From the IMG/VR virus record IMGVR_UViG_3300017746_000001, positions 64,785-128,784 of that record: a stretch of 64,000 bases of DNA. One strand, written 5' to 3'. Below the pieces are notes generated by a model. The model did not search any database and was not told the DNA's origin. It saw only the letters and a list, made by a program, of their open reading frames with translations. Of the stretch, positions 1 to 64,000 are shown piece after piece. Position 1 is the stretch's first letter, and every line of letters starts with the position of its first letter. Both the position numbers and the translations under genes were made by a program. This DNA is from a virus.

Positions 1-126
1 TCAGTATGAATCAGCAGATTTAGCAGACAGTCCTTCCTTGATACATGACCTAGAGTATTTGAATCGGCCAACCACAAAGCCGATAATCGATTCCCTTTTG
101 GAAACAGCTAAGGGAGGTATGACAAG

Positions 127-810
127 ATGAGTATTGAATATTACAATTATGATTTAAGAAGAAGCAGAATGGGGGCTATGTTTGGAGACAAAGTAGCCAT
201 TAGAGAGGAATGGGTGAAGAGAACTCGCAGATATGTCGTCATGCAAGGGTTGGACCTCAATGCTCTTGCAACTTTTATCAAAAAGGGTCTATACGATAGG
301 CGATGCGAAGGATTTAACCAAAAGGCACTAGATGTTCCACTATCTGGCGCTCAACAATGGGTCTTGACATACATTATTCTTTCAGACTTCGGTGTTCCAG
401 ATTGGCTCAGAGACAAAGAAAAAGATGAAAATGTCCCTGCTATGGTAGTAGCAGAGCCGGAAGAAGACGATGATACAGTCGCTCAGGCATTGATTAAGCC
501 TGCTGCAAGTATGGCAGAGGCCACTACTCAAGCAACCATTGATGCGGGTAGTGCGACTCTCAATGCTAGTAAAGCAGTAGTAGGAGCAGCCGCTTCAATA
601 GCATCTGTGCCTGTAAAATCTCTAGCAGGACTTGTTAGAGGAACTGAGGCCGCAGCCAATGAAACTATTGAGGCTGTGGATCAGGCAATTACAGAGGCAA
701 CAGAAACCGCACCATTGGATGCAGAACACCCAGAAGCAACACAGGCTGACGCACAAGAAAACTCGGAAGACCAGGTTGAAAGTGTCGAAAGTGGTGAAAG
801 TGGTGAGTAG
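127..810 (+). CDS. hypothetical protein with Ala/Glu-rich C-terminus
   Basis: 227-aa ORF; GGAGGT SD-like sequence upstream. Confidence 0.7.
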   Translation: MSIEYYNYDLRRSRMGAMFGDKVAIREEWVKRTRRYVVMQGLDLNALATFIKKGLYDRRCEGFNQKALDVPLSGAQQWVLTYIILSDFGVPDWLRDKEKDENVPAMVVAEPEEDDDTVAQALIKPAASMAEATTQATIDAGSATLNASKAVVGAAASIASVPVKSLAGLVRGTEAAANETIEAVDQAITEATETAPLDAEHPEATQADAQENSEDQVESVESGESGE

Positions 811-812
811 TC

Positions 813-1457
813 GTGGAGGAAGAGGGCGAAAGCCAAAACTTCGACGGTCTATTGTACGAAGAACTAAGCCTTAATTATAGTGAGTCTCAAGAAGAAAAGC
901 GAAAAACCGAGCAATTGAGAATTGGGTTGCTAGTATTTACCGTAGCTTTGATGATTCTTGGCCCCGCTTTGCAGTATTACTATGCAGATATGTTCCTGTA
1001 TATTTTAGCAGCCGGAATAGCATTTACCATTGGTACGAATCTGACGATTGGAATTCTTTCTATAAGAATCGAAGATAAAGCAGATGTTATGGAGAATAGA
1101 ATCTCCGATCTGCTAGAGGAATTGAAAACTTCGACAGATGCATTGGCTGATTTTAATGATGTTTTGGGTAAAGTTCCTATCCATACTATGGTTGAATCTA
1201 TAGAATCTGCTAGAAATGAGATAGGACCTGCTCTTTCGAATATGCAAGATGTAGGTTGGGGCGAGATAACTGATGCGATTCAGACAACACTACGATGGGT
1301 CGATAAGTTGGATATGGATAAAATCCAAGGAATGATTCAGCCCTTTGTAATTGAAGCCCCTGTTATACAAATTTTAGATGATCCATTCGGAGTTCAAGTT
1401 GAGGTTGAAGCCGTACCAGATTTCTTCCCACCCCCACCGCCTTCTCATAGAGGATAG
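813..1457 (+). CDS. putative membrane protein (2 TM segments plus coiled coil)
   Basis: two hydrophobic stretches at about aa 36-84; directly follows previous ORF. Confidence 0.7.
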   Translation: MEEEGESQNFDGLLYEELSLNYSESQEEKRKTEQLRIGLLVFTVALMILGPALQYYYADMFLYILAAGIAFTIGTNLTIGILSIRIEDKADVMENRISDLLEELKTSTDALADFNDVLGKVPIHTMVESIESARNEIGPALSNMQDVGWGEITDAIQTTLRWVDKLDMDKIQGMIQPFVIEAPVIQILDDPFGVQVEVEAVPDFFPPPPPSHRG

Positions 1458-1601
1458 AATTCCACAAGAAATCAGGGGGTAGGGGGGTATCAAAACTCGC
1501 TTAGTTAATATCGTATGCGAATGTGGAGACACATATACTGCAATTGATTACCATAGATGCCTAAGTTGTGGAAAGAAACTACAAATCTTCTGATTGTTAT
1601 T

Positions 1602-2018
1602 TTACCAGTCAGTAATTGCCCCTTTAGGCATATTTTGAGAACTAAGAATATATTCCCCTAGAGTACGGTGTCCTCCTCCTTCTTTCTCGACCCTTACTGT
1701 TCCAACTCTTCTAAAGTCAGGGTGTTTGAATACACCCCCTATGACTCTTCTATCAACACCAGGAGGAGGAGGTAGTGCTTTACATACAAGATAAATATTT
1801 ACCTTTTGACCCATTAAACATCTATTCTTCGCCCATTTCCTTGCTTCTGCTATCCATAGGGCAGTCGGGTCTCTTCTTTTTTTGACATATGATTCTGGAC
1901 CTGTTTTTAGATTGAGTTCTGATAGCCTCTTTCTAAGCATAAGCTCACGACTCTCTGAACCTATGCCTATAGTTCCTTTGATTACTGAAATGATTTGTTC
2001 CATATGATCATCCCTCAT
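1602..2018 (-). CDS. hypothetical protein
   Basis: likely start at ATG 2018 overlapping the RusA stop (TGATG), with GGAGG upstream. Confidence 0.6.
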   Translation of the reverse strand: MRDDHMEQIISVIKGTIGIGSESRELMLRKRLSELNLKTGPESYVKKRRDPTALWIAEARKWAKNRCLMGQKVNIYLVCKALPPPPGVDRRVIGGVFKHPDFRRVGTVRVEKEGGGHRTLGEYILSSQNMPKGAITDW

Positions 2019-2512
2019 CAAATCGCCTCCATTATTGAATCCACCATATTCTTCCAAGGGTTGTCATCTGATAAAATTTCATCTATTGTTACGAGAGTAT
2101 AGGGCTTTTCACCTTGAGCAAGTTCAATTTTAGTCACTAGAAGAGAACAAACAAGATTATCGTCAGTAGCAACAATGCCAGATGCTAATAATGCATCCAT
2201 GTAGTGTTTAGCGATGTTATCAACATCTGGGCCGTTTGCCTTCAAACAGGCTTTTGCTGGATTTTTTACTCTATGTTTGTATTTTGGACATTCAAACATT
2301 GCATGTATTCGTACTTCTAATGCACCTTCAAGTCTTTGCTTGCCTTTCATTTTTTTTTCGGCCATTTTTTTAATTTTTATGGAGGATTCGTGATTTTTTT
2401 TTGTTGGGTGTGTCATTACGCCTTTAGGAGTTCGACGGAATCGTGGCCTTGCAGCCGCTACAGGTTGTCCATCGATCTTGATTTCAAACCTACTCAGTTG
2501 TCTCCCCCCCAC
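2018..2512 (-). CDS. rusA: RusA-family Holliday junction resolvase
   Basis: GQPVAAARPRF, PDVDNIAK-x3-DAL and DDNLV motifs. Confidence 0.85.
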   Translation of the reverse strand: MGGRQLSRFEIKIDGQPVAAARPRFRRTPKGVMTHPTKKNHESSIKIKKMAEKKMKGKQRLEGALEVRIHAMFECPKYKHRVKNPAKACLKANGPDVDNIAKHYMDALLASGIVATDDNLVCSLLVTKIELAQGEKPYTLVTIDEILSDDNPWKNMVDSIMEAI

Positions 2513-2691
2513 TCTTTGACAACATCATAAATCATTTCAGCCCAAGACTTCCATCCTCGCTGATATTTTATTATCATTAATTGTGCTTTAATCGTAACTG
2601 GAACATCTCTTGCGACTATGTAACAAGTTTCTATTGGCTGTAAAGTAGGTTGTTCTTCATCGTCGTTCGGACTTGCCACTTCATCTCCCAT
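2494..2691 (-). CDS. small hypothetical protein
   Basis: ATG 2691 lies 30 nt from a GTCAAAGGACAA promoter-like motif. Confidence 0.55.
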   Translation of the reverse strand: MGDEVASPNDDEEQPTLQPIETCYIVARDVPVTIKAQLMIIKYQRGWKSWAEMIYDVVKEWGGDN

Positions 2692-2762
2692 ACCTCTATT
2701 CAAGAGTTATTGTCCTTTGACCGTTCCGAAAGCAATATCCGTCAAACCCCCTGTCGAGCATC

Positions 2763-3263
2763 ATGGAAGAGGATATGCCATTCCCAATAGGGTCGGCTCT
2801 GAAACGACCTATAGGGTACAATTTGTACCATTGGGGCATCGCTTCTGAGTTCTATGACCCTGAAACAAAAAAACAGATGATTTATCAGTTCGGAGGCCCA
2901 TTTCAAGGATTATTGGAAAACCCTGATGTTAAGACAAAATTTGTAAATGCCGTTTGGCCTAGTACGAAAAGTGGCTCACATACAGGAATACACATTGGAT
3001 TGACCCCCTATGATGTATTTTCAGAAAATAAGAAAATTGAAGTTGTTGAAGTCCCAGAGAACCCCGTACCTGTATTAGATAGAGCGAAGGAGCTTCTCCA
3101 TAGATCTGATTACAACCCTGCGATAAGGAATTGCGAGCATTATGCTAACTATGCCCTTTCTGGTTCTTGGCAATCAGTACAAAGTAAAAAGGTCTTTTCT
3201 GAAGCTATGCAAATAGCAGGTTTGGCTTTGGTTGCTGCAGTATTCGGGGGAAGTAAGAATTAA
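2763..3263 (+). CDS. LRAT/NlpC-P60-like papain-fold acyltransferase or hydrolase
   Basis: YHWGI and YN-x4-NCEHYAN motifs; hydrophobic C-terminal tail. Confidence 0.8.
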   Translation: MEEDMPFPIGSALKRPIGYNLYHWGIASEFYDPETKKQMIYQFGGPFQGLLENPDVKTKFVNAVWPSTKSGSHTGIHIGLTPYDVFSENKKIEVVEVPENPVPVLDRAKELLHRSDYNPAIRNCEHYANYALSGSWQSVQSKKVFSEAMQIAGLALVAAVFGGSKN

Positions 3264-3281
3264 TGGGCAATACCCAATCCC

Positions 3282-4049
3282 TTGCTTGTGCCTAGCCATC
3301 GGCCCCCAGTAACTTTCACCCCAATTAAGACTGTCCCAGAAGTTGGAGATAAAATAACAGCCCTCCCAAAAGTAAGTTTTTGTGAGATTATGAAAATTAC
3401 AATTCACCCAAATATCAATCAATTATTCGGAGATTATCTTTTAATGGGCTCATGCCAATATGAACTGTGGCTATCTAAAGAAGGCGAGGAAGCAGAGTTT
3501 GGAAAAATATTGGCTCCTTCTAATCATTTGTCGTGGCTTGGAGATCATTGGGTGTTATTTCAGCACCCCTACAAGATTACTATTGACGAAGGAGTTGGTC
3601 AAGACTGGTGCGTAACCAACCCTAATACGCAAAAAACAATTCGAATGGTTGCTAAAGATGCCAAAGATGCAATAGAAGCACATAAGGAATATTTAGAAAA
3701 AATTGACGAATCATGCCCAGATGATTTCTATGTAGGAGAAGCTTACATGGCATCAATTGAGTTGGATGCTAATAAGTTGCTTAGGCAAATAGCAAAAGAC
3801 ATTACAAAACAAAAGCACCCTCTCAGCCCGTTGCATGGAATGGATGTCAATAGTTCTGCATTCTTGTCTTTGACTTCTCAGTTGGCTTTCTTGGATAATT
3901 CGAAAATAGATAAATTCGTTAGAATTGTTGAAAACGCCTTTTTGGATTTGACAAATGGCAATGGTTTCCAATGGTATACAGAGGGTCAAACGACACAATA
4001 TTGCTCCACATGTGTCAACAAGATTTTGTCTTGTAAATGTATTGAGTGA
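3282..4049 (+). CDS. hypothetical protein (start uncertain)
   Basis: 255-aa ORF with C-terminal CxxC...CxC. Confidence 0.6.
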   Translation: MLVPSHRPPVTFTPIKTVPEVGDKITALPKVSFCEIMKITIHPNINQLFGDYLLMGSCQYELWLSKEGEEAEFGKILAPSNHLSWLGDHWVLFQHPYKITIDEGVGQDWCVTNPNTQKTIRMVAKDAKDAIEAHKEYLEKIDESCPDDFYVGEAYMASIELDANKLLRQIAKDITKQKHPLSPLHGMDVNSSAFLSLTSQLAFLDNSKIDKFVRIVENAFLDLTNGNGFQWYTEGQTTQYCSTCVNKILSCKCIE

Positions 4050-4087
4050 AGAACAGACTTCAAACGACAAGACCGCTTGCTATATTT

Positions 4088-4723
4088 GTGTCTGAGGATT
4101 GGAGAAGTCAATACCTTCCGAGTAATACTACTGCCGCCGAGGAAATGGAGGATTTCCCTACCTCAAACACACCCGTAGTTGAAAAGGAAATCTTTGAGAG
4201 CGTTGAGGAACCATTAGATGAAAAGACTGTGGTGAATCTGTTAGAAGAAGGCCCTGAATCACAACTTTCTGTAGTCCTCGATAATCAACAGCGATTGATG
4301 ATGGCAATAGATCAGATGGCCTCTGGATTCTCTAGTCAATTACAAATACTCGCTAGAAGAATCGATAATTTTGAGAGAGTGCTTGAACAATCTCAAGGAC
4401 AGCCTACGATGACCAACTTATTGTTTGATGCGCCAGAAGTTTTTGAAAAGGTAGTGACTAGAGAGGATGATTCCTCAGAACTTATGCGAGCTGATGTGAT
4501 GGGAAATCATGTTCCAGCAATTCAGCCTAAAACCCCCGACCTTCAATTTGAAATTCCCGACGAAGTTGAGTCTCTGATAGATTTTGACCCGCATTTCCCT
4601 GTTTCAATTGAGACTCAAGTTGCATTCCACATGTGGAAGATTAAGAAATCGACATGGAATGAATTTGTCAAAGTTGCAGGTGGACCGAAAAAGGCAAAAA
4701 CAGCCAGAGAACTGATTGAGTAG
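4088..4723 (+). CDS. hypothetical acidic coiled-coil protein
   Basis: in-frame GTG at 4088, 29 nt after TTCAAACGACAA (4059). Confidence 0.6.
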   Translation: MSEDWRSQYLPSNTTAAEEMEDFPTSNTPVVEKEIFESVEEPLDEKTVVNLLEEGPESQLSVVLDNQQRLMMAIDQMASGFSSQLQILARRIDNFERVLEQSQGQPTMTNLLFDAPEVFEKVVTREDDSSELMRADVMGNHVPAIQPKTPDLQFEIPDEVESLIDFDPHFPVSIETQVAFHMWKIKKSTWNEFVKVAGGPKKAKTARELIE

Positions 4724-4759
4724 TGTCAATCTCTAAACGGCTGACCCCTATCCTTTGCC

Positions 4760-7279
4760 ATGGCCGAAGACCTTGTGATGCATTGGTTGGTTCGGCTTAG
4801 AGACATTTCAAACAATAGAGTCCCAGACATTTCATTGCTCAATGTTGCTCGAAGATTGGGTGGTGTTTCTGGAGACAAACCCCTTGAGAGCAAGTATTAT
4901 CGGGAAAAGGAACAGATAGATGATTCGGTTTTAGAAAAAATAGTCGATGGCTTGAAAGAAGCCTACAACAAAGATAGAGTAGTACCTGGAGAAAATGTAG
5001 GTGTTATTGCGGCTCATTCCATTTCTGAACCTGGTACTCAGATGACAATGAGGACATTTCATTATGCAGGGGTCGCGAATACGGTCAATCCGTTGGATGC
5101 GATGATTGCGGAACAATCGATGGTTCGAAGAATATACACAATGGGTCTTGCATTGGGTGAAGATATTAAATTAGATAGAGAAAAGGCCGAAAAATTGCGT
5201 TTTGGCGTTATGAGAACAAAATTGGGAGATGTTTGCGATATTGATTTCATAGATTATGAATCACAAGATGATATTGTGATTACAATGAAAAAGAAGTCTT
5301 CGGAAGATTCTGATGAAGAATGGGCGGCACTCAATAGTGACAATAGGTTTCCATCTTCTGATGAACTTGTTGAAGCGTTTCAGACTGTTTTCTTTTTCAA
5401 TTACGCTGGAGACCGGCGGTCTGATCCAGCAACGAGAGGAATGGAGATGCCTGGTTTGAGGTCGAACATTTCTGTTGGTAAAAATGAAGATGATTCGGTA
5501 TTTGTCAGGATGCCTCACTTCCCTGCTCGGTATAGGACTTCCTTACTGCACCTATTACACAATCTAGAGATTTGCAACAACTGTTCTTACCCCATACAAT
5601 ACATGAAAACACAACACCATTCTGAAAAAACCAAAGTAATTTCTAGAGATGATGAATCGGTGCCTTCCAACGAGGATTACTTGGCGATGGCAAAGAATTA
5701 CATGGACTTTGTTGAAAGTGGAGACATAGGCCAGATTGGGTTTGTCGAGGACTTAGCCCCAAAGAATAGGGAATCTTTGGCCGATGATGCCGTAGCCGAA
5801 GACCTCTTTGAAAAAATAGTTGAGGCTTCAAACGACTCAGAGGTTGAGAACTTTGAGGAATTATCTTACGGTTCTCCAGAATGGGCATTAGGGATTCGTA
5901 AGCTCTGGACTGCTACGCCTGCACACTATACTTTGGAGTTAGCCACTCAGACAGATTTCAAGTGCTGCAGAAGATGTGGCTTGGGTTGGCAGTTAGCTTC
6001 GGCAACACTTCGGCAAGTTGGAGACATAGACATAGACTACCTTATGTCGGAAGATATTTCGATTACAGATAAAACAAAAGTAAAGGATGGTTTTACCAAT
6101 TTGTATAGTCAGTTGACTAAAATTGCAGATCACCCACTAGATGATGTCAATTACGAGATTGTAAGTAAAGGTGATTCTAAAGGTAAGCAGATTCCATCCG
6201 ATGTTTATGAGGGCGTTTATCCTGGTTCTGGCCGCGAAGGTTCACTTACAGATTATCCTATACAAACAATGTCTTCTGGCAGAGGAATTGCAGGAGGCGT
6301 TGAGGGAGAGTATTTCCTATATGTTGTAGGCTCAGACACTCGAGGTTCGTCTGATTTCGTTTCTTCCTTACTTAGTGGCCCTGCAGCGAGAAGTTACTTC
6401 AATTCACCTATTGCTAACGGAAAGGGCTTTTCTAAGGATGTTTGGAAGGATAAACAAAGAGCGTCTTTCGCAGGTTATTTTGCTTTGACCGATGGAGATG
6501 ATAGGTTTGATTTCATGCGTTCAACTTGTGATGATCCGCGACAAGTGTACCATGCTTTAGGGATAGAGCCCGCTAGGATGGTTTTGTTAGAGAATTTGTA
6601 CCATATTGAAACAAATAGCGATGCAGATATAGCAGAGTTCGGAATTTCAAGTGCGGGGCTAGGAGTCCACATTAGCCACATGAGTTTGTTGATTGATGCA
6701 CTTTGTAGCGGAACTACCATGACCACTATCAGGAGTCAATCTTCCATCCAGGGAGGGCAAGGCATCGTTTCTAGAAAAGGCTCTATATCCAAGCAGTTAC
6801 CAGATGGTTCGCTCGTTAATTATGGAGAGATGTTAGCCATCGCATCTTATGAAACAGCAAATAGAGTCTTAATGGATGCCTCTTTAATGGGTGTCGTTGA
6901 TAGAATTCGTTCACTTAAAGGAGTACAGATTGTAGGAAATTTCGAAAATATAGGTTTTGATGGCACACCTCACAGAAGTAAAGGAGAAAATCTGCATCTT
7001 GTTGATGAATTGATAGCCCTACAAGGAGTAAAAGGGACAAAAGGCATAGGTGGGTTGAAAAAGCAAATCATCGATGAAATGGATTCCTATGTAAGTGAAT
7101 TATTCAGTGAAGGCTATACAATTACTGGTATGATGGAACTTCGAGAGTATGGCCCTCAGTTTGCACAATCTGACAAGTTCGCAATCTTGGCTCGCGACCC
7201 TGAATTTTTAGAACTCAAGTCAAAGCTCAAACGGGTTTTGGCTCGAATAGAAGAGATAAGAAATATTCTTGCGATCTAA
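4760..7279 (+). CDS. rpoA2: DNA-directed RNA polymerase subunit A'' (Rpo1C)-like protein with large insertion
   Basis: [31 protein letters not shown] trigger-loop region; C-terminal HMSLLIDAL and LAIASYET...GVVDRI blocks match A''. Confidence 0.9.
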
Positions 7280-7665
7280 ATGCCGTAAATCGCATTATCT
7301 CTTAGCCTCTTACTAGCTTCTTCTTCGGAAGTGTTCTGGGGCGGTTGAGGCTCTGGAGTAGGTTCTGGCTCATCTTGAGGTTCTTCTTCGCTCTGCGGGG
7401 GCTCTACGGGCTCAATTTCGAGAGTCTCTTCTACATCTTCAACTTCTTCGGCTTCATTTTCCTTTACCTCTTCTGGATTAAGTTCCTCTAATGCTTTTTG
7501 TTCCTCTTCATCTCTAGGGTATTCTTCTGTTTTGGACTTTACAGCATTACTTTCTCCAATGAAATATCTGCCTTCTTTGTATTTTTTCCAAAGAATAGAG
7601 ATTTCTTCGTTTTCTATACCTGAATGTTGGTGTTTGAATTGAGGCCATGTCATCTCGTCAGTCAT
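7276..7665 (-). CDS. acidic hypothetical protein with WPQF..H.G...EEIS.LW..YK motif
   Basis: ORF; motif shared with 12954..13382. Confidence 0.7.
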
Positions 7666-8093
7666 TAGAACGCCCTCCTTACTTCTTTAATGATTTCTTG
7701 AACCATATCTTTCGCTTCTTGAGTTAGCATTTTTGCCATGTGATCGTGATAATCACGCTTGGATTTGATTTCTTTCAAAGAAGTTAGTAAATCTTCGCTT
7801 ACTTTATCCGCCTTTTCAAACAATTCAATAGCATCTTGCTCTAACATAGCCTCTCCAGTAAACAAATCCACTAGTTGTTCTTTCGCTTCAAGTATTTCCT
7901 CAACTGGATTGTATTCTTCCTTTTCCTCTTCTTCTCCATCAAGATGAACTGCTTCTGTCAGCCAAAGAAGTTCCTCTAATGCTTCATTCTCTGCCATCTC
8001 ATGCAGTTTCTTATAGTTCTGATATGTCTTGCTTGCTTGCGCCAAACTCAAATTATTTTTGGAGCAAAGTTTCCTCCATTCGTTCCAGTTCAT
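7665..8093 (-). CDS. acidic hypothetical protein
   Basis: promoter-like TTCAAACGACAA 30 nt upstream; TAATG-coupled to next gene. Confidence 0.7.
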   Translation of the reverse strand: MNWNEWRKLCSKNNLSLAQASKTYQNYKKLHEMAENEALEELLWLTEAVHLDGEEEEKEEYNPVEEILEAKEQLVDLFTGEAMLEQDAIELFEKADKVSEDLLTSLKEIKSKRDYHDHMAKMLTQEAKDMVQEIIKEVRRAF

Positions 8094-8141
8094 ACAATAT
8101 TGTAGGGATGCTTGTCGTTTGAATGCTTCTAGAGTTTAGGT

Positions 8142-8196
8142 GGACGGAGGAGCCATGGTTACAGCCTATTCTGCCGCGCGGTCAGAACCCCCGTCC
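8142..8196 (-). ncRNA. candidate small structured RNA
   Basis: outer stem GGACGGGGG/CCTCCGTCC enclosing a TTCTG..CAGAA hairpin in a GC-rich intergenic stretch. Confidence 0.3.
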
Positions 8197-8224
8197 GAAC
8201 TGCCATGAAGGTGTTGTGGTTTAG

Positions 8225-8287
8225 GAGTTCGGGTCGGCAAAAGGGGGGAGCCTACCCAAGAGTTCGGGTCGGCAAAAGGGGGGAGCC
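8225..8287. repeat. 28-bp perfect direct repeat x2 (possible terminator or processing element)
   Basis: GAGTTCGGGTCGGCAAAAGGGGGGAGCC at 8225-8252 and 8260-8287. Confidence 0.85.
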
Positions 8288-8301
8288 CCCCCGAAGGAGG
8301 G

Positions 8302-8586
8302 CTAGTATGATTCCAAGGCATTCTTCATTGCGAGATGGAAGTTGCTACTCTGCCATGAGCTACTGTGATACAGTACCTCGAAGGCCGGATGGTCTTCCGA
8401 TATGCTCCTAGTGGCTTCCCCTTGTATGGTGATTTCAAAAACACCTTCTATAACTCTTAATTTAGCGGTCAAGTAGGCATCAAGTGTCCCATGACCGCTT
8501 TCTTCGAGTAATTTTTTCATTTTGTTTTCTGTTGCATTCCAAAGACCTAGGTTTTGGAAGTTTCCTCCACTAGCGGCATAACCCAT
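8302..8586 (-). CDS. hypothetical protein
   Basis: ATG 8586 is 29 nt from TTCAAACGG; alternative start at 8598. Confidence 0.6.
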   Translation of the reverse strand: MGYAASGGNFQNLGLWNATENKMKKLLEESGHGTLDAYLTAKLRVIEGVFEITIQGEATRSISEDHPAFEVLYHSSSWQSSNFHLAMKNALESY

Positions 8587-8628
8587 GCGCTCAGGCATAG
8601 GTGCTACCGTTTGAATCGTATGGTCAGT

Positions 8629-8904
8629 TCACTCCACATATACCATATTGTATTCTGGAGAGTTATCACTTGTTTTTGAATTGTGAAATACTAGAATCTT
8701 AGATCCTGCAGGAATTACCAGTTTCTCTTGCGTCCTTCCTTCATATGCCACTTTTCCTCTTGCTTCCCACAATCCAGAGATTGTGATGTAATTTTCTTGT
8801 TTTGCTAATTGTGCTGTTGCATTAATTATTTCGTTTATGTCGGGATTAGCCCCGAATTCTCCCGCTTCAATGCGGGACTTCATCTTGTCTTGTATGCTTG
8901 CCAT
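8629..8904 (-). CDS. hypothetical protein, paralog of 42690..43091
   Basis: motif-led start; ISGLW...GKVAYEGRT...IP.GSKIL block shared. Confidence 0.75.
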   Translation of the reverse strand: MASIQDKMKSRIEAGEFGANPDINEIINATAQLAKQENYITISGLWEARGKVAYEGRTQEKLVIPAGSKILVFHNSKTSDNSPEYNMVYVE

Positions 8905-8952
8905 GGTCAGTTGACAGAGTATCTGTCTTATCAATTATGTCTTATTCAGTCA

Positions 8953-9741
8953 TCATCTCGGTGCGAGTATATATTCTAATTTTGCACCATCAGGTAGTTT
9001 CGTTTTTATGCTAATTGGCATATTTTCTCCAAACCAAATATCACAAGTTTCTGCTTTAGCAGATTTGAGTTTCATAAATAGTGCGTTGAGATACTTTGTG
9101 CTGTATTCAGATTGAACAATTATTCTTTGCTCGTCTTCATTATTAATCTCTACCTCATGCGTCATATAGTTCCAGTCCCGAACCCAAAGGTTGATTTGGC
9201 CTGTTTCCGAATCTGCAGATAGGTTCCCTGTGTTGGCTTTCTTACGCATTCCATTGAGTGCTTCTTTCAGCCATGCAATTGAAACGCCATTTAAATGACA
9301 TCCCACTATGTTGCTAAAATCAGGCGTTCTCGGTATATTCATCGTTCTCCAATCAATAGTTTGTGGTTTTGCAGTCAAATATTTTGTCTTAATTTCTATT
9401 AACATGTCCTCAATTCTTATTTCGATTATATCAGACATACCTGCTGTTTTTACTGCAGTCAGTATATCATTCAAATTATCTAATGCTATTGAGCCCTCTT
9501 GTTCTACTTCGAATGAGGGGAATGAATTTGCAGACCATTCCCATATCATCATTGCTACATGGGAACCGTCAACTAATGTTGCACTTATTCCGTCTTTGGA
9601 AATTTGCATGCGTAACTCTAATTCTAAGATTGCAGTTATCTTTGTAAAATTCTCCAATTGCCTTCTTGTTAAACTTATATTTGCTATTGCACCTTGTTCC
9701 GGTACTTTTTTTATGATTTTTTTTTCTTTTATTATTGCCAT
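8953..9741 (-). CDS. pcn: PCNA-like DNA sliding clamp
   Basis: 262 aa; ISKDGISATLVDGSHVAM, YSTKYL, FGENMPISI and YILAPR C-terminus typical of PCNA. Confidence 0.85.
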   Translation of the reverse strand: MAIIKEKKIIKKVPEQGAIANISLTRRQLENFTKITAILELELRMQISKDGISATLVDGSHVAMMIWEWSANSFPSFEVEQEGSIALDNLNDILTAVKTAGMSDIIEIRIEDMLIEIKTKYLTAKPQTIDWRTMNIPRTPDFSNIVGCHLNGVSIAWLKEALNGMRKKANTGNLSADSETGQINLWVRDWNYMTHEVEINNEDEQRIIVQSEYSTKYLNALFMKLKSAKAETCDIWFGENMPISIKTKLPDGAKLEYILAPR

Positions 9742-9750
9742 GGTCAGTAT

Positions 9751-10884
9751 TTATCTTGTGTAATTCAAGACATCTTTATTCACGGTGGCATCTCCTCTGA
9801 TTGAGTTGTATGCCTTGTGTAATACTTTCAAATTGTTTCTATCGACCCATGTGCTGTGAAATCTTTCATACAGCATATCTGCTAGTCCTGTCGGATCACC
9901 TTCAAAATCTGATAATCTTTCAGCGTCCCTATCTAATTCATAGATATTGTGCAGTTTGCATACTTCTGTACCTGCCGCGCCTGGTAGGTTGAAGGCTGCT
10001 ATGAGTTCATCGAATGTCATCCCTGCGAAGGGATAGTAGTCGTCTTGTAGTCTTTCTTTCAAGAATTCTGTAGCCCAATCTTCTTCATAGTTGGGTTTTC
10101 GACCTACATTGATGAAGCGCCCATGATCTGTGCAGAATATCTTCTTCATCATTGCATTTAGTCTCCAACTTGTCGCATCGACTGATTTCGCCCCTAGTAA
10201 AGCAGCGATTGGTGCGGCATTCATGCCTCCAGCTCCTAGTAGGAAAACTGGCCTCTCGTTGTTTCTAATTACGGACATCATATCGATTGCCTCATACCAC
10301 AAAGAAGTAGTTGAGGGCCTGATTCCTTTTTGTTTGGGCTTTTGACCGCCCTTTTTCATTGAGTCATAGACTCTTGCTTTAGCTTGTGCCAGATTAGATC
10401 CAAAACAGACTTGTTCTTTTTCGTCTAGTTCGTACATATCGATGTGTCTCTCTATGTCCACATCATTTCTGCCGTGAACTACTGGGACAGTTACCGATAT
10501 TTCAGATTTCATCAACTCATACCATTCTTTCGAAGTTTTTTGTCTTTTCAAAGCTTCTTCATCTGATATTCCATCCATCCTTGGAATTGGAAAATCAGCC
10601 GAAATGATTGTGTCGTTTGGTCCGAATCCTACTTTTCTGTGCTTATCTATCAATCCTTCAACATCGAAGTCTTTCGCTAAGGAAGGATTTTCTAAAAACA
10701 GGAAGCCCCCTGAATCTTTTGCCACGAAGTTATCTTCCGTGAAATTCTCAAAGTGCCACCCTGGTTCTTTTATTTTTGATAAATCGACCAACACGCTGTC
10801 GGTCACATCTGCTATTTTCCAATTTTTACTTCCCATCGTCGCTGGATGCTCCGATGTATAATTTAGAAATTTTTTTCTTGCCAT
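9751..10884 (-). CDS. tRNA-guanine transglycosylase-fold protein (DpdA-like)
   Basis: DSGGF, ADFPI, VPVVHG, FLLGAG and SVDATSW motifs of the TGT barrel. Confidence 0.7.
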   Translation of the reverse strand: MARKKFLNYTSEHPATMGSKNWKIADVTDSVLVDLSKIKEPGWHFENFTEDNFVAKDSGGFLFLENPSLAKDFDVEGLIDKHRKVGFGPNDTIISADFPIPRMDGISDEEALKRQKTSKEWYELMKSEISVTVPVVHGRNDVDIERHIDMYELDEKEQVCFGSNLAQAKARVYDSMKKGGQKPKQKGIRPSTTSLWYEAIDMMSVIRNNERPVFLLGAGGMNAAPIAALLGAKSVDATSWRLNAMMKKIFCTDHGRFINVGRKPNYEEDWATEFLKERLQDDYYPFAGMTFDELIAAFNLPGAAGTEVCKLHNIYELDRDAERLSDFEGDPTGLADMLYERFHSTWVDRNNLKVLHKAYNSIRGDATVNKDVLNYTR

Positions 10885-10896
10885 GGTCAGTCAGTT

Positions 10897-11601
10897 TCAC
10901 TTAGGATCTCTGAATCTTTCTTCCATCATCCAGGGGATTGTATTCTCCCCTTCGTCTGAAAGGTGGTGTAATCCGTCGCTATTAATGGTGTTTTCCAGCA
11001 ATCGTAGGCTGTCGCACCATTTGTCGGAACTTTCTTCTAAGTGTATTTTTAATTCTTCTGCGCGTTCTTCGCTTAGTATGTATTCAGTATTGTGCTGATA
11101 GGTAATCAATACTCTTGGACCGCCTTTTAGTTCGACCCAATTGTGTATGAATACCGCTAGAGGCCCATTGTATATTGGTACCCAATGCTTAACCATTTCA
11201 GCACCGCACTTTTTACATTGGTATTCTGCTTTTTCTGCATTTAACCATAATCTCTCATAGGGGTATTTGCGGAAATCATACAGATTATCCTCATCATACC
11301 CACTCCATATATGTTCTTTTACATGCTCCTTCATCCAATACGGATTTCTGCTTACTTCATGTTTCCATACTCTGTATCTATATTGTGTGTCTCCATGTGC
11401 TGTATGTCTCGATTTCTCGGCTCTGTGGTTTGCAGCGATAAAAGAATCGGCATAGCTTCTTCTCATTTGTACGCTGTTTCGTGCTTTAACAAGCATTTCT
11501 TCACACATCCTCAAGAGATACGATGCAGCGCCTTCTTCATATCCGTCGTGATGGATATAGAAGACTTCATTTTCTATTTCATATGTTGCCCTTGTTGACA
11601 T
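10897..11601 (-). CDS. phage-type hypothetical protein
   Basis: motif-led; MSTRA...YIHHDGY N-terminus. Confidence 0.7.
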   Translation of the reverse strand: MSTRATYEIENEVFYIHHDGYEEGAASYLLRMCEEMLVKARNSVQMRRSYADSFIAANHRAEKSRHTAHGDTQYRYRVWKHEVSRNPYWMKEHVKEHIWSGYDEDNLYDFRKYPYERLWLNAEKAEYQCKKCGAEMVKHWVPIYNGPLAVFIHNWVELKGGPRVLITYQHNTEYILSEERAEELKIHLEESSDKWCDSLRLLENTINSDGLHHLSDEGENTIPWMMEERFRDPK

Positions 11602-11603
11602 GG

Positions 11604-11717
11604 TCAGTCGAACTTCTCGTACTCTCTAATCTTTGAAAGAGGTACGGAAGTCACTATTTCTCCTGTTTTTTTGTGCCTAAATTTTTGTTTAGGTAATTCT
11701 CTTGGGTCTTTAGGCAT
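11604..11717 (-). CDS. 37-aa small protein (not in ORF track)
   Basis: MPKDPRELPKQKF...; stop is the TGA inside the next motif; GAGGAAGGTG upstream. Confidence 0.5.
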   Translation of the reverse strand: MPKDPRELPKQKFRHKKTGEIVTSVPLSKIREYEKFD

Positions 11718-12183
11718 CGTCAATCACCTTCCTCAAATCTTCAATGAAAAAGGGGAAGTCCCTACTATGGTATAACCCATCAGTCGCTTCCATCCTGTCA
11801 GCAATATCAGTAATCGCTTTACGCAATTGTTTGATTTCTTCATATCTATCAAACTCTTTTCTTACTACCGTTAGGTCGAGTCTAAAGTTTTCTGAGTCAA
11901 ATTGCTCATGGCTAAGTGAGAATGATAGCCCAGACAAAAACTCGACTGGGTACATTTCTCTGCCCATTTCTATGATGAACTCTCGGTTCATCTTGTTTTT
12001 CAAATCTAACATTTCATTGTTGATGAATTCGTCCACTATGTCTGCGAAAGAGTCGCCCCAGACTAGATCTTGAACTGGAGTTATTCCTGGTTCAATATTC
12101 ACTAGCCCTTTTGTGGGTTGATTTTCACTTTCTTTGCCAAAGTGTATTCCTCCAGTTTCAATATCTAAAGGCCAAAATCCCAT
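11710..12183 (-). CDS. hypothetical protein
   Basis: TAATG overlap with GAGGAGGTG SD. Confidence 0.7.
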   Translation of the reverse strand: MGFWPLDIETGGIHFGKESENQPTKGLVNIEPGITPVQDLVWGDSFADIVDEFINNEMLDLKNKMNREFIIEMGREMYPVEFLSGLSFSLSHEQFDSENFRLDLTVVRKEFDRYEEIKQLRKAITDIADRMEATDGLYHSRDFPFFIEDLRKVIDDA

Positions 12184-12635
12184 TATTGCACCTCCTCAAC
12201 ATTAATCTTTGAAAATCCTATTTTATCACAAATCCAATATTCTAATCCTTTTTGCACGATGTCTCCAACAGACATAGAATGCATGTTGATTGTTTCGTGT
12301 CCTGATTTGTATTTTATTAGTGGTAAAAGTGGTTCTAACAACCCTTTTTCCACCATATCCATGTGTGAGCCACCATATGCATTAGATATTCTAAATGATT
12401 CTTCTAGCTCCTCTGTGTTTATTTTGGCTACTGCTCTGTAATATTCGAAATACTCTGGTTTCCAATTCTTACTTCCTTTACTTGTGGTCTCTAAATACGC
12501 TTCCCATGCAGGATATTTCTTTGCTGCATTGTCCCAACCACCGTCAGGACCATTTACGAATTCAACCATTTCATCTGTCGTATGTAATTGAAACAGAGTA
12601 ATTTTATCTTTATCTAATATTTTTTGTATTGCCAT
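12183..12635 (-). CDS. YodL-like domain protein
   Basis: motif-led start; C-terminal HSMSVGDIV...GF. Confidence 0.6.
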   Translation of the reverse strand: MAIQKILDKDKITLFQLHTTDEMVEFVNGPDGGWDNAAKKYPAWEAYLETTSKGSKNWKPEYFEYYRAVAKINTEELEESFRISNAYGGSHMDMVEKGLLEPLLPLIKYKSGHETINMHSMSVGDIVQKGLEYWICDKIGFSKINVEEVQ

Positions 12636-12637
12636 GG

Positions 12638-12838
12638 TCAGTATTTGAGTTTCCAAGTGTCATTCGCGTAGTTCTTACGAAATCTAGGGTTTCTTCCAAG
12701 GTTTCTCCCAATATCCTTGGGGGAAGTTCCGTGTTTGTATCTGTCATTAATCAGATCTGCTAATTGATTAGAGGTTAGCGCCCCTTTTTGTCTCAAAAGA
12801 CTGACGACATATTGTTCTAATCTTTTACTCAGCGCCAT
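12638..12838 (-). CDS. small winged-helix-like DNA-binding protein
   Basis: resembles 15949..16242 (IND...HGT...GN/RN L..PRF). Confidence 0.6.
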   Translation of the reverse strand: MALSKRLEQYVVSLLRQKGALTSNQLADLINDRYKHGTSPKDIGRNLGRNPRFRKNYANDTWKLKY

Positions 12839-12951
12839 TTTTTCCGTTTCCTGGGTTTATGCCCAAGGCTTTGTAAACGGTTTTGACATTTGGACTTCTC
12901 TGCTTTTGTATGTTGGAGATATTCCTTTCCACATGCTAAACATTTAGCCAT
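12829..12951 (-). CDS. 40-aa Cys/His basic microprotein (not in ORF track)
   Basis: motif-led MAKCLACGKEYLQH...KC. Confidence 0.6.
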   Translation of the reverse strand: MAKCLACGKEYLQHTKAEKSKCQNRLQSLGHKPRKRKKWR

Positions 12952-12953
12952 GG

Positions 12954-13382
12954 TCAGTTAAGGGATTCTTTGTACTCTGCCCAAAGTTTTGAAATTTCTT
13001 CCTTTGGTGTTCCCTTGTGTTTAGTTCTGAATTGAGGCCAACTTAGCCTCTCGAGTGTTTTAGGCTCCGAGGAAGAAGCGTCTTTACCTTCCACCCCTTC
13101 ACTCTTCGCCTCGTCCGAATCAAGATTTGAGGAACTTGATGTTTCAGCCTTGTTATCAGAGGCCAATTCGGTTTCGAGTGTTGTTTCGGCTATTGGTTCT
13201 GCATCATTTTGAACAGACCCGCCCTTTTCAAGTGCGATAAGCCTTCTTTTTATTTGTTTAATTTCCACGGTCAGTTTGCGAATTTTGTCCTTATCCTTTT
13301 CTTCATCAGGAACACGGAGTAAAGTCGCTCTTTGTACTTTCAATTGCACCAAACGGGCATGATCACTATCTGTCCAACTCAT
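12954..13382 (-). CDS. hypothetical protein with WPQF motif
   Basis: own TTCAAACGAC element upstream; stop lies within the next motif. Confidence 0.7.
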   Translation of the reverse strand: MSWTDSDHARLVQLKVQRATLLRVPDEEKDKDKIRKLTVEIKQIKRRLIALEKGGSVQNDAEPIAETTLETELASDNKAETSSSSNLDSDEAKSEGVEGKDASSSEPKTLERLSWPQFRTKHKGTPKEEISKLWAEYKESLN

Positions 13383-13425
13383 CTCGCTCGATTTGTTAGA
13401 GAGGGGATAGTCGTTTGAATGTTGT

Positions 13426-13647
13426 CTAAGCAGTTTGTTTTTGCTTAATCGGCCAAAACCTCTTCATAGGAAGATTACAATGCTTGCAATAGCCGTTGCC
13501 ATCTGCCATAACATCTGTCCTCCATAGTTTCTTTCTTTCAGAAAGAGGTCTGCCTTTTCTGTCTAATTCCCAACAACCGCACCTTTCATCTGCCTCAGTC
13601 ATCTGTGCATTCTTAGTAGTTATGTCGTTTCTAACTTTCGTCTTCAT
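13426..13647 (-). CDS. small Cys-containing protein
   Basis: motif-led; CGC and CKHC. Confidence 0.65.
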   Translation of the reverse strand: MKTKVRNDITTKNAQMTEADERCGCWELDRKGRPLSERKKLWRTDVMADGNGYCKHCNLPMKRFWPIKQKQTA

Positions 13648-13657
13648 GGTCAGTTTT

Positions 13658-14164
13658 TCATAGTAAATCTAGAATTTCTTCCACATAAACGCCCATTGCC
13701 ACATTAGCTTGCGCATTCATAATGAAATTCACACCTTCATTGATAGGTGCTGCTTCATCTGCGGCTCTGATTCCTGAAAAATATCTTTTGTTGTTATGAG
13801 GCCCAATTATGCAGTAGAAGTGGGATGTGTATTGTGCTTCCGTATATTCGCACATCCTAAATCCCTCGACATTGTATGTAATTCCATCTCTTTCATATCT
13901 TTGTCCGGTCATCCATACCTCGGGAGGAAGAACTTCCAACATTTCTTGGTATTCGCTCTCTTCAATTTCCGTGAAGGGTTTGCTGTAGGTCTTTTCTAAC
14001 ACATTAGCAATTAATTCTAATGCCACTTCAAAGTTCATCAACTCCCCTCCTGATTCATCTATTACTTCTGCAATCGGCCTTTTGCCGTAATGCGTAACAT
14101 CGCCATCAACGAGTGCTTCGATGTTACTCTTTCCTTTTTTGTAAATAACTTGTATTTCTTCCAT
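13658..14164 (-). CDS. DUF1419-like hypothetical protein
   Basis: motif-led; EIEESEYQEMLEVLPP. Confidence 0.65.
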   Translation of the reverse strand: MEEIQVIYKKGKSNIEALVDGDVTHYGKRPIAEVIDESGGELMNFEVALELIANVLEKTYSKPFTEIEESEYQEMLEVLPPEVWMTGQRYERDGITYNVEGFRMCEYTEAQYTSHFYCIIGPHNNKRYFSGIRAADEAAPINEGVNFIMNAQANVAMGVYVEEILDLL

Positions 14165-14171
14165 GGTCAGT

Positions 14172-14528
14172 TTAGAACCCTTTAGAGGGTTTTGCCTTTC
14201 TTAGTGCATTTCTAGCCAGTTCAAAGAAAGTTTCCCAATCTCCTCGGTCCATTTCAATGAAGGCATCGATTTCTTCGCTATGATCACCAATTACATATTC
14301 TAAGGCCGCATACATTTCTGGTGCTGCCGATATTAGTTCCGCTATTGCGAATCCTTCATCTTTATCATTTACTGTTCCGGCTTTAGCAAAACCAGTCTTA
14401 GCTTTGCTTTGTGATTTTACCAAGGCGATATGCTCGCCTAATTCTGTTTTTACTGCATAAGGATAGTGTCCTTGGATGATTCTTAAGGAAATATCTTGTG
14501 TTTTTGTGCTATCTACAGACCAACGCAT
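14172..14528 (-). CDS. phage-type hypothetical protein
   Basis: AELISAAPEMY motif; GGAGG upstream. Confidence 0.7.
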   Translation of the reverse strand: MRWSVDSTKTQDISLRIIQGHYPYAVKTELGEHIALVKSQSKAKTGFAKAGTVNDKDEGFAIAELISAAPEMYAALEYVIGDHSEEIDAFIEMDRGDWETFFELARNALRKAKPSKGF

Positions 14529-14530
14529 AG

Positions 14531-14710
14531 TTAGGCCTCCAAATCATATTCTATGTATCTTCCGTCATTTGTCCTTATATCCCCTACCATTTCGCAAGTA
14601 GCGCCACAGTCCTTGCAGACAAGTGTGACTCTTGCTTCTGTTAAACCATCGGTGTGATCTTCCACAATCCAATCGTGGCTGCCTCTTTTTTTACATTTCT
14701 CGTAGTTCAT
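14531..14710 (-). CDS. 59-aa Zn-ribbon protein (not in ORF track)
   Basis: motif-led MNYEKCKKRGSHDW...CKDCG. Confidence 0.65.
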   Translation of the reverse strand: MNYEKCKKRGSHDWIVEDHTDGLTEARVTLVCKDCGATCEMVGDIRTNDGRYIEYDLEA

Positions 14711-14718
14711 GGTCAGTA

Positions 14719-15156
14719 TCAGTCTTCTCTTTCTTTGAAGATCCTAATTATATCCAATAGAAACTCATTGATTGTCCACTCCGAATACGGAGCGTCCGAG
14801 AAGTCCACTTTGGCGTGAATCTCATCATGCGGTACGCCGATTGCGTCTGCGAGGTCGTTGAGCCATGCGATTCGCAACTTCCTGAGTTGGACTGCATCAT
14901 CAATTGTGTCTTTGGGATTCCAGGCTGTAATTGCCATACTTGCTTCGAATAGCAAGTCATGTAGCGCCGTTAGCCCATACACTTCAATTATGTGCATTCC
15001 CCACTCAGAAAGTTCCTCTTTTGCTTCTAAGGAACCAGCGTTTATCTCCGCATATTCTGTCCTTAATTCCATTTCGTTTGTTGCCATTAGTCTGATTTGG
15101 CAATTCTTCAGTTCGTCATTTCGGATTAGTTCGTCTAAAATGTCTTCTTCTGTCAT
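14719..15156 (-). CDS. hypothetical protein
   Basis: motif-led ORF. Confidence 0.75.
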   Translation of the reverse strand: MTEEDILDELIRNDELKNCQIRLMATNEMELRTEYAEINAGSLEAKEELSEWGMHIIEVYGLTALHDLLFEASMAITAWNPKDTIDDAVQLRKLRIAWLNDLADAIGVPHDEIHAKVDFSDAPYSEWTINEFLLDIIRIFKERED

Positions 15157-15165
15157 GGTCAGTAT

Positions 15166-15375
15166 TTATTCAAGTACACTCATACAAGTGGCGATAACAT
15201 TGTTGTAATCTGCACTCATAGCTAGGTCCGTAACTTGTTTGATGTCTTCTCTGGGCCATTGAGCCCTTTTTAGTTGTCTTTCAGTATAACCGATTATTGC
15301 GAAGGCGTTTCCATCAACTCCTAGTAGAGTCCCTTCTGCCTTTCCATTCTTTTCAATTAATTTTTCTATTGCCAT
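15166..15375 (-). CDS. phage-type small protein
   Basis: motif-led; LLGVDGNAFAIIG...AMSADY. Confidence 0.75.
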   Translation of the reverse strand: MAIEKLIEKNGKAEGTLLGVDGNAFAIIGYTERQLKRAQWPREDIKQVTDLAMSADYNNVIATCMSVLE

Positions 15376-15377
15376 GG

Positions 15378-15734
15378 TCAGACTTGGGGCGGTTGCTCTA
15401 ATTCCCAAGTGGAAAGTTCTTGATTCCACTTCCAAAGGAAACCATCCCATTGAACAAACCAACCACCGTTCATTTGAAACGGATCTGAATTAGTCATCAT
15501 TTGATTTGAAAAGGGCGTGGGAGCATTGGGGAGCAAATTTACTTGCTGCGCCCCTGGTGTTCTAATTAACTGAGGTATCATACACCAAATGAAGACTGAG
15601 GCATATCCCATCCAAAAGATAGGTGCTTCAACTTGTTCTGGTAATTTTAACCCGCTAATGTCTAAATCGACTAATCTAGCATACCAATAACCCCCTGCTA
15701 CGAGGGCCATCACTACGCCAAACAATCTTCTCAT
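15378..15734 (-). CDS. membrane protein
   Basis: motif-led ATG 15734 (alternative 15746); two hydrophobic segments. Confidence 0.7.
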   Translation of the reverse strand: MRRLFGVVMALVAGGYWYARLVDLDISGLKLPEQVEAPIFWMGYASVFIWCMIPQLIRTPGAQQVNLLPNAPTPFSNQMMTNSDPFQMNGGWFVQWDGFLWKWNQELSTWELEQPPQV

Positions 15735-15776
15735 GGTCAGTAACATGGCAGTGCCATGCGTCTTTGTCCTTTGAAA

Positions 15777-15986
15777 TTACTCGGTATCGAGTATTTCATA
15801 ATGTTCTTTCCAACTACCTACCAGTTCCATGTGTTTTGGAGATAGTGTGTCGCTATTTCCAGGACAAGGCTTTACTGGCCCATCCTGCCATTTCTTAAGT
15901 TTAGACTTAGACATGCTGATTGTGTGGATACTTCCACAAAATCTGCATTTAGCTTTCCAATTCGGTACTGTCGGCATCTTCATCAA
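15777..15986 (-). CDS. small Zn-finger-like protein
   Basis: CRFC...CP...H. Confidence 0.55.
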   Translation of the reverse strand: MMKMPTVPNWKAKCRFCGSIHTISMSKSKLKKWQDGPVKPCPGNSDTLSPKHMELVGSWKEHYEILDTE

Positions 15987-16242
15987 CTGTAAAATTGGGT
16001 GTTAATTCCCATACTTTGTGTGTGTATGACGAACTACTCGCCCGAATGCGTGCAGTTCCGACATCTTTGAATCTTGGGTCTTTCGCTAGAATGTTTCCTA
16101 ATACATTCATTGTAGTCCCATGCCTTGTAGTGTTGTTAATATGGTCATATATTGCTCCAGTAGGAGCGCTTCCATTTTCTTTTAGGTATTTTTCAACCTT
16201 ATTTCTTAGTCTTGCTGTTCTTCTACCTATCTTTAGTCCCAT
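15949..16242 (-). CDS. winged-helix protein (DUF3860-like)
   Basis: motif-led; IYDHINNTTRHGTTMNVLGNILAKDPRF. Confidence 0.65.
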   Translation of the reverse strand: MGLKIGRRTARLRNKVEKYLKENGSAPTGAIYDHINNTTRHGTTMNVLGNILAKDPRFKDVGTARIRASSSSYTHKVWELTPNFTVDEDADSTELES

Positions 16243-16253
16243 GGTCAGTCACC

Positions 16254-17513
16254 CTAGTCGTTACGGCAGAAGTCTTTAGTGACTTCGCCTATGATTAGGG
16301 AATTCTTTCTTCTTTGTATATGTTCTTTCATAGATTTTCTCTTTCCATCGTATTTCTTTGAGATGATTCTTGCTGGACCATGATTCTTTACAGGAATCTT
16401 GGTGTATCTTTTCTTTTCCTCTTCGGAAAGAGAAGATTGTATTTCTCCAGCGTAGTATGTGTTAAAAATCCCCTTTTCCAATTGAGAAGGAGTTAGTTTC
16501 CAAGAACCAGGCGTATACGGAGCAGGATAGTTTTTCTTTTCCTTGCTTGTGAGTCCTTTGATGACATACACATGCGTACAATCTGGATGGTCGCACCAAC
16601 CAGTCGCGTATGGCATTCTGTGATGGCCTGCATTACACCTGCCACCACGATTGAGAGTCATTCCTGCCTCGTGCCATTTAGCGTGTTTGTCGGTTTCAAC
16701 GAATTTCTCTTCGATAGCAAGGGCTTCCTTTAGCCCTATTCCGTCTGCGTCGATTAGACGATCCACTTCCCATTCTTTGCAGAATGGACACCACATACAG
16801 GAGCTTTTCTTGACAGGCGAACCATCGCCCCGATAATCCCAACCTAAATGCTTGAGCATTTCCAAACATTCCTTTCTGTTCATCTCCAAGCCTTGTAAGG
16901 GGTAATTGTATTCGTGACCCTTTATTTTGTTCTCAGAGTGATTGGCTGTGAATCTGTCGGTTCTCCCGCCTTCATCCTTCTCAATCCCTAAGCTCCAATG
17001 CTTAGTACATACCGAAGCATCCCCAAATCTTGAGTCGCCCCATTCCTGTTGAACTTGGCCCTTGAACCTCATACTGCAGATGTGGCTCGCCCCAGGCATT
17101 AGCGGGAGCATTCCTCCATCCAACAACCATTCTGAGATTGTGTAGGGCTCGTTTCTCTGTTCATACTGTTCTTTTTCATCATCTGAAAGTGATTTCCATT
17201 GTTTTTGTTGTAACGCCTTGTTGGTTTCCTTGTGGAAATATCGCACTAGATGATGTCTTACGACTACCAGTTCGACTCCTGCGGATTCACAACGATTTTT
17301 TGCGTATTCTATATTTTCATATGTTTCAGGCCATTCGCTACCAGGATCCGAGAACACAGCCGCTTCGAAGGGTGGGAACAGTTCGTCGAGTTTTGCTCGA
17401 CTCATTCCCAGGTACTTCGCTGCTTTGTCTCTTTCCAAGTGCATTGCGAGTAGTGCGGTTGAATCCACACCACCCCCAAAAGCCAACAAATTCACTTTTT
17501 TTTGAATTTTCAT
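16254..17513 (-). CDS. PAPS-reductase/adenine-nucleotide alpha-hydrolase family protein
   Basis: FGGGVDST PP-loop, DPGSEWPETY, KSSCMWCPF; motif-led start 17513. Confidence 0.8.
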   Translation of the reverse strand: MKIQKKVNLLAFGGGVDSTALLAMHLERDKAAKYLGMSRAKLDELFPPFEAAVFSDPGSEWPETYENIEYAKNRCESAGVELVVVRHHLVRYFHKETNKALQQKQWKSLSDDEKEQYEQRNEPYTISEWLLDGGMLPLMPGASHICSMRFKGQVQQEWGDSRFGDASVCTKHWSLGIEKDEGGRTDRFTANHSENKIKGHEYNYPLQGLEMNRKECLEMLKHLGWDYRGDGSPVKKSSCMWCPFCKEWEVDRLIDADGIGLKEALAIEEKFVETDKHAKWHEAGMTLNRGGRCNAGHHRMPYATGWCDHPDCTHVYVIKGLTSKEKKNYPAPYTPGSWKLTPSQLEKGIFNTYYAGEIQSSLSEEEKKRYTKIPVKNHGPARIISKKYDGKRKSMKEHIQRRKNSLIIGEVTKDFCRND

Positions 17514-17524
17514 GGTCAGTCTTC

Positions 17525-17962
17525 CTAGATACAATTATTGCAAACATGTGCTTTCTTCGTTCTTAGGTAGTTCATTTGTTTTATTGGGAATAAAACCTTG
17601 CATTTGTAGCATTGTCTTGATTTAAGACAAATCTTACAGGCTGTCGGTCTTAGACCCCATTTTGCCTTAGCATCTCTCTGCCAGTATTCCGGCTTAATTG
17701 GTAGTTCTTCCTTGCAAGTCTTACAGAATCGTAATTCTCCTTCCGGAGCGTTTTTCCAACTGTCAGGGCCAAAGGTTGGATTGTTTTCAATCAATCTTTC
17801 GTTGGCTTTCATCCTGATATGTATTGGAGTTTCCATGGCTTTTTTCGAAGCACATTTCTTACAGGTTGACCTATACACTCCACGATCCTTTCGAAATCCG
17901 AACTTGCTTAGAGGAAGATTTCGGTCACAAGACCTACAATACTTCTCTTCTTCATTTACCAT
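17525..17962 (-). CDS. multi-CxxC Zn-finger protein
   Basis: motif-led; repeated CxxC pairs. Confidence 0.7.
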   Translation of the reverse strand: MVNEEEKYCRSCDRNLPLSKFGFRKDRGVYRSTCKKCASKKAMETPIHIRMKANERLIENNPTFGPDSWKNAPEGELRFCKTCKEELPIKPEYWQRDAKAKWGLRPTACKICLKSRQCYKCKVLFPIKQMNYLRTKKAHVCNNCI

Positions 17963-17964
17963 GG

Positions 17965-18402
17965 TCAGTCACCTCTCGCCGCCTTTTTTTTAGCATGATA
18001 GCCCTTATTCTCTGCAGCATGGCAAATACGACATCTCGGGTTGAGTCCGTACTTGCATTTTGCCTTCTGGCTGAAATACTTGTCATTAGCGGGTAGCTCT
18101 GGGCCTTCTTCGTGCTTGCACTCGCCTTGGTAGCCTGTGCATTTCTTCGTAGTCCCTGCAGGAAGCGTCTTCCAAAGTCCTCGGTTTCTCTCCTGGTATC
18201 TTTGTGTAGAAGCAGCCTGCTTCTTCTTGTCTCTGGTCGCGTGTGCTACTTTCATGTGACACACCTTACATCTTGCTTGTTTGCCACTACTAGAGTTCTT
18301 CCTCATCTTCTTACCCCTCTTGGCATCATATACCGAGAGTCGCTTGTCGTCATAGAAGTCATCTAGTGGCTTTATTTGTTTACATAGTGTACATTGTTTC
18401 AT
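17965..18402 (-). CDS. multi-CxxC Zn-finger protein
   Basis: motif-led; KQCTLCKQIKPLDDFY...CKVC. Confidence 0.7.
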   Translation of the reverse strand: MKQCTLCKQIKPLDDFYDDKRLSVYDAKRGKKMRKNSSSGKQARCKVCHMKVAHATRDKKKQAASTQRYQERNRGLWKTLPAGTTKKCTGYQGECKHEEGPELPANDKYFSQKAKCKYGLNPRCRICHAAENKGYHAKKKAARGD

Positions 18403-18452
18403 GGTCAGTCTCCGAACATCTAAGTTCGGAATTGATTGCTATTAATATTATC

Positions 18453-19328
18453 TCACGAGTCGTGCGAACCATACAGGTGCTTTATTTTTCGAAGTGTTTC
18501 GAATTTCATGCTACCTGCTTCAATCCTGCCTTCCTTGTGCTTGAGGAAGCATTTTCCTATGTGTTCCGTGTAAGACGGAGGAATTGCCTCTTTCAGATTC
18601 GACCATTGGGTAATATGCTTAATTCCCATTGCTTTCTTAGCGGTTTTCATATCGGGTGGAGTCCATCCACCTTCAACGGCTCTGCCAGTCTTTTTGCATG
18701 TGCCTTTTACATGGTCTCGTAAGCTACCATAGATCCCCCATGGCTTGGGCTTACCTTTCGGCCCTATAGGCCAAGTTTTTGTTTCGTGATTACATAGAAG
18801 CGATTCTATGGGAAACGATGACTCAAACATACGGTGCCTTTGGACACCTAAACCGAATGAACTACCGCAAAGAATGGTATTCACCATCTTGGGGTTCGAA
18901 CCGATTCTGCCTGAGTTCTCCCATGGAATCATCCATGCTTCAACCACATTCTCAATCACATACGGCACACCTACATTCAGCAGGAAGTATCGTATTAAAG
19001 GCATTAAATCGACATCGCTCGGGTCATTTCCTTGTGCTATTGCTAAGTGTTTTGTCCTCGAATGAAATTGGCAGGGAGGTGATGCGTGGATTAAGTCGAA
19101 TTGTTGAAACCACCCTATAGGGGTTTCTTGAATAAAATCGATTATATCCGACTTTATGAACTTGTACGGATATTCTTTTTTACTTACGATGTCTATTCCT
19201 GTTATCTCGACATTTCCAAACGCTCTCTCATAGCCTACTGCTCCGCCACCGGAGCAGCAAAACAAATCGAGGATCTTCATTGGTTCGTCTATTTTCCAAT
19301 TGTAAGACCTGTCTTTCATATAATGCAT
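18453..19328 (-). CDS. DNA cytosine-C5 methyltransferase-like protein
   Basis: LDLFCCSGG, HASPPCQ, IENV, QRHR. Confidence 0.85.
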   Translation of the reverse strand: MHYMKDRSYNWKIDEPMKILDLFCCSGGGAVGYERAFGNVEITGIDIVSKKEYPYKFIKSDIIDFIQETPIGWFQQFDLIHASPPCQFHSRTKHLAIAQGNDPSDVDLMPLIRYFLLNVGVPYVIENVVEAWMIPWENSGRIGSNPKMVNTILCGSSFGLGVQRHRMFESSFPIESLLCNHETKTWPIGPKGKPKPWGIYGSLRDHVKGTCKKTGRAVEGGWTPPDMKTAKKAMGIKHITQWSNLKEAIPPSYTEHIGKCFLKHKEGRIEAGSMKFETLRKIKHLYGSHDS

Positions 19329-19336
19329 GGTCAGTA

Positions 19337-19828
19337 TTACTCATTCCAGTTAGATTTCTCTATGAATCCGTTTTCTTCCAGGTAATCGAGTCCAAATGAA
19401 CCCAATATCTCTTCTCTTAATTCAATCACCGACATTTCGAGGAATTCCCCTGTTGTCTTGTAGCCTAAATCAATTAGGGGTTCTCCGTTCTTCAAAACAC
19501 CACCTCGGTATATGTTCTGGTATTGCTCCTCGACTATAAAGAGGGGGTCTAGATCTTCTGCATACCCTCCGTCGTCTAAGGTGAGTACAATATCTCCGTC
19601 TGGTTCTTCCCCTACTCTAAATTCTGTGCCTAAGATGAAACTCTGCGTGTAGTGAATTCTTTTTTCGAATTCCTTTGTCCCTTCTGATGTGAGAATGATA
19701 TATCCATCCCCCTCATATAGTCCTAATCTCCACTCTAAACCTCCTAAATTGGTATCTCTTCTGTCAATCATTATTTTAACTCCTTTTGGTAGTTTTGCTG
19801 TAATATCTTTAGTTTCTTTTCTTGCCAT
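19337..19828 (-). CDS. hypothetical protein
   Basis: motif-led start 19828. Confidence 0.7.
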   Translation of the reverse strand: MARKETKDITAKLPKGVKIMIDRRDTNLGGLEWRLGLYEGDGYIILTSEGTKEFEKRIHYTQSFILGTEFRVGEEPDGDIVLTLDDGGYAEDLDPLFIVEEQYQNIYRGGVLKNGEPLIDLGYKTTGEFLEMSVIELREEILGSFGLDYLEENGFIEKSNWNE

Positions 19829-19841
19829 GGTCAGTATTAAT

Positions 19842-20111
19842 TCAGTTCGTGAGAGTAATTTCGACCCAACTCTTACTGCCTTCGTTTGGGCGAAGACCGT
19901 CAGAATAGGATTCATCTATTATCATAATGTTCTCAATCACTTGCCCTTCAAGGTTATGATTTTTGAGATTGCACCAAACTATTTGTGTCTCATCGCTCAA
20001 TCCCTTTTTCTTTAGTTGTTCCATGCTTTCAATTACCTCCCCTATGGTTTTCAATGTCCAGGGAGGGTTTCTAATTTCGTTGTTCAATGAACTGATTTTC
20101 ATATTTGCCAT
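19842..20111 (-). CDS. hypothetical protein
   Basis: motif-led start 20111. Confidence 0.7.
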   Translation of the reverse strand: MANMKISSLNNEIRNPPWTLKTIGEVIESMEQLKKKGLSDETQIVWCNLKNHNLEGQVIENIMIIDESYSDGLRPNEGSKSWVEITLTN

Positions 20112-20129
20112 GGTCAGTATCATTCTACC

Positions 20130-20210
20130 TCATAGGTCGTATTCAAACCCGTAGTTCGCCCACAAAGGAAATCCAGAGTTGTTGTATTTTTCTTTTATCT
20201 CTTCATTCAT
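20130..20210 (-). pseudogene. 26-aa remnant homologous to C-terminus of 38969..39283
   Basis: MNEEIKEKYNNSGFPLWANY vs EKEGYNNSGFPLWSDY. Confidence 0.5.
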
Positions 20211-20620
20211 TCATCATCACCTTCCGTTGATTCATTTTCATATTCCCATTGTCCATGACATTCTTGACATATTCCATATTCATTAAGAGGGGTTGGTATG
20301 TTTTGGTCGCAAACGAGTCCATAATCACATATACCTATTTCCGTGTAGTCTTCATCGGTGTTTAGGTGAAACTCTCTCCACCAATTATTGTAACCTTGAA
20401 TCATTTTCTCAATCGCGTCGAATCTTGCTCCACCAAGCCATCCCGTACAGGTTGGACATAACACCACATCTGGGCTTATGTCTCTGTTTAATTTGGTGCT
20501 TATTTTTCGAGGGATTATGTAGTTGTCACTCTCTGGGAACATCAAGGCATAAATCTCCTCGAGGGTTTCCTCTGCTTTGTGCATTCTTTCCTTGAAATCT
20601 GTTTCTTCTTTTGTTGCCAT
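20207..20620 (-). CDS. hypothetical CxxC protein
   Basis: motif-led; MATKEE N-terminus. Confidence 0.7.
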   Translation of the reverse strand: MATKEETDFKERMHKAEETLEEIYALMFPESDNYIIPRKISTKLNRDISPDVVLCPTCTGWLGGARFDAIEKMIQGYNNWWREFHLNTDEDYTEIGICDYGLVCDQNIPTPLNEYGICQECHGQWEYENESTEGDDE

Positions 20621-20629
20621 GGTCAGTAT

Positions 20630-21115
20630 TCACAGTTGTTCAAAGACAACTTCCTTGTCCTTGAGATAAATTATCTGTGTTATGTTGTGTTTTTCCTTTT
20701 CACCTCTAATGTAATTTAGAGCGTATTCAAGATTGCCTTTGTGGGGCAATACCCCGTAGGAGCCTTCTGGCTCGCCTTCTTTTACGAATAACACATTATC
20801 CTTACATTTCTTTTTGAACCATTGAGTTGTATCAAACTCAGTCACTAATGTCGTGACTATATGATCTAACTTCTCAAATGTTACTTCAGCTTCTTCTCCT
20901 TCCCAATTCGTGTAAGTATATTTCTGCGCATTTGCCCATTCATGTACTTTCTTTCCTTGTTCGAAGTCCAGCCAATCGTAGTCATTACAACCTCCACGCC
21001 CTCTGTTTGTTGCCGTTCCAACTCTTTTCCCGTTGAAATAGACTGATGCAGAGAAGCAGAGTGTTTCCTCGCTTAATTCATCGTGTATCTTTACATTCTT
21101 TACTGTAATTGCCAT
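20630..21115 (-). CDS. phage-type hypothetical protein
   Basis: motif-led; LSEETLCFSASVY...NRGRGG. Confidence 0.75.
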   Translation of the reverse strand: MAITVKNVKIHDELSEETLCFSASVYFNGKRVGTATNRGRGGCNDYDWLDFEQGKKVHEWANAQKYTYTNWEGEEAEVTFEKLDHIVTTLVTEFDTTQWFKKKCKDNVLFVKEGEPEGSYGVLPHKGNLEYALNYIRGEKEKHNITQIIYLKDKEVVFEQL

Positions 21116-21123
21116 GGTCAGTA

Positions 21124-21582
21124 TCAATCGAGTTCGATTATTCTCAAGCGATTACAATAAACAACCCAATTTTCGCTGTATAGCTTGTATTCGCCTTGCA
21201 TCCATTCTACGATTTCTGTTTTGGTTGGAGGCATCCAACCTCCGTTCTGTGCTTCCGTATGGTCTGCTACTTGTCTAGCAGTTTCTAGTTGCCATCTGGC
21301 TCCATTGAAAGTGATAATCCAATGTGCAGGGTCGCTAGAAAGACCGTATTCCTTCGAGAAGTCGTTTATCACATCCTCAAAACTTCTGTATCTTCCTTTA
21401 GCTCCACCATTCATTCCTGCCCCAGTACGGCCTAGTTCTCCATTTTCATACGAATCCTCGTATATCTCGCATATCCATGCCCTCACTTCAACGAATGCGT
21501 GACCGCAATCGTTTTCGTTATATTTTCTATCTTTTAAGCCATCATTGGCTTCTTCTAAGGTATATTCTCCTTTTTCTGCCAT
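21124..21582 (-). CDS. hypothetical protein
   Basis: motif-led ORF. Confidence 0.7.
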   Translation of the reverse strand: MAEKGEYTLEEANDGLKDRKYNENDCGHAFVEVRAWICEIYEDSYENGELGRTGAGMNGGAKGRYRSFEDVINDFSKEYGLSSDPAHWIITFNGARWQLETARQVADHTEAQNGGWMPPTKTEIVEWMQGEYKLYSENWVVYCNRLRIIELD

Positions 21583-21590
21583 GGTCAGTT

Positions 21591-22145
21591 TTACCAATCT
21601 GAACCTTCCGTAATTCGGGCATAGCCGCCAGAATGGAAGTTTCGTAAATCTTGTACTCTTTCATAGTATGCCACAGCATCTTCTTTACTTTCATGCATAG
21701 ACCAATGATCTTCTAGAGGTTCCATTGTATCTGAATCATATCCTACGCCTTTCAAAGCATGGAATACTACATGCCAGTCTGCAACTGGTTCAGTAAGTCC
21801 TGCCATATCTTGAGCGTGTTGCCCAGATGAATGCCATCTTTCTAGGCGTTCAAAGGCTTGTGTTGCTTCATCTGCAGCAGAATGAAATCTTTCTAATTCA
21901 ATTTCTCGTTCTTTTTTGTTGATGATTTCTTCGGACTCTCCTATGTATTTTGAAATATTAATTCCTAGGTCGTTTTCTAATTCCCATAATGTACCCGCCA
22001 TTGCGGTTTCCAATGTGGCTTCTCTGAACCACTGTATGCTTTGTTCGAGATTTTCTATGCTAAGACTATCTAGAATTTCTTTTTCTATTTTTTTAATATC
22101 TTCTTCCGCCATTTGACTTATCAAAGTCGTTTTGTCGTATTTCAT
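21591..22145 (-). CDS. hypothetical protein
   Basis: motif-led ORF. Confidence 0.7.
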   Translation of the reverse strand: MKYDKTTLISQMAEEDIKKIEKEILDSLSIENLEQSIQWFREATLETAMAGTLWELENDLGINISKYIGESEEIINKKEREIELERFHSAADEATQAFERLERWHSSGQHAQDMAGLTEPVADWHVVFHALKGVGYDSDTMEPLEDHWSMHESKEDAVAYYERVQDLRNFHSGGYARITEGSDW

Positions 22146-22153
22146 GGTCAGTA

Positions 22154-23110
22154 TTACCAGTATTGCTCTAGGAGTTTCTTTTCTGCTATGAATGGGAGCA
22201 TTCTGAACCACTTGTCCATAGTTCCCACTATTCGTTCTCCTGTGCTTCCACTTGGCCTGTATTTTACATCTTTAAGTGCAAAGAGAAGTTCTTCTTCTGC
22301 GTTTATGCATAGTGTGAAGGACAGGTTGTAGGGGATCTTGGCTGCTTCGTCTGATGCCAACCCCTGTGTTCCTGTCTGCGCTCCTCTAGCCGCTAATTCC
22401 CATCTTCTGGGTTCAGGCCAAATCATATCCTTTGGGAATTGCCCCCACAAGTCAGTAGGCTTCTTCGGCCTTCGATATTCGTAATTCCCTCCAGACCACG
22501 CTGAAAAGTGCGTAGTCAATGCAGGGGGTTTCCATACCTTTCTTAACATGGCTCGTGGGTTTTCCATTGCCCAATATACCGGATTTATTTCTTGTATCAG
22601 TTCGTATGTGTGTTGAACGAGTTGCAGCGCGTTGTCTGCGGCATCGCTCTTTGGCACTCTAGGTTCGTTTGCGCTCCAATGATGCATACAAGATGCAATG
22701 GAGAAGCATTGACAGGGTGGACTCGCTAGTACGATGTCCCAATCTGTCCCTACATCTTCAATTGTCAATTCTTTGATGTTCATGCAGATGTCTGGTTCCA
22801 TTCCTGGGTCATTGTCTATTGTCAAAACATAATGCCCTCTGTCCTCAAACGCCTTTGTCCAACCCTTTCTTCCACTAAACAAATCTAGAATTTTCAATTT
22901 CTTGTCATGTTCTGCGAATTGTAGCTCATCAGGGCCTTTCTTTCTGCTTTCTAGGACTGCGGAGATGAATTTCTGCCTACATTTGTAGTTTAGCCATACT
23001 CCTTCGCCCTCATCATTCAATCTTATTGCATATTTGCCCCTGATAGGGTCATCGCAACAAACACACTTTTGCCTTTTTCCTTTTTCCATAATTGCGTTCT
23101 GAATTATCAT
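22154..23110 (-). CDS. DNA cytosine methyltransferase-like protein with N-terminal Cys extension
   Basis: ILDLFSG, ASPPCQ, MENP, KPTDLW. Confidence 0.8.
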   Translation of the reverse strand: MIIQNAIMEKGKRQKCVCCDDPIRGKYAIRLNDEGEGVWLNYKCRQKFISAVLESRKKGPDELQFAEHDKKLKILDLFSGRKGWTKAFEDRGHYVLTIDNDPGMEPDICMNIKELTIEDVGTDWDIVLASPPCQCFSIASCMHHWSANEPRVPKSDAADNALQLVQHTYELIQEINPVYWAMENPRAMLRKVWKPPALTTHFSAWSGGNYEYRRPKKPTDLWGQFPKDMIWPEPRRWELAARGAQTGTQGLASDEAAKIPYNLSFTLCINAEEELLFALKDVKYRPSGSTGERIVGTMDKWFRMLPFIAEKKLLEQYW

Positions 23111-23152
23111 GGTCAGTCTCCGATATTGTAGATCGGAATTTATAGTTCTTAT

Positions 23153-24049
23153 TCATATCGGAATTTTCCTGTTTACTGGTTCTTGTATTTCAAAGTCCAG
23201 CGCAGGATGTTTCCTGTATTTTTTACTATCTTTGTCGTTGTCCCAGATCAGATACCCACCAACATAGTTGCATGTCCATCCTCCGAAGTAATCGTTAATA
23301 TCCGCCCAGAATATTGCTTCTGGGAAAACAACTGTCTTATCACAACATCTGTGAAAATATTCATACGGATGATTTCCGTTTGTAGTTTGGGGAGGCCAGA
23401 ACAGATTCGAAGAATCATCAACGAGTATACTGTCTGCTTCCCACCCATTTGTTCGAGCAAGGACTGGAATTAGAGGGACTTCGTCCTTTGGTTCCCAGTC
23501 AGATTCATCTATCAAATCACCTTCATTGGTGGTTATCTTAATCTGGTCTATTCCTCCTTCATCACCGCCGCCTGAGAACTCAATTTCGATTCTCTTCCAG
23601 CCGAGTGCATCCATTATAGCAAAGCCTCTATCGACCTTGTTTTCAATTGTCGGATAATAGTAATGCCCATCATCTAGATTTCTTTCTAGACTGCCCAAAG
23701 CGTCTTTAATGTCTTTCAATGTATCTTCTAAGATGTATTCATCAGTATACCTCTCAATTGTTCTATCCATTGAAATTTTCTTCGCTTGTTTGGATTGATA
23801 AGGATATTCTAATTCACCATTGTATTTTCTCTCCTTTTCCATAGGTATTGCATTTTCATAATCTTCTTTAGAATTTTTTATCGCTTCTTTCGCCTTAACA
23901 GATTTTAATCCGTGTAAGTAAGAGAAATCTGTTGTTTTCATAATTTCTTCATCACTCAAAGACATCCATTGAGATATATTCATTCCTCTTAATATAAATT
24001 CTCTCCTTTCGTAAGGGAGTTTTTCAATTTCTTTTATATTCATTGCCAT
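23153..24049 (-). CDS. hypothetical protein, paralog of 43497..44276
   Basis: motif-led; FSGGGDEGGI. Confidence 0.7.
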   Translation of the reverse strand: MAMNIKEIEKLPYERREFILRGMNISQWMSLSDEEIMKTTDFSYLHGLKSVKAKEAIKNSKEDYENAIPMEKERKYNGELEYPYQSKQAKKISMDRTIERYTDEYILEDTLKDIKDALGSLERNLDDGHYYYPTIENKVDRGFAIMDALGWKRIEIEFSGGGDEGGIDQIKITTNEGDLIDESDWEPKDEVPLIPVLARTNGWEADSILVDDSSNLFWPPQTTNGNHPYEYFHRCCDKTVVFPEAIFWADINDYFGGWTCNYVGGYLIWDNDKDSKKYRKHPALDFEIQEPVNRKIPI

Positions 24050-24059
24050 GGTCAGTATT

Positions 24060-24809
24060 TCAAAGCTTAATGAAAGCGAACCAATATGTTCCGGTTCCGT
24101 TGCTTCCTACGCTTTTCTTAGTTCTTGTTCCAACAAGTGGTTGCTCTGGTAATATCTTCAACATATCTGAGACACTTATCGAAAGATCATTGTATTTGAA
24201 TAGAAGAACTCCTTTTGGCTTTAAACATCGCCAAATTTCATCGAATCCTCTTCTCACATCGTCTTTCCATCCGTACCCTAATTTTCCGTATTTCTTGAGC
24301 ATTATTCCTCCCTTTGCTTCTAGAATATGAGGGATGTCCCACACAACTAGGTGGAATGTTTCATCCTCGAAGAACATATCTCGATAGTCTCCTATCACAT
24401 CGGGCTTTACAGACCATCCTGGTTGTAATTCAATTGCCCCTGGTTCTTCCTCTCGAATATCCATGTATATGCAACTTGGGTGTTTCTTGTCAAACCAAAT
24501 TGAACGCGCACCGCAGCATAGATCAGCCAATATTTTACCATCAAGATGTACTTGAACTCGCCAATATCCTTTCTCTAAGCCCGTTTTATGCACTCTTCCT
24601 TTTCCTTTTAGTGTCTGTAGTGCGTTTCTTACTTTGTGTTTCCATTCCGGTGAATCTTCCCAACCTGTAGTGCATACTTCGTCGTCTATAAGTTCCTTGT
24701 GAGACTTTTTGACATACTCGTATATCATTTCTATGTGGTGAAGACCATCTGGAACGCATTTCATATTTGTTTCAGTTAGTTTCTTTTGCAAAGTTATTTT
24801 ATTTGCCAT
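24060..24809 (-). CDS. SAM-dependent methyltransferase with N-terminal wHTH
   Basis: DLCCGARSIWFDK, DIPH; N-terminal WKHKVRNALQTLK..GYW. Confidence 0.8.
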   Translation of the reverse strand: MANKITLQKKLTETNMKCVPDGLHHIEMIYEYVKKSHKELIDDEVCTTGWEDSPEWKHKVRNALQTLKGKGRVHKTGLEKGYWRVQVHLDGKILADLCCGARSIWFDKKHPSCIYMDIREEEPGAIELQPGWSVKPDVIGDYRDMFFEDETFHLVVWDIPHILEAKGGIMLKKYGKLGYGWKDDVRRGFDEIWRCLKPKGVLLFKYNDLSISVSDMLKILPEQPLVGTRTKKSVGSNGTGTYWFAFIKL

Positions 24810-24817
24810 GGTCAGTA

Positions 24818-25390
24818 TTACACTTTGAATTGGGCTAGTATCTCTTCCTTTGAATAGGGTTCAATATCTGCCCAGTTTGCTGCGACTCGTAATATTAATT
24901 CCACTTCTCTTTTTGTCATATTGACATCATGGATTTCGTATTCATCTCTTTTTTCTTCGCTTGATGAATTAAAATTTCGAATCGGTAAGTGTTTCTTTGT
25001 TTCTTTGTGTTTTGCATAGTGCAAAGTGATCCTCTTTGGAATTTTCTCCGTTGGGTTGAGTTGGAACTCACCCATAGGATTGTCTGCGAAAAACGCATAG
25101 TAGCGTTGTGGTAGCTCCCATGCTCCATCAGGGTCCAAAATGAGGACCCTGTGCATATATTTCTCAAGGTGTTCTTGGGCGAAGAAGCAGAACGGGTGTT
25201 GTCCTACATCCAATGATTCATCATATTGATTGCCTAGAACTTCCATTACCTTTTCAGCAAGGCCTCTGTTGATTTCTTCCGACAAGTCAATCAGTCCCTT
25301 AATGAAAGAAACTGAGTTGCTATTGGTATTTCTGCTTGTCCTGCTCTGTGGCCCACTAGAGGGGTCACTTCTGCTTCTGATGCGCTGCAT
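24818..25390 (-). CDS. hypothetical protein (start uncertain)
   Basis: ORF without the motif; overlaps upstream ORF. Confidence 0.6.
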   Translation of the reverse strand: MQRIRSRSDPSSGPQSRTSRNTNSNSVSFIKGLIDLSEEINRGLAEKVMEVLGNQYDESLDVGQHPFCFFAQEHLEKYMHRVLILDPDGAWELPQRYYAFFADNPMGEFQLNPTEKIPKRITLHYAKHKETKKHLPIRNFNSSSEEKRDEYEIHDVNMTKREVELILRVAANWADIEPYSKEEILAQFKV

Positions 25391-25512
25391 CTAATCACTC
25401 TACATAGTGTCCCTGATTCTAAGAACCCTAAGTCCTTTACCAGTTTCACAATTTGGTTTTTCATAAATGGGGCTTTCTTTACCCCTTTCTTTCGTATCTT
25501 TAGTCCTACCAT
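25291..25512 (-). CDS. small basic protein
   Basis: motif-led ORF. Confidence 0.6.
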   Translation of the reverse strand: MVGLKIRKKGVKKAPFMKNQIVKLVKDLGFLESGTLCRVIRCSASEAEVTPLVGHRAGQAEIPIATQFLSLRD

Positions 25513-25514
25513 GG

Positions 25515-25766
25515 TCAGTAACCGCCTACTCTCTTGATTTTGAGTGGCCTCTGTCTTGTTTTTCCTGTTTTTGTCTTAGGCTTGCCCTCTAGGACATAAT
25601 TAATCATTTTTCTAGAGTGTCCATCTAGACACTTCTTTACGATTGTTTCCATTTCTAGTATCTTCCATCTACATTTTGTTTTGGCATACTCATCCCAATG
25701 AGGAAATATTCCTTCTTTCCTCAATCGAGCAGCCGTGTAGTTTTTTCCTATATTCAAATCGCTCAT
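25515..25766 (-). CDS. small basic protein
   Basis: motif-led; stop lies inside next motif. Confidence 0.65.
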   Translation of the reverse strand: MSDLNIGKNYTAARLRKEGIFPHWDEYAKTKCRWKILEMETIVKKCLDGHSRKMINYVLEGKPKTKTGKTRQRPLKIKRVGGY

Positions 25767-25794
25767 GGTCAGTATTTTTTATTTCTTCATTGCC

Positions 25795-26334
25795 TCACTC
25801 GGAGGCTGGGTATTTCTTGTTAATAATATGGCGTGCCAAACTATCTATATACCCATATATGGCGTCGGCACTTTCACGCTCAAAAGGTTCCCAAGCGTGG
25901 CCTACCAAGTGAGCATCTTGAGATGCTTCGTCCATCTCAAAAAATTCATCAGGCAGTTCTTTGAAGAGATAGAAGCAAGATGCCCATTTAAGGCACCTCT
26001 CTTCGTAACTCAACTTTCCTTTTTCGTTTTCTTTTTCGTTTTCACTTTCGTGTGCGCTGTCGATCTTACCCTGTAGGTCGTCAATCTTTTCATAACATCT
26101 CTTCAACGCAGTAATCAGGTCGCTAATGTCAACTTCCGGATTTCCATGTTGTAAGTCGTCGTTTAACTTTTCTAAGTCAATTCTTTCTGATTCTTTTACC
26201 TTAGTACGGGCTTCAGAATTATCTTTCTCCCGTATCCATATAGATGCGTCTTTTACATTTTTACCTGCAAAATAGAGTTTGATTTTGTCGATTGTTATCC
26301 AACCTACTGTTGGTCTACCATCGCTTCCTCTCAT
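25795..26334 (-). CDS. hypothetical protein
   Basis: ATGA overlap with GAGGTG SD. Confidence 0.7.
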   Translation of the reverse strand: MRGSDGRPTVGWITIDKIKLYFAGKNVKDASIWIREKDNSEARTKVKESERIDLEKLNDDLQHGNPEVDISDLITALKRCYEKIDDLQGKIDSAHESENEKENEKGKLSYEERCLKWASCFYLFKELPDEFFEMDEASQDAHLVGHAWEPFERESADAIYGYIDSLARHIINKKYPASE

Positions 26335-26549
26335 TCGTTCACCTCGATTGCATCATCTACAGTCAGTTTTCCGCCATCAATTACTTCATCGAGGCTTGCA
26401 CCGTCTTTTGCTACTTCAATAGCAAATTCTCTGTCAGATAAACTTGAGTCTATCCATTCATATTCTTTTCTTAATTCTTCATTTACTGTTATTTCTTTCG
26501 CCCAATAAATTGATTGGGATAACATTACATTGAATTTTTTGTCTGCCAT
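26331..26549 (-). CDS. hypothetical protein
   Basis: motif-led ORF. Confidence 0.7.
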   Translation of the reverse strand: MADKKFNVMLSQSIYWAKEITVNEELRKEYEWIDSSLSDREFAIEVAKDGASLDEVIDGGKLTVDDAIEVNE

Positions 26550-26558
26550 GGTCAGTTT

Positions 26559-26897
26559 TTAGTTTAATGAAAGCTGATAGAGACAGGCGACTGTTCCTTC
26601 GCCGTTAATCTCTTGTCTTCCAATAGGCCACTCATCTAATGCTTCACCGTTGTCATCAGTAGGCCAAATTTCACATTCTGCTAGCCACACTTTCAATTCT
26701 CGGTCATTATTATGCGTTAGTGTATTATTTCTCGCATAAAGTTCTAGTAGCCCTTCTAACATGTTTCGTCTGGCATCTTCTATCTTCTCGAAGAAGATGT
26801 ATTCATCTATTGCCTCTTGCATACATACAGCGTGTGATTCTTGCGGATCATGTATGTATGTAGCATATATTGTTGTAAATTTTGTTTTGTTTGCCAT
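26559..26897 (-). CDS. hypothetical protein
   Basis: motif-led start 26897. Confidence 0.7.
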   Translation of the reverse strand: MANKTKFTTIYATYIHDPQESHAVCMQEAIDEYIFFEKIEDARRNMLEGLLELYARNNTLTHNNDRELKVWLAECEIWPTDDNGEALDEWPIGRQEINGEGTVACLYQLSLN

Positions 26898-26904
26898 GGT
26901 CAGT

Positions 26905-27792
26905 TTATGCTGTTGCTTTCCAAAGGGCTTTGCCGTTTGATTGCACAGCGCGAACGAATGTCGCGGCCATGCTTGGGCTGTTGAATGTGACATCCCTAGT
27001 GAATACCAGTTCGTCGCCTCTTTCCCTCAGAGTTCCTTCTTCTATCAGTTTGTTTCTGCTTCTTACTTCCGACTCTCTCCATGAGGGTCTAGGCCGTAAA
27101 TTGGCCGTGGAGCCTCGCTTGACTAGGAATTTTCCATTGTCGAGGTTTTCCCCTCGTGCAATTATTCCATTTTTCAGTCGTAGTTCTAATTCTTGCCTAT
27201 TCCAAGTTTCCTCAGTAAGCCATTCTCCTTTGTTGCTCATTTGTAGCACTTGCATTCCAACACCTTTCCAGGCGTTTTGGAATACTACTGCAACTGAGGC
27301 TTGTCTCGAAGCCCCCCCTGCTCGTATATGCGGCCCTCCGAAGTCCAATCGGGCTCGGAAGAACACAAGATGCGATGCTTTGGGTAAGATCGTGTCGTGC
27401 CAATAGTAGTTGCTAGTGTATGCCGGAATCAAGAGAGTTACAAGTTCTGCAAGACCGTTTGCTACTGAATCATATGCTTTCTGCACCCAATTTTTTAGCG
27501 TAGTCTTGTCGTCTTGTTTCACATAAGGAGGATTACACCATACTCTGCCAGTCCACTCTTGATGGAGCGAGTTGGCTTCTTTGTCATAGTAATCCTCGAC
27601 TAATGCGTTCTCTTCGCTTGCGGCTGCATCTAAAGTGTAAGGCCCAAATCGCTCGTCTAATGCTTCGAAAACATCTCTTGGTGTCCAGAAGTCATTTTTC
27701 TTGCTCTTAGGCATTATTCCATTTTTTGCATAATTTTGGAAGTCGCTTCGTAGCTTCTTCTCTAATTCTTCTTCTTCTTTTTTTGTTGCCAT
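26905..27792 (-). CDS. phage Dam-type N6-adenine DNA methyltransferase fused to DUF4357-like domain
   Basis: WTPRDVF, LDAAAS, WCNPPY; C-terminal TRDVTFNSPSMAATFV...NG...WK. Confidence 0.85.
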   Translation of the reverse strand: MATKKEEEELEKKLRSDFQNYAKNGIMPKSKKNDFWTPRDVFEALDERFGPYTLDAAASEENALVEDYYDKEANSLHQEWTGRVWCNPPYVKQDDKTTLKNWVQKAYDSVANGLAELVTLLIPAYTSNYYWHDTILPKASHLVFFRARLDFGGPHIRAGGASRQASVAVVFQNAWKGVGMQVLQMSNKGEWLTEETWNRQELELRLKNGIIARGENLDNGKFLVKRGSTANLRPRPSWRESEVRSRNKLIEEGTLRERGDELVFTRDVTFNSPSMAATFVRAVQSNGKALWKATA

Positions 27793-27801
27793 GGTCAGTA
27801 A

Positions 27802-28314
27802 TCAATTGGATGGTTCCCAATCTATTCTTTGTTGGTTGTCTTCTGCTACATCTTCTGGAATTACCCAAATATGCTGTACCATTTCGTTTCTGAAATCCAT
27901 TGAAACATCGCCTAATGCCGAAAATGCTTCTGCGTTAGCCTCTGCGTCTGAGAGTGTCGTAGCATTGTATAATCGACTTAATGCCCTAAAGAGTTGAATT
28001 GTCTTTTCTTTCTCTTGAACCTGTTCTTCTTTTCTTTCTAGGGATGTCATAATCCAATCTTTTATGTGTGACTTCCAATAGCCTTCTAATTCTTTGATTA
28101 TTTCTCTCATTTCGTCTTCACTTTTTACTATTGGGTCAGCCCAAACACTTGATTCGTGCCTTTCTATTGGATATTCCTTCCAAAGTAATTTGCACATTAT
28201 TTCAAAATATTCGTTATGACTCCAAGTATCGTGTAGTATTTTGTCCCAGAATTGTACTGGGTCTAATTCACGGAGGGTTGGCCCTCCTAATTTTATTTCA
28301 ATATCTTTAACCAT
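27802..28314 (-). CDS. hypothetical protein
   Basis: motif-led start 28314. Confidence 0.7.
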   Translation of the reverse strand: MVKDIEIKLGGPTLRELDPVQFWDKILHDTWSHNEYFEIMCKLLWKEYPIERHESSVWADPIVKSEDEMREIIKELEGYWKSHIKDWIMTSLERKEEQVQEKEKTIQLFRALSRLYNATTLSDAEANAEAFSALGDVSMDFRNEMVQHIWVIPEDVAEDNQQRIDWEPSN

Positions 28315-28322
28315 GGTCAGTA

Positions 28323-29210
28323 TCATTCAAACCGAGTCAATCCTCGGTTTATGTTGTTATTGTCTAATTCTATACAAACAGCATTTCTGCCTGTTTTCAA
28401 GCAAGCCTCTGCTATTCCAAGCCCTCCAGCGAATGGGTCAAGCACTAGATCTCCTTCCTCTGTCGAGAACTGCAGCATATCTGCTAGAATCTCAATTGGT
28501 TTTTCGGTCTGATGCTTTTTCTTCGTGTTGCTCGGTCTTGATGCTGTTAGTATGTCGTGAATATAGTGCTGTGGATTGGGTTTTCTCTTGAATCCGCCCA
28601 TGTTGTAGGGCTTTCCCTTCGAATAGAAGAAAATCAACTCGTGTCGAGCCCTTCCATAGTAACCCATTCCAATTTGCACCTTATCCCATATCCAAGTTCT
28701 GTTGTATGTGAAACCTGCTCCCATAGTGAGTTGCCTTTGATTCTCGTTGTAATCTGCGATGTCTCCATACATGGAACGACCCGCAGCAGGCATGAACACG
28801 AACATGTGTCCTCCTGGTTTCAAAACTCTGTGTAACTCTCTAAGGATTTCATCATCTAGGTCTTTGGTTTCAAAATCCCAACCTCCCTTACGATTCCTAG
28901 CTCTAGCAGTTCCGGTCTGCATCTGCTTGTTCAAAGCAGAATACGGTGGATCTGTTATTACAGCGTCAAAATGGTTATCTGGGAAAGTGGGTAATGTTGC
29001 CCAAGCATCTCCTTCGATGATTAGTGCCTGATTGTCACCCGTATGGGCGATATAGACACCTCGCTCCACTCTTTGGAAGCATTTTCCTATATTTTCATTA
29101 AGTCTACCTCGAATAGTCGAGGGTATTTCATCTTCAAATTCTTGATATATCACCTGGAGAGTTTTTTCATCTTCCAGGAATTGTATTAATCTTTTTCTTA
29201 GACTTACCAT
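28323..29210 (-). CDS. N4/N6 DNA methyltransferase (beta class)
   Basis: TDPPY, HQTEKP, VLDPFAG. Confidence 0.9.
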   Translation of the reverse strand: MVSLRKRLIQFLEDEKTLQVIYQEFEDEIPSTIRGRLNENIGKCFQRVERGVYIAHTGDNQALIIEGDAWATLPTFPDNHFDAVITDPPYSALNKQMQTGTARARNRKGGWDFETKDLDDEILRELHRVLKPGGHMFVFMPAAGRSMYGDIADYNENQRQLTMGAGFTYNRTWIWDKVQIGMGYYGRARHELIFFYSKGKPYNMGGFKRKPNPQHYIHDILTASRPSNTKKKHQTEKPIEILADMLQFSTEEGDLVLDPFAGGLGIAEACLKTGRNAVCIELDNNNINRGLTRFE

Positions 29211-29217
29211 GGTCAGT

Positions 29218-29751
29218 TTATTCTTTTTCCGATTTTATATCTGCTATTGTTGCCGTAAAGGCCGCTTTAGCATCTGTTTCGTTTAGTATTTCTTTTACAA
29301 ATTCATATCCCGATGGAACACCATCGTGGAGGGGGAGGCACTCTTCATAGCACTCGTAGGCTCCTTCTGCCCATTCTTCTGCGTCACCGTCGCTAGAAAT
29401 TGTAATTTCATCTCCTAAGTGGTGTTTGGCGAGCAACAAAGTTGCTGTAACCAATCCGTCGTATTCCTTTCTCGCAGTCTTGCAGAAATTCAATACCATA
29501 TCTTCGTCTTTTCTCCAACTACTTTGAATCGGTTTCCTTTTTAAGACGAATGTTTCGTGTCCACCGTCGAAACGGATTTCATTATCCGTAATTGTAGGGT
29601 CGTTCCAGTGTTCGTATTGATTGTTTTGTTTAGCTCTTTCAAGTATTGGGCTTCCTTCAAGCAGTTGCTTGGCATCCCTTGTCATATTATTCCATTTTTT
29701 ATCGGACACTTTCTTGTCCTTTTTCATATACCAATAGTGTGTATATCCCAT
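29218..29751 (-). CDS. phage-type conserved protein
   Basis: motif-led; MGYTHYW...FCKTARKEYD...SSDG. Confidence 0.75.
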   Translation of the reverse strand: MGYTHYWYMKKDKKVSDKKWNNMTRDAKQLLEGSPILERAKQNNQYEHWNDPTITDNEIRFDGGHETFVLKRKPIQSSWRKDEDMVLNFCKTARKEYDGLVTATLLLAKHHLGDEITISSDGDAEEWAEGAYECYEECLPLHDGVPSGYEFVKEILNETDAKAAFTATIADIKSEKE

Positions 29752-29870
29752 GGTCAGTAGTTTGCATGTGAGTTAGTGAATCGGATACTCATTCCAATTC
29801 CCATTCCTCATATGTCCATGTTTGTTCTTCATCTTCAATCCTGAAAACGATTCTATCGCCACTTCGCATA

Positions 29871-30497
29871 TCACACATCCTCCGTGATTCCGAGATTTCT
29901 CTTTTGATAAACTTCGGCCACTTTACTCGGCTCGACTGGATCTAATCCTTTCTTCGCCCTTTCTGCGTTTTTTGCGTTGGCTTTAGCTATTGAATTGATT
30001 GTTGGTCTTTTTTTGTCTGTCTTGTATATTACTCGAGACATCATAAAGTCCTTCTTCATCATCCTGTGGGAGTTTTCCCAGTTTCTTTGCATGGATTTCC
30101 TCAATTCTGCTTTTCTCAACTCTAATGGTATCTTATTCCATTGCCTCTTGAAGCAGACATCACATACTTCCTCTAGTGTGAGGCCATGTTCTCCTGCATC
30201 TTCGAATGCTGAAAGCATAATTCCATATTTCTCGTTGAGTTTCGCTTTTTCTATGAGTGTTGCATATCCATTTGCTAGTCTGTCTGCTCTATCAGATGCA
30301 GCCTTTTCTATCGCCATCATGTTGTCAGGTTCGTTGCTGTATCTTTCTAAGACTTCTTGCCATCTTGTCCAAAGGGCTCTCTCTTGCCTTAGACTTACAA
30401 CACTTAGAATATCGAATTCTTTAGCATCTATGTCTATTTGGAGCGAGAAGCCCCCTTCTTCATTTTCGACTAATTTCATTGTGTTTGGTACTACCAT
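29871..30497 (-). CDS. hypothetical protein
   Basis: motif-led ORF. Confidence 0.7.
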   Translation of the reverse strand: MVVPNTMKLVENEEGGFSLQIDIDAKEFDILSVVSLRQERALWTRWQEVLERYSNEPDNMMAIEKAASDRADRLANGYATLIEKAKLNEKYGIMLSAFEDAGEHGLTLEEVCDVCFKRQWNKIPLELRKAELRKSMQRNWENSHRMMKKDFMMSRVIYKTDKKRPTINSIAKANAKNAERAKKGLDPVEPSKVAEVYQKRNLGITEDV

Positions 30498-30597
30498 GGT
30501 CAGTTTTGTCTTCGAGGCACTTGCCTCTTAGGTGTTCCCGTAGGAAAGTAATCGGTCCTATCCTTTTCATACAGTAAGGACAATAGTCACGCATTAT
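30460..30597 (-). CDS. small C2H-type Zn-finger protein
   Basis: CPYC...HL...C within ORF 30460..30693; start approximate. Confidence 0.4.
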   Translation of the reverse strand: MMRDYCPYCMKRIGPITFLREHLRGKCLEDKTDHGSTKHNEISRK

Positions 30598-30836
30598 TTT
30601 TCCTCTCCCACTATATCGAATCTGCCGTCTTTCAATCTTTTGAATTTGGCGTTTGCATTGAGCCATGAAAATGCTTGTTGCGGGTTGCAACATGCCATCC
30701 CATGATTTTTTAGCAATTTACCAGAATCTAACATTCCATTGTATGCTATATTAGTAGGAGTTGATGGTCCGTGTTCTCTTATGTGATTCAATGCTGCTTG
30801 TTCTAGCATTCTTTTCTTCAACACGAATCTTGCCAT
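30594..30836 (-). CDS. small wHTH-like protein
   Basis: 80-aa ORF, basic. Confidence 0.55.
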   Translation of the reverse strand: MARFVLKKRMLEQAALNHIREHGPSTPTNIAYNGMLDSGKLLKNHGMACCNPQQAFSWLNANAKFKRLKDGRFDIVGEEK

Positions 30837-31018
30837 CCAAATATCATCCTCATCTTACTCAATAGTCTGCTACCCTGCTTGTCAGGGCTACCATGTAAGG
30901 CTTCTGCAAGGGTGCGGTTCACCCAAACATTGCCATGATCGCAGACTGGTCCAAATCCTTTCTTCTTAGATACGGCACTATGTAGTGCCTTTCCACATTT
31001 TCTGCATTTATCTTCCAT
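30818..31018 (-). CDS. DUF6011-like Zn-finger protein
   Basis: motif-led; CRKCGKAL...S...GFGPVC. Confidence 0.7.
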   Translation of the reverse strand: MEDKCRKCGKALHSAVSKKKGFGPVCDHGNVWVNRTLAEALHGSPDKQGSRLLSKMRMIFGWQDSC

Positions 31019-31123
31019 GGTCAGTATTGCTATACGGCAAGACCCTCTCCGAGAGTCGTGCCAACCGAGGATAGTGGCGGGATTTATACCCGCTTCAAAC
31101 TCTCTAGCGTTAATCTTTCTTCA

Positions 31124-32311
31124 TCAATGCCAAGTATCAACGATTCTGGGCAATGATATATCGTGTTTTTCTAATTTACTAAATAATACTCTGGTAAATG
31201 ATTCGATGGCTTGTAACCCATTTTGGTCGTACCTTACGAAGTTGTTCCAGAACATATTTTCTAAGTATATTTCATCCATTATCCGATTTACTCTATGCAT
31301 CCCCCAACGAATTTCTTCGCCAGCAAGACCATTAAACTCGGCAATGGTGCAAAGTTCTTCTACTTTCAATGCCGCATCTTCGGCTAATTGTTCTCTTTCA
31401 ATTCCTGACATGATATAATAATCCACGGAATCGACTTCTTGCCTAGGGATGCTAGCTAATTTTTTATTCAACCATTCCATAAAAGGCTTGAGAGGATTTA
31501 TTATTTGTATATCCCCTAAATTAAATAGCCATTCACGGTCACTTTTCATATTCGTGTGAAGCGTTATATGACTGGAAAGCGTTTTGCTTTCAAATATATA
31601 GCTCTCAGTCACTTCAAAATATTCATATCCGAAACTTTGGTTCAATAATTTTTGCCACTTCATTCCAAATCCTTGCCTGAATAACAATATTGTCATGGCA
31701 TGATATACTGGAAGGCTATTAACATCATTCATTGAATCGCGGAATCCCGAGTTGCTATCTTGCATTAGGGCCTCAGAAAAATAATCATCAATCCAATCCT
31801 CATCGGGAGGATCTCCTAATGCCACTAAACAGGGCAGTTCATCATTCAGACCTGTCCCTATTGTATTATGAAGTATTTGCACTTCTACTTTGTGATTTAC
31901 CCAAACCTCTTCCATCAATACTCTCTTGTTGTTGGGTTGTGTGCTATACCCTAAGTCGTGTAGCAGATTAGAAATTGCTACAGGAGGAATTGCTTTTATG
32001 TCGGTTGTCCAATCATTGTATCCATCCATCACTAAACTGTGTATGAATGGAGGGGTGTTGGTAGTCCAATGTATTTCCTTGAACCTCCCCTTGTAGTAGT
32101 CGTCAGTTACATATAATGTAACCATATCATACTCACAGTCATTTAGCAACCACTCAATTTCCCCATCTACAAAACTGTAATCGGAATTGTTGGTTTCTTT
32201 TACAAAAATATTTTTTGCTATGTTTTTTTTGCATTCAGGACCGATGCCTGATTGCTGCCCTTCTAAAGTTTTCAGGGACTTTCCACATTTTATACAATTT
32301 TTGTGTTTCAT
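31124..32311 (-). CDS. hypothetical protein with N-terminal DUF6011-like finger
   Basis: motif-led; CIKCGKSL...GIGPEC. Confidence 0.75.
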   Translation of the reverse strand: MKHKNCIKCGKSLKTLEGQQSGIGPECKKNIAKNIFVKETNNSDYSFVDGEIEWLLNDCEYDMVTLYVTDDYYKGRFKEIHWTTNTPPFIHSLVMDGYNDWTTDIKAIPPVAISNLLHDLGYSTQPNNKRVLMEEVWVNHKVEVQILHNTIGTGLNDELPCLVALGDPPDEDWIDDYFSEALMQDSNSGFRDSMNDVNSLPVYHAMTILLFRQGFGMKWQKLLNQSFGYEYFEVTESYIFESKTLSSHITLHTNMKSDREWLFNLGDIQIINPLKPFMEWLNKKLASIPRQEVDSVDYYIMSGIEREQLAEDAALKVEELCTIAEFNGLAGEEIRWGMHRVNRIMDEIYLENMFWNNFVRYDQNGLQAIESFTRVLFSKLEKHDISLPRIVDTWH

Positions 32312-32321
32312 GGTCAGTTGT

Positions 32322-33431
32322 TCAGCGAAGTTCGCTGAACATTGAGGCTAGCTTCTGCGTAGTCTCTTTGTCAATTTTTTGTGTCGCATAGAATAGAAAC
32401 AGCATTGAGTCCAGGAAATCTTGTTTGGTTTTTATGACTCCTTTGTTTTTCAATGCTAGGATCTTATCTCCAATGCTTTCTATAGTTCTATCTTCGCTTG
32501 CTTCAACTGCTGCAAACATCCAATTCCAGTCAATAACCCCTTCTGTTCGATTTGGTAAAGCCGTATCGATGCAGGGTGGGCTCTTGTGTATGACTGATTC
32601 TTCTAGATTGTTTTCTAAATTGTTGATTTCAATTGCTTCCTCTTCGGATTTTTCATTGTGCGTGTGCATACAATTTTCGTCATGCACATGCTTCTCCACT
32701 ACGATTTCTTCCTCTTCGGGTTCTTCCTCTTCGGGTTCTTCCTCTTCGGGTTCTTCCTCTTCGGGTTCTTCCTCTTCGGGTTCTTCCTCTTCGGGTTCTT
32801 CCTCTTCGGGAAAAGGTGAGTTCTGATGTATGAAATCATGTTCCCCGATTATTTGATGTGTAATGTATTCTTGCAAGTGACTAACCACTTCTGTCGAATC
32901 TTCTGCATCATCATCATTTAGGAAATCTCCCATGACATCGTGTGGATTCAATCCTTCATCCATCCTATCATGGAAAGCATGAAGGAGGTCAATTTGTTTC
33001 AAAAGACCTTCGCCATCGAAATTTTTCCAAAAAGTATCGGGTACGCCGTAGTCTTCTAGACTGGCTCCATCATGTGCAAGTACCCATTGGTATTTACTTA
33101 GAGTGTTCTCGATTACGGTAATAAAGCACCGTAGAGCATGTAAATACTCTGTTTGTATTAATTCTTTACTTGTTTCAACCGTTTCTCTTGTCAATCCACC
33201 ATTATGTTCCATTATTCTTCCTATACCGGAACCTACATCCATTACGAATTGGTTTGCCACCGCTTCGCCTTGACAATTAGTTGCTTTACCTTCGTCGTCA
33301 AAAACATATAACAGGTCTATTTGATATAGTTTCGCTAAAGCGATTAGTGTTAAATTGTGAGGTTTGATAAAAATTCTTAATTCTTGTATCAACCTATCTT
33401 CTTCTTTTTCAATTGTTGCGTTTATAGCCAT
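32322..33431 (-). CDS. acidic hypothetical protein with EEEEP repeats
   Basis: motif-led start 33431. Confidence 0.75.
   Translation of the reverse strand: MAINATIEKEEDRLIQELRIFIKPHNLTLIALAKLYQIDLLYVFDDEGKATNCQGEAVANQFVMDVGSGIGRIMEHNGGLTRETVETSKELIQTEYLHALRCFITVIENTLSKYQWVLAHDGASLEDYGVPDTFWKNFDGEGLLKQIDLLHAFHDRMDEGLNPHDVMGDFLNDDDAEDSTEVVSHLQEYITHQIIGEHDFIHQNSPFPEEEEPEEEEPEEEEPEEEEPEEEEPEEEEPEEEEIVVEKHVHDENCMHTHNEKSEEEAIEINNLENNLEESVIHKSPPCIDTALPNRTEGVIDWNWMFAAVEASEDRTIESIGDKILALKNKGVIKTKQDFLDSMLFLFYATQKIDKETTQKLASMFSELR
32707..32810. repeat. 15-bp perfect tandem repeat (about 7 units) in CDS
   Basis: TTCTTCCTCTTCGGG units encoding PEEEE. Confidence 0.9.
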
Positions 33432-33439
33432 GGTCAGTT

Positions 33440-34513
33440 TTAGAGAATATACATCCTCTCTCTCCATCTGTCATCTTTATCTGCGATATTTAGCGCCTGG
33501 ACAAGTGTTCTGAGATCTAATTGTGTTCGAGCAAGGTTTTCAACCCCTGCTTCTTTGTTGATTCTCTCATTTTCTTGATGAAACGAGATTAGGTAATTCA
33601 ATACCTCCTCTTTTAGTCCCAAGTCCATTTCCGGCCTTATCTCTCTTAGTTTCAATTTCATATGTTCTAGCTTTTCGTCTTCTGTTAGGAACAGAGGCAC
33701 ATTCATTGCCCTGCTCAATAAAGCGTCGTCAAAGTCCGATTCATGGAGGTTGGTGATAATTATTACCTTGCCCCTGAATGAGAATTGCGAAGGCATTGCC
33801 TTGCTCTCACCCTTTTCGAACTCCTTTGCTAGTTTCTCTGCTTCTTTTGGGTCGGACACTTGAATATTGGCTTTGGTATTCCAAACCACATTTCTGATTT
33901 CATAAGTGTCAGTCATTGATTTCAAAATTTCCATCATTTGACCCTTTTGTTCTTTTAGATTGACATCATCCATTACGATTATTCCACCATGCCTGTATCT
34001 CAAGGCGGTTTCATATAGTGCGGTTGGGGTGCATTTACTTGTTAGCCAAGTGTAATCCTTGCCTTGTTCCAAGCCCCTTGCTTTGAGGATTTTCTCCACC
34101 GTCCAAGATTTACCAACACCTGCTGTGCCATAAATCAAAACGCAGTAAATTATCCCCATCACTAGGTCGTCCACAGTTCTCTTGAATGTCTCGAATCGCG
34201 CCTCGACGCTTTTCTCAAGTGACATCACCGTTCTAATACCGAACGGCTTGTTACCGTGGATTAGCTTTGCCTTCTTTGTAGCAATAATTCGACTTTGAGC
34301 ATCTATCCCCTTAATAACAGGCTTTTTCCCTGGTTTCTTTGGGGGTTTTTCAACTTCTATCTCTTGCTTTACAGACTTAATCTGTTTCTTTCTATCTGTT
34401 TTCTTAGTGGTTTGAGCATTGGTTTTTACACCATTTCTTGACTCTCCCCTTTCCCACATTTCCTCGTAAGGAATGTCTTTTCTTGTATTTCTGAATATTT
34501 CAAAAAAACCCAT
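33440..34513 (-). CDS. AAA+ ATPase
   Basis: Walker A GTAGVGKS, Walker B IIVMDD, IIITN sensor, ALLSR arginine finger. Confidence 0.85.
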   Translation of the reverse strand: MGFFEIFRNTRKDIPYEEMWERGESRNGVKTNAQTTKKTDRKKQIKSVKQEIEVEKPPKKPGKKPVIKGIDAQSRIIATKKAKLIHGNKPFGIRTVMSLEKSVEARFETFKRTVDDLVMGIIYCVLIYGTAGVGKSWTVEKILKARGLEQGKDYTWLTSKCTPTALYETALRYRHGGIIVMDDVNLKEQKGQMMEILKSMTDTYEIRNVVWNTKANIQVSDPKEAEKLAKEFEKGESKAMPSQFSFRGKVIIITNLHESDFDDALLSRAMNVPLFLTEDEKLEHMKLKLREIRPEMDLGLKEEVLNYLISFHQENERINKEAGVENLARTQLDLRTLVQALNIADKDDRWRERMYIL

Positions 34514-34521
34514 GGTCAGTT

Positions 34522-34920
34522 TCAGAGAAACACATCTCTGTTTGTTGTTCCGTCTTTATCTTGTGTTACAAATACAGTAACAGGCTCACTAAATAGTGCT
34601 TTTCCAGTTGCGACAATTCCAATATCTTCTGGGAGATCACAGTCTCCTCCTTCTTCATCACACCCCATTAACACATGGTCTCCGTGTAACGACAATACTC
34701 GCTCGATTCTGCAACCCGCCACTTCTGCGACGAATTCTCTTGCTACTTGATTCATCGGTAATCCTTCATATCGGCCCATACTGTTTCCCCAGAGGGTCCA
34801 ATTTTCGTCTGATGTGCAAACCTCAATATCGCCACCTACTCCTTCTTGTAAATCTTCTAATCCATTTGATTCGAAAGGTTCAACCTTTCCATTTGTTCTT
34901 AAAATAAGTCCTTTTGCCAT
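34522..34920 (-). CDS. DUF3846-like protein
   Basis: motif-led; LEDLQEGVGGDIE...LPMN..A. Confidence 0.7.
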   Translation of the reverse strand: MAKGLILRTNGKVEPFESNGLEDLQEGVGGDIEVCTSDENWTLWGNSMGRYEGLPMNQVAREFVAEVAGCRIERVLSLHGDHVLMGCDEEGGDCDLPEDIGIVATGKALFSEPVTVFVTQDKDGTTNRDVFL

Positions 34921-34942
34921 GGTCAGTTAATTCTAGAATATG

Positions 34943-35530
<588 letters not shown>

Positions 35531-35537
35531 GGTCAGT

Positions 35538-35942
35538 TCACAGTTTCTTCATATTTGCATTTATTATTTCTTCAATTGCCAATCTGTTTCCGTAAGCGCG
35601 AACTCTAAAGTAATCTTCGCGCCCCTCTGATTTTTCAGGAACATCAGGGAAAAAATAGTGCATATTATGATGAGGGAATATCAGGTGCATTCCTGCATTA
35701 TCATCGACATCGTAAACTTCCCTTTCTGGATATTTTGTGCATGGCCTACCGTTTGCAGCCTTCATATCTTCGAACATTTGTTGCACCTTTCCCTGTAATG
35801 TTATAGGGTCTCTCACCATTATTACAGTCATATTTTGGGGGTCTCCCATGTGTGTTGCGTAGGCATCGAGTACCTGTTTCCATGCTTTCATTATTGCTTT
35901 ATCATAGTCATTCAATTCTTCATCTTTTGAACTATCTGTCAT
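35538..35942 (-). CDS. hypothetical protein
   Basis: motif-led start 35942. Confidence 0.7.
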   Translation of the reverse strand: MTDSSKDEELNDYDKAIMKAWKQVLDAYATHMGDPQNMTVIMVRDPITLQGKVQQMFEDMKAANGRPCTKYPEREVYDVDDNAGMHLIFPHHNMHYFFPDVPEKSEGREDYFRVRAYGNRLAIEEIINANMKKL

Positions 35943-35950
35943 GGTCAGTA

Positions 35951-37003
35951 TCACCCTACTATCAGAGGCCGTATTGCTTCGGCTACTGCTTTAGCTACTG
36001 GAACGCTAACTGCGTTACCAATTCCCCTGTAAGAGTGTTTTGCGTTTTCGAACTTGAAATCATCGGGGAATCCTTGCATATTAGCATATTCCCTAACTGA
36101 ATAGGGTGTAAGTGTTCCGTCCTCTCGCATCACCATAGTAGTGCTTTGGTCGGATGCGTAGTGTGCTAAGCAGGTATTTCCGATTACTTCTCTTCCGATT
36201 TCTTTAACAGATGGCTTGTCCCTATACACCCCATCGATTCTGTTCTGGATGTAATTAGGTAGTTCTTCGCCATTGAGAGGAGCAACATCTGGATTTTCTT
36301 CCAAGATTTTGCCTACAGTATGAGTCATAGTAAGTGGCCTTTTCCTCAAGGTAGGCTTCGCTGCCTCCTTGTTTATGCCAACTAAGAACATTCTTTCTCT
36401 CCTCTGCGCTATTCCAAAATCGGTTGTGTTCAATTTTCCGTAAGTAAAGGTGTAGTATCGTCCTAATCTTCCACCCCTTACGGGGCATGGCGTATTCTTT
36501 AGAGTCTCCATAATTATAGAGCATCCAAGTAAGTCAGTTACATTCTCGACGACAAATGCCTTCGGTTGCGTATCTGCTACGAATCGCCTGTAATGTAGGA
36601 ATAAATCCCCACCTTTCTGCGCGTATTGATTGTAGTTTCTTTTAGGTTTACTGTCTGAGTGTCTAGTTCCATGCAAAGCAGCTAATTTGCTGTAAGTTAT
36701 GCAGGGGAAACCTCCGACTATCACATCAGGAAGTCCAAGTTTAGCCACTAATTCATCTGTTGAAAGCATGTGAATTGAATCCGTGGACAATTTTGTTCCA
36801 GGGAAGTTCATTGCGTGTGTCTTGGCTTGGTTTGGATCTACTTCGTTTGCAAACTTGATGTCATAACCTGCTTGCTCGAATCCTTTGTCCATTCCTCCAA
36901 TTCCAGCGAATAGAGACCATGTGTTCAGTCCTTCTGTTTTTTCGTACTCATTTAGCGGAGTATCGTTTTCAACTCCATATTCTTCTAGTCCTAATTGTAC
37001 CAT
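35951..37003 (-). CDS. dcm: DNA (cytosine-5)-methyltransferase
   Basis: SLFAGIGG, GGFPC, ENV, QRRER, GNAV. Confidence 0.92.
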   Translation of the reverse strand: MVQLGLEEYGVENDTPLNEYEKTEGLNTWSLFAGIGGMDKGFEQAGYDIKFANEVDPNQAKTHAMNFPGTKLSTDSIHMLSTDELVAKLGLPDVIVGGFPCITYSKLAALHGTRHSDSKPKRNYNQYAQKGGDLFLHYRRFVADTQPKAFVVENVTDLLGCSIIMETLKNTPCPVRGGRLGRYYTFTYGKLNTTDFGIAQRRERMFLVGINKEAAKPTLRKRPLTMTHTVGKILEENPDVAPLNGEELPNYIQNRIDGVYRDKPSVKEIGREVIGNTCLAHYASDQSTTMVMREDGTLTPYSVREYANMQGFPDDFKFENAKHSYRGIGNAVSVPVAKAVAEAIRPLIVG

Positions 37004-37015
37004 GGTCAGTAGGAG

Positions 37016-37852
37016 CTAGCCGCCCCTGATATTCCCTAAATCGCAACGAATCCATGTTTCTTCATCGATTCCTATAGATAGGGCTTTTTCTTTGCTCTTT
37101 TCTTTGTCTATGCATTCCCAATCCCAATCCTTGTTCAGATCTTCGATGGATGGTATGAAGCTCCTAATAAGTTGGATCGCTTTTGTTCTTGATATTTCAC
37201 CATCCATCTCATCAAGGACTTTTTGCATCTCTTCCCATAAATGAAGAGTTGAACTTCCATCATCATCGGGTGGTCTGTAATGCGCCCTAGTTTTATTTGT
37301 TGCTTCAACGAATACTTGTGCCTGTTTGTGTTCAAAATATATTTCTTTAAATTTATTCAGGTATTTCCATTCCGTGTAGGTATGGCCTTGGTCATCGACC
37401 AAGTAATCGTTCATTCCGCCTCCAATCTCGTCATTGCCATCAATGTAGTTACCCCAGTAATCCATCCCACATTCCATGTAGGCTGCATCAACTGAATATC
37501 CTTGTTGATTGAGTGCTTCGAATATTTGGTAAGGAGGAGCCCATGCTGTGTCGAAATCGAACTCTATCTCATTCTTTTCTTTACTGGTATATCCACAATA
37601 GTCGATTTTTGGTTCCCATTTGGTTCCCCAATTAGCGACATTCCAGTTGTACCAGAATTCAGGGTCTTCGCGGTAATCATCTTGATTGCCTTCATCCTTG
37701 TATGCTGCCGAATTTGGCGGCGGTACTAGGTGAGCAAATAGCCCGTATCCATCATTGTCTTCTTCGTTTTTCTTTATTATTTGCACGATTTCTTCCAGTT
37801 TTTCTGGATTATCATGCCTTAATCTTATATTATTATTGCACCAGTTTGGCAT
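37016..37852 (-). CDS. DUF1281/YubB-like protein
   Basis: MPNWCNN, WY.WN..NWGTKW, FDTAWAPP. Confidence 0.75.
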   Translation of the reverse strand: MPNWCNNNIRLRHDNPEKLEEIVQIIKKNEEDNDGYGLFAHLVPPPNSAAYKDEGNQDDYREDPEFWYNWNVANWGTKWEPKIDYCGYTSKEKNEIEFDFDTAWAPPYQIFEALNQQGYSVDAAYMECGMDYWGNYIDGNDEIGGGMNDYLVDDQGHTYTEWKYLNKFKEIYFEHKQAQVFVEATNKTRAHYRPPDDDGSSTLHLWEEMQKVLDEMDGEISRTKAIQLIRSFIPSIEDLNKDWDWECIDKEKSKEKALSIGIDEETWIRCDLGNIRGG

Positions 37853-37860
37853 GGTCAGTA

Positions 37861-38406
37861 TTATAGTCCATCTATCTCGATTTTTGCTAGGTCAAAGCCT
37901 AGATCGATAGCCTCTTGGACTGTTACGGTTCTTTCTTCTCCAGTAATTGAACTTGGTTCAACTGGATTTCCTGGGTGGAATGTGAAAACTACTTTTTCTC
38001 CTTGATGTTCTCCGATGATAATTACGGTGAAATTAGTTGCTTCGGCATCTGCTACTATGTGTGCGTTCATTCCAATAACTGCACTTAGAAAACCTGTGTT
38101 TTTTGCATCTATAAGTTTCACTTCGTAATCTTCTGGATCACTTAGAAGGCCTAGTTCTATCATTCCTGTTTGTCCTGCTAATTCCTTATTATTGGATATA
38201 TAGGCTTCGCACCCGTTCATTATTTCTGGATGCTTAAATAGCGTCCATTCACTTTCTAGTAGGGCTGCTTCAAGAGTCTCTACTTCGTCGTATTGACGGT
38301 AATAACTCCCTGGACCATTTAATCTCATTGAGACTGTTGTATTCCAATGTTGCGGTATTTTTTCCTTTGTTTTATTAATAGCTTTAATTACTTCATTATT
38401 GCTCAT
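37861..38406 (-). CDS. hypothetical protein
   Basis: motif-led; VVFTFHPG. Confidence 0.75.
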   Translation of the reverse strand: MSNNEVIKAINKTKEKIPQHWNTTVSMRLNGPGSYYRQYDEVETLEAALLESEWTLFKHPEIMNGCEAYISNNKELAGQTGMIELGLLSDPEDYEVKLIDAKNTGFLSAVIGMNAHIVADAEATNFTVIIIGEHQGEKVVFTFHPGNPVEPSSITGEERTVTVQEAIDLGFDLAKIEIDGL

Positions 38407-38416
38407 GGTCAGTTAC

Positions 38417-38758
38417 TCATTCTCCCTTTGGGGAGAACCAGTATTCTGTAGCAGAGCCTTCAAAGTCGATTATCACTCTGAAACTCTTCCATCTCTTAGA
38501 AATCTCATTTTCAATTTCTTCTTCTTCTTCGAGTATTAGATTTTTGATCCAATCCTTGTAGTAACCCTTGTCTAAATCTGCTGTTCCAACTTTCCATATA
38601 CTGTTGGATATGTGATTTTCTAACCACTTGATGTAATCAAGGAGTTCTTCTTTTGAAGGTTCCAAAATGATTACCTCCTTTTCTCTACCTTGGTTACTGG
38701 GGTATTTTAGAGAAAACTTAGCAACACCTGGGAAATTCCTTGAGTAAATGTTTGTCAT
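38417..38758 (-). CDS. hypothetical protein
   Basis: likely ATG 38758 after GAGGAGG SD. Confidence 0.65.
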   Translation of the reverse strand: MTNIYSRNFPGVAKFSLKYPSNQGREKEVIILEPSKEELLDYIKWLENHISNSIWKVGTADLDKGYYKDWIKNLILEEEEEIENEISKRWKSFRVIIDFEGSATEYWFSPKGE

Positions 38759-38760
38759 TT

Positions 38761-38961
38761 TTATTCCTCCTCGTAGCGTTGTGAATAATCGTTGATTCTC
38801 CAAGAACCAATCGTGTTTCCGTTGATGTCTTGGATTATTCCGCCATCGCTTCCGTTGGCGATGCGTTCCACTATTTCTGCAAAGATTCTTTTTGTCTCTG
38901 GTAGCGGTGTTTCGTTGAACGCCGCATTATCTATGTTATATTCGATTTTTATGTTTGCCAT
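38761..38961 (-). CDS. phage-type small protein
   Basis: motif-led; DNAAF...DINGNTIG. Confidence 0.75.
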   Translation of the reverse strand: MANIKIEYNIDNAAFNETPLPETKRIFAEIVERIANGSDGGIIQDINGNTIGSWRINDYSQRYEEE

Positions 38962-38968
38962 GGTCAGT

Positions 38969-39283
38969 TTATTCTTGTTTGTGCCAATCATCGAAGTCGT
39001 AGTCGGACCATAAGGGGAAACCTGAGTTGTTATATCCTTCTTTTTCAATGAGTCCATGCTCGACGACAGATTCCTTATTTACACACAAGTAAATATACAC
39101 TTTTCCGACATTGGTAAGGCCCCAACCTGGAGCATCATCCCCGTCATTGAGCCACCTTCGCACGAAAAGTGCTGCTAGTGTCCATGTTTGTGTTTTTTCT
39201 CCTGCTTCTACCGTTAGAGCAGGTTCTTCTTTGCCAGCGTAATTCGCTTGCAGAAATTCTAGGATTTCTTCTTTTGTTGCCAT
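38969..39283 (-). CDS. hypothetical protein
   Basis: variant motif TGAGACCATG; MATKEE N-terminus. Confidence 0.7.
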   Translation of the reverse strand: MATKEEILEFLQANYAGKEEPALTVEAGEKTQTWTLAALFVRRWLNDGDDAPGWGLTNVGKVYIYLCVNKESVVEHGLIEKEGYNNSGFPLWSDYDFDDWHKQE

Positions 39284-39287
39284 GGTC

Positions 39288-39614
39288 TCAAGCCTCCATT
39301 CTGGGATGTAAGTTTGCATAACCTTCTGCAATCCAATTATTTATGGTTTTTATTGCAAAGGCGTTTTTCTCTCTGTTTGTCTTAAATCTTGAGATCTTCT
39401 CAATAGCCTCATTAACTTTCATATCGAGTTCTATTGATACTTTCTTCTGATTCTTCCCTAGTGCTTGTCTAGTCTCTTCCCAAAGATGGTATGCCGCCAT
39501 AATAGCGGCTTCTGAATTATCTCGGTTAGAAGAGTGTAGTTTTTCGAGCAGATTTGCGAATCTGTCTCTTAGTATTTGCAGTTTTACTGCGTTTCTCTTA
39601 GTATTTCTTGCCAT
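39288..39614 (-). CDS. hypothetical protein
   Basis: motif-led start 39614. Confidence 0.7.
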   Translation of the reverse strand: MARNTKRNAVKLQILRDRFANLLEKLHSSNRDNSEAAIMAAYHLWEETRQALGKNQKKVSIELDMKVNEAIEKISRFKTNREKNAFAIKTINNWIAEGYANLHPRMEA

Positions 39615-39621
39615 GGTCAGT

Positions 39622-39897
39622 TCAATTCCATTCTTCCCAAAGTTCGTCAGATTGCTTGGGTTCTGGTATTTCTTTTGTATCGTTTTCTTCATCGACTGAA
39701 TATGAGTCATATTCGGGCGAATCTGCATCTTCGTCGTGGGCGTGTTCACAAAAGAACTCTCCACTTTGCAGTTCGTCTTGATGAAATGCTAACAAATGTA
39801 ATATTCCACCTATGTTGTCCAAAATTGTGATCATTTTGTTGATTCCTAATATAATCGCTAATAAAAGCGCTATTATCAAATATATCTCTATTCCCAT
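39622..39897 (-). CDS. small membrane protein
   Basis: motif-led; N-terminal hydrophobic helix. Confidence 0.7.
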   Translation of the reverse strand: MGIEIYLIIALLLAIILGINKMITILDNIGGILHLLAFHQDELQSGEFFCEHAHDEDADSPEYDSYSVDEENDTKEIPEPKQSDELWEEWN

Positions 39898-39912
39898 GGT
39901 CAGTCAACTAGG

Positions 39913-40419
39913 CTACACAAGCCCTGCTCTTTCAGCATATCCGTCTAATCCTAGTTCGAAGTTTTCCATTACCCATGTGAAATCTTTTTCGTATGTGAAT
40001 GGGCCTGTTGTCCCTCTACCAATGTAGAGATTTACTCTTTCACAACCCAATACCACTTCTTCTGGTTCGAAAATCATCAACTGATTTTGTTGTTCTTTTC
40101 TCCAAGGAACTACTAGATTTGCTCCATCTCGATACGCTATCTCGCCCGATAGCATGAATCTTCTAAGTGGAGTACCATATAGCTCGTCAACTCCAACATG
40201 CGCTCTACAAGCACTTGCGATGCTATCCATTTCAAGAACAGACAATCTGTGGAAGTTTTTCACAAATACATCTATTTCCTTCACTTCTTTCACCATGCGC
40301 ACATATGCGACCTTTCCCTTTCTTACGCTTACATCTGCGCGTGTGGAAATTGCCTGTATCGCTTTTTTCAATAGTTTTGAAACCTCTGCGGTTTGTAAGT
40401 ATCTAATCTCTTGGTTCAT
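39913..40419 (-). CDS. hypothetical protein
   Basis: motif-led start 40419. Confidence 0.7.
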   Translation of the reverse strand: MNQEIRYLQTAEVSKLLKKAIQAISTRADVSVRKGKVAYVRMVKEVKEIDVFVKNFHRLSVLEMDSIASACRAHVGVDELYGTPLRRFMLSGEIAYRDGANLVVPWRKEQQNQLMIFEPEEVVLGCERVNLYIGRGTTGPFTYEKDFTWVMENFELGLDGYAERAGLV

Positions 40420-40429
40420 GGTCAGTCGC

Positions 40430-41500
40430 TCATCCAATCAATGTAGAGTGGAATATTGCGTTGTCTCTAGCGTCGGATGCTGTTCCGCATTGGTTCGGAC
40501 ATGAACCGCAGTCGGTGACGCACCCAATAACATGAGCTTCTCTTTCAATCGTTGCTCTTGAGTCATCAAAGTAAATCGGACCACCCCATAACTTCGTTTT
40601 TGTCAGAATTGCTGTGCCATCCTCATTCTTCCTACCAATTTTTCTAGCGATGTAGGACTTTGGATGACCTAATTTCTCCTGCTTCATGTAGGGGAATCTA
40701 GGGTCTGTTCTTCTGAATCTCCACGGAGTTTCGATGATTCGAATATTTTCTTTTATAGATAACTCATAGAATCTTTCTTGTGCCTCGTACAATACTTGCC
40801 CAAACCCTTCTTCTAGAGTCTGTTCATCATTCCATGCAAAGGTGCATAGGCGCATGTAAAAGCATTCTTGCTCGTTCATTTTTTGAAATTTCTTGATTAC
40901 GGTTCTGATTTCTTTCACCCTTGAATTAGGGTCGAAGTCTTCTGTCCAATCATAACCCGCGATTACGCTCCAATGGAAGATAGCGCCAGAAAGCGCTAGC
41001 CTCTCAAGGATTTCATCTGAGGGGATTTTCCAGAATTTTGTAATTAAAACCATTCTTGAGCCCACCATAGCGGCTGTCTCAGCCGCCCTGGTTGCAAGTT
41101 CCCAATCATATGAGGGATCTCCCATAACTCCATTCCTTACCCATCTTTTTGCAATCTCTCCACCTGTGCATCTTTTGAGATGCGCAATCGTGTCTTTCTG
41201 CAATAGCGTTGGTATCAGAACTTGTGGCGTAGGCTTGTCGAACTTGATTGCGTTTGTCAAGGTGTATTGGCTTCCGTCAGCATAGCATCCGTAGCATCCT
41301 CCTTTGCAACCATAAATTGTGTCCATTACATTCTTATCCGTTTTTCCGTTTTCTTTAAGCCGGATTATTTTAGCCTCGAAAGGCTTCAATGGTCTCCCTG
41401 CTTTTGTTGTATTTCTTGATGTCTGCTTAGGCAGAGCAGGTAATTCATACTCTTCCTGTATTGCAAACATATTCGTCCAATGTTTATTTGTCATTGTCAT
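40430..41500 (-). CDS. radical-SAM-like Fe-S protein
   Basis: CxxxCxxC (GCKGGCYGCYA), RNGVMGDPS, C-terminal CxxCxxxC. Confidence 0.6.
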   Translation of the reverse strand: MTMTNKHWTNMFAIQEEYELPALPKQTSRNTTKAGRPLKPFEAKIIRLKENGKTDKNVMDTIYGCKGGCYGCYADGSQYTLTNAIKFDKPTPQVLIPTLLQKDTIAHLKRCTGGEIAKRWVRNGVMGDPSYDWELATRAAETAAMVGSRMVLITKFWKIPSDEILERLALSGAIFHWSVIAGYDWTEDFDPNSRVKEIRTVIKKFQKMNEQECFYMRLCTFAWNDEQTLEEGFGQVLYEAQERFYELSIKENIRIIETPWRFRRTDPRFPYMKQEKLGHPKSYIARKIGRKNEDGTAILTKTKLWGGPIYFDDSRATIEREAHVIGCVTDCGSCPNQCGTASDARDNAIFHSTLIG

Positions 41501-41780
41501 GGTCAGTATTGTCTTTCATTTTGATATACATTATCGCCATGTTGTCGTTTTGAAATGACTCGAAAAGCCATTTATCCTCTATGAGATAGTCCATCAATTG
41601 AATTACATTCTTTTCCGGCTCCATGTCCCATTCCTTACCTATCTTGTTCCAATCCTTATCTTCCAACAATCCTGTTTCCTTGTATTCTTCTATAAGACTC
41701 TCCTTAGTATGGATTTGGGTTATATCTGTCCCGTTCCAAGAGCATAGGAAGTAGTCGTCATTTTCTAAATCTATATCCAT
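41484..41780 (-). CDS. hypothetical protein
   Basis: motif-led ORF. Confidence 0.7.
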   Translation of the reverse strand: MDIDLENDDYFLCSWNGTDITQIHTKESLIEEYKETGLLEDKDWNKIGKEWDMEPEKNVIQLMDYLIEDKWLFESFQNDNMAIMYIKMKDNTDHDNDK

Positions 41781-41792
41781 GGTCAGTTAGCC

Positions 41793-42317
41793 TCACTCAG
41801 CAACGCCAAGTTGGACTGCGCTGGATGCTCGCATGAGCATCCATTCTTCGCATCCCTCTTTTTTCTTAAGGCTCCTAGTCCAGTCGGCGGGCGTAGGAAC
41901 GAAACCGAAGTCCTCGTTCATGTGTTGCTCGCCAATCCAACGGACAGGTATGTTTTTTGTGTGGAAGTTTTCTTGCAATTTGATTTCTAGTAGCTTGTTC
42001 TCAAGGTCTGATAGAATAGATTGGTTCGTGTTGTTCGGTTCAAGATTCTCAAGTGCGGCCATCGTGACTGCAATCTCCTCTCTCTCGACGCTAAGATCCT
42101 TCTTTTCTTTTCTTGCATTAGTCTTGACTCGGATAAAAGGTCCGAATACCTGTTCTGCAATTTCTATTCCGCCAGTATGATGTAAAACTACTCTATGTGC
42201 AAAATGCCAGTCTTGTTTCTTGAATTGGTCAAAGAATTCGTGGATTCTCAAGTAATCCTCCGGTTCTCCACCCCACTTCTTTGCTGAACTCATTGCATGG
42301 TGTATTGCTGTACTCAT
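41793..42317 (-). CDS. DUF6915-like phage protein
   Basis: HAMSSAKKWGG...HR..LHH..GI...EQHM.ED.G. Confidence 0.7.
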   Translation of the reverse strand: MSTAIHHAMSSAKKWGGEPEDYLRIHEFFDQFKKQDWHFAHRVVLHHTGGIEIAEQVFGPFIRVKTNARKEKKDLSVEREEIAVTMAALENLEPNNTNQSILSDLENKLLEIKLQENFHTKNIPVRWIGEQHMNEDFGFVPTPADWTRSLKKKEGCEEWMLMRASSAVQLGVAE

Positions 42318-42427
42318 TCTTCCTCAATCCTTGTTGTTTTGACTTCTGGGAATCGGAAGACCTTGACGGCCAACCAATACAGAAATCTTTCATACATATC
42401 TTGTATTGTTAATTTTAACATGGTCAT
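42314..42427 (-). CDS. 37-aa small protein (not in ORF track)
   Basis: motif-led; ATGA-coupled to next gene. Confidence 0.55.
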   Translation of the reverse strand: MTMLKLTIQDMYERFLYWLAVKVFRFPEVKTTRIEEE

Positions 42428-42435
42428 GGTCAGTT

Positions 42436-42681
42436 CTAGTCCTCAGTTTCATCAAATTGTCTCAACTCTCTCACCTTCTTGTGATATAGTGCAAGTGCTT
42501 TTTGCTCACCAACAACAACCCATCCTTCGACTAACTCCTTTGTGTCATCAGATGTATGTCGGACTATGTCAATAGCCCAGTGTTTAGCAAGTCTGTGCAT
42601 CTCTACTTCTTTATCTTTAATTATTCCACTATATTTTTCTGTGTCAAATTTTTTTGTTTCTAAAAATTTCTTGTTTGTCAT
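42436..42681 (-). CDS. hypothetical protein
   Basis: motif-led start 42681. Confidence 0.7.
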   Translation of the reverse strand: MTNKKFLETKKFDTEKYSGIIKDKEVEMHRLAKHWAIDIVRHTSDDTKELVEGWVVVGEQKALALYHKKVRELRQFDETED

Positions 42682-42689
42682 GGTCAGTA

Positions 42690-43091
42690 TCACTCAGGAG
42701 GCGCGATTTCTACACCACCAATGTGCATGGTTCCATCATCCATATAATTTTTGGCATATTCAAAGACTGCTGTTGCATGTCTTCCGAAATCTCTACTCTG
42801 TTCATCGTCGCAGGTAAGAAGGTAGTCTCTTATGATGAAGTCTACCAACCTATCCAGTAGGTCTGCCTTTTTTTCCTTCAAAGACCAATGGAAACCATAT
42901 GGGACATAAACCAAATTGTAATCTGGTTGTCCATCATGTTCTTTGTTATTTATGAACTGGAGTATCTTGCTTCCTTTTGGAATAATTAGTTCCTCTTCTG
43001 TTCGTCCTTCATAGGCTACTTTTCCTTTTCCAGGCCATAGGCCTGAAATAGCGATTGGTTCACTTTCGTTTTCATTGTTATTTGTTGTCAT
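42690..43091 (-). CDS. hypothetical protein, paralog of 8629..8904
   Basis: motif-led start 43091. Confidence 0.75.
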   Translation of the reverse strand: MTTNNNENESEPIAISGLWPGKGKVAYEGRTEEELIIPKGSKILQFINNKEHDGQPDYNLVYVPYGFHWSLKEKKADLLDRLVDFIIRDYLLTCDDEQSRDFGRHATAVFEYAKNYMDDGTMHIGGVEIAPPE

Positions 43092-43099
43092 GGTCAGTA

Positions 43100-43450
43100 T
43101 CACTCAGGTTGAGTGATCTGTTGAAATTCCAACTCGGCATCTGTAAATGTCTTCCATCTTACTAGGTCGTTTGTTTGAATCCCGATTTTAGGGTTGCTAT
43201 TCAGCCCACCATAGCCTGAGTCATCAATAGAGATGCATTGGAAGTCTTGTGCGTTTTTGATTCCCCAATCTTCATCGCAAAAACCCATAAAGTAAGGCGA
43301 ACATGGCGAACATGTTAATTTTAACCAAATCCCTTCTTCGTTGTTTTTTACTTCTCTCCAGTTATATATGAGTTCTTCTTTGTATTCTTTGGGTAATGAA
43401 GCTCGAGCGTTTTTTGACACCCAAGCATATGCCCAATAAGTTACTCCCAT
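43100..43450 (-). CDS. hypothetical protein
   Basis: follows a motif-led 10-aa ORF (43453..43485). Confidence 0.7.
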   Translation of the reverse strand: MGVTYWAYAWVSKNARASLPKEYKEELIYNWREVKNNEEGIWLKLTCSPCSPYFMGFCDEDWGIKNAQDFQCISIDDSGYGGLNSNPKIGIQTNDLVRWKTFTDAELEFQQITQPE

Positions 43451-43496
43451 TTTTATTCCTCTTTAATTTCTTCTTTTGTTGCCATGGTCAGTTGGC

Positions 43497-44276
43497 TCAG
43501 TAATTTGAGCCGCGTACTTCATATTGTATTTCATAAGGTTCGTAATACTCTTCATCTTCATCATAAGGATAGAAGGTAATCGTTCCGTTCGTACTTGGGT
43601 GGTTTGCCCAAGAACCGAAATTAGCCCTTAGAGGCAGATATGTCGGACTCATTGTACGAGCAATTCCCATTTTCCTCAATGACTTCATATTGAGCCATTC
43701 TTCCTGGAACATCTTTTCCTCATCGGCTTTGATTTCTTCTTCTGTTCCACCTTTCCTAGACCATATGTGGGCCGTGTAAAGGGTGAATCGTTCATCACTC
43801 AAGAGTATTTCTTCAATTTCTCCCTTGTCGTTTACAATCGTAGCATAGACATTTTCTACGCATCCTGAATCGTGGCCTCCGCTAAATGTGCAGACCAGTT
43901 TACTCCATTGCATATCCTTGATGTATTGCCTCAAAATGTCATTCCATTCTTCTTCACCTACTCTTTCTCTAGCCACCACCCATCTTTCTTGATTGGTGAT
44001 AGATGCGCTCCAAGCATCTGTTTCAGTTTCCATGAAACGGATTTTTTTCTTGATGGATTCAAGAGATCGTTCTTCGGGCGATGTATTCTTTCCAAGCCCC
44101 CAGTATGTATTCTCATTGCTTTTTCTTTCACTAAACCATTCTAGGTAGTCTTTGTATGATTTGGTCTCCATCAGTTCCTCATCGGACATGGTTCTCCATT
44201 CTTCCTCGGATTTTCCTTCTACGGTAAATGGGTGCAATTTTGCACCTAATCTTTCTATAAACATTTTATTTGCCAT
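43497..44276 (-). CDS. hypothetical protein, paralog of 23153..24049
   Basis: motif-led; FSGGHDSGCV. Confidence 0.7.
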   Translation of the reverse strand: MANKMFIERLGAKLHPFTVEGKSEEEWRTMSDEELMETKSYKDYLEWFSERKSNENTYWGLGKNTSPEERSLESIKKKIRFMETETDAWSASITNQERWVVARERVGEEEWNDILRQYIKDMQWSKLVCTFSGGHDSGCVENVYATIVNDKGEIEEILLSDERFTLYTAHIWSRKGGTEEEIKADEEKMFQEEWLNMKSLRKMGIARTMSPTYLPLRANFGSWANHPSTNGTITFYPYDEDEEYYEPYEIQYEVRGSNY

Positions 44277-44284
44277 GGTCAGTA

Positions 44285-45175
44285 TTACAAGTGTTCCCTA
44301 CGGAACTCTTCTGCAGCATCTTTACCGAATACTTCTTCCATCATCTCTTCCATTCGGACTTGAGACACTAAAAGGTCGTCTAGCATGTGCTGTTTCTTCT
44401 CTAATATCCGGTATTCATCCTTGTTTTTCAGATTCTTGACTAGGTCTGTGTCCTTCTGGAAGATGCTCACCACCCTGATTCTCATATTGGGACCAGTTGT
44501 GACTGAAGCTGTATGAACTCTGGAGCAACCAGGCAGGGTCTTGTAAACCAAATGATGGAGAATTGCTATGAATCCCCCTGGTTTGGTCACTCTAACTGCC
44601 TCATTCACCCATGCATAAGGACGAATGGGTTCTGTTTCCCATAGAGGACTACTGTATGTGATTTCGACTCTCTTGTGCTTCGTGTTCTCCACCATGTCGT
44701 ATGGGGGATCCACTAGCAGGTAGTCGTAAGTTTCGTCTTCCATAGGGAATGTCTCCGTCGCGTCTGCAACGAATGTAGGGTCGTTAGTCTCCTGTATGTC
44801 CATTGTGTCTTCGTTCTCTCTTCCTTGAATACTGCCAGAGAACAGATGCAAAACCTTGCTTCCCTCTCTTATCTGCAGTAAATCATCAATCTTGTTCAAG
44901 AATCCGCCTGGATAGCCTCCCTTGTAGGGTGCTGTGTTCCTGCCGCATACCATCGAACTTCTCCTTGAGGCCGAGCCGTGAATCGACTTGTCCTTTGTCT
45001 TGAGTTTGTTGTAGTGTACTGCCAGTCTCCAAACTGAACCTTTTGATACCTTTACGCCGATTTTCTCGGACCACTTCTCGGCTACATCATCATATTCCAT
45101 TTCTTGTAAATCTCTCAGGACTTCTTCCTTGTGGTCGTTGAGAAGTCCAACTTTTTTGCCTCTTAATTTTAGCAT
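44285..45175 (-). CDS. amino-DNA methyltransferase-like protein with N-terminal HTH
   Basis: YKGGYP, VLHLFSG, VDPPY. Confidence 0.75.
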   Translation of the reverse strand: MLKLRGKKVGLLNDHKEEVLRDLQEMEYDDVAEKWSEKIGVKVSKGSVWRLAVHYNKLKTKDKSIHGSASRRSSMVCGRNTAPYKGGYPGGFLNKIDDLLQIREGSKVLHLFSGSIQGRENEDTMDIQETNDPTFVADATETFPMEDETYDYLLVDPPYDMVENTKHKRVEITYSSPLWETEPIRPYAWVNEAVRVTKPGGFIAILHHLVYKTLPGCSRVHTASVTTGPNMRIRVVSIFQKDTDLVKNLKNKDEYRILEKKQHMLDDLLVSQVRMEEMMEEVFGKDAAEEFRREHL

Positions 45176-45182
45176 GGTCAGT

Positions 45183-45431
45183 CTAGGCTAGAATTAGCCG
45201 CATAATCTCTTCAGTCTTGTCAGGCTTTAGAGGATTGACTACTGCTTGGTGTATAATTGAAGCAGGAAATCCATCAGACATCGAAGTAGCTTCAATGATT
45301 ACGCATTTCCAGTTCGGCCTCAATACATTAGTTGTAGATACCACATCCTCTGCCCAACGGTATTCGCTTTTCTTATCCACCACAATGTATTGTGCTGGCT
45401 TCCTAGGCTTCTTGAGCATTATAATTTTCAT
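45183..45431 (-). CDS. hypothetical protein
   Basis: motif-led ORF. Confidence 0.7.
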   Translation of the reverse strand: MKIIMLKKPRKPAQYIVVDKKSEYRWAEDVVSTTNVLRPNWKCVIIEATSMSDGFPASIIHQAVVNPLKPDKTEEIMRLILA

Positions 45432-45489
45432 GGTCAGTACAGATGCAATCTCCGCATCTCTTACATATTGGACAACAAATGTCGTTCAT
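45403..45489 (-). CDS. 28-aa Cys-rich microprotein (not in ORF track)
   Basis: motif-led MNDICCPICKRCGDCICTDH... Confidence 0.5.
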   Translation of the reverse strand: MNDICCPICKRCGDCICTDHENYNAQEA

Positions 45490-45497
45490 GGTCAGTT

Positions 45498-45845
45498 TTA
45501 AGGGAACATCTTGTTCCATTCTTCTATTGTATAGGTAGTGTAAGGTGTTTTTTCTTCACCATACTGGTTTGCGAGAAAGGGCATAATTATTGTTTTTTGA
45601 TTATCCCCTATAATGCAATCGCGTAGTAAAACTCCTGCCCAAGAATCTTGATCATAATCGCCTGGGAAATGTCCATTTAACCTCTCGATTAATTTTTCTG
45701 CTCTTTCTTGAGCATCTTCTTTTCTCTCGTATGTGAAAAGAGCCCCGTTTGAGGCATCACAAGCACAATATCCTACCATTTGGTTCTCCGCAACAACCCA
45801 AAGGTTGTCAGGAGTATATTTTGTTCTATTAGATGTATTATCCAT
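45498..45845 (-). CDS. hypothetical protein
   Basis: variant motif ACTCACCATG. Confidence 0.7.
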   Translation of the reverse strand: MDNTSNRTKYTPDNLWVVAENQMVGYCACDASNGALFTYERKEDAQERAEKLIERLNGHFPGDYDQDSWAGVLLRDCIIGDNQKTIIMPFLANQYGEEKTPYTTYTIEEWNKMFP

Positions 45846-45863
45846 GGTGAGTTCGGGTTGACG

Positions 45864-45907
45864 AAAAAATGTGGGGAGTTTGTTGCAGTAATCGCAACAA
45901 ACTCCCC
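45864..45907 (-). terminator. long hairpin followed by T-tract
   Basis: GGGGAGTTTGTTGC/GCAACAAACTCCCC stem, then TTTTTT on the - strand. Confidence 0.6.
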
Positions 45908-45917
45908 TTAATTTCTA

Positions 45918-46172
45918 TTAGTCATTTATACTCGCCCACATCTCTTGGGCTGTTTTTCCTTGATAATTTTTATTCCAGTATCTATTACTGGTGTTTTCTT
46001 TATCTTGCGCATAACTCTTGTCTTTTGACCAGAGGTATGCTTGATTTTTCGCGATTTTCCTAAATTTGTTTGCTATATATTTGTTTTGAGACTGTGATAG
46101 CCTCTTTACTTTCTTGAAGAATCTAGTAGGTTCCCAGATTCTTGCACCAACTATAGGTGAAATGCGTTTCAT
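45918..46172 (-). CDS. small basic protein
   Basis: variant motif ACTAACCATG. Confidence 0.6.
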   Translation of the reverse strand: MKRISPIVGARIWEPTRFFKKVKRLSQSQNKYIANKFRKIAKNQAYLWSKDKSYAQDKENTSNRYWNKNYQGKTAQEMWASIND

Positions 46173-46479
46173 GGTTAGTTGGTCACTTTACCGTCAGACC
46201 ACGACAAGCACGCATACAGGGGTTAGTTTCCCATATCGTACTTCGTTGAGGCAGGCGTGAACATTATTGTGATAAACAAAAACAACATTTGGTAGCAATA
46301 CCCTCTCTCTGCCTCGTATTGCATGGTTAGTATGTGTCTCTCAAAACCGAGCATTTCGCTTCCCCGTAGGGGTGCGGTAAGGCTGAAACACAGTTTGCCT
46401 TTTTCTATTAAGAGCAAAGGTCGTGCTGCTCTGTCACGGCCCCATAGGGGTCTTATCTCTAGTTACTCGGAATTGTTCT

Positions 46480-47136
46480 TTAGTTCCTAGGCCTACCGGA
46501 GAGTCGGCGGAATGTATTTTTAGCATTCACCTTCTTAGGTATTGTAACCTCTTCGGGTGGGTTTTCCTCTTCCAGTTGCTTTTGTTTGAGGAGTTTTCTT
46601 CTGCGGTAAACGCGATCCCTCCTGTTTGCATCTGTCCCAGGTATGTATGCCATTGCCTCATCCGGCCAATTCTCTCGAAGTGCTAATTCTAGAACACCTC
46701 TTATCGTAGTTATTTCCTCGATAGGTCTCTTTGGTCTTGGTGTTTTCCTGTAACCTTCCGTCATGGAATGACGACTTAGTGTAGCGTCGAATTTTTTACC
46801 TCCGAACACCTCTTGGGCGCTTTTTTCACGGCTGTTCTTCACTATATCGCTGCATTGTTTGAATGTTTCCTGCAGGACCTTTATCACGCCAACTTCTAAT
46901 TTTTGTTGTTTCGCCATTTCTATAGCGCGTGTAATGTGAATTGATTCTTCTACTGCATCTTTTCTAATTTGAAGCAATAGATTGTCTGCATGCCCGTGTG
47001 CTAGTGCATTATCGCACCAGAAGCACGAGGCTGTGCCGTGAGTATCGAAGTTGTATTTTCGCTTCTCACATCGACCATTGTTCCTGATTACTTTCTCAAG
47101 ATGGTTGGTCAAGTCGCTTTTCCTTTCGTTTGTCAA
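46480..47136 (-). CDS. basic hypothetical protein, possibly nucleic-acid binding
   Basis: TTG start after GAGGTAGGTG; CFWC; Arg-rich C-terminus. Confidence 0.65.
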   Translation of the reverse strand: MTNERKSDLTNHLEKVIRNNGRCEKRKYNFDTHGTASCFWCDNALAHGHADNLLLQIRKDAVEESIHITRAIEMAKQQKLEVGVIKVLQETFKQCSDIVKNSREKSAQEVFGGKKFDATLSRHSMTEGYRKTPRPKRPIEEITTIRGVLELALRENWPDEAMAYIPGTDANRRDRVYRRRKLLKQKQLEEENPPEEVTIPKKVNAKNTFRRLSGRPRN

Positions 47137-47324
47137 AATGCACCACCTACCTCAAGTTTTTGGAGGTTTGACTCCATAGCATTTGGCAGCAGCGCATTGT
47201 AATACATATCGTAAAACATGGTCAGTTGCCTACTAGACGGTGCGGTTTGACTTTCTCGCTCCCAAAGCGATACAGTCCCTAGGCACCCCCTAGCAGGGTT
47301 GTGATATTCAAATGGTCAAACCAA

Positions 47325-49085
47325 TTACTTAGAACGATTTTTTTGAGACACTTTTTTGGGATTCCTGGCTTTGTGAGCCTTATTTCTTTCATCCCTACTC
47401 TTGTTTCTCATAGCAATCGTTTCCTCGCTGTATGGTACTGCCAGAAGACAAATCGTTGGTTCTCCTGCAAAGTCCTCAACCCTCACTTGAAGGTGGGACG
47501 CATTCTTGCCAATATTCCCGCTTGTTGCGGTCTTGACTACTTGGGGTCTGGCTCTACTAGCATCTCGCGATACCAGTTGGTAGCCATCATTAGCCCCATA
47601 TGGAAGGAACAAGTGGGTCTCGCTCAAAGCATCTATCGCTCGAACGAGTCCAGTCAGTTCGTGTAAAGGATCGGCTTCGACTAATTCCTTCGCCCTATTC
47701 AGTAAGAAACTGAAATTTGTTAGAGCAAGGTCGTCTGAGCCTGTCCTGTTGTTCTGTCCAATTATGTCACATGTAGTCACGCTGCGGTTGAATCCCATAA
47801 CCTCCAAGAACGGAAGTATTAGGCTTCTCACCGTCAAATCGCTGATATTATCCTTAGTCAACCAGATTTGAGACTGCGTCTTACCGTATTTGTTTGGCTT
47901 GTTCGCGTTCTCTACAGTTCTGGATGATTTCTTGAAGGCGCTGATGTGGAGTTTAATTCCATATGGGTGATCAAAATTCCAGTTAACCTCTTTGGCTTCC
48001 TGAAGCTGATTGCCCTCTAGTTGCCCTCCATGGGCAGCCACCAGTAGACTTCGTATCATATCTATGCTCAGAGGGGTTTTCCCACTAATCATAAAGTTCA
48101 ACATAGGATGTATAGCGGTTCGGCTTGTCGCAAAGGACATTAAGCCTAGACGCGCTAGAACATTATGCTTGAATGCAAATGCATCGGCAAACCATGACGA
48201 TTCATTGCGCTGGAAGTTCATTTGAGACTGTGTCAACAATCCCATTGCAATAGAGTTAGTCCTTTTTGGGTCAGGGAACGACATTTTTGTGTCTTTACCC
48301 TTACCGGACCTTCTCGGGGCTGATTCTATCTTGAAACAGCCTTGAACTTGCGCATTTTCATCTCCTGGACAAGTAACGATGTCATAGAGAGTCCATGTCG
48401 AGCATTCTGAAACTGCTTCTGTCATAATAAAGCCGAATTGAACGCCATCAGGCTTGTCTTTGCGGTTGTTAAGCGCTTCAACAAAGTCCTCGACATTCTC
48501 TCGACTGTATAGACCAGACGCAGCTATTCCACTAGACTGCAAATCGGAATGCATCTTTACATCTTCTGCGATGTCGATGCTCATTCCTAGCATGCTAGCA
48601 AATAAACTCGTGTCTCCTCCACCGTCTTCCAACGAAGAAATAATTGCGTATGAAGCTCCAAATCCGCGTGAGATTCTCTTCTCCCCAGGCTTTCGTGGAT
48701 TATCCTCGAATATCTCTGGGTGGCGGTTTTCTAGTTCTGCTAGCCATTGCTTTCTATTGTGCGCATGATCTTTGCCTGTCACTATAACTTTGGAACGGAT
48801 TCCGCAAATATTCGCTTCTCCGTATTTCCCTGTCTGTTGTCGTGCTAGGTCCATCGATTCAATTGCGTTCGCATTGACTTGTGCCTTTTCGCTTTCTTTC
48901 TGTTGGTTTGTGTGTACACTAATGATTTCATCAATTAACAGATGTTTCTTAGGGTAATGTGAGAGTGTTATTCCCATTCCCTTTGCCTGTTCTCTTAGTT
49001 CTACCATTGTGTTCTTATCCATTTTTTCATGTAGTGTAGCCTCTTGTGTGCTACCATTGCCTGTATAATTATTGTAAATTACCAT
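47325..49085 (-). CDS. large hypothetical protein with Rho-N/HeH-like N-terminal segment
   Basis: motif-led; TMVELREQAKGMGI...KKHLLIDEI. Confidence 0.75.
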   Translation of the reverse strand: MVIYNNYTGNGSTQEATLHEKMDKNTMVELREQAKGMGITLSHYPKKHLLIDEIISVHTNQQKESEKAQVNANAIESMDLARQQTGKYGEANICGIRSKVIVTGKDHAHNRKQWLAELENRHPEIFEDNPRKPGEKRISRGFGASYAIISSLEDGGGDTSLFASMLGMSIDIAEDVKMHSDLQSSGIAASGLYSRENVEDFVEALNNRKDKPDGVQFGFIMTEAVSECSTWTLYDIVTCPGDENAQVQGCFKIESAPRRSGKGKDTKMSFPDPKRTNSIAMGLLTQSQMNFQRNESSWFADAFAFKHNVLARLGLMSFATSRTAIHPMLNFMISGKTPLSIDMIRSLLVAAHGGQLEGNQLQEAKEVNWNFDHPYGIKLHISAFKKSSRTVENANKPNKYGKTQSQIWLTKDNISDLTVRSLILPFLEVMGFNRSVTTCDIIGQNNRTGSDDLALTNFSFLLNRAKELVEADPLHELTGLVRAIDALSETHLFLPYGANDGYQLVSRDASRARPQVVKTATSGNIGKNASHLQVRVEDFAGEPTICLLAVPYSEETIAMRNKSRDERNKAHKARNPKKVSQKNRSK

Positions 49086-49099
49086 GGTCAGTCAAATAG

Positions 49100-49650
49100 T
49101 TGAGTATTCTAATTCTAGAGCAGCCTCTCTACTGCAGGCTTGCTAATATTGCAATACTAGCGGGTGCCTTCACTCACGAGTTCTAATTCGTGTATTGAGT
49201 TATTCGAGTTTTACCTCAAATACTACTCTAGAAGGGCTAGACCAAGCGTTCTGCTTTCACAGATTACCATTCTCGCCCCTGGTTGTTTGGCCTTTCGGCC
49301 TGATGGCATCATTTTATCCCCTCTGCAACATCTCTGCTGGAAAGGACTGGACTCAATTATCGGATTTCCACTTCATCCGACCATCATTTTGTGGCCTCTC
49401 GGCCCTAGGTTTGCGAGGTTTCGCTCGCTCCGTTTACCCTCTCGGGCCTCGGTGTAGTTTGTATGAAGCCTCTCGGCTTCGTATGCAACTTCCTTCACCC
49501 TCAATTCCGGAACCCTGCATGGGCCTGCGCACTTTTGGTTGCGCATAGTAATACATGATTAGTTTACGAACCTACTAAATTCTTCTTAACTCATAAAGAA
49601 TCTCGTAGTGAGTTATGCAATAGAAAGCCAAAGGCTTTCTAGTGCTATTT
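49100..49650 (-). ncRNA. candidate large structured RNA
   Basis: several GNRA-capped hairpins on - strand (GGCC-GAAA-GGCC, GGCC-GAGA-GGCC, CCC-GAGA-GGG, GAAGCC-GAGA-GGCTTC, CTGT-GAAA-GCAG); no credible ORF; ends approximate. Confidence 0.65.
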
Positions 49651-49737
49651 CGTAATACATGATTAGTCCGAGATTGTTACTCACCACCTTATCTCGAATC
49701 GGGTGGGTCATAGTATCTGCCATGAAATTTTTTGAAT

Positions 49738-50001
49738 TTACTGCGGGTGCTTTGATTGATGTCTAGCGACTGCAATCACATAATTTGCGTTTTGTTGGGC
49801 TTCTTTCAGTTGTTCTCGACTATTCCTTAAATCTTCTAAGGATTTGTCCCTGACTGCCTTTGTGATGAGCCTTTTCATCCACAAATGTGTGATTTGGTCG
49901 TCTAACTGGCGACCCGTCAACATTCTTGTTTTCATGTTTCCGTTACTTTTCTTTCGGAGAAGTGCATCCGACCCATTGGGATTTTTTTGCGTATTAGGCA
50001 T
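49738..50001 (-). CDS. small basic protein
   Basis: variant motif ACTAACCATG directly after the tRNA CCA. Confidence 0.65.
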   Translation of the reverse strand: MPNTQKNPNGSDALLRKKSNGNMKTRMLTGRQLDDQITHLWMKRLITKAVRDKSLEDLRNSREQLKEAQQNANYVIAVARHQSKHPQ

Positions 50002-50010
50002 GGTTAGTTT

Positions 50011-50087
50011 TGGCGGGTCTAGCAGGGTTCGAACCTGCGGCCTTCCGGTTAAGAGCCGGACGCTCTACCTGACTAAGCTATAGACCC
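50011..50087 (-). tRNA. tRNA-Lys (anticodon CTT), CCA encoded
   Basis: GGGTCTA acceptor stem, TCCGG-CTCTTAA-CCGGA anticodon arm, GGTTCGAACC T-arm, ends GCCA. Confidence 0.95.
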
Positions 50088-50782
50088 TTTTGACCCTCTG
50101 ACGAGGGTTTTGTCGTAAAACATTGTTAGTAGTAACATGTCGGTCTTTCCCGACTGTCTTTGTTTGATGAGATCAAGTCCCATCATGCGTATTTTATCAG
50201 CAATACATTATCAAACTTCCTCGGGCATAGCCCGCACAACATCTTTTCCCTCGACCTAATCGTTAGGGAAATTCGTAGCCTGATTTGTGTTCACCGTTAG
50301 GTGTGTTGCATATCTTCCAGAGGTTAGCTTCTACCAGATTTCTCATTCTCAGAGTCAAGTTACCTGTTGGTAATCCTGTTCTGTGAGGCTGGTTTCGCAA
50401 CGCCGCTTTCGCTTTTTCTCTCTCTCAATACTGCTGTAACGCATTTAGCGTATGTGTATGACACCCAATTCATCCCTAAATGGGGGCCGCCCGCCTTTTT
50501 GTTTCCAAAAATTGGACTTTGGTTTCTGTTCATTCCTCTCAAGGAGGAGGCAACTACGCCCCAAAGTGATTCCAACTAGGTTAATCTGCTAAGAAAAACC
50601 CATTTGGCGGGTTACTCATCATGCATTCGAGCGAGAATAAATCTCGGGATTACTTCGTGAAATGCATGAGTTATTAATCCGGTGTTCCATGTTACTCTCA
50701 CACATTCCTCAATGTTAGCACATTGCTTGTGTAAGTAGATCGTGTAGCCCCTCGGGGCAACCAGATGGAGAACTCTCGTTCT

Positions 50783-50889
50783 CACTATATAGGCCATCGG
50801 CCCTCTAGAAGAGAGCCAAATACAGCCTTTCAGGCGCTTTGACACGCCTTTACACTATATAGGCCAACGGCTCTCTAGAAGAGAGCCAT
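50783..50889. repeat. ~37-bp imperfect direct repeat x2, 70-bp spacing
   Basis: CACTATATAGGCCAWCGGCYCTCTAGAAGAGAGCCA. Confidence 0.85.
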
Positions 50890-50911
50890 AGTTAGTACCA
50901 TATAGAGTAAT

Positions 50912-51371
50912 TACTGTAGTATACGCCATCGGCATTCTTGAACTAGGGACATAAATGCCTCTATTTCGTGTCAAATTAGCCTGTTACCAGGCGTTTTTCG
51001 AACCGTATGGCGATCTGAAGCTATTCACTACAATAAGTTAGTAGTAAATAGCCGCTATACTGTAGCATACGCCATCGGCCTTCTTGAAGAACGGACATTT
51101 CGTACCGTTCTAACTGCAAATCTGCCTGTTTCCAGGTGTCTTCTGAACCGAATAGCGATCTAAAGCTACTTACCACTATAAGTTAGTAGTAAATAGCCGC
51201 TATACTGTAGCATACGCCATCGGCATTTATCAAACAAGCCCTAATAGACTGTTTTTTCGGACCCCTAGGTGATTTTCCTAAGTGATCTGATATTCTTAGC
51301 TCACATATTTGTAAATGTGTGCAAAGTTAATACCGAGTAGCACAATTGCTACTAATTACGCCATCGGCATT
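50912..51371. repeat. ~145-bp imperfect tandem repeats with TACGCCATCGGC cores
   Basis: GCCATCGGC at 50925, 51071, 51216, 51360; ATAAGTTAGTAGTAAATAGCCGCTATACTGTAGCATACGCCATCGGC present twice. Confidence 0.85.
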
Positions 51372-51399
51372 AATTAAGCAATCCCATTCTGACAGAAAT

Positions 51400-52296
51400 A
51401 TGGCTGATGCTCTGAGTATGGGACTTCGCTCTTTTGAAGGATTGAATTGCCCTGTAGGAAAACCTCCAGAGTGTATTTTTTCTGGAGGGGGCATCGAACT
51501 CAATACTGATGATAACAAAGTTTTGGACAATCCTTCCTGCCCAGTCTGTGGATTAACCCCCGAACTAATGATTATGGAAAGTAGTTTAACATTCGATTCT
51601 GAGGGGCGAGCAATAGCTCCAGTTACTTTATCACTTACAGGTTCGCAAAGAAATAGAAGAGAGTTTAGAAACAAACTAACTGAAATGCTACTTAATCCGA
51701 AATTCGAACTATCTGCAAATGCACAGGGTCAAGGTGTGATTTACTTCGAAAAATTGTTAGATGCAGGGTATCACAAAGGAGGAACTGGTTTAGATGCTGT
51801 CACTCATACATCGATTTATTTAGCAACTAGATTTGATTACAACTTTGTGCCGTTAGATCAGATAGTTAATTCCGATTCTATTTTGAAGAAGAAAGTTAAC
51901 AGGTTAGTGAAGAGAGCGATTAACGAGAAAGTAATAGAAAGACCTGTTGCTGAACCTTTATCTGTACTTAATTCCGTATTAGCGAGAAAACCTCAAACAT
52001 CAGAAGTAGAGAAGCGAGCAAGGGAATTATCTAGAATACATGTACCAGGACTTCGCCCCCAATATCATGCTGCGGCTTCATTGTACATGGCACTTAGAGA
52101 AAATAACTCTAGATGGGAAGAGTGGATGAGCCAGGAATCCGTAGGAGAGATTTTTCACATTGGCAGAAAATCAGTAGGTTTAGGCTACAAGGCTATATCT
52201 GAAAGAGTGAATCCAAAGGATAACCCCCCTCCTAAGTGGGAAACTGGTCCAGGACTAACTGCTTCTCAAATACGCCAATTAAGAAAGTTGAGGTAA
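51400..52296 (+). CDS. tfb: transcription initiation factor TFB/TFIIB-like protein
   Basis: N-terminal Zn ribbon (CP..C, CPVCG); two cyclin-like repeats (SIYLATR, AAASLYMALR); C-terminal SQESVGEIF HTH; TTAATTAA 30 nt upstream. Confidence 0.75.
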   Translation: MADALSMGLRSFEGLNCPVGKPPECIFSGGGIELNTDDNKVLDNPSCPVCGLTPELMIMESSLTFDSEGRAIAPVTLSLTGSQRNRREFRNKLTEMLLNPKFELSANAQGQGVIYFEKLLDAGYHKGGTGLDAVTHTSIYLATRFDYNFVPLDQIVNSDSILKKKVNRLVKRAINEKVIERPVAEPLSVLNSVLARKPQTSEVEKRARELSRIHVPGLRPQYHAAASLYMALRENNSRWEEWMSQESVGEIFHIGRKSVGLGYKAISERVNPKDNPPPKWETGPGLTASQIRQLRKLR

Positions 52297-52719
52297 TTTA
52301 TCCTTAGCTTGGTCTTTTTTCATGTGATGAAGCATGTAGTGAATATCTCTTCTTGAAAATTTACCATTTGGCAGTTTTTTGGCTGAAATCCACTTATACC
52401 TGATAATTTGCCCGTCATTTGCGTCAAAATCATCTAAACTAAGACCGTATAAATCCATAATTCTTTCTTGATCAACTTCTTCTTCGGGTATTAGCCCCCA
52501 GATAGTCTGCTTGTTTGAGTTGCTTGTTTCGTGATTCATTACTCTTGTATGCCCTGCTTTTGAGAATAAAGCAGGATAACTTGACAATACGCCTGCTATT
52601 GCTGACGAAGGCTCTCCTAGATGATCACTTATTGTTTCGAACTTGAGATCTTGATTTTCAAACTTAGCGAATACTTTTACTATTTTTTTAACGAGTGGGT
52701 TTTTTGCTTTCCTTCCCAT
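52279..52719 (-). CDS. wHTH-like hypothetical protein
   Basis: ORF; TAATG-coupled. Confidence 0.65.
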   Translation of the reverse strand: MGRKAKNPLVKKIVKVFAKFENQDLKFETISDHLGEPSSAIAGVLSSYPALFSKAGHTRVMNHETSNSNKQTIWGLIPEEEVDQERIMDLYGLSLDDFDANDGQIIRYKWISAKKLPNGKFSRRDIHYMLHHMKKDQAKDKLPQLS

Positions 52720-52925
52720 TAAAGTTCCCCCACTTCTACAGCCACACTTTCGCTGTGGATTTGTTCAATTTCTCTTTCTAGCTTACTGATATGCGCTTTC
52801 ATTTCCTCTTCCTCCCTAATTAGTCCATTGATGACATCATCAAAAGACAGATACGGCCATTTTTTCCTCTCGCACAATTTTTGATGTGTTTCTAATTGAA
52901 TAGAAACGACCTTCTTCGATGTCAT
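52719..52925 (-). CDS. small ribbon-helix-helix/antitoxin-like protein
   Basis: VVSIQLETHQKL...SFDDVINGLI. Confidence 0.6.
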   Translation of the reverse strand: MTSKKVVSIQLETHQKLCERKKWPYLSFDDVINGLIREEEEMKAHISKLEREIEQIHSESVAVEVGEL

Positions 52926-52965
52926 AATACCACCATTGATTATACGCTAATGGAATTGTCGTATA

Positions 52966-53238
52966 ATGAGTTCGATTACAATGCAAGACATAGTAATGAT
53001 TTTAGGGCACCTATACTTCCATTGGAATATGTCAAGTGAGGCGGAGGAGTGGAATCCAGTTATCATGCGATGCTTGTCTAGAACACGAGATTCAGAATTC
53101 TCAGTAGAGGAAGCATTCAATATTCGACAACAAATGAGGCGAAAGGGGTTGAACCCTGCGGCTATCGCATTACTTGTTCTTCAATTAGAAGATGTAGACC
53201 CTGTGAGGAAAAATGATGCCCTTGACGGCTATTGCTAA
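52966..53238 (+). CDS. hypothetical protein
   Basis: 90-aa ORF divergent from 52925. Confidence 0.55.
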   Translation: MSSITMQDIVMILGHLYFHWNMSSEAEEWNPVIMRCLSRTRDSEFSVEEAFNIRQQMRRKGLNPAAIALLVLQLEDVDPVRKNDALDGYC

Positions 53239-53363
53239 TCCCTTTTGTGGGCATAGCAAGGCAGAAGTAAGAGTTTTTCCCATTTTAGGAGTATCTTGTT
53301 CAGAGTGTAAAACCTGTGGACATATGTCGTTATCCATATACGACAAACACGCTTAGAGGTTTT

Positions 53364-56024
53364 GTGAACATAGGATTCGCCATCATAGGAAACCCGCCTT
53401 TTATGCCTACGGGCTACGGAACTCAATGCCGAATGCTAGGAGAATCTTTAGTTTCTGACGGTTTTCCCGTGTGCCATATTTCAGACTGGAGTTATTCAGG
53501 GTCAATAATGGATTACAACGGAGTAAAAGTATATCCTGTATCAGAATATCCAGGGACGCTGAAAAGTGATGATTTGGTCAAGAAGATTTCACATTTTGCA
53601 GCACAAGAGGATTTAGACGACATAATTACAATATTCCTAGGAGATCTGTGGAAATGGAATGGCTTAGGCCGATTCCCACCTAACTCAATCGTAATTTGTC
53701 CAGTAGACGGTTCGGGCTTAATTCCAAAAGAAGTGATGGAAATCGGTTCTTTTGACCATGTGGCTTCAATGTCAAAATGGGGTTCAGAGGTAATCGAAGA
53801 ATATACAGGAGCGCCCCCTCTTTACTTACCTCATGGATTCGACCCTGAGTTACAATCTGCTGTAGAGGATTTGTCCGTCAGAGTAATTCGTTCTAGATGG
53901 ACAGAATTGCTCACAAAGATGCGCGTTCCTCTCTCAAAAGGAGATGATGCTTTCATCGTGGGCTTCTTTGGAGATTTTTCCGTAAGGAAGGAACCAGAAA
54001 TTAATCTCCTAGGGTTTCGTATGTTTGTTGAATCACTCCCTATTGAAGAAAGAGAGTTTGTGAAGCTTTACTTGAAAGGAAAACCAGAACACCCTCAATC
54101 TCAAAGTTCTTCTATGTATCAATCAATAGGCATTCCTTCTTCCATGGTACTTACTGTAGCAGACTCCGACTCTCAGTTAGGTTTGACAACCGAGCAAATG
54201 GCTAGATTACTCAAAGGAGTCGATGTTTTGTTGCATTGCAGCAGTCAAGAAGGCTTTGGGATATTTCAAATCGAGGCTCAGGCCGTTGGAACACCCGTAA
54301 TCAACACTTCTTTTGGCCCTATGACTAATTTGAATGCTTTTTCTGATTTATGCCTTGAGGCCGTCAAATACAGAGAAGTAAATGGAGTGAAGTATGGGCA
54401 AGCAGATCCGAAGCATATTGCAGATAGGCTTGCTATGCTTTACCAAGAATGGAAAGATGAAACATTGTGGATAAGTCGCAGAACTGCAGTTAAGAACTGG
54501 GCGCAAGATTGGTCTTATCCTTCCGTGTATCGTAATACGATACAACCTGCACTTCAAAAAATTGTAGACGAATTGAAAGCACCTCGGATTAAGATTAGGC
54601 CGCCCATCGAAACCCACCATGTAGCCTTTGTTTCCACATTCGATACTGAATGCGGAATTGCCACATACACACGAATGCTTGCTAATTCTTTGATACAGAA
54701 CGGAGTAAAAGTGAGCGTACTAGCAGAAGTTACACCCGACCACCCAGTTAGCGATGAGCCTACTGATTATGACGGTATATCTGTCTATAGGTGTTGGAGT
54801 AGGAATGCTCCAAATTGGGTTTTAGCAGACGAAATACTAAACAAAATCCACCCAGATGTTCTTCATGCTCAACATGAATGGACTATGATTGGTCAGGCGA
54901 CTCAAGCTCTTGCTAATCTGATAAGTAATTTTGATGGCGCTAGAGCCATCACATGGCACACTCCCGACTTCCCCTCGAACGAAAGGGCTCGGAATACATT
55001 CATGTTGTTTGATTCAGTTTGTGATCTTCACATTTTGCATAATCGTTCGAAAGTGCCAATGATGGCATCTCAATGCATGAATGGAGTCACACATATTGAT
55101 CATGGGATTCTTTCCATTGAGCCGAATCCCAATGCTAAATCCATTGTTCAGGTAGGAGAGCGTGTTCCGATGTTATTCACCTACGGTTTCTTATCAGGCG
55201 GCAAAGGAGTTCATACATTCTTGAAGGCGGCACTAAAGGCTGTTGAAAAATCGCCTTACTTTGAAGTAGTTGCTTATGGAGGGGCTCACCCTAATTATCC
55301 CACGCATCCTGATTTACTCAAGGAATGTCACGATTTGGCCGACCAATCTGAACAGATTTACTTCATACCAAAATTGTTGTCAGAAGAAGAGATTGATTTA
55401 CATTGTAATGCTGCTGATTTCCTTGTTTTCCCGTATGAAGGAGAGTTGTTATCAGGTGGGTCAATTTCAAGTTCTTCTGGTGCTGTTTTCAGAGTTTTGG
55501 ATTCGGGCAAGCCAATTATCTGCAGCGACGAGGGTCGCTTGAGAGACATTATAGGAGGCATACATGGATGGAAAGTTGCACAGGGAGATTCTGAAAGCCT
55601 TTCTGAAGCTATCGCTGATGCAGTATCTTGTTATTTGTCAGAACCTTCTCGCTATAACAAGATGAGAGCGTCCGTAAAGCAATTGTCTCACAGGTTGTCA
55701 TGGGATAATGTGAGTAAGAGACATATCAATGCCTATAGAAAGGCCTCAAAGTTATGGGGTGTGTATTCTAGTAACCCTACCGCAGCATTTAGCGGCATTC
55801 AAGGCGAGCATATTGATTTCATGGATATTGAAACAGTTTCTTCAACCACGGGTTCGGAAGACGAAGAAATTACACAATTGGATAAAGGCGGTAATTTTGA
55901 TTTGAACAATTTACCTACACCGCCCCACCCTGATTCTCCTCTTTGGAATTCAGAAGATAGAAAAAAAATGATTGAACATATAGATAGCATAGGGGGTGAT
56001 TCCAATACCGGACAAGAATCTTGA
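53364..56024 (+). CDS. tandem GT-B (family 4-like) glycosyltransferase
   Basis: PTGYG, EGFGI...EAQAVGTPVI; second unit ECGIATYT, GFLSGGKG, FPY, SSGA; GTG 53364 is 29 nt after CATATACGACAA. Confidence 0.85.
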   Translation: MNIGFAIIGNPPFMPTGYGTQCRMLGESLVSDGFPVCHISDWSYSGSIMDYNGVKVYPVSEYPGTLKSDDLVKKISHFAAQEDLDDIITIFLGDLWKWNGLGRFPPNSIVICPVDGSGLIPKEVMEIGSFDHVASMSKWGSEVIEEYTGAPPLYLPHGFDPELQSAVEDLSVRVIRSRWTELLTKMRVPLSKGDDAFIVGFFGDFSVRKEPEINLLGFRMFVESLPIEEREFVKLYLKGKPEHPQSQSSSMYQSIGIPSSMVLTVADSDSQLGLTTEQMARLLKGVDVLLHCSSQEGFGIFQIEAQAVGTPVINTSFGPMTNLNAFSDLCLEAVKYREVNGVKYGQADPKHIADRLAMLYQEWKDETLWISRRTAVKNWAQDWSYPSVYRNTIQPALQKIVDELKAPRIKIRPPIETHHVAFVSTFDTECGIATYTRMLANSLIQNGVKVSVLAEVTPDHPVSDEPTDYDGISVYRCWSRNAPNWVLADEILNKIHPDVLHAQHEWTMIGQATQALANLISNFDGARAITWHTPDFPSNERARNTFMLFDSVCDLHILHNRSKVPMMASQCMNGVTHIDHGILSIEPNPNAKSIVQVGERVPMLFTYGFLSGGKGVHTFLKAALKAVEKSPYFEVVAYGGAHPNYPTHPDLLKECHDLADQSEQIYFIPKLLSEEEIDLHCNAADFLVFPYEGELLSGGSISSSSGAVFRVLDSGKPIICSDEGRLRDIIGGIHGWKVAQGDSESLSEAIADAVSCYLSEPSRYNKMRASVKQLSHRLSWDNVSKRHINAYRKASKLWGVYSSNPTAAFSGIQGEHIDFMDIETVSSTTGSEDEEITQLDKGGNFDLNNLPTPPHPDSPLWNSEDRKKMIEHIDSIGGDSNTGQES

Positions 56025-56337
56025 TGATGATTTAGCAGCAGAACAGCAGATGATTGCGGAGGTTCGAGATTTCCTTAATCGAGATAGAACCAACAGTTCG
56101 ATATTCGACTTGAATAATGATGGATTAGTTGATTTCGACGACCTTAGAGATGCTTTACTGCGGTTTGAATGGATTATTTTTAGTGGCGTATTATTGACCC
56201 TGTTGCCGATCCTCAATTGGCTTGAAATTACATCTATCGATGGCGATTTGTTTTGGTCTTTGGCAGGTTTTTGCTTGCTTATCGAGGGGTTGATTTCAGT
56301 TTATCAAATTAGAAATATGACAAGGAGGAAGAAATAA
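55996..56337 (+). CDS. membrane protein with EF-hand-like loop
   Basis: DLNNDGLVDFDD plus two hydrophobic segments. Confidence 0.7.
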   Translation: MIPIPDKNLDDDLAAEQQMIAEVRDFLNRDRTNSSIFDLNNDGLVDFDDLRDALLRFEWIIFSGVLLTLLPILNWLEITSIDGDLFWSLAGFCLLIEGLISVYQIRNMTRRKK

Positions 56338-56657
56338 TGAGTTACAAGAGATTGTTTCGATACCTGGTAATGATTATGCTTGGAGGATTAGGTTTATTCA
56401 ATTCATATAAATTGGAGTTGAGATATGAAACTAATAGTAACTTAGAATTGTTATGCCAAAACGGCATAATTGTTTCTAGTATCGTAATTATTTACTTTGC
56501 ACTAGCATTTATGGTCGAAATTTTGTTGAGGAGGAATTTGCATTCGAGAAAACCGAGAGTTCGGCAGCGTAAGTTCAAGAAAAACACCCCTTTGGAAACA
56601 GAAGAGGTTATCGGGGCTCAAGAATTCTATGAAAAAGAGACTAAGGAGGAAGAATAA
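56337..56657 (+). CDS. membrane protein
   Basis: two hydrophobic segments; TAATG-coupled. Confidence 0.7.
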   Translation: MSYKRLFRYLVMIMLGGLGLFNSYKLELRYETNSNLELLCQNGIIVSSIVIIYFALAFMVEILLRRNLHSRKPRVRQRKFKKNTPLETEEVIGAQEFYEKETKEEE

Positions 56658-57448
56658 TGAAAGTAAGTGTGATTTGTATTACTGCTAGAGAAACACCAGG
56701 ATTGGGCAGACTTCTTGATTCCTTAGTTTCTCAAACATTTCCAAAAGAAGACTTCGAACTCGTTTATGGTGATAGATTGTGGGAGTCAAGAGAATCCGAG
56801 GTCAAGGCTTTAGCTTCAGAGTATCAACTTAACTTCACTTATGTTAGAGACATACCGACCAAAGAAGGCCCTTGCCCTGCAGGTGCGAGAAATGCTTGTG
56901 TTGATGTCGCGAAAGGAGATTGGATATTGTCCATAGATGATTTAACATTCCTAAAACCAGATACCATACAACAGCATTGGGATTTATATTTATCTGGGTT
57001 CGATTCCGTGGCAGGATCGTATCTTTCTTCTACTGGTGGCGAAGAGTTTGTGATAGATGATGCACGAATTACAAACGAAGGGGGAGTGGTTAGTCCTACT
57101 GATCTAACGGTTTGGTTATCATGGTGGGGACTGCATACTGCATTCTCGAAAACAGCCTACGACAAGATAAACGGCTATGATGAGACATTTGATGGCGTTT
57201 ATGGCATGGAAGACATAGACTTCGGCCATCGTTTGAAGATGGCAGGATGCACTATGGCATGGGAACCAAGTATTCTTGTCCTTTGCGATAAAGGCCCAAG
57301 TCACAAGGACACGCACTCAACACTTCTCAAAGAAGGCGCACCTACCTCTTGGGCTCGAGGTAGCCTTAAGTGGAGGAACGATAAGTTGATTGATTACAGT
57401 CGGGCGATGAATGTCGTAAGAGGCAAAAAGGAGGTGAAGAATAGATGA
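56657..57448 (+). CDS. GT-A (family 2) glycosyltransferase
   Basis: VSVIC, ARN, SIDD, GYDETF..YGMEDIDFG.RL. Confidence 0.88.
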   Translation: MKVSVICITARETPGLGRLLDSLVSQTFPKEDFELVYGDRLWESRESEVKALASEYQLNFTYVRDIPTKEGPCPAGARNACVDVAKGDWILSIDDLTFLKPDTIQQHWDLYLSGFDSVAGSYLSSTGGEEFVIDDARITNEGGVVSPTDLTVWLSWWGLHTAFSKTAYDKINGYDETFDGVYGMEDIDFGHRLKMAGCTMAWEPSILVLCDKGPSHKDTHSTLLKEGAPTSWARGSLKWRNDKLIDYSRAMNVVRGKKEVKNR

Positions 57449-57615
57449 AATTTAGAACTACATCTGGAATGACTGAGTTCAATAAAAAATATATTTCCGC
57501 ATGGACCGAGCATAAAGATGGTACAGATGTTTTCATGTTGTGCGGTAGTGTATTCACTATCGTTAGAATGGAAAGAGAAATGTTCTCCGAATGGTGCCGA
57601 GGTGAGACAGTATGA
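57445..57615 (+). CDS. 56-aa small protein (not in ORF track)
   Basis: ATGA overlaps at both ends; GGAGGTG SD. Confidence 0.6.
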   Translation: MKFRTTSGMTEFNKKYISAWTEHKDGTDVFMLCGSVFTIVRMEREMFSEWCRGETV

Positions 57616-58229
57616 GCGATACTAGGTTGAATGTTGACCAATGGGATGCTCATTGCCCCATTTGCAAAGAGATTGTAGCCGAAGAAAGTTGGCCTAGACT
57701 ACTAAAAGATAAAATGAAGGATGCTCAAATGGAAGCACCTCCTTGCCCTTTCTGCGGTGCTGATATTGAATATAATTACTTGACTGTTCCTAATAAGGCC
57801 ATGAGGGGAATGACACATAACATGATTATTTCCTGTCCTTCTTGTGGTTCAGGCCATTTCTATGAAGGCATAGATGTTTTGACTAATAGAGCTAAGATTG
57901 TTTTGAAGATGCCTCCTGAGTACGACTTTAAGCAAGCGCAAAAGCAAATAGATCTTGCAGGTGATGAAGAATCTAGAGAAAGAGCAAAGAAACATGCTCA
58001 GGACTGTTTGATGCTTTCTGCGTTTTTCAGAATTCAAAATTTCCCTTGCCTTGACGATGGTTGGGATGCAATGGGGTATGGTGTCAGACCCCTAGAAAGA
58101 ACCGAAATTATGAATAAATTCTATGTTTGGACTAATAAAGAGGCAGTTGGCGAAGCCAATCAAGACGATAATCCACTCAAGAAAACCCCTAGAACAAGGA
58201 AATCCAAGAAGAAAAAGAAGTGGTGGTAG
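57612..58229 (+). CDS. Zn-ribbon protein
   Basis: CPIC, CPFC, CPSC. Confidence 0.7.
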   Translation: MSDTRLNVDQWDAHCPICKEIVAEESWPRLLKDKMKDAQMEAPPCPFCGADIEYNYLTVPNKAMRGMTHNMIISCPSCGSGHFYEGIDVLTNRAKIVLKMPPEYDFKQAQKQIDLAGDEESRERAKKHAQDCLMLSAFFRIQNFPCLDDGWDAMGYGVRPLERTEIMNKFYVWTNKEAVGEANQDDNPLKKTPRTRKSKKKKKWW

Positions 58230-58271
58230 GGTTGTGTCAGGTTTATACGACAATGACGGTTGACTTGATAC

Positions 58272-58421
58272 ATGCGTGAACCATACATCAAGCTAGCCCT
58301 AAACTTTAGTGATGCAGACGGAAACCCAGGAGTCATTCAGACTGAATGCGCTCCCAATGTGGTTGGAGAAGCCTGGGAATCATTGAAGCAACAGGTAGCA
58401 GATCTCCAAAAGAAAGAATGA
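58272..58421 (+). CDS. 49-aa small protein (not in ORF track)
   Basis: ATG 30 nt after TTTATACGACAA. Confidence 0.5.
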   Translation: MREPYIKLALNFSDADGNPGVIQTECAPNVVGEAWESLKQQVADLQKKE

Positions 58422-58456
58422 GAAATCCCTAAACCCTAAGCCCCCCTCGGAGGGCT

Positions 58457-58753
58457 ATGGTTGGACGACTCGGGGCTCATGCAATGATGCCCACCTTTAC
58501 TTTAATGGAGCCTTCCGACATACAGGAAGATTTCCATTTGTCAAGTTTATCCAGTATGGATGAACTTCCTAAAATTTCAGTTGACGACCCTGCGATAATT
58601 AGCCTCAAAGTTGAATTAGATATGAATAATGAGGAATTATCAGGTAGAGTAGTAAAATTCCTACGCAGATCACTCAAGGCAGGCATAGCACCGTTCTATC
58701 GTCAAATTGTTGCGACACCAATTGCGAAAGAAGATAGAATATGGAGTGTGTAA
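58457..58753 (+). CDS. rpoH: RNA polymerase subunit H (Rpo5/RPB5 C-terminal domain)
   Basis: HAMMP, LPKISVDDPA, GRVVKFLRRSLKAG...YRQIV. Confidence 0.85.
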   Translation: MVGRLGAHAMMPTFTLMEPSDIQEDFHLSSLSSMDELPKISVDDPAIISLKVELDMNNEELSGRVVKFLRRSLKAGIAPFYRQIVATPIAKEDRIWSV

Positions 58754-58754
58754 G

Positions 58755-59402
58755 ATGCAACCCCACTCAGCAGTAAATGATTCTAACTACGATTCTATAG
58801 CTTCCCCTGTAAGCCCATGGGTAAAGGGTGAAAGTCACGCTACCAGGATGAGGCGTGTCGATAACATGAGAAGAATTTCATATTCTCCTTCACTTCAACC
58901 AGAAGGTACAATGTCTGGAGTAAAAAACCTGTTTGAAGGATATGGAATGGGTGCTTTACTATTTACAGGACTGTGTGGCGCAGCATTTGGAATTAAATCT
59001 GGTAAACCTACTGGGAGCAAGAAGAGTAGAGAAGCAGGCAAAACTGGTATTCAACAGTCTGCCCTTGCGGGGTTATTAATTGGGGGCATCCATGCAGGAA
59101 CAACCCGTGACCCACTTCTAAGTGTTAATACTGAGAGTTTAGTCAGGACATTAGTCCCATTACCTTCACCTAACATGAAAGGATTGGGGCATCCAGTAAA
59201 CAACTATGGAGAACCCTCTAGCAGTTATTCTTTCCCGAAATATAGTACAGAGAGAGGAGAGGATATGGCTACAATGCTTGTTTTGTTCCCATTAATAGGA
59301 GCATTGGGGCATGGAATTGGCAGGTATTTTCTTCTCAATGCAATCTATTCTAAAGATACAATACCTGCATTTAAGACAATTTCTAAGAAATTAAAAGTTT
59401 AG
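58755..59402 (+). CDS. membrane protein with Gly-rich hydrophobic segments
   Basis: first ATG after the rpoH stop. Confidence 0.65.
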   Translation: MQPHSAVNDSNYDSIASPVSPWVKGESHATRMRRVDNMRRISYSPSLQPEGTMSGVKNLFEGYGMGALLFTGLCGAAFGIKSGKPTGSKKSREAGKTGIQQSALAGLLIGGIHAGTTRDPLLSVNTESLVRTLVPLPSPNMKGLGHPVNNYGEPSSSYSFPKYSTERGEDMATMLVLFPLIGALGHGIGRYFLLNAIYSKDTIPAFKTISKKLKV

Positions 59403-59443
59403 GTTATATTCAAACGGCTTTAACGCTTCGTAAGGCCGATAAC

Positions 59444-59902
59444 ATGGGACGAATGCTAGAAGAAGGCGATCAACTTACATTAAGAATTTTTACTCTGCTA
59501 CTGGTCAATTCATTTTTGATTGGTTCGGCTGTGGCTATGCATGCACAAGGATTGTTCTTCCCAAACGAGGGGAGTTGGACTGCAGTTGGTGTTCAATGGA
59601 TGATGGCGGCAGTTACAGTACAAATGATTGGCTTTATGCTCTACAAGGTATTCTTCCAAGAGCGTCTTGAAGATCAATCTTACATTCAGAATTTGATGTA
59701 CCAGACTAGAAGGAACACTAAGATGATGAATGCGGAGCTTCAGAAGTTCACAATAGGACTAGAAATGGAGCAGAAACAGAGAGAGATGGAAAGAATCATG
59801 TCACAAATGCAAGGACAGACCCCTACTACCGTTGACGACCCCCATGTTCCCGAAAATCCCCAAATAAGCCTTGCACCCGATGTAAGGAATAACTTGAGGT
59901 GA
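59444..59902 (+). CDS. membrane protein (2 TM segments plus coiled coil)
   Basis: TTCAAACGGC upstream. Confidence 0.75.
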   Translation: MGRMLEEGDQLTLRIFTLLLVNSFLIGSAVAMHAQGLFFPNEGSWTAVGVQWMMAAVTVQMIGFMLYKVFFQERLEDQSYIQNLMYQTRRNTKMMNAELQKFTIGLEMEQKQREMERIMSQMQGQTPTTVDDPHVPENPQISLAPDVRNNLR

Positions 59903-59906
59903 GATA

Positions 59907-60128
59907 TTGGGCGTGTTGGATAGCAGGTTATTCCCTGATGACAACGATTTACGAATGTCTCATATGGCTGATGCTTATGCATTTCGCTCTCTTTGGGATT
60001 TGAGAATATATACAATCAAAATATGGGTCTATACTGGAACAGCATCAGTAGTTTCTATCCTAGGCACTTCCATAGCAGAAGAATTCTTCGACTTTTCTCT
60101 TTTCAGTTGGTTGCTTGGACTCTCGTGA
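59907..60128 (+). CDS. small membrane protein
   Basis: TTG start after GAGGTGAG. Confidence 0.65.
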   Translation: MGVLDSRLFPDDNDLRMSHMADAYAFRSLWDLRIYTIKIWVYTGTASVVSILGTSIAEEFFDFSLFSWLLGLS

Positions 60129-60161
60129 AACTTCAAACGGCAATAACCCTAGCACATACCA

Positions 60162-61067
60162 ATGACAATGACAGCGTTCCTTCCGTTTGACCGTAAACCA
60201 GGCAAAAATGTTGCCTCAATGATTTGCAAATATAGCAACATGGTAAGTAAAGCAACTACTGGTGTTGACTGGATGTTTCAAGGCCCCGTTACCCGAGGCA
60301 GAGGCTCAATGCTAGTACAGTTGGTTGATTTCAGAGATTTCCTTAAGAGTTCAGAACCCGAAGTAAGAGACTGGGCTGATGATGCAGGTTGGACTGCTCC
60401 CTGGTCTATTGCGATAAGTGTCACTCACAAGAGAAGGACTGATGAAGAGTATGCTTTTTGGCATGCGTTTACCGCAGTTTTGTGGAATGCCTATAGAGAC
60501 AGTTTAGCTTCTGAGGAAATATGGCTTACTGCAGACGATGATGGATTTCCAACTACTCCTTTTTCGATTGGTGAGTTCCTACCAGACTTCAATTCTTCCG
60601 AAGCAGAAGATGTTGCACCTTCTGACGATTACGAGGAAGAAGCACCAGATCTTCTTCCGCCACCTCCTATGATGATGCAAGCACCGAAGCAAGCACCCCC
60701 TCAGCCTCGCGCACCCGAGCCTGAGCCTGAGCCCGAGCCCGAGCCCGAGCCCGAGCCTGAGCCCGAGCCCGAGAGATTACCCCCTCCACCATCAAGAACC
60801 GAGCCGGAACCAGAAATCGTTGAAGATTATGAGGATGAATTTGAAGAAGAGGATGACGATAGCAAAGGATTGGTTTTAGTCCCCGTCAATTTTGGAGATG
60901 ATGATGATGATGATTTCGATGAAGAAGATGAGGATGAAGATAACTTTGAAGAGGATGACTTCGAAGAGGATGACTTCGAAGAGGATGACTTCGAAGAGGA
61001 TGACTTCGAAGAGGATGACTTCGAGGACGAGGAAGAGGAAGACTCAGGAGCCATCACAGACTGGTGA
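60162..61067 (+). CDS. protein with Pro/Glu repeats and very acidic tail
   Basis: TTCAAACGGCAA 30 nt upstream. Confidence 0.75.
   Translation: MTMTAFLPFDRKPGKNVASMICKYSNMVSKATTGVDWMFQGPVTRGRGSMLVQLVDFRDFLKSSEPEVRDWADDAGWTAPWSIAISVTHKRRTDEEYAFWHAFTAVLWNAYRDSLASEEIWLTADDDGFPTTPFSIGEFLPDFNSSEAEDVAPSDDYEEEAPDLLPPPPMMMQAPKQAPPQPRAPEPEPEPEPEPEPEPEPEPERLPPPPSRTEPEPEIVEDYEDEFEEEDDDSKGLVLVPVNFGDDDDDDFDEEDEDEDNFEEDDFEEDDFEEDDFEEDDFEEDDFEDEEEEDSGAITDW
60714..60773. repeat. 6-bp tandem repeat encoding (PE)n
   Basis: CCYGAG units. Confidence 0.85.
60945..61025. repeat. 15-bp tandem repeat encoding (FEEDD)n
   Basis: TTCGAAGAGGATGAC units, about 5 copies. Confidence 0.85.
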
Positions 61068-61073
61068 GGCTTA

Positions 61074-61829
61074 ATGCCTGACATGCTCCCTGGACAGGTT
61101 GCCTACGGAGGAGTGCTTTGGTTACGGCACATATGGGCTTCGTGGAAAAAACATAGAGTTGGAATTTACGGAGTATGGGGTACAGGTAAAACTACCTTGA
61201 ATCGTCAGATTTCAACTAGCGGAGAGTTAGAAATAGATGAACTGGAAGATTTGAAAACAAGTACACACCACTCTTACAATCAGAAGAAAAGAAAATTCAT
61301 CTTGCCTCCGACCTCAACAAAAAGAGTAAGGATAAATGCATCTGAAACTATCGTAGCATCTCGAACACTTTCAGCAACAGATTTAGGAGGGCATGAAGAA
61401 TATTTTGATTTGTGGCTAGAAGACATGGTAACAAGAAAAGTTGAAATCATAATTTGGTTGATAGATCACAGACACCTACACAATCCCGAAGATACATCTC
61501 AACAAGAAATTTTCAACAAGTTTGTTGATGTTTTAGTGTCTGGAAATTATCCTTTCAAAACTAGAAAGTTAAGGAAAATGGCTAGAGGCTACAAACCTAA
61601 GCTACTAGCAGTAGTGGCTAACAAGGCTGATGTTTGGTTAGACGATAGTTGGGCTGCAGGAGTTCAGAAGAAACAAGTCGCTCAACATCCAATATTCAAC
61701 CCATTTACCAAGGATCTCGTTAGACTTCAAAGAAACTTGATGATTCCAACGCTAAAACGGTCTTGTTCTGCCTTGAGAAATTGGAATGTAGAGAGAGTAA
61801 TTTGGGATTTATTGCAGGCCAAGCCATAA
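61074..61829 (+). CDS. Ras/Arf-like small GTPase
   Basis: G1 GVWGTGKTT, G3 DLGG, G4 NKAD, G5 CSAL. Confidence 0.85.
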   Translation: MPDMLPGQVAYGGVLWLRHIWASWKKHRVGIYGVWGTGKTTLNRQISTSGELEIDELEDLKTSTHHSYNQKKRKFILPPTSTKRVRINASETIVASRTLSATDLGGHEEYFDLWLEDMVTRKVEIIIWLIDHRHLHNPEDTSQQEIFNKFVDVLVSGNYPFKTRKLRKMARGYKPKLLAVVANKADVWLDDSWAAGVQKKQVAQHPIFNPFTKDLVRLQRNLMIPTLKRSCSALRNWNVERVIWDLLQAKP

Positions 61830-61851
61830 ACGACAAAGACGCTTCGATAGC

Positions 61852-62571
61852 ATGATGGCTACTACATCTGTGTACTACCCTCAAGTCAACTTTGAGTTCG
61901 ATAATAACCCCGACCCAATAGCAAGAAGGAAGAACAATATATCGAGTGCGAAGAAGGTTTTGATGCCTGCAAGACAATGGGGGATACCTGGTTATCCGAA
62001 ATATAACGACCATGGAGTTTGTTGCGTTACTGGCGTTCAACTTCTTAGTTTAGGGAGTGAGGCTTACAACAAGCCACTTTTAGATCCAGATACACTTACC
62101 CCCTTAGATGATGGAGAAACGCTATATTCGCATTTCTTTTCAGATATGGCAGGACATCATAGTGCCTTTACCGCCATGATGTATGTAGATAGAGGCGCAC
62201 CACTACGGTCATCATATTGCCCTGAGCTACTACAGTTATACTGGCTATACAGCCAATGGAAGATTCAAGAGCAAGATGAGGCAGTAAATGAAAGAAGTTC
62301 CTTCTTATGGAAGAGAAGAAGAATTAAGATGATTCCAAAGCAACTAGAGGAAAATGGCAGAAATATGCCGACTATGGTCGAAGACCTAGAGCCTTTTATG
62401 AAAATTCTAGAAAAGTACGAAGGAAAGGGAGTCACTACAGGCCAATATCAAAATCCTTTAACCAGAGAAGTTGACTTTGTTCAGATAATGATAGACCTTA
62501 GAGTTGCGAGAGCCCACGATTTACCGTCATCGTTATCCGACGCAACCGTGTCGGAGGGGCGAGGACCATGA
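61852..62571 (+). CDS. hypothetical protein
   Basis: CATAAACGACAA upstream. Confidence 0.7.
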   Translation: MMATTSVYYPQVNFEFDNNPDPIARRKNNISSAKKVLMPARQWGIPGYPKYNDHGVCCVTGVQLLSLGSEAYNKPLLDPDTLTPLDDGETLYSHFFSDMAGHHSAFTAMMYVDRGAPLRSSYCPELLQLYWLYSQWKIQEQDEAVNERSSFLWKRRRIKMIPKQLEENGRNMPTMVEDLEPFMKILEKYEGKGVTTGQYQNPLTREVDFVQIMIDLRVARAHDLPSSLSDATVSEGRGP

Positions 62572-63296
62572 CTTACGGAAGCTATCAACAAACCGTTTCG
62601 CCTACACCTGCACCTGCCGCATCTGGCTATGGCATTGCTACCGCACCTGCTGTTGCTGCCCCTGCCATGCCACAAGCACCAATGGGAATGCCCCAAGGAG
62701 GAAACCCCTACCTTACCCCAGATATGTTGTATCAGCAGTTAGGTTACTTCACACCACCTACAGAAGTTGATATTGATATAGATTTACTTCATAATACAAA
62801 CGAAATGGCGACATTTTTAGCAGAAGAAGGAGGATTAAGTGTCCTGGCTTCTTTAGTTTCTGTAGTCGTAGATCATAGATTGAAGAATTTCTTCGAATCT
62901 TTTACCATTGGACTAAATGAAGCAGAGGATGGTTCAGGCCTATTCCTAAAACCACGAAGCGAGCAAGTCTCCGAAGAGGGTGCTAGAATCAAGGGTATCA
63001 CACCCACTACTGTTCAGGCTGAATTATCAGCCATGGGAATGCAACTCAAGAGAGATTTAGTCGATCCTGGTCGAAGTGTTATGAATACTCATCGACAGGC
63101 TGCTAGTTTGGCTGCAAATTCCTCGTTCTTGAGTGCTTTAGAAACGGCTGCAGGAGGAGATTCAGCAGGCGGTTCAGGAGTCTTGAGTAATGTGATGAAT
63201 TGGGGGCTTCATGTTGGAACCGGAGGCTTAGTGCCTAGAATTCAGCCTAACCCTATGACTGGCCCTAGTATGCCACCTATGCAACCCCCGATGTGA
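62568..63296 (+). CDS. hypothetical Pro/Ala/Met-rich protein
   Basis: ATGA-coupled ORF. Confidence 0.7.
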   Translation: MTYGSYQQTVSPTPAPAASGYGIATAPAVAAPAMPQAPMGMPQGGNPYLTPDMLYQQLGYFTPPTEVDIDIDLLHNTNEMATFLAEEGGLSVLASLVSVVVDHRLKNFFESFTIGLNEAEDGSGLFLKPRSEQVSEEGARIKGITPTTVQAELSAMGMQLKRDLVDPGRSVMNTHRQAASLAANSSFLSALETAAGGDSAGGSGVLSNVMNWGLHVGTGGLVPRIQPNPMTGPSMPPMQPPM

Positions 63297-63300
63297 TTAA

Positions 63301-63585
63301 ATGGTTAGAAGCGAAGATTTGTCAAGAAAATTGGCTGAATTAATGAAGCCGTCGAATCAGAACCCTGATGGTATGTCAGTGCATGGAATGGTCGAAGATT
63401 GGTTTAACCCAAAACCAATGGTTATGCGCCATGTTATCGTAATTCAGTTAATTGCTGCTTGCATAGTAGCTCTCGTATTATTGGCTACATCTGCTTCTAC
63501 ATTTAATCCAGAGCAAATGTTAGTAGCAATATTTTCTTTTCTTTTATTCATTGCATTAGCAGTTGGTTTGTTTAGTAAGATATAA
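63301..63585 (+). CDS. small membrane protein
   Basis: two hydrophobic segments. Confidence 0.7.
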   Translation: MVRSEDLSRKLAELMKPSNQNPDGMSVHGMVEDWFNPKPMVMRHVIVIQLIAACIVALVLLATSASTFNPEQMLVAIFSFLLFIALAVGLFSKI

Positions 63586-63641
63586 CAAACCGTAACGGTG
63601 TGACGGGTCGAGTTTATCCTTGATACCCCCCTGCGACTAAC

Positions 63642-64000
63642 ATGGTGAGTCGTGTCCAACATCAGACTGCTACTGTTTTGAAGGCTGCAAAAGCGTCTAA
63701 TTTAGGAAGGGCGCAGATAAAAATAAACCCACATTGCCATTGTGCATCAGGCTTGGCTGGACATTGTACTTCTAGACATTGTGGGTCTGGAAAAAGACCT
63801 ATTGGCTTAATTGTTGAGCAAAGAAAAAGAGATATTGCAACAGACACTTTCGTTTATGAACCAAAGGTTGGAAGAGAATGGGGGAGTGATCCTGCCTATG
63901 ATAGATTGAGTGTTGCCGCACTAGGTTTAGGGTCGTACATACTATTTACACACTTATACAGCACTAAACAGCCTTTGTCACAAAGAGATCAAAACAGAAT
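63642..64000 (+). CDS. partial hypothetical protein running off the window
   Basis: open frame from ATG 63642 (MVSRVQHQ...); TTTATCC 29 nt upstream. Confidence 0.6.
   Translation, partial: MVSRVQHQTATVLKAAKASNLGRAQIKINPHCHCASGLAGHCTSRHCGSGKRPIGLIVEQRKRDIATDTFVYEPKVGREWGSDPAYDRLSVAALGLGSYILFTHLYSTKQPLSQRDQNR

Follow-up and report, generated by a model that had tools for sequence, protein, structure and literature searches.

A conserved, transcribed and structured RNA is very probably encoded on the minus strand at positions 49086 to 49564 of the analysed window, a stretch of 64,000 nt covering the latter half of a virus genome record (128,784 bp). We lean towards the reading that a marine archaeal-type virus here encodes a large structured non-coding RNA not described before, which would be processed and stand alone. 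A new large non-coding RNA had been proposed for this region in the original prediction, and the proposal is borne out by the absence of any Rfam match, a conservation above that of the genes, a fold on the minus strand, some compensatory base changes and presence in metatranscriptomes.

The two ends of the genome record overlap by 123 nt as direct terminal repeats, and its completeness is estimated at 100%. The encoded chaperonin matches archaeal thermosome subunits best (319 bits, versus at most 218 bits for eukaryotic CCT), an 839-aa protein carries an RNA polymerase A''/Rpb1 domain 5, and a TFIIB-like protein gives a weak match (E 0.002) under the curated cut-off. Judged by these sequence matches, the chaperonin, the A''-like and the TFIIB-like proteins point to an archaeal-type virus. 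Marine metagenomes and ocean metatranscriptomes were the source of all relatives found.

Position, limits and fold of the RNA

On the minus strand, a conserved non-coding stretch is followed by tRNA-Lys(CUU), an 87-aa ORF, a gap of 652 nt, a 586-aa ORF and approximately 60 more genes. The window contains 62 copies of the motif ACTGACC, every one on the minus strand (5.5 copies in shuffles), and the codon directly after it is ATG in 60 copies, GTG in one and ATA in one. As the copies run from 49092 down to 8622, the RNA element stands at the head of this array. Neither the 87-aa nor the 586-aa product belongs to a Pfam or NCBIfam family; for the latter, Atlas scores reached at most 0.78, and the AlphaFold2 model has a mean pLDDT of 42. 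The parts of the region are listed below, where G001 denotes the second lineage described in the next section.

50120-50770, minus strand: upstream conserved, transcribed non-coding stretch (fold z of -4.1 and -3.8 on the two strands)
50011-50087, minus strand: tRNA-Lys(CUU) with encoded CCA (73.5 bits)
49738-50001, minus strand: basic 87-aa ORF with an ACTAACC-ATG start; variable, and missing at that position in some relatives
49737-49086, minus strand: gap of 652 nt without a credible ORF
49565-49737, minus strand: non-conserved spacer with a second 16-nt start word (repeat D1, 49652-49667) and the hairpin at 49622-49640
49086-49564, minus strand: conserved structured RNA element of 479 nt (471 nt from the ATG at 49556)
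49554-49563, minus strand: the element's 5' edge, with the motif variant ACTAATC and a following ATG; duplicate at 49652-49667
49526-49545, minus strand: 5' hairpin UGCGCA-(8 nt)-UGCGCA, absent from G001, its loop with a 1-nt indel in relatives
49393-49523, minus strand: 5' core with helices H1, H1a, H2 (GAGA), H3 (GAGA), H4 and H5 (GAGA), covered by covariance model R1
49414-49460, minus strand: 47 nt identical in G001 (blastn 100%) and invariant in alignment A2
49302-49385, minus strand: variable module between two GGCCGARAGGCC hairpins, from blastn and the alignment of relatives
49086-49301, minus strand: 3' domain containing H6 (GAAA), a long hairpin tipped by GAAA, a long-range helix (UUCUAGAG/CUCUAGAA) and another four hairpins
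49086-49092, minus strand: first exact copy of ACTGACC in the array, abutting the start codon ATG of the 586-aa gene

The limits of the element follow from the blastn conservation pattern in relatives, in which the spacer is not matched. The extent proposed earlier (49100 to 49650) contains the core but has to be shifted to these conserved limits, since the stem at 49622-49640 lies in the non-conserved spacer. Motif copies had also been noted at both ends. This holds for the 3' end, which reads ...CAACUAUU(U)G-ACUGACC with the exact motif, while the 5' end carries the variant only; in relatives, the word at the 5' edge is ACTAACA, ACTTACA or ACTGACC, each followed by ATG. There is one copy of the RNA per genome. 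The tRNA noted nearby is real and lies 447 nt upstream of the RNA.

All seven stems named in the original prediction were recovered when the minus strand was read:

49545-49526, minus strand: UGCGCA...UGCGCA
49480-49465, minus strand: GAAGCC-GAGA-GGCUUC (H2)
49446-49437, minus strand: CCC-GAGA-GGG
49404-49393, minus strand: GGCC-GAGA-GGCC
49300-49289, minus strand: GGCC-GAAA-GGCC
49262-49251, minus strand: CUGU-GAAA-GCAG
49640-49622, minus strand: AGAAAGCC-UUU-GGCUUUCU

Counting as a hairpin any GNRA loop closed by 4 or more stem pairs, a script found six in the element on the minus strand, where 0.35 would be expected; the background per 479-nt window is 0.47 on the minus and 0.33 on the plus strand. 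Five or more were reached in 3 of 636 minus-strand windows and in none of 2000 mononucleotide shuffles. The hairpin word GGCCGARAGGCC is found nowhere else in the 128,784-bp genome. The complete 652-nt gap folds with -211 kcal/mol on the minus strand (z -7.2), and with a z of -3.8 on the plus strand (20 shuffles each); the minimum free energies of the 471-nt element of the window, the G001 RNA and the copy in locus L119 have z values of -5.1 (100 shuffles), -5.3 and -4.6. The GNRA loops and G.U pairs exist in the minus-strand reading only. Together, this is good evidence for a folded minus-strand RNA. No catalytic motif was identified in it; K-turn, C/D-box and T-box-like readings, made by eye only, gave nothing convincing.

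Conservation, a second lineage and covariation

Relatives were collected by scanning metagenome contigs with an alignment of the 586-aa protein, which yielded eight loci at approximately 50% protein identity; among relatives of this protein, identities span 47-90%. By blastn, the 5' half of the RNA (49564-49386) is approximately 95% identical in all eight loci, and 49301-49083 is 84.5-86% identical in six; for L121, L122 and L125, the 3' region was covered by single matches of 81-89% across wider spans. The tRNA is 94-98% identical in seven of the eight loci. Most flanking genes fall at 65-76%; the 586-aa gene reaches 65-69% and other neighbouring genes 68-79%, with two further stretches at approximately 85%. 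The RNA is thus more conserved than the neighbouring genes, although the high identity could partly stem from recent recombination of co-infecting viruses rather than from selection. Further upstream, 51079-50000 is approximately 86% identical in five loci, and 50751-49999 is 84% identical in L125 (blastn). The region of the 87-aa ORF together with 49565-49737 gave no blastn match in relatives, apart from a 62-nt match in L120 (76%, E 1e-4).

Between its two well-conserved parts, the RNA is modular. The window, L121 and L122 have the module at 49302-49385, which L118, L119, L120, L123, L124 and L125 lack, and a different module of approximately 135-155 nt occurs in L121, L123, L124 and L125. 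These exchangeable modules sit between copies of the GGCCGARAGGCC hairpin.

A second lineage was reached through the core: a single IMG/VR record, G001 (49.8 kb, 39% complete), matched an 18-mer of it. It is syntenic with the window genome at tblastx identities of mostly 40-75% (approximate values), and approximately 320 nt beyond its tRNA-Lys it carries a homologous RNA of about 600 nt. The two RNAs share the exact 47 nt (49460-49414) and the word CAUCAGGCCGAAAGGC, and are otherwise diverged. Covariance model R1, built on the 5' core of the close group alone, gives 154 bits for the window, 172-174 bits for the eight loci and 66.9 bits (E 3e-19) for G001. Elsewhere in the window and in the remainder of the genome it has no match, nor has it any in four distant loci. 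These four (24-26% identity) had come up together with G001 in an IMG/VR scan with a glycosyltransferase alignment. The array motif of G001 is ACTGAAC, with 50 copies on one strand and none on the other, 44 of them directly before ATG.

Other searches returned few candidates. The 652-nt gap has no match in the phage GenBank collection (blastn, distant mode), and searches of IMG/VR gave no relative of the 586-aa protein, either by single sequence or by alignment. An IMG/VR scan with ACTGACCATGGCAA gave single chance matches only among the 80 listed of 117 loci, and core-word scans of the same database, one of them degenerate across the H3 hairpin, returned L126 alone. Ten matches to an 18-mer of the 3' tail in genome contigs were all chance matches of 18-25 nt by blastn.

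The order of tRNA-Lys, RNA and array is common to both lineages. The tRNA-Lys lies upstream of the RNA in G001 and in seven of the eight loci; on the L120 contig, which begins 277 bases ahead of the RNA, no tRNA was found.

In the model-fitted alignment of the 5' core, 99.3% of the cells are paired, versus 16-46% when the partner is slid. Seven pairs show double changes, all owing to G001, and none of 500 shuffles matched this. Three of the seven lie in helix 1, where the alignment pairs a local helix chosen by the model and not the shared AUGCA/UGCAU helix, which is unchanged in the window and G001 RNAs and was taken as homologous. Four compensatory pairs are robust, again all from G001: three in H2, where GAAGCC-GAGA-GGCUUC becomes GGGUC-GAGA-GACCC, and one in H5, where GGCC/GGCC becomes GCCC/GGGC. 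In H4, pairing is kept through a change of G-C to G.U. RNAalifold predicts 69 pairs for the 3' domain of the close group, with 98.4% of the cells paired versus 30-38% when slid. Two pairs have double changes and nine have one-sided ones, six of which are G.U alternating with A-U or G-C; with 82 of 500 shuffles reaching the same level, this covariation is not above shuffles. The collection of homologues with covariation analysis, proposed as a check, thus yields four robust pairs in the 5' core, all from one lineage, and nothing above shuffles in the 3' domain. Covariation is weak because only two lineages are known. Reading the window and G001 RNAs side by side, we found several helices kept in place with differing letters, namely the module-closing helix, the long hairpin after H6, the hairpin before ACUCAA and ACUC/GAGU. 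A string search placed H1, H2, H4, the module-closing helix, the H7 tip, the base of H7 and H9 in the window, and the outer H10 in G001; helices beyond this set rest on the reading of sequences and folds.

A rival reading takes the stretch for a protein-coding or decayed gene. An ORF beginning MYYYAQPR... is open for 99-128 codons in all seven relatives examined, and it is preceded by a motif and ATG like all genes of the array. From the element's ATG, the frame spans 99-128 aa in relatives but is only 40 aa long in the window, and in G001 it has 9 aa; the places where it ends vary after the modules. The window differs from its relatives by four 1-nt indels within approximately 110 nt of otherwise 95% identical sequence. 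No conserved frame or third-position bias emerged, with variable columns spread evenly over the codon phases (13/12/13 in the 3' domain, 5/5/3 in the core), and 47 nt are identical between genomes whose proteins mostly share 40-75%. We give a coding origin hardly any credence.

Presence in RNA libraries and possible processing

The RNA was found in six metatranscriptome runs from five studies, with 91-93% of the sampled words of 49086-49564. Four runs, one per study, were mapped on 47300-51300, and contigs cover the element in all four:

X15: contig 47300-49538 at depth 23.5, followed by a contig of the spacer, 49529-49734, at depth 2.4; upstream contig 50151-50822 at depth 47
X18 (6 million letters): whole contig of 430 nt, 49090-49519; second contig 50123-50476, with a loose T run before 50123 as expected of an A-tailed minus-strand RNA
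X19: contig 49057-49538
X20 (9 million letters): whole contig of 417 nt, 49091-49507; at lower depth, 156 nt of the 586-aa gene

Since these are Logan contigs and not reads, they do not reveal strand, level or true ends, and some of the signal may be carried-over DNA; X18, X19 and X20 leave parts of the 4 kb without contig cover, which does not speak for absence. The uneven depth on adjoining pieces and the survival of just this piece in X18 and X20, the two smallest libraries, fit an abundant RNA. Contigs of two studies stop at 49090 and 49091, inside ACU|GACC and with no loose end, which is a weak hint at the 3' end of the RNA. Since the X15 contig spans the motif and continues without a break into the 586-aa gene, either some molecules are uncut at the motif or the contig contains DNA.

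These data also bear on a role at the level of DNA, such as a replication origin or packaging site in a divergent control region with incidental transcription. Phased repeats of approximately 145 bp and palindromes lie at the strand-switch point, approximately 1.3 kb from the RNA, and the whole 51079-50000 stretch is conserved. Against this, the GNRA loops and G.U pairs belong to the minus-strand reading only, the fold is stronger on that strand (z -7.2 versus -3.8), pairs alternate between G.U and Watson-Crick, and the RNA-library depth is uneven (23.5 versus 2.4). We regard a DNA-level role as highly unlikely.

For the stand-alone RNA, we propose a long leader that would start from a promoter region near 50.8 kb, traverse the conserved non-coding stretch and the tRNA-Lys, and enter the ACTGACC array of 60 genes. 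The RNA would then build up as a discrete, stable piece of approximately 420-480 nt, persisting through its fold. Processing downstream of the tRNA, or of a tRNA-like element, may generate its 5' end, and a cut in or near the ACUGACC word its 3' end. This chain of precursor and processing is suggested by three observations. In L123, only 9 nt separate the end of the tRNA from the start word of the RNA (447 nt in the window); L121 has a weak tRNA-clan match (16.9 bits, E 4e-4) with a T-arm-like GGGUUCAAAUCCCC approximately 25 nt ahead of the RNA; and no terminator-like T run follows the RNA. The stretch at 50120-50770 and the RNA may share the same precursor. A local promoter before the RNA was considered and rejected, as the upstream sequence is not conserved and the 9 nt in L123 leave no room for a separate one; scans for sigma-70 promoters and terminators are uninformative for an archaeal-type system. 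What the data themselves show is conservation, a fold, the lack of coding, a single copy, synteny and occurrence in RNA libraries; co-transcription, the processing sites, action in trans and any molecular function are inferred.

Processing punctuated by tRNAs is known from mitochondrial transcripts and from MALAT1 with its mascRNA. Likewise, an adjoining tRNA or tRNA-like fold could set one end of the RNA here, most directly where it lies 9 nt (L123) or approximately 25 nt (L121) away. The cases differ in that 447 nt separate tRNA and RNA in the window, and cleavage is here presumed.

The same arrangement could mean that the RNA is no free molecule but a cis-acting leader, whose fold acts on the polymerase or ribosome carrying it, for instance by protecting transcription of the 40-kb array from termination or by gating entry into it; the library pieces would then be stable decay products. 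The RNA always heads a one-strand array in both lineages, it is not followed by an oligo-T terminator, and one contig continues from it into the first gene. Small genes sit between the RNA and the 586-aa gene in relatives, though, so that it does not serve one particular gene as its leader, and two small runs show the RNA, with ends at 49090 and 49091, and not the downstream gene. Processive anti-termination leaders such as HK022 put and EAR are bacterial RNAs of approximately 70-120 nt. They resemble the present RNA as folded RNAs heading a long operon, but the latter is 4-6 times larger, modular and seen as a separate piece in RNA libraries, and its exchangeable modules and six GNRA loops exceed the make-up of such bacterial leaders. 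A cis-acting leader is therefore a possible but rather unlikely reading.

As a stand-alone molecule, the RNA would more plausibly act through its fold, by analogy with what is thought of the phage RNAs GOLLD and ROOL, as a scaffold, a protein-binding or a self-assembling RNA. It would probably not act by base-pairing with the array motif.

Array motif and relation to known RNAs

The RNA had also been put forward as a candidate partner of ACTGACC, a claim that the comparison of lineages does not support. In its fullest form, the RNA would serve as a guide or catalytic partner that recognises ACUGACC within the polycistronic transcript and cuts the latter into monocistronic, near-leaderless mRNAs. 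Consistent with this, both coding and non-coding units, the RNA and the tRNA among them, are bordered by the motif or its variants; contigs of two studies end within the motif; and AUGGUCGG in the window RNA can pair with CUGACCAU. In G001, however, the motif has changed by one letter and the most conserved 47 nt are identical, and no conserved complement was found that changes with the motif, as a guide RNA would require. The sole 8-bp complement, AUGGUCGG (49385), is partly buried in a predicted stem and belongs to a module that is missing from five of eight relatives using ACTGACC. The best complements in G001 span 7 bp with two G.U pairs, one of them apparently inside a hairpin. Complementarity in general is at chance: sites with at least 5 pairs number 2, 2, 3 and 5 in four RNAs, versus 2.9-4.1 in shuffled ones (2 versus 3.7 for the window, 5 versus 4.1 for G001), and GGTCAG is absent from the minus strand in the array-head region. 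Such a partner role is thus very improbable, although the motif could conceivably be recognised via a protein partner. Pairing of the motif with the D-loop of the tRNA was tried as well, which gave only 5 bp and no change in G001.

With permissive filters and E<=10, cmscan against Rfam 15 returned nothing in 49086-49737, in the G001 copy or in the L121 copy; rows elsewhere were tRNA and chance-level only. Rfam includes RNase P, tmRNA, SRP, group I and II introns, GOLLD, ROOL, OLE, HEARO and IMES. The suggested search for RNase P, GOLLD, ROOL and introns has thus left the RNA without a family match at E<=10. A group I or II intron was also rejected on its context, as the units on its two sides are unrelated and vary from one relative to the next (tRNA or small ORF upstream, various small ORFs or the 586-aa gene downstream).

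To our knowledge, large ornate RNAs of unknown function have so far been described in bacteria and their phages, whereas the virus that carries this one has an archaeal thermosome, a protein similar to RNA polymerase A'' and a weak match to TFIIB. Visible in ocean metatranscriptomes, it offers a concrete and abundant test object for tRNA-linked giant RNAs in archaeal viruses. In the literature searched, no description of the RNA or of the ACTGACC array was found; the RNA could be among the 8,495 candidate RNAs from IMG/VR of one study (PMC10690425).

We would class the RNA, by analogy, as a new family within the kind of virus-borne large structured RNAs that lie beside tRNA genes. GOLLD is described as encoded by viruses, several hundred nt long and located beside tRNA genes, with tRNAs sometimes in its linker and a 3' half that is strongly conserved compared with the other half, and ROOL is a phage-borne large structured RNA, often near tRNA islands and with no known protein partner; both are of unknown function and assemble into RNA-only cages (PMC12286853). 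The present element shares with GOLLD the viral origin, the size of several hundred nt, the adjoining tRNA and one better conserved half, and its tRNA-Lys lies between the upstream conserved, transcribed stretch and the RNA. Like ROOL, it is a virus-borne large structured RNA near a tRNA. Here, too, the RNA belongs to a virus record with terminal repeats and has a tRNA-Lys 447 nt upstream (9 nt in L123). The conserved half is the 5' one here and the 3' one in GOLLD, and the virus is of archaeal rather than bacterial type; the host domain likewise sets the RNA apart from ROOL. As the Rfam models of either family do not match, the resemblance is one in kind and not membership.

A bolder and decidedly doubtful extension would join the upstream transcript (approximately 50770-50120), the tRNA-Lys and the RNA into a bipartite giant RNA with an embedded tRNA, an archaeal-virus counterpart of GOLLD forming an RNA-only or RNA-protein particle. 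Alternatively, the RNA could conceivably be the RNA subunit of a virus-specific particle that reads ACUGAMC via a protein partner and releases near-leaderless mRNAs from the 40-kb precursor. The RNA also offers a handle on the expression of the unusual punctuated array of 60 genes.

Motif array and its first gene

The ACTGACC motif occurs on a single strand of the window (62 of 62 copies, minus strand), and an ATG follows directly in 60 of the 62 copies, which are spread over positions 8622-49092. The gene strand is likewise the sole strand with ACTGACC in the eight related metagenome loci (L118-L125). In the array of like kind of G001, a more distant related virus with a homologous RNA (loci L139, L140 and L141), the motif is replaced by ACTGAAC, with 50 copies, 44 of them before an ATG. 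Two ORFs of the array region are of note:

47325-49085, minus strand: 586-aa ORF, the first gene of the array
45438-45496 (in L118 at 621-680, numbered from the start of the tRNA; equivalents in relatives): tiny Cys-rich ORF, MN.xCCPxCKRCGDCIC-TDH

The 586-aa protein is conserved among 11 proteins at 47-90% identity. No family in Pfam or NCBIfam matched it, and AlphaFold2 modelled it poorly (mean pLDDT 42). The next ACTGACC lies inside the tiny ORF, where it is read as the codons Thr-Asp-His; this ORF is found directly 3' of the RNA in four relatives and approximately 160 nt further on in L121.

Non-coding DNA upstream of the tRNA

On the 5' side of the tRNA, approximately 1.1 kb of non-coding DNA (50000-51079) is about 86% identical in five loci, which is higher than the identity of most adjoining genes. 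Contigs from metatranscriptome runs cover 50123-50476 and 50151-50822 of this region, and since a T run precedes 50123 on one of them, a minus-strand RNA with an end 36 nt before the tRNA is suggested. Fold z values here are -4.1 and -3.8. The upstream stretch may represent a second non-coding RNA, or else a single bipartite RNA may have its 5' half here. A repeated unit was also located here:

50785-50880, minus strand: GGCUCUCUUCUAGAG(A/G)GCCG(U/A)UGGCCUAUAUAGUG, two copies, 70 nt apart

Each copy combines a palindrome with a TATA-like word behind it; together the two are a candidate promoter pair for the transcription unit of the array.

Repeats and additional modules around the RNA

Several features flank or accompany the RNA in the window and its relatives:

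49548-49563 and 49652-49667: exact 16-nt direct repeat, copies 104 nt apart
L121 4931-5000: weak tRNA-clan match (tmRNA model, 16.9 bits, E 4e-4)
L125 1705-1851: extra module, weak match to the 5' core model, 18.2 bits
L124 1660-1751: extra module, weak match to the 5' core model, 14.3 bits
L121 5273-5448: extra module, weak match to the 5' core model, 8.4 bits
G001 29395-29744 (L140 15395-15744), minus strand: folded-looking unit, present twice in tandem, approximately 160 and 190 nt

Through the 16-nt repeat, the start word of the RNA (a motif variant with ATG and TATTAC) is present twice, and the repeat looks like a junction duplicated upon insertion of a short cassette. In L121, the tRNA-clan match contains the T-arm-like GGGUUCAAAUCCCC approximately 25 nt upstream of the start word; no tRNA was called there by ARAGORN, and the element may be a tRNA-like processing signal. 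The extra modules of approximately 135-155 nt (E 6.5e-4 to 0.77 against the covariance model of the RNA's 5' core) may be diverged partial duplicates of that core. The G001 tandem units are positioned between its RNA and the first array gene, each opened by a motif variant and then AUACUUAUCAGCGAGAGAUGCGGG. Behind the tRNA of G001 lies a short tandem repeat, GAUUUGAUUUGAUUC.
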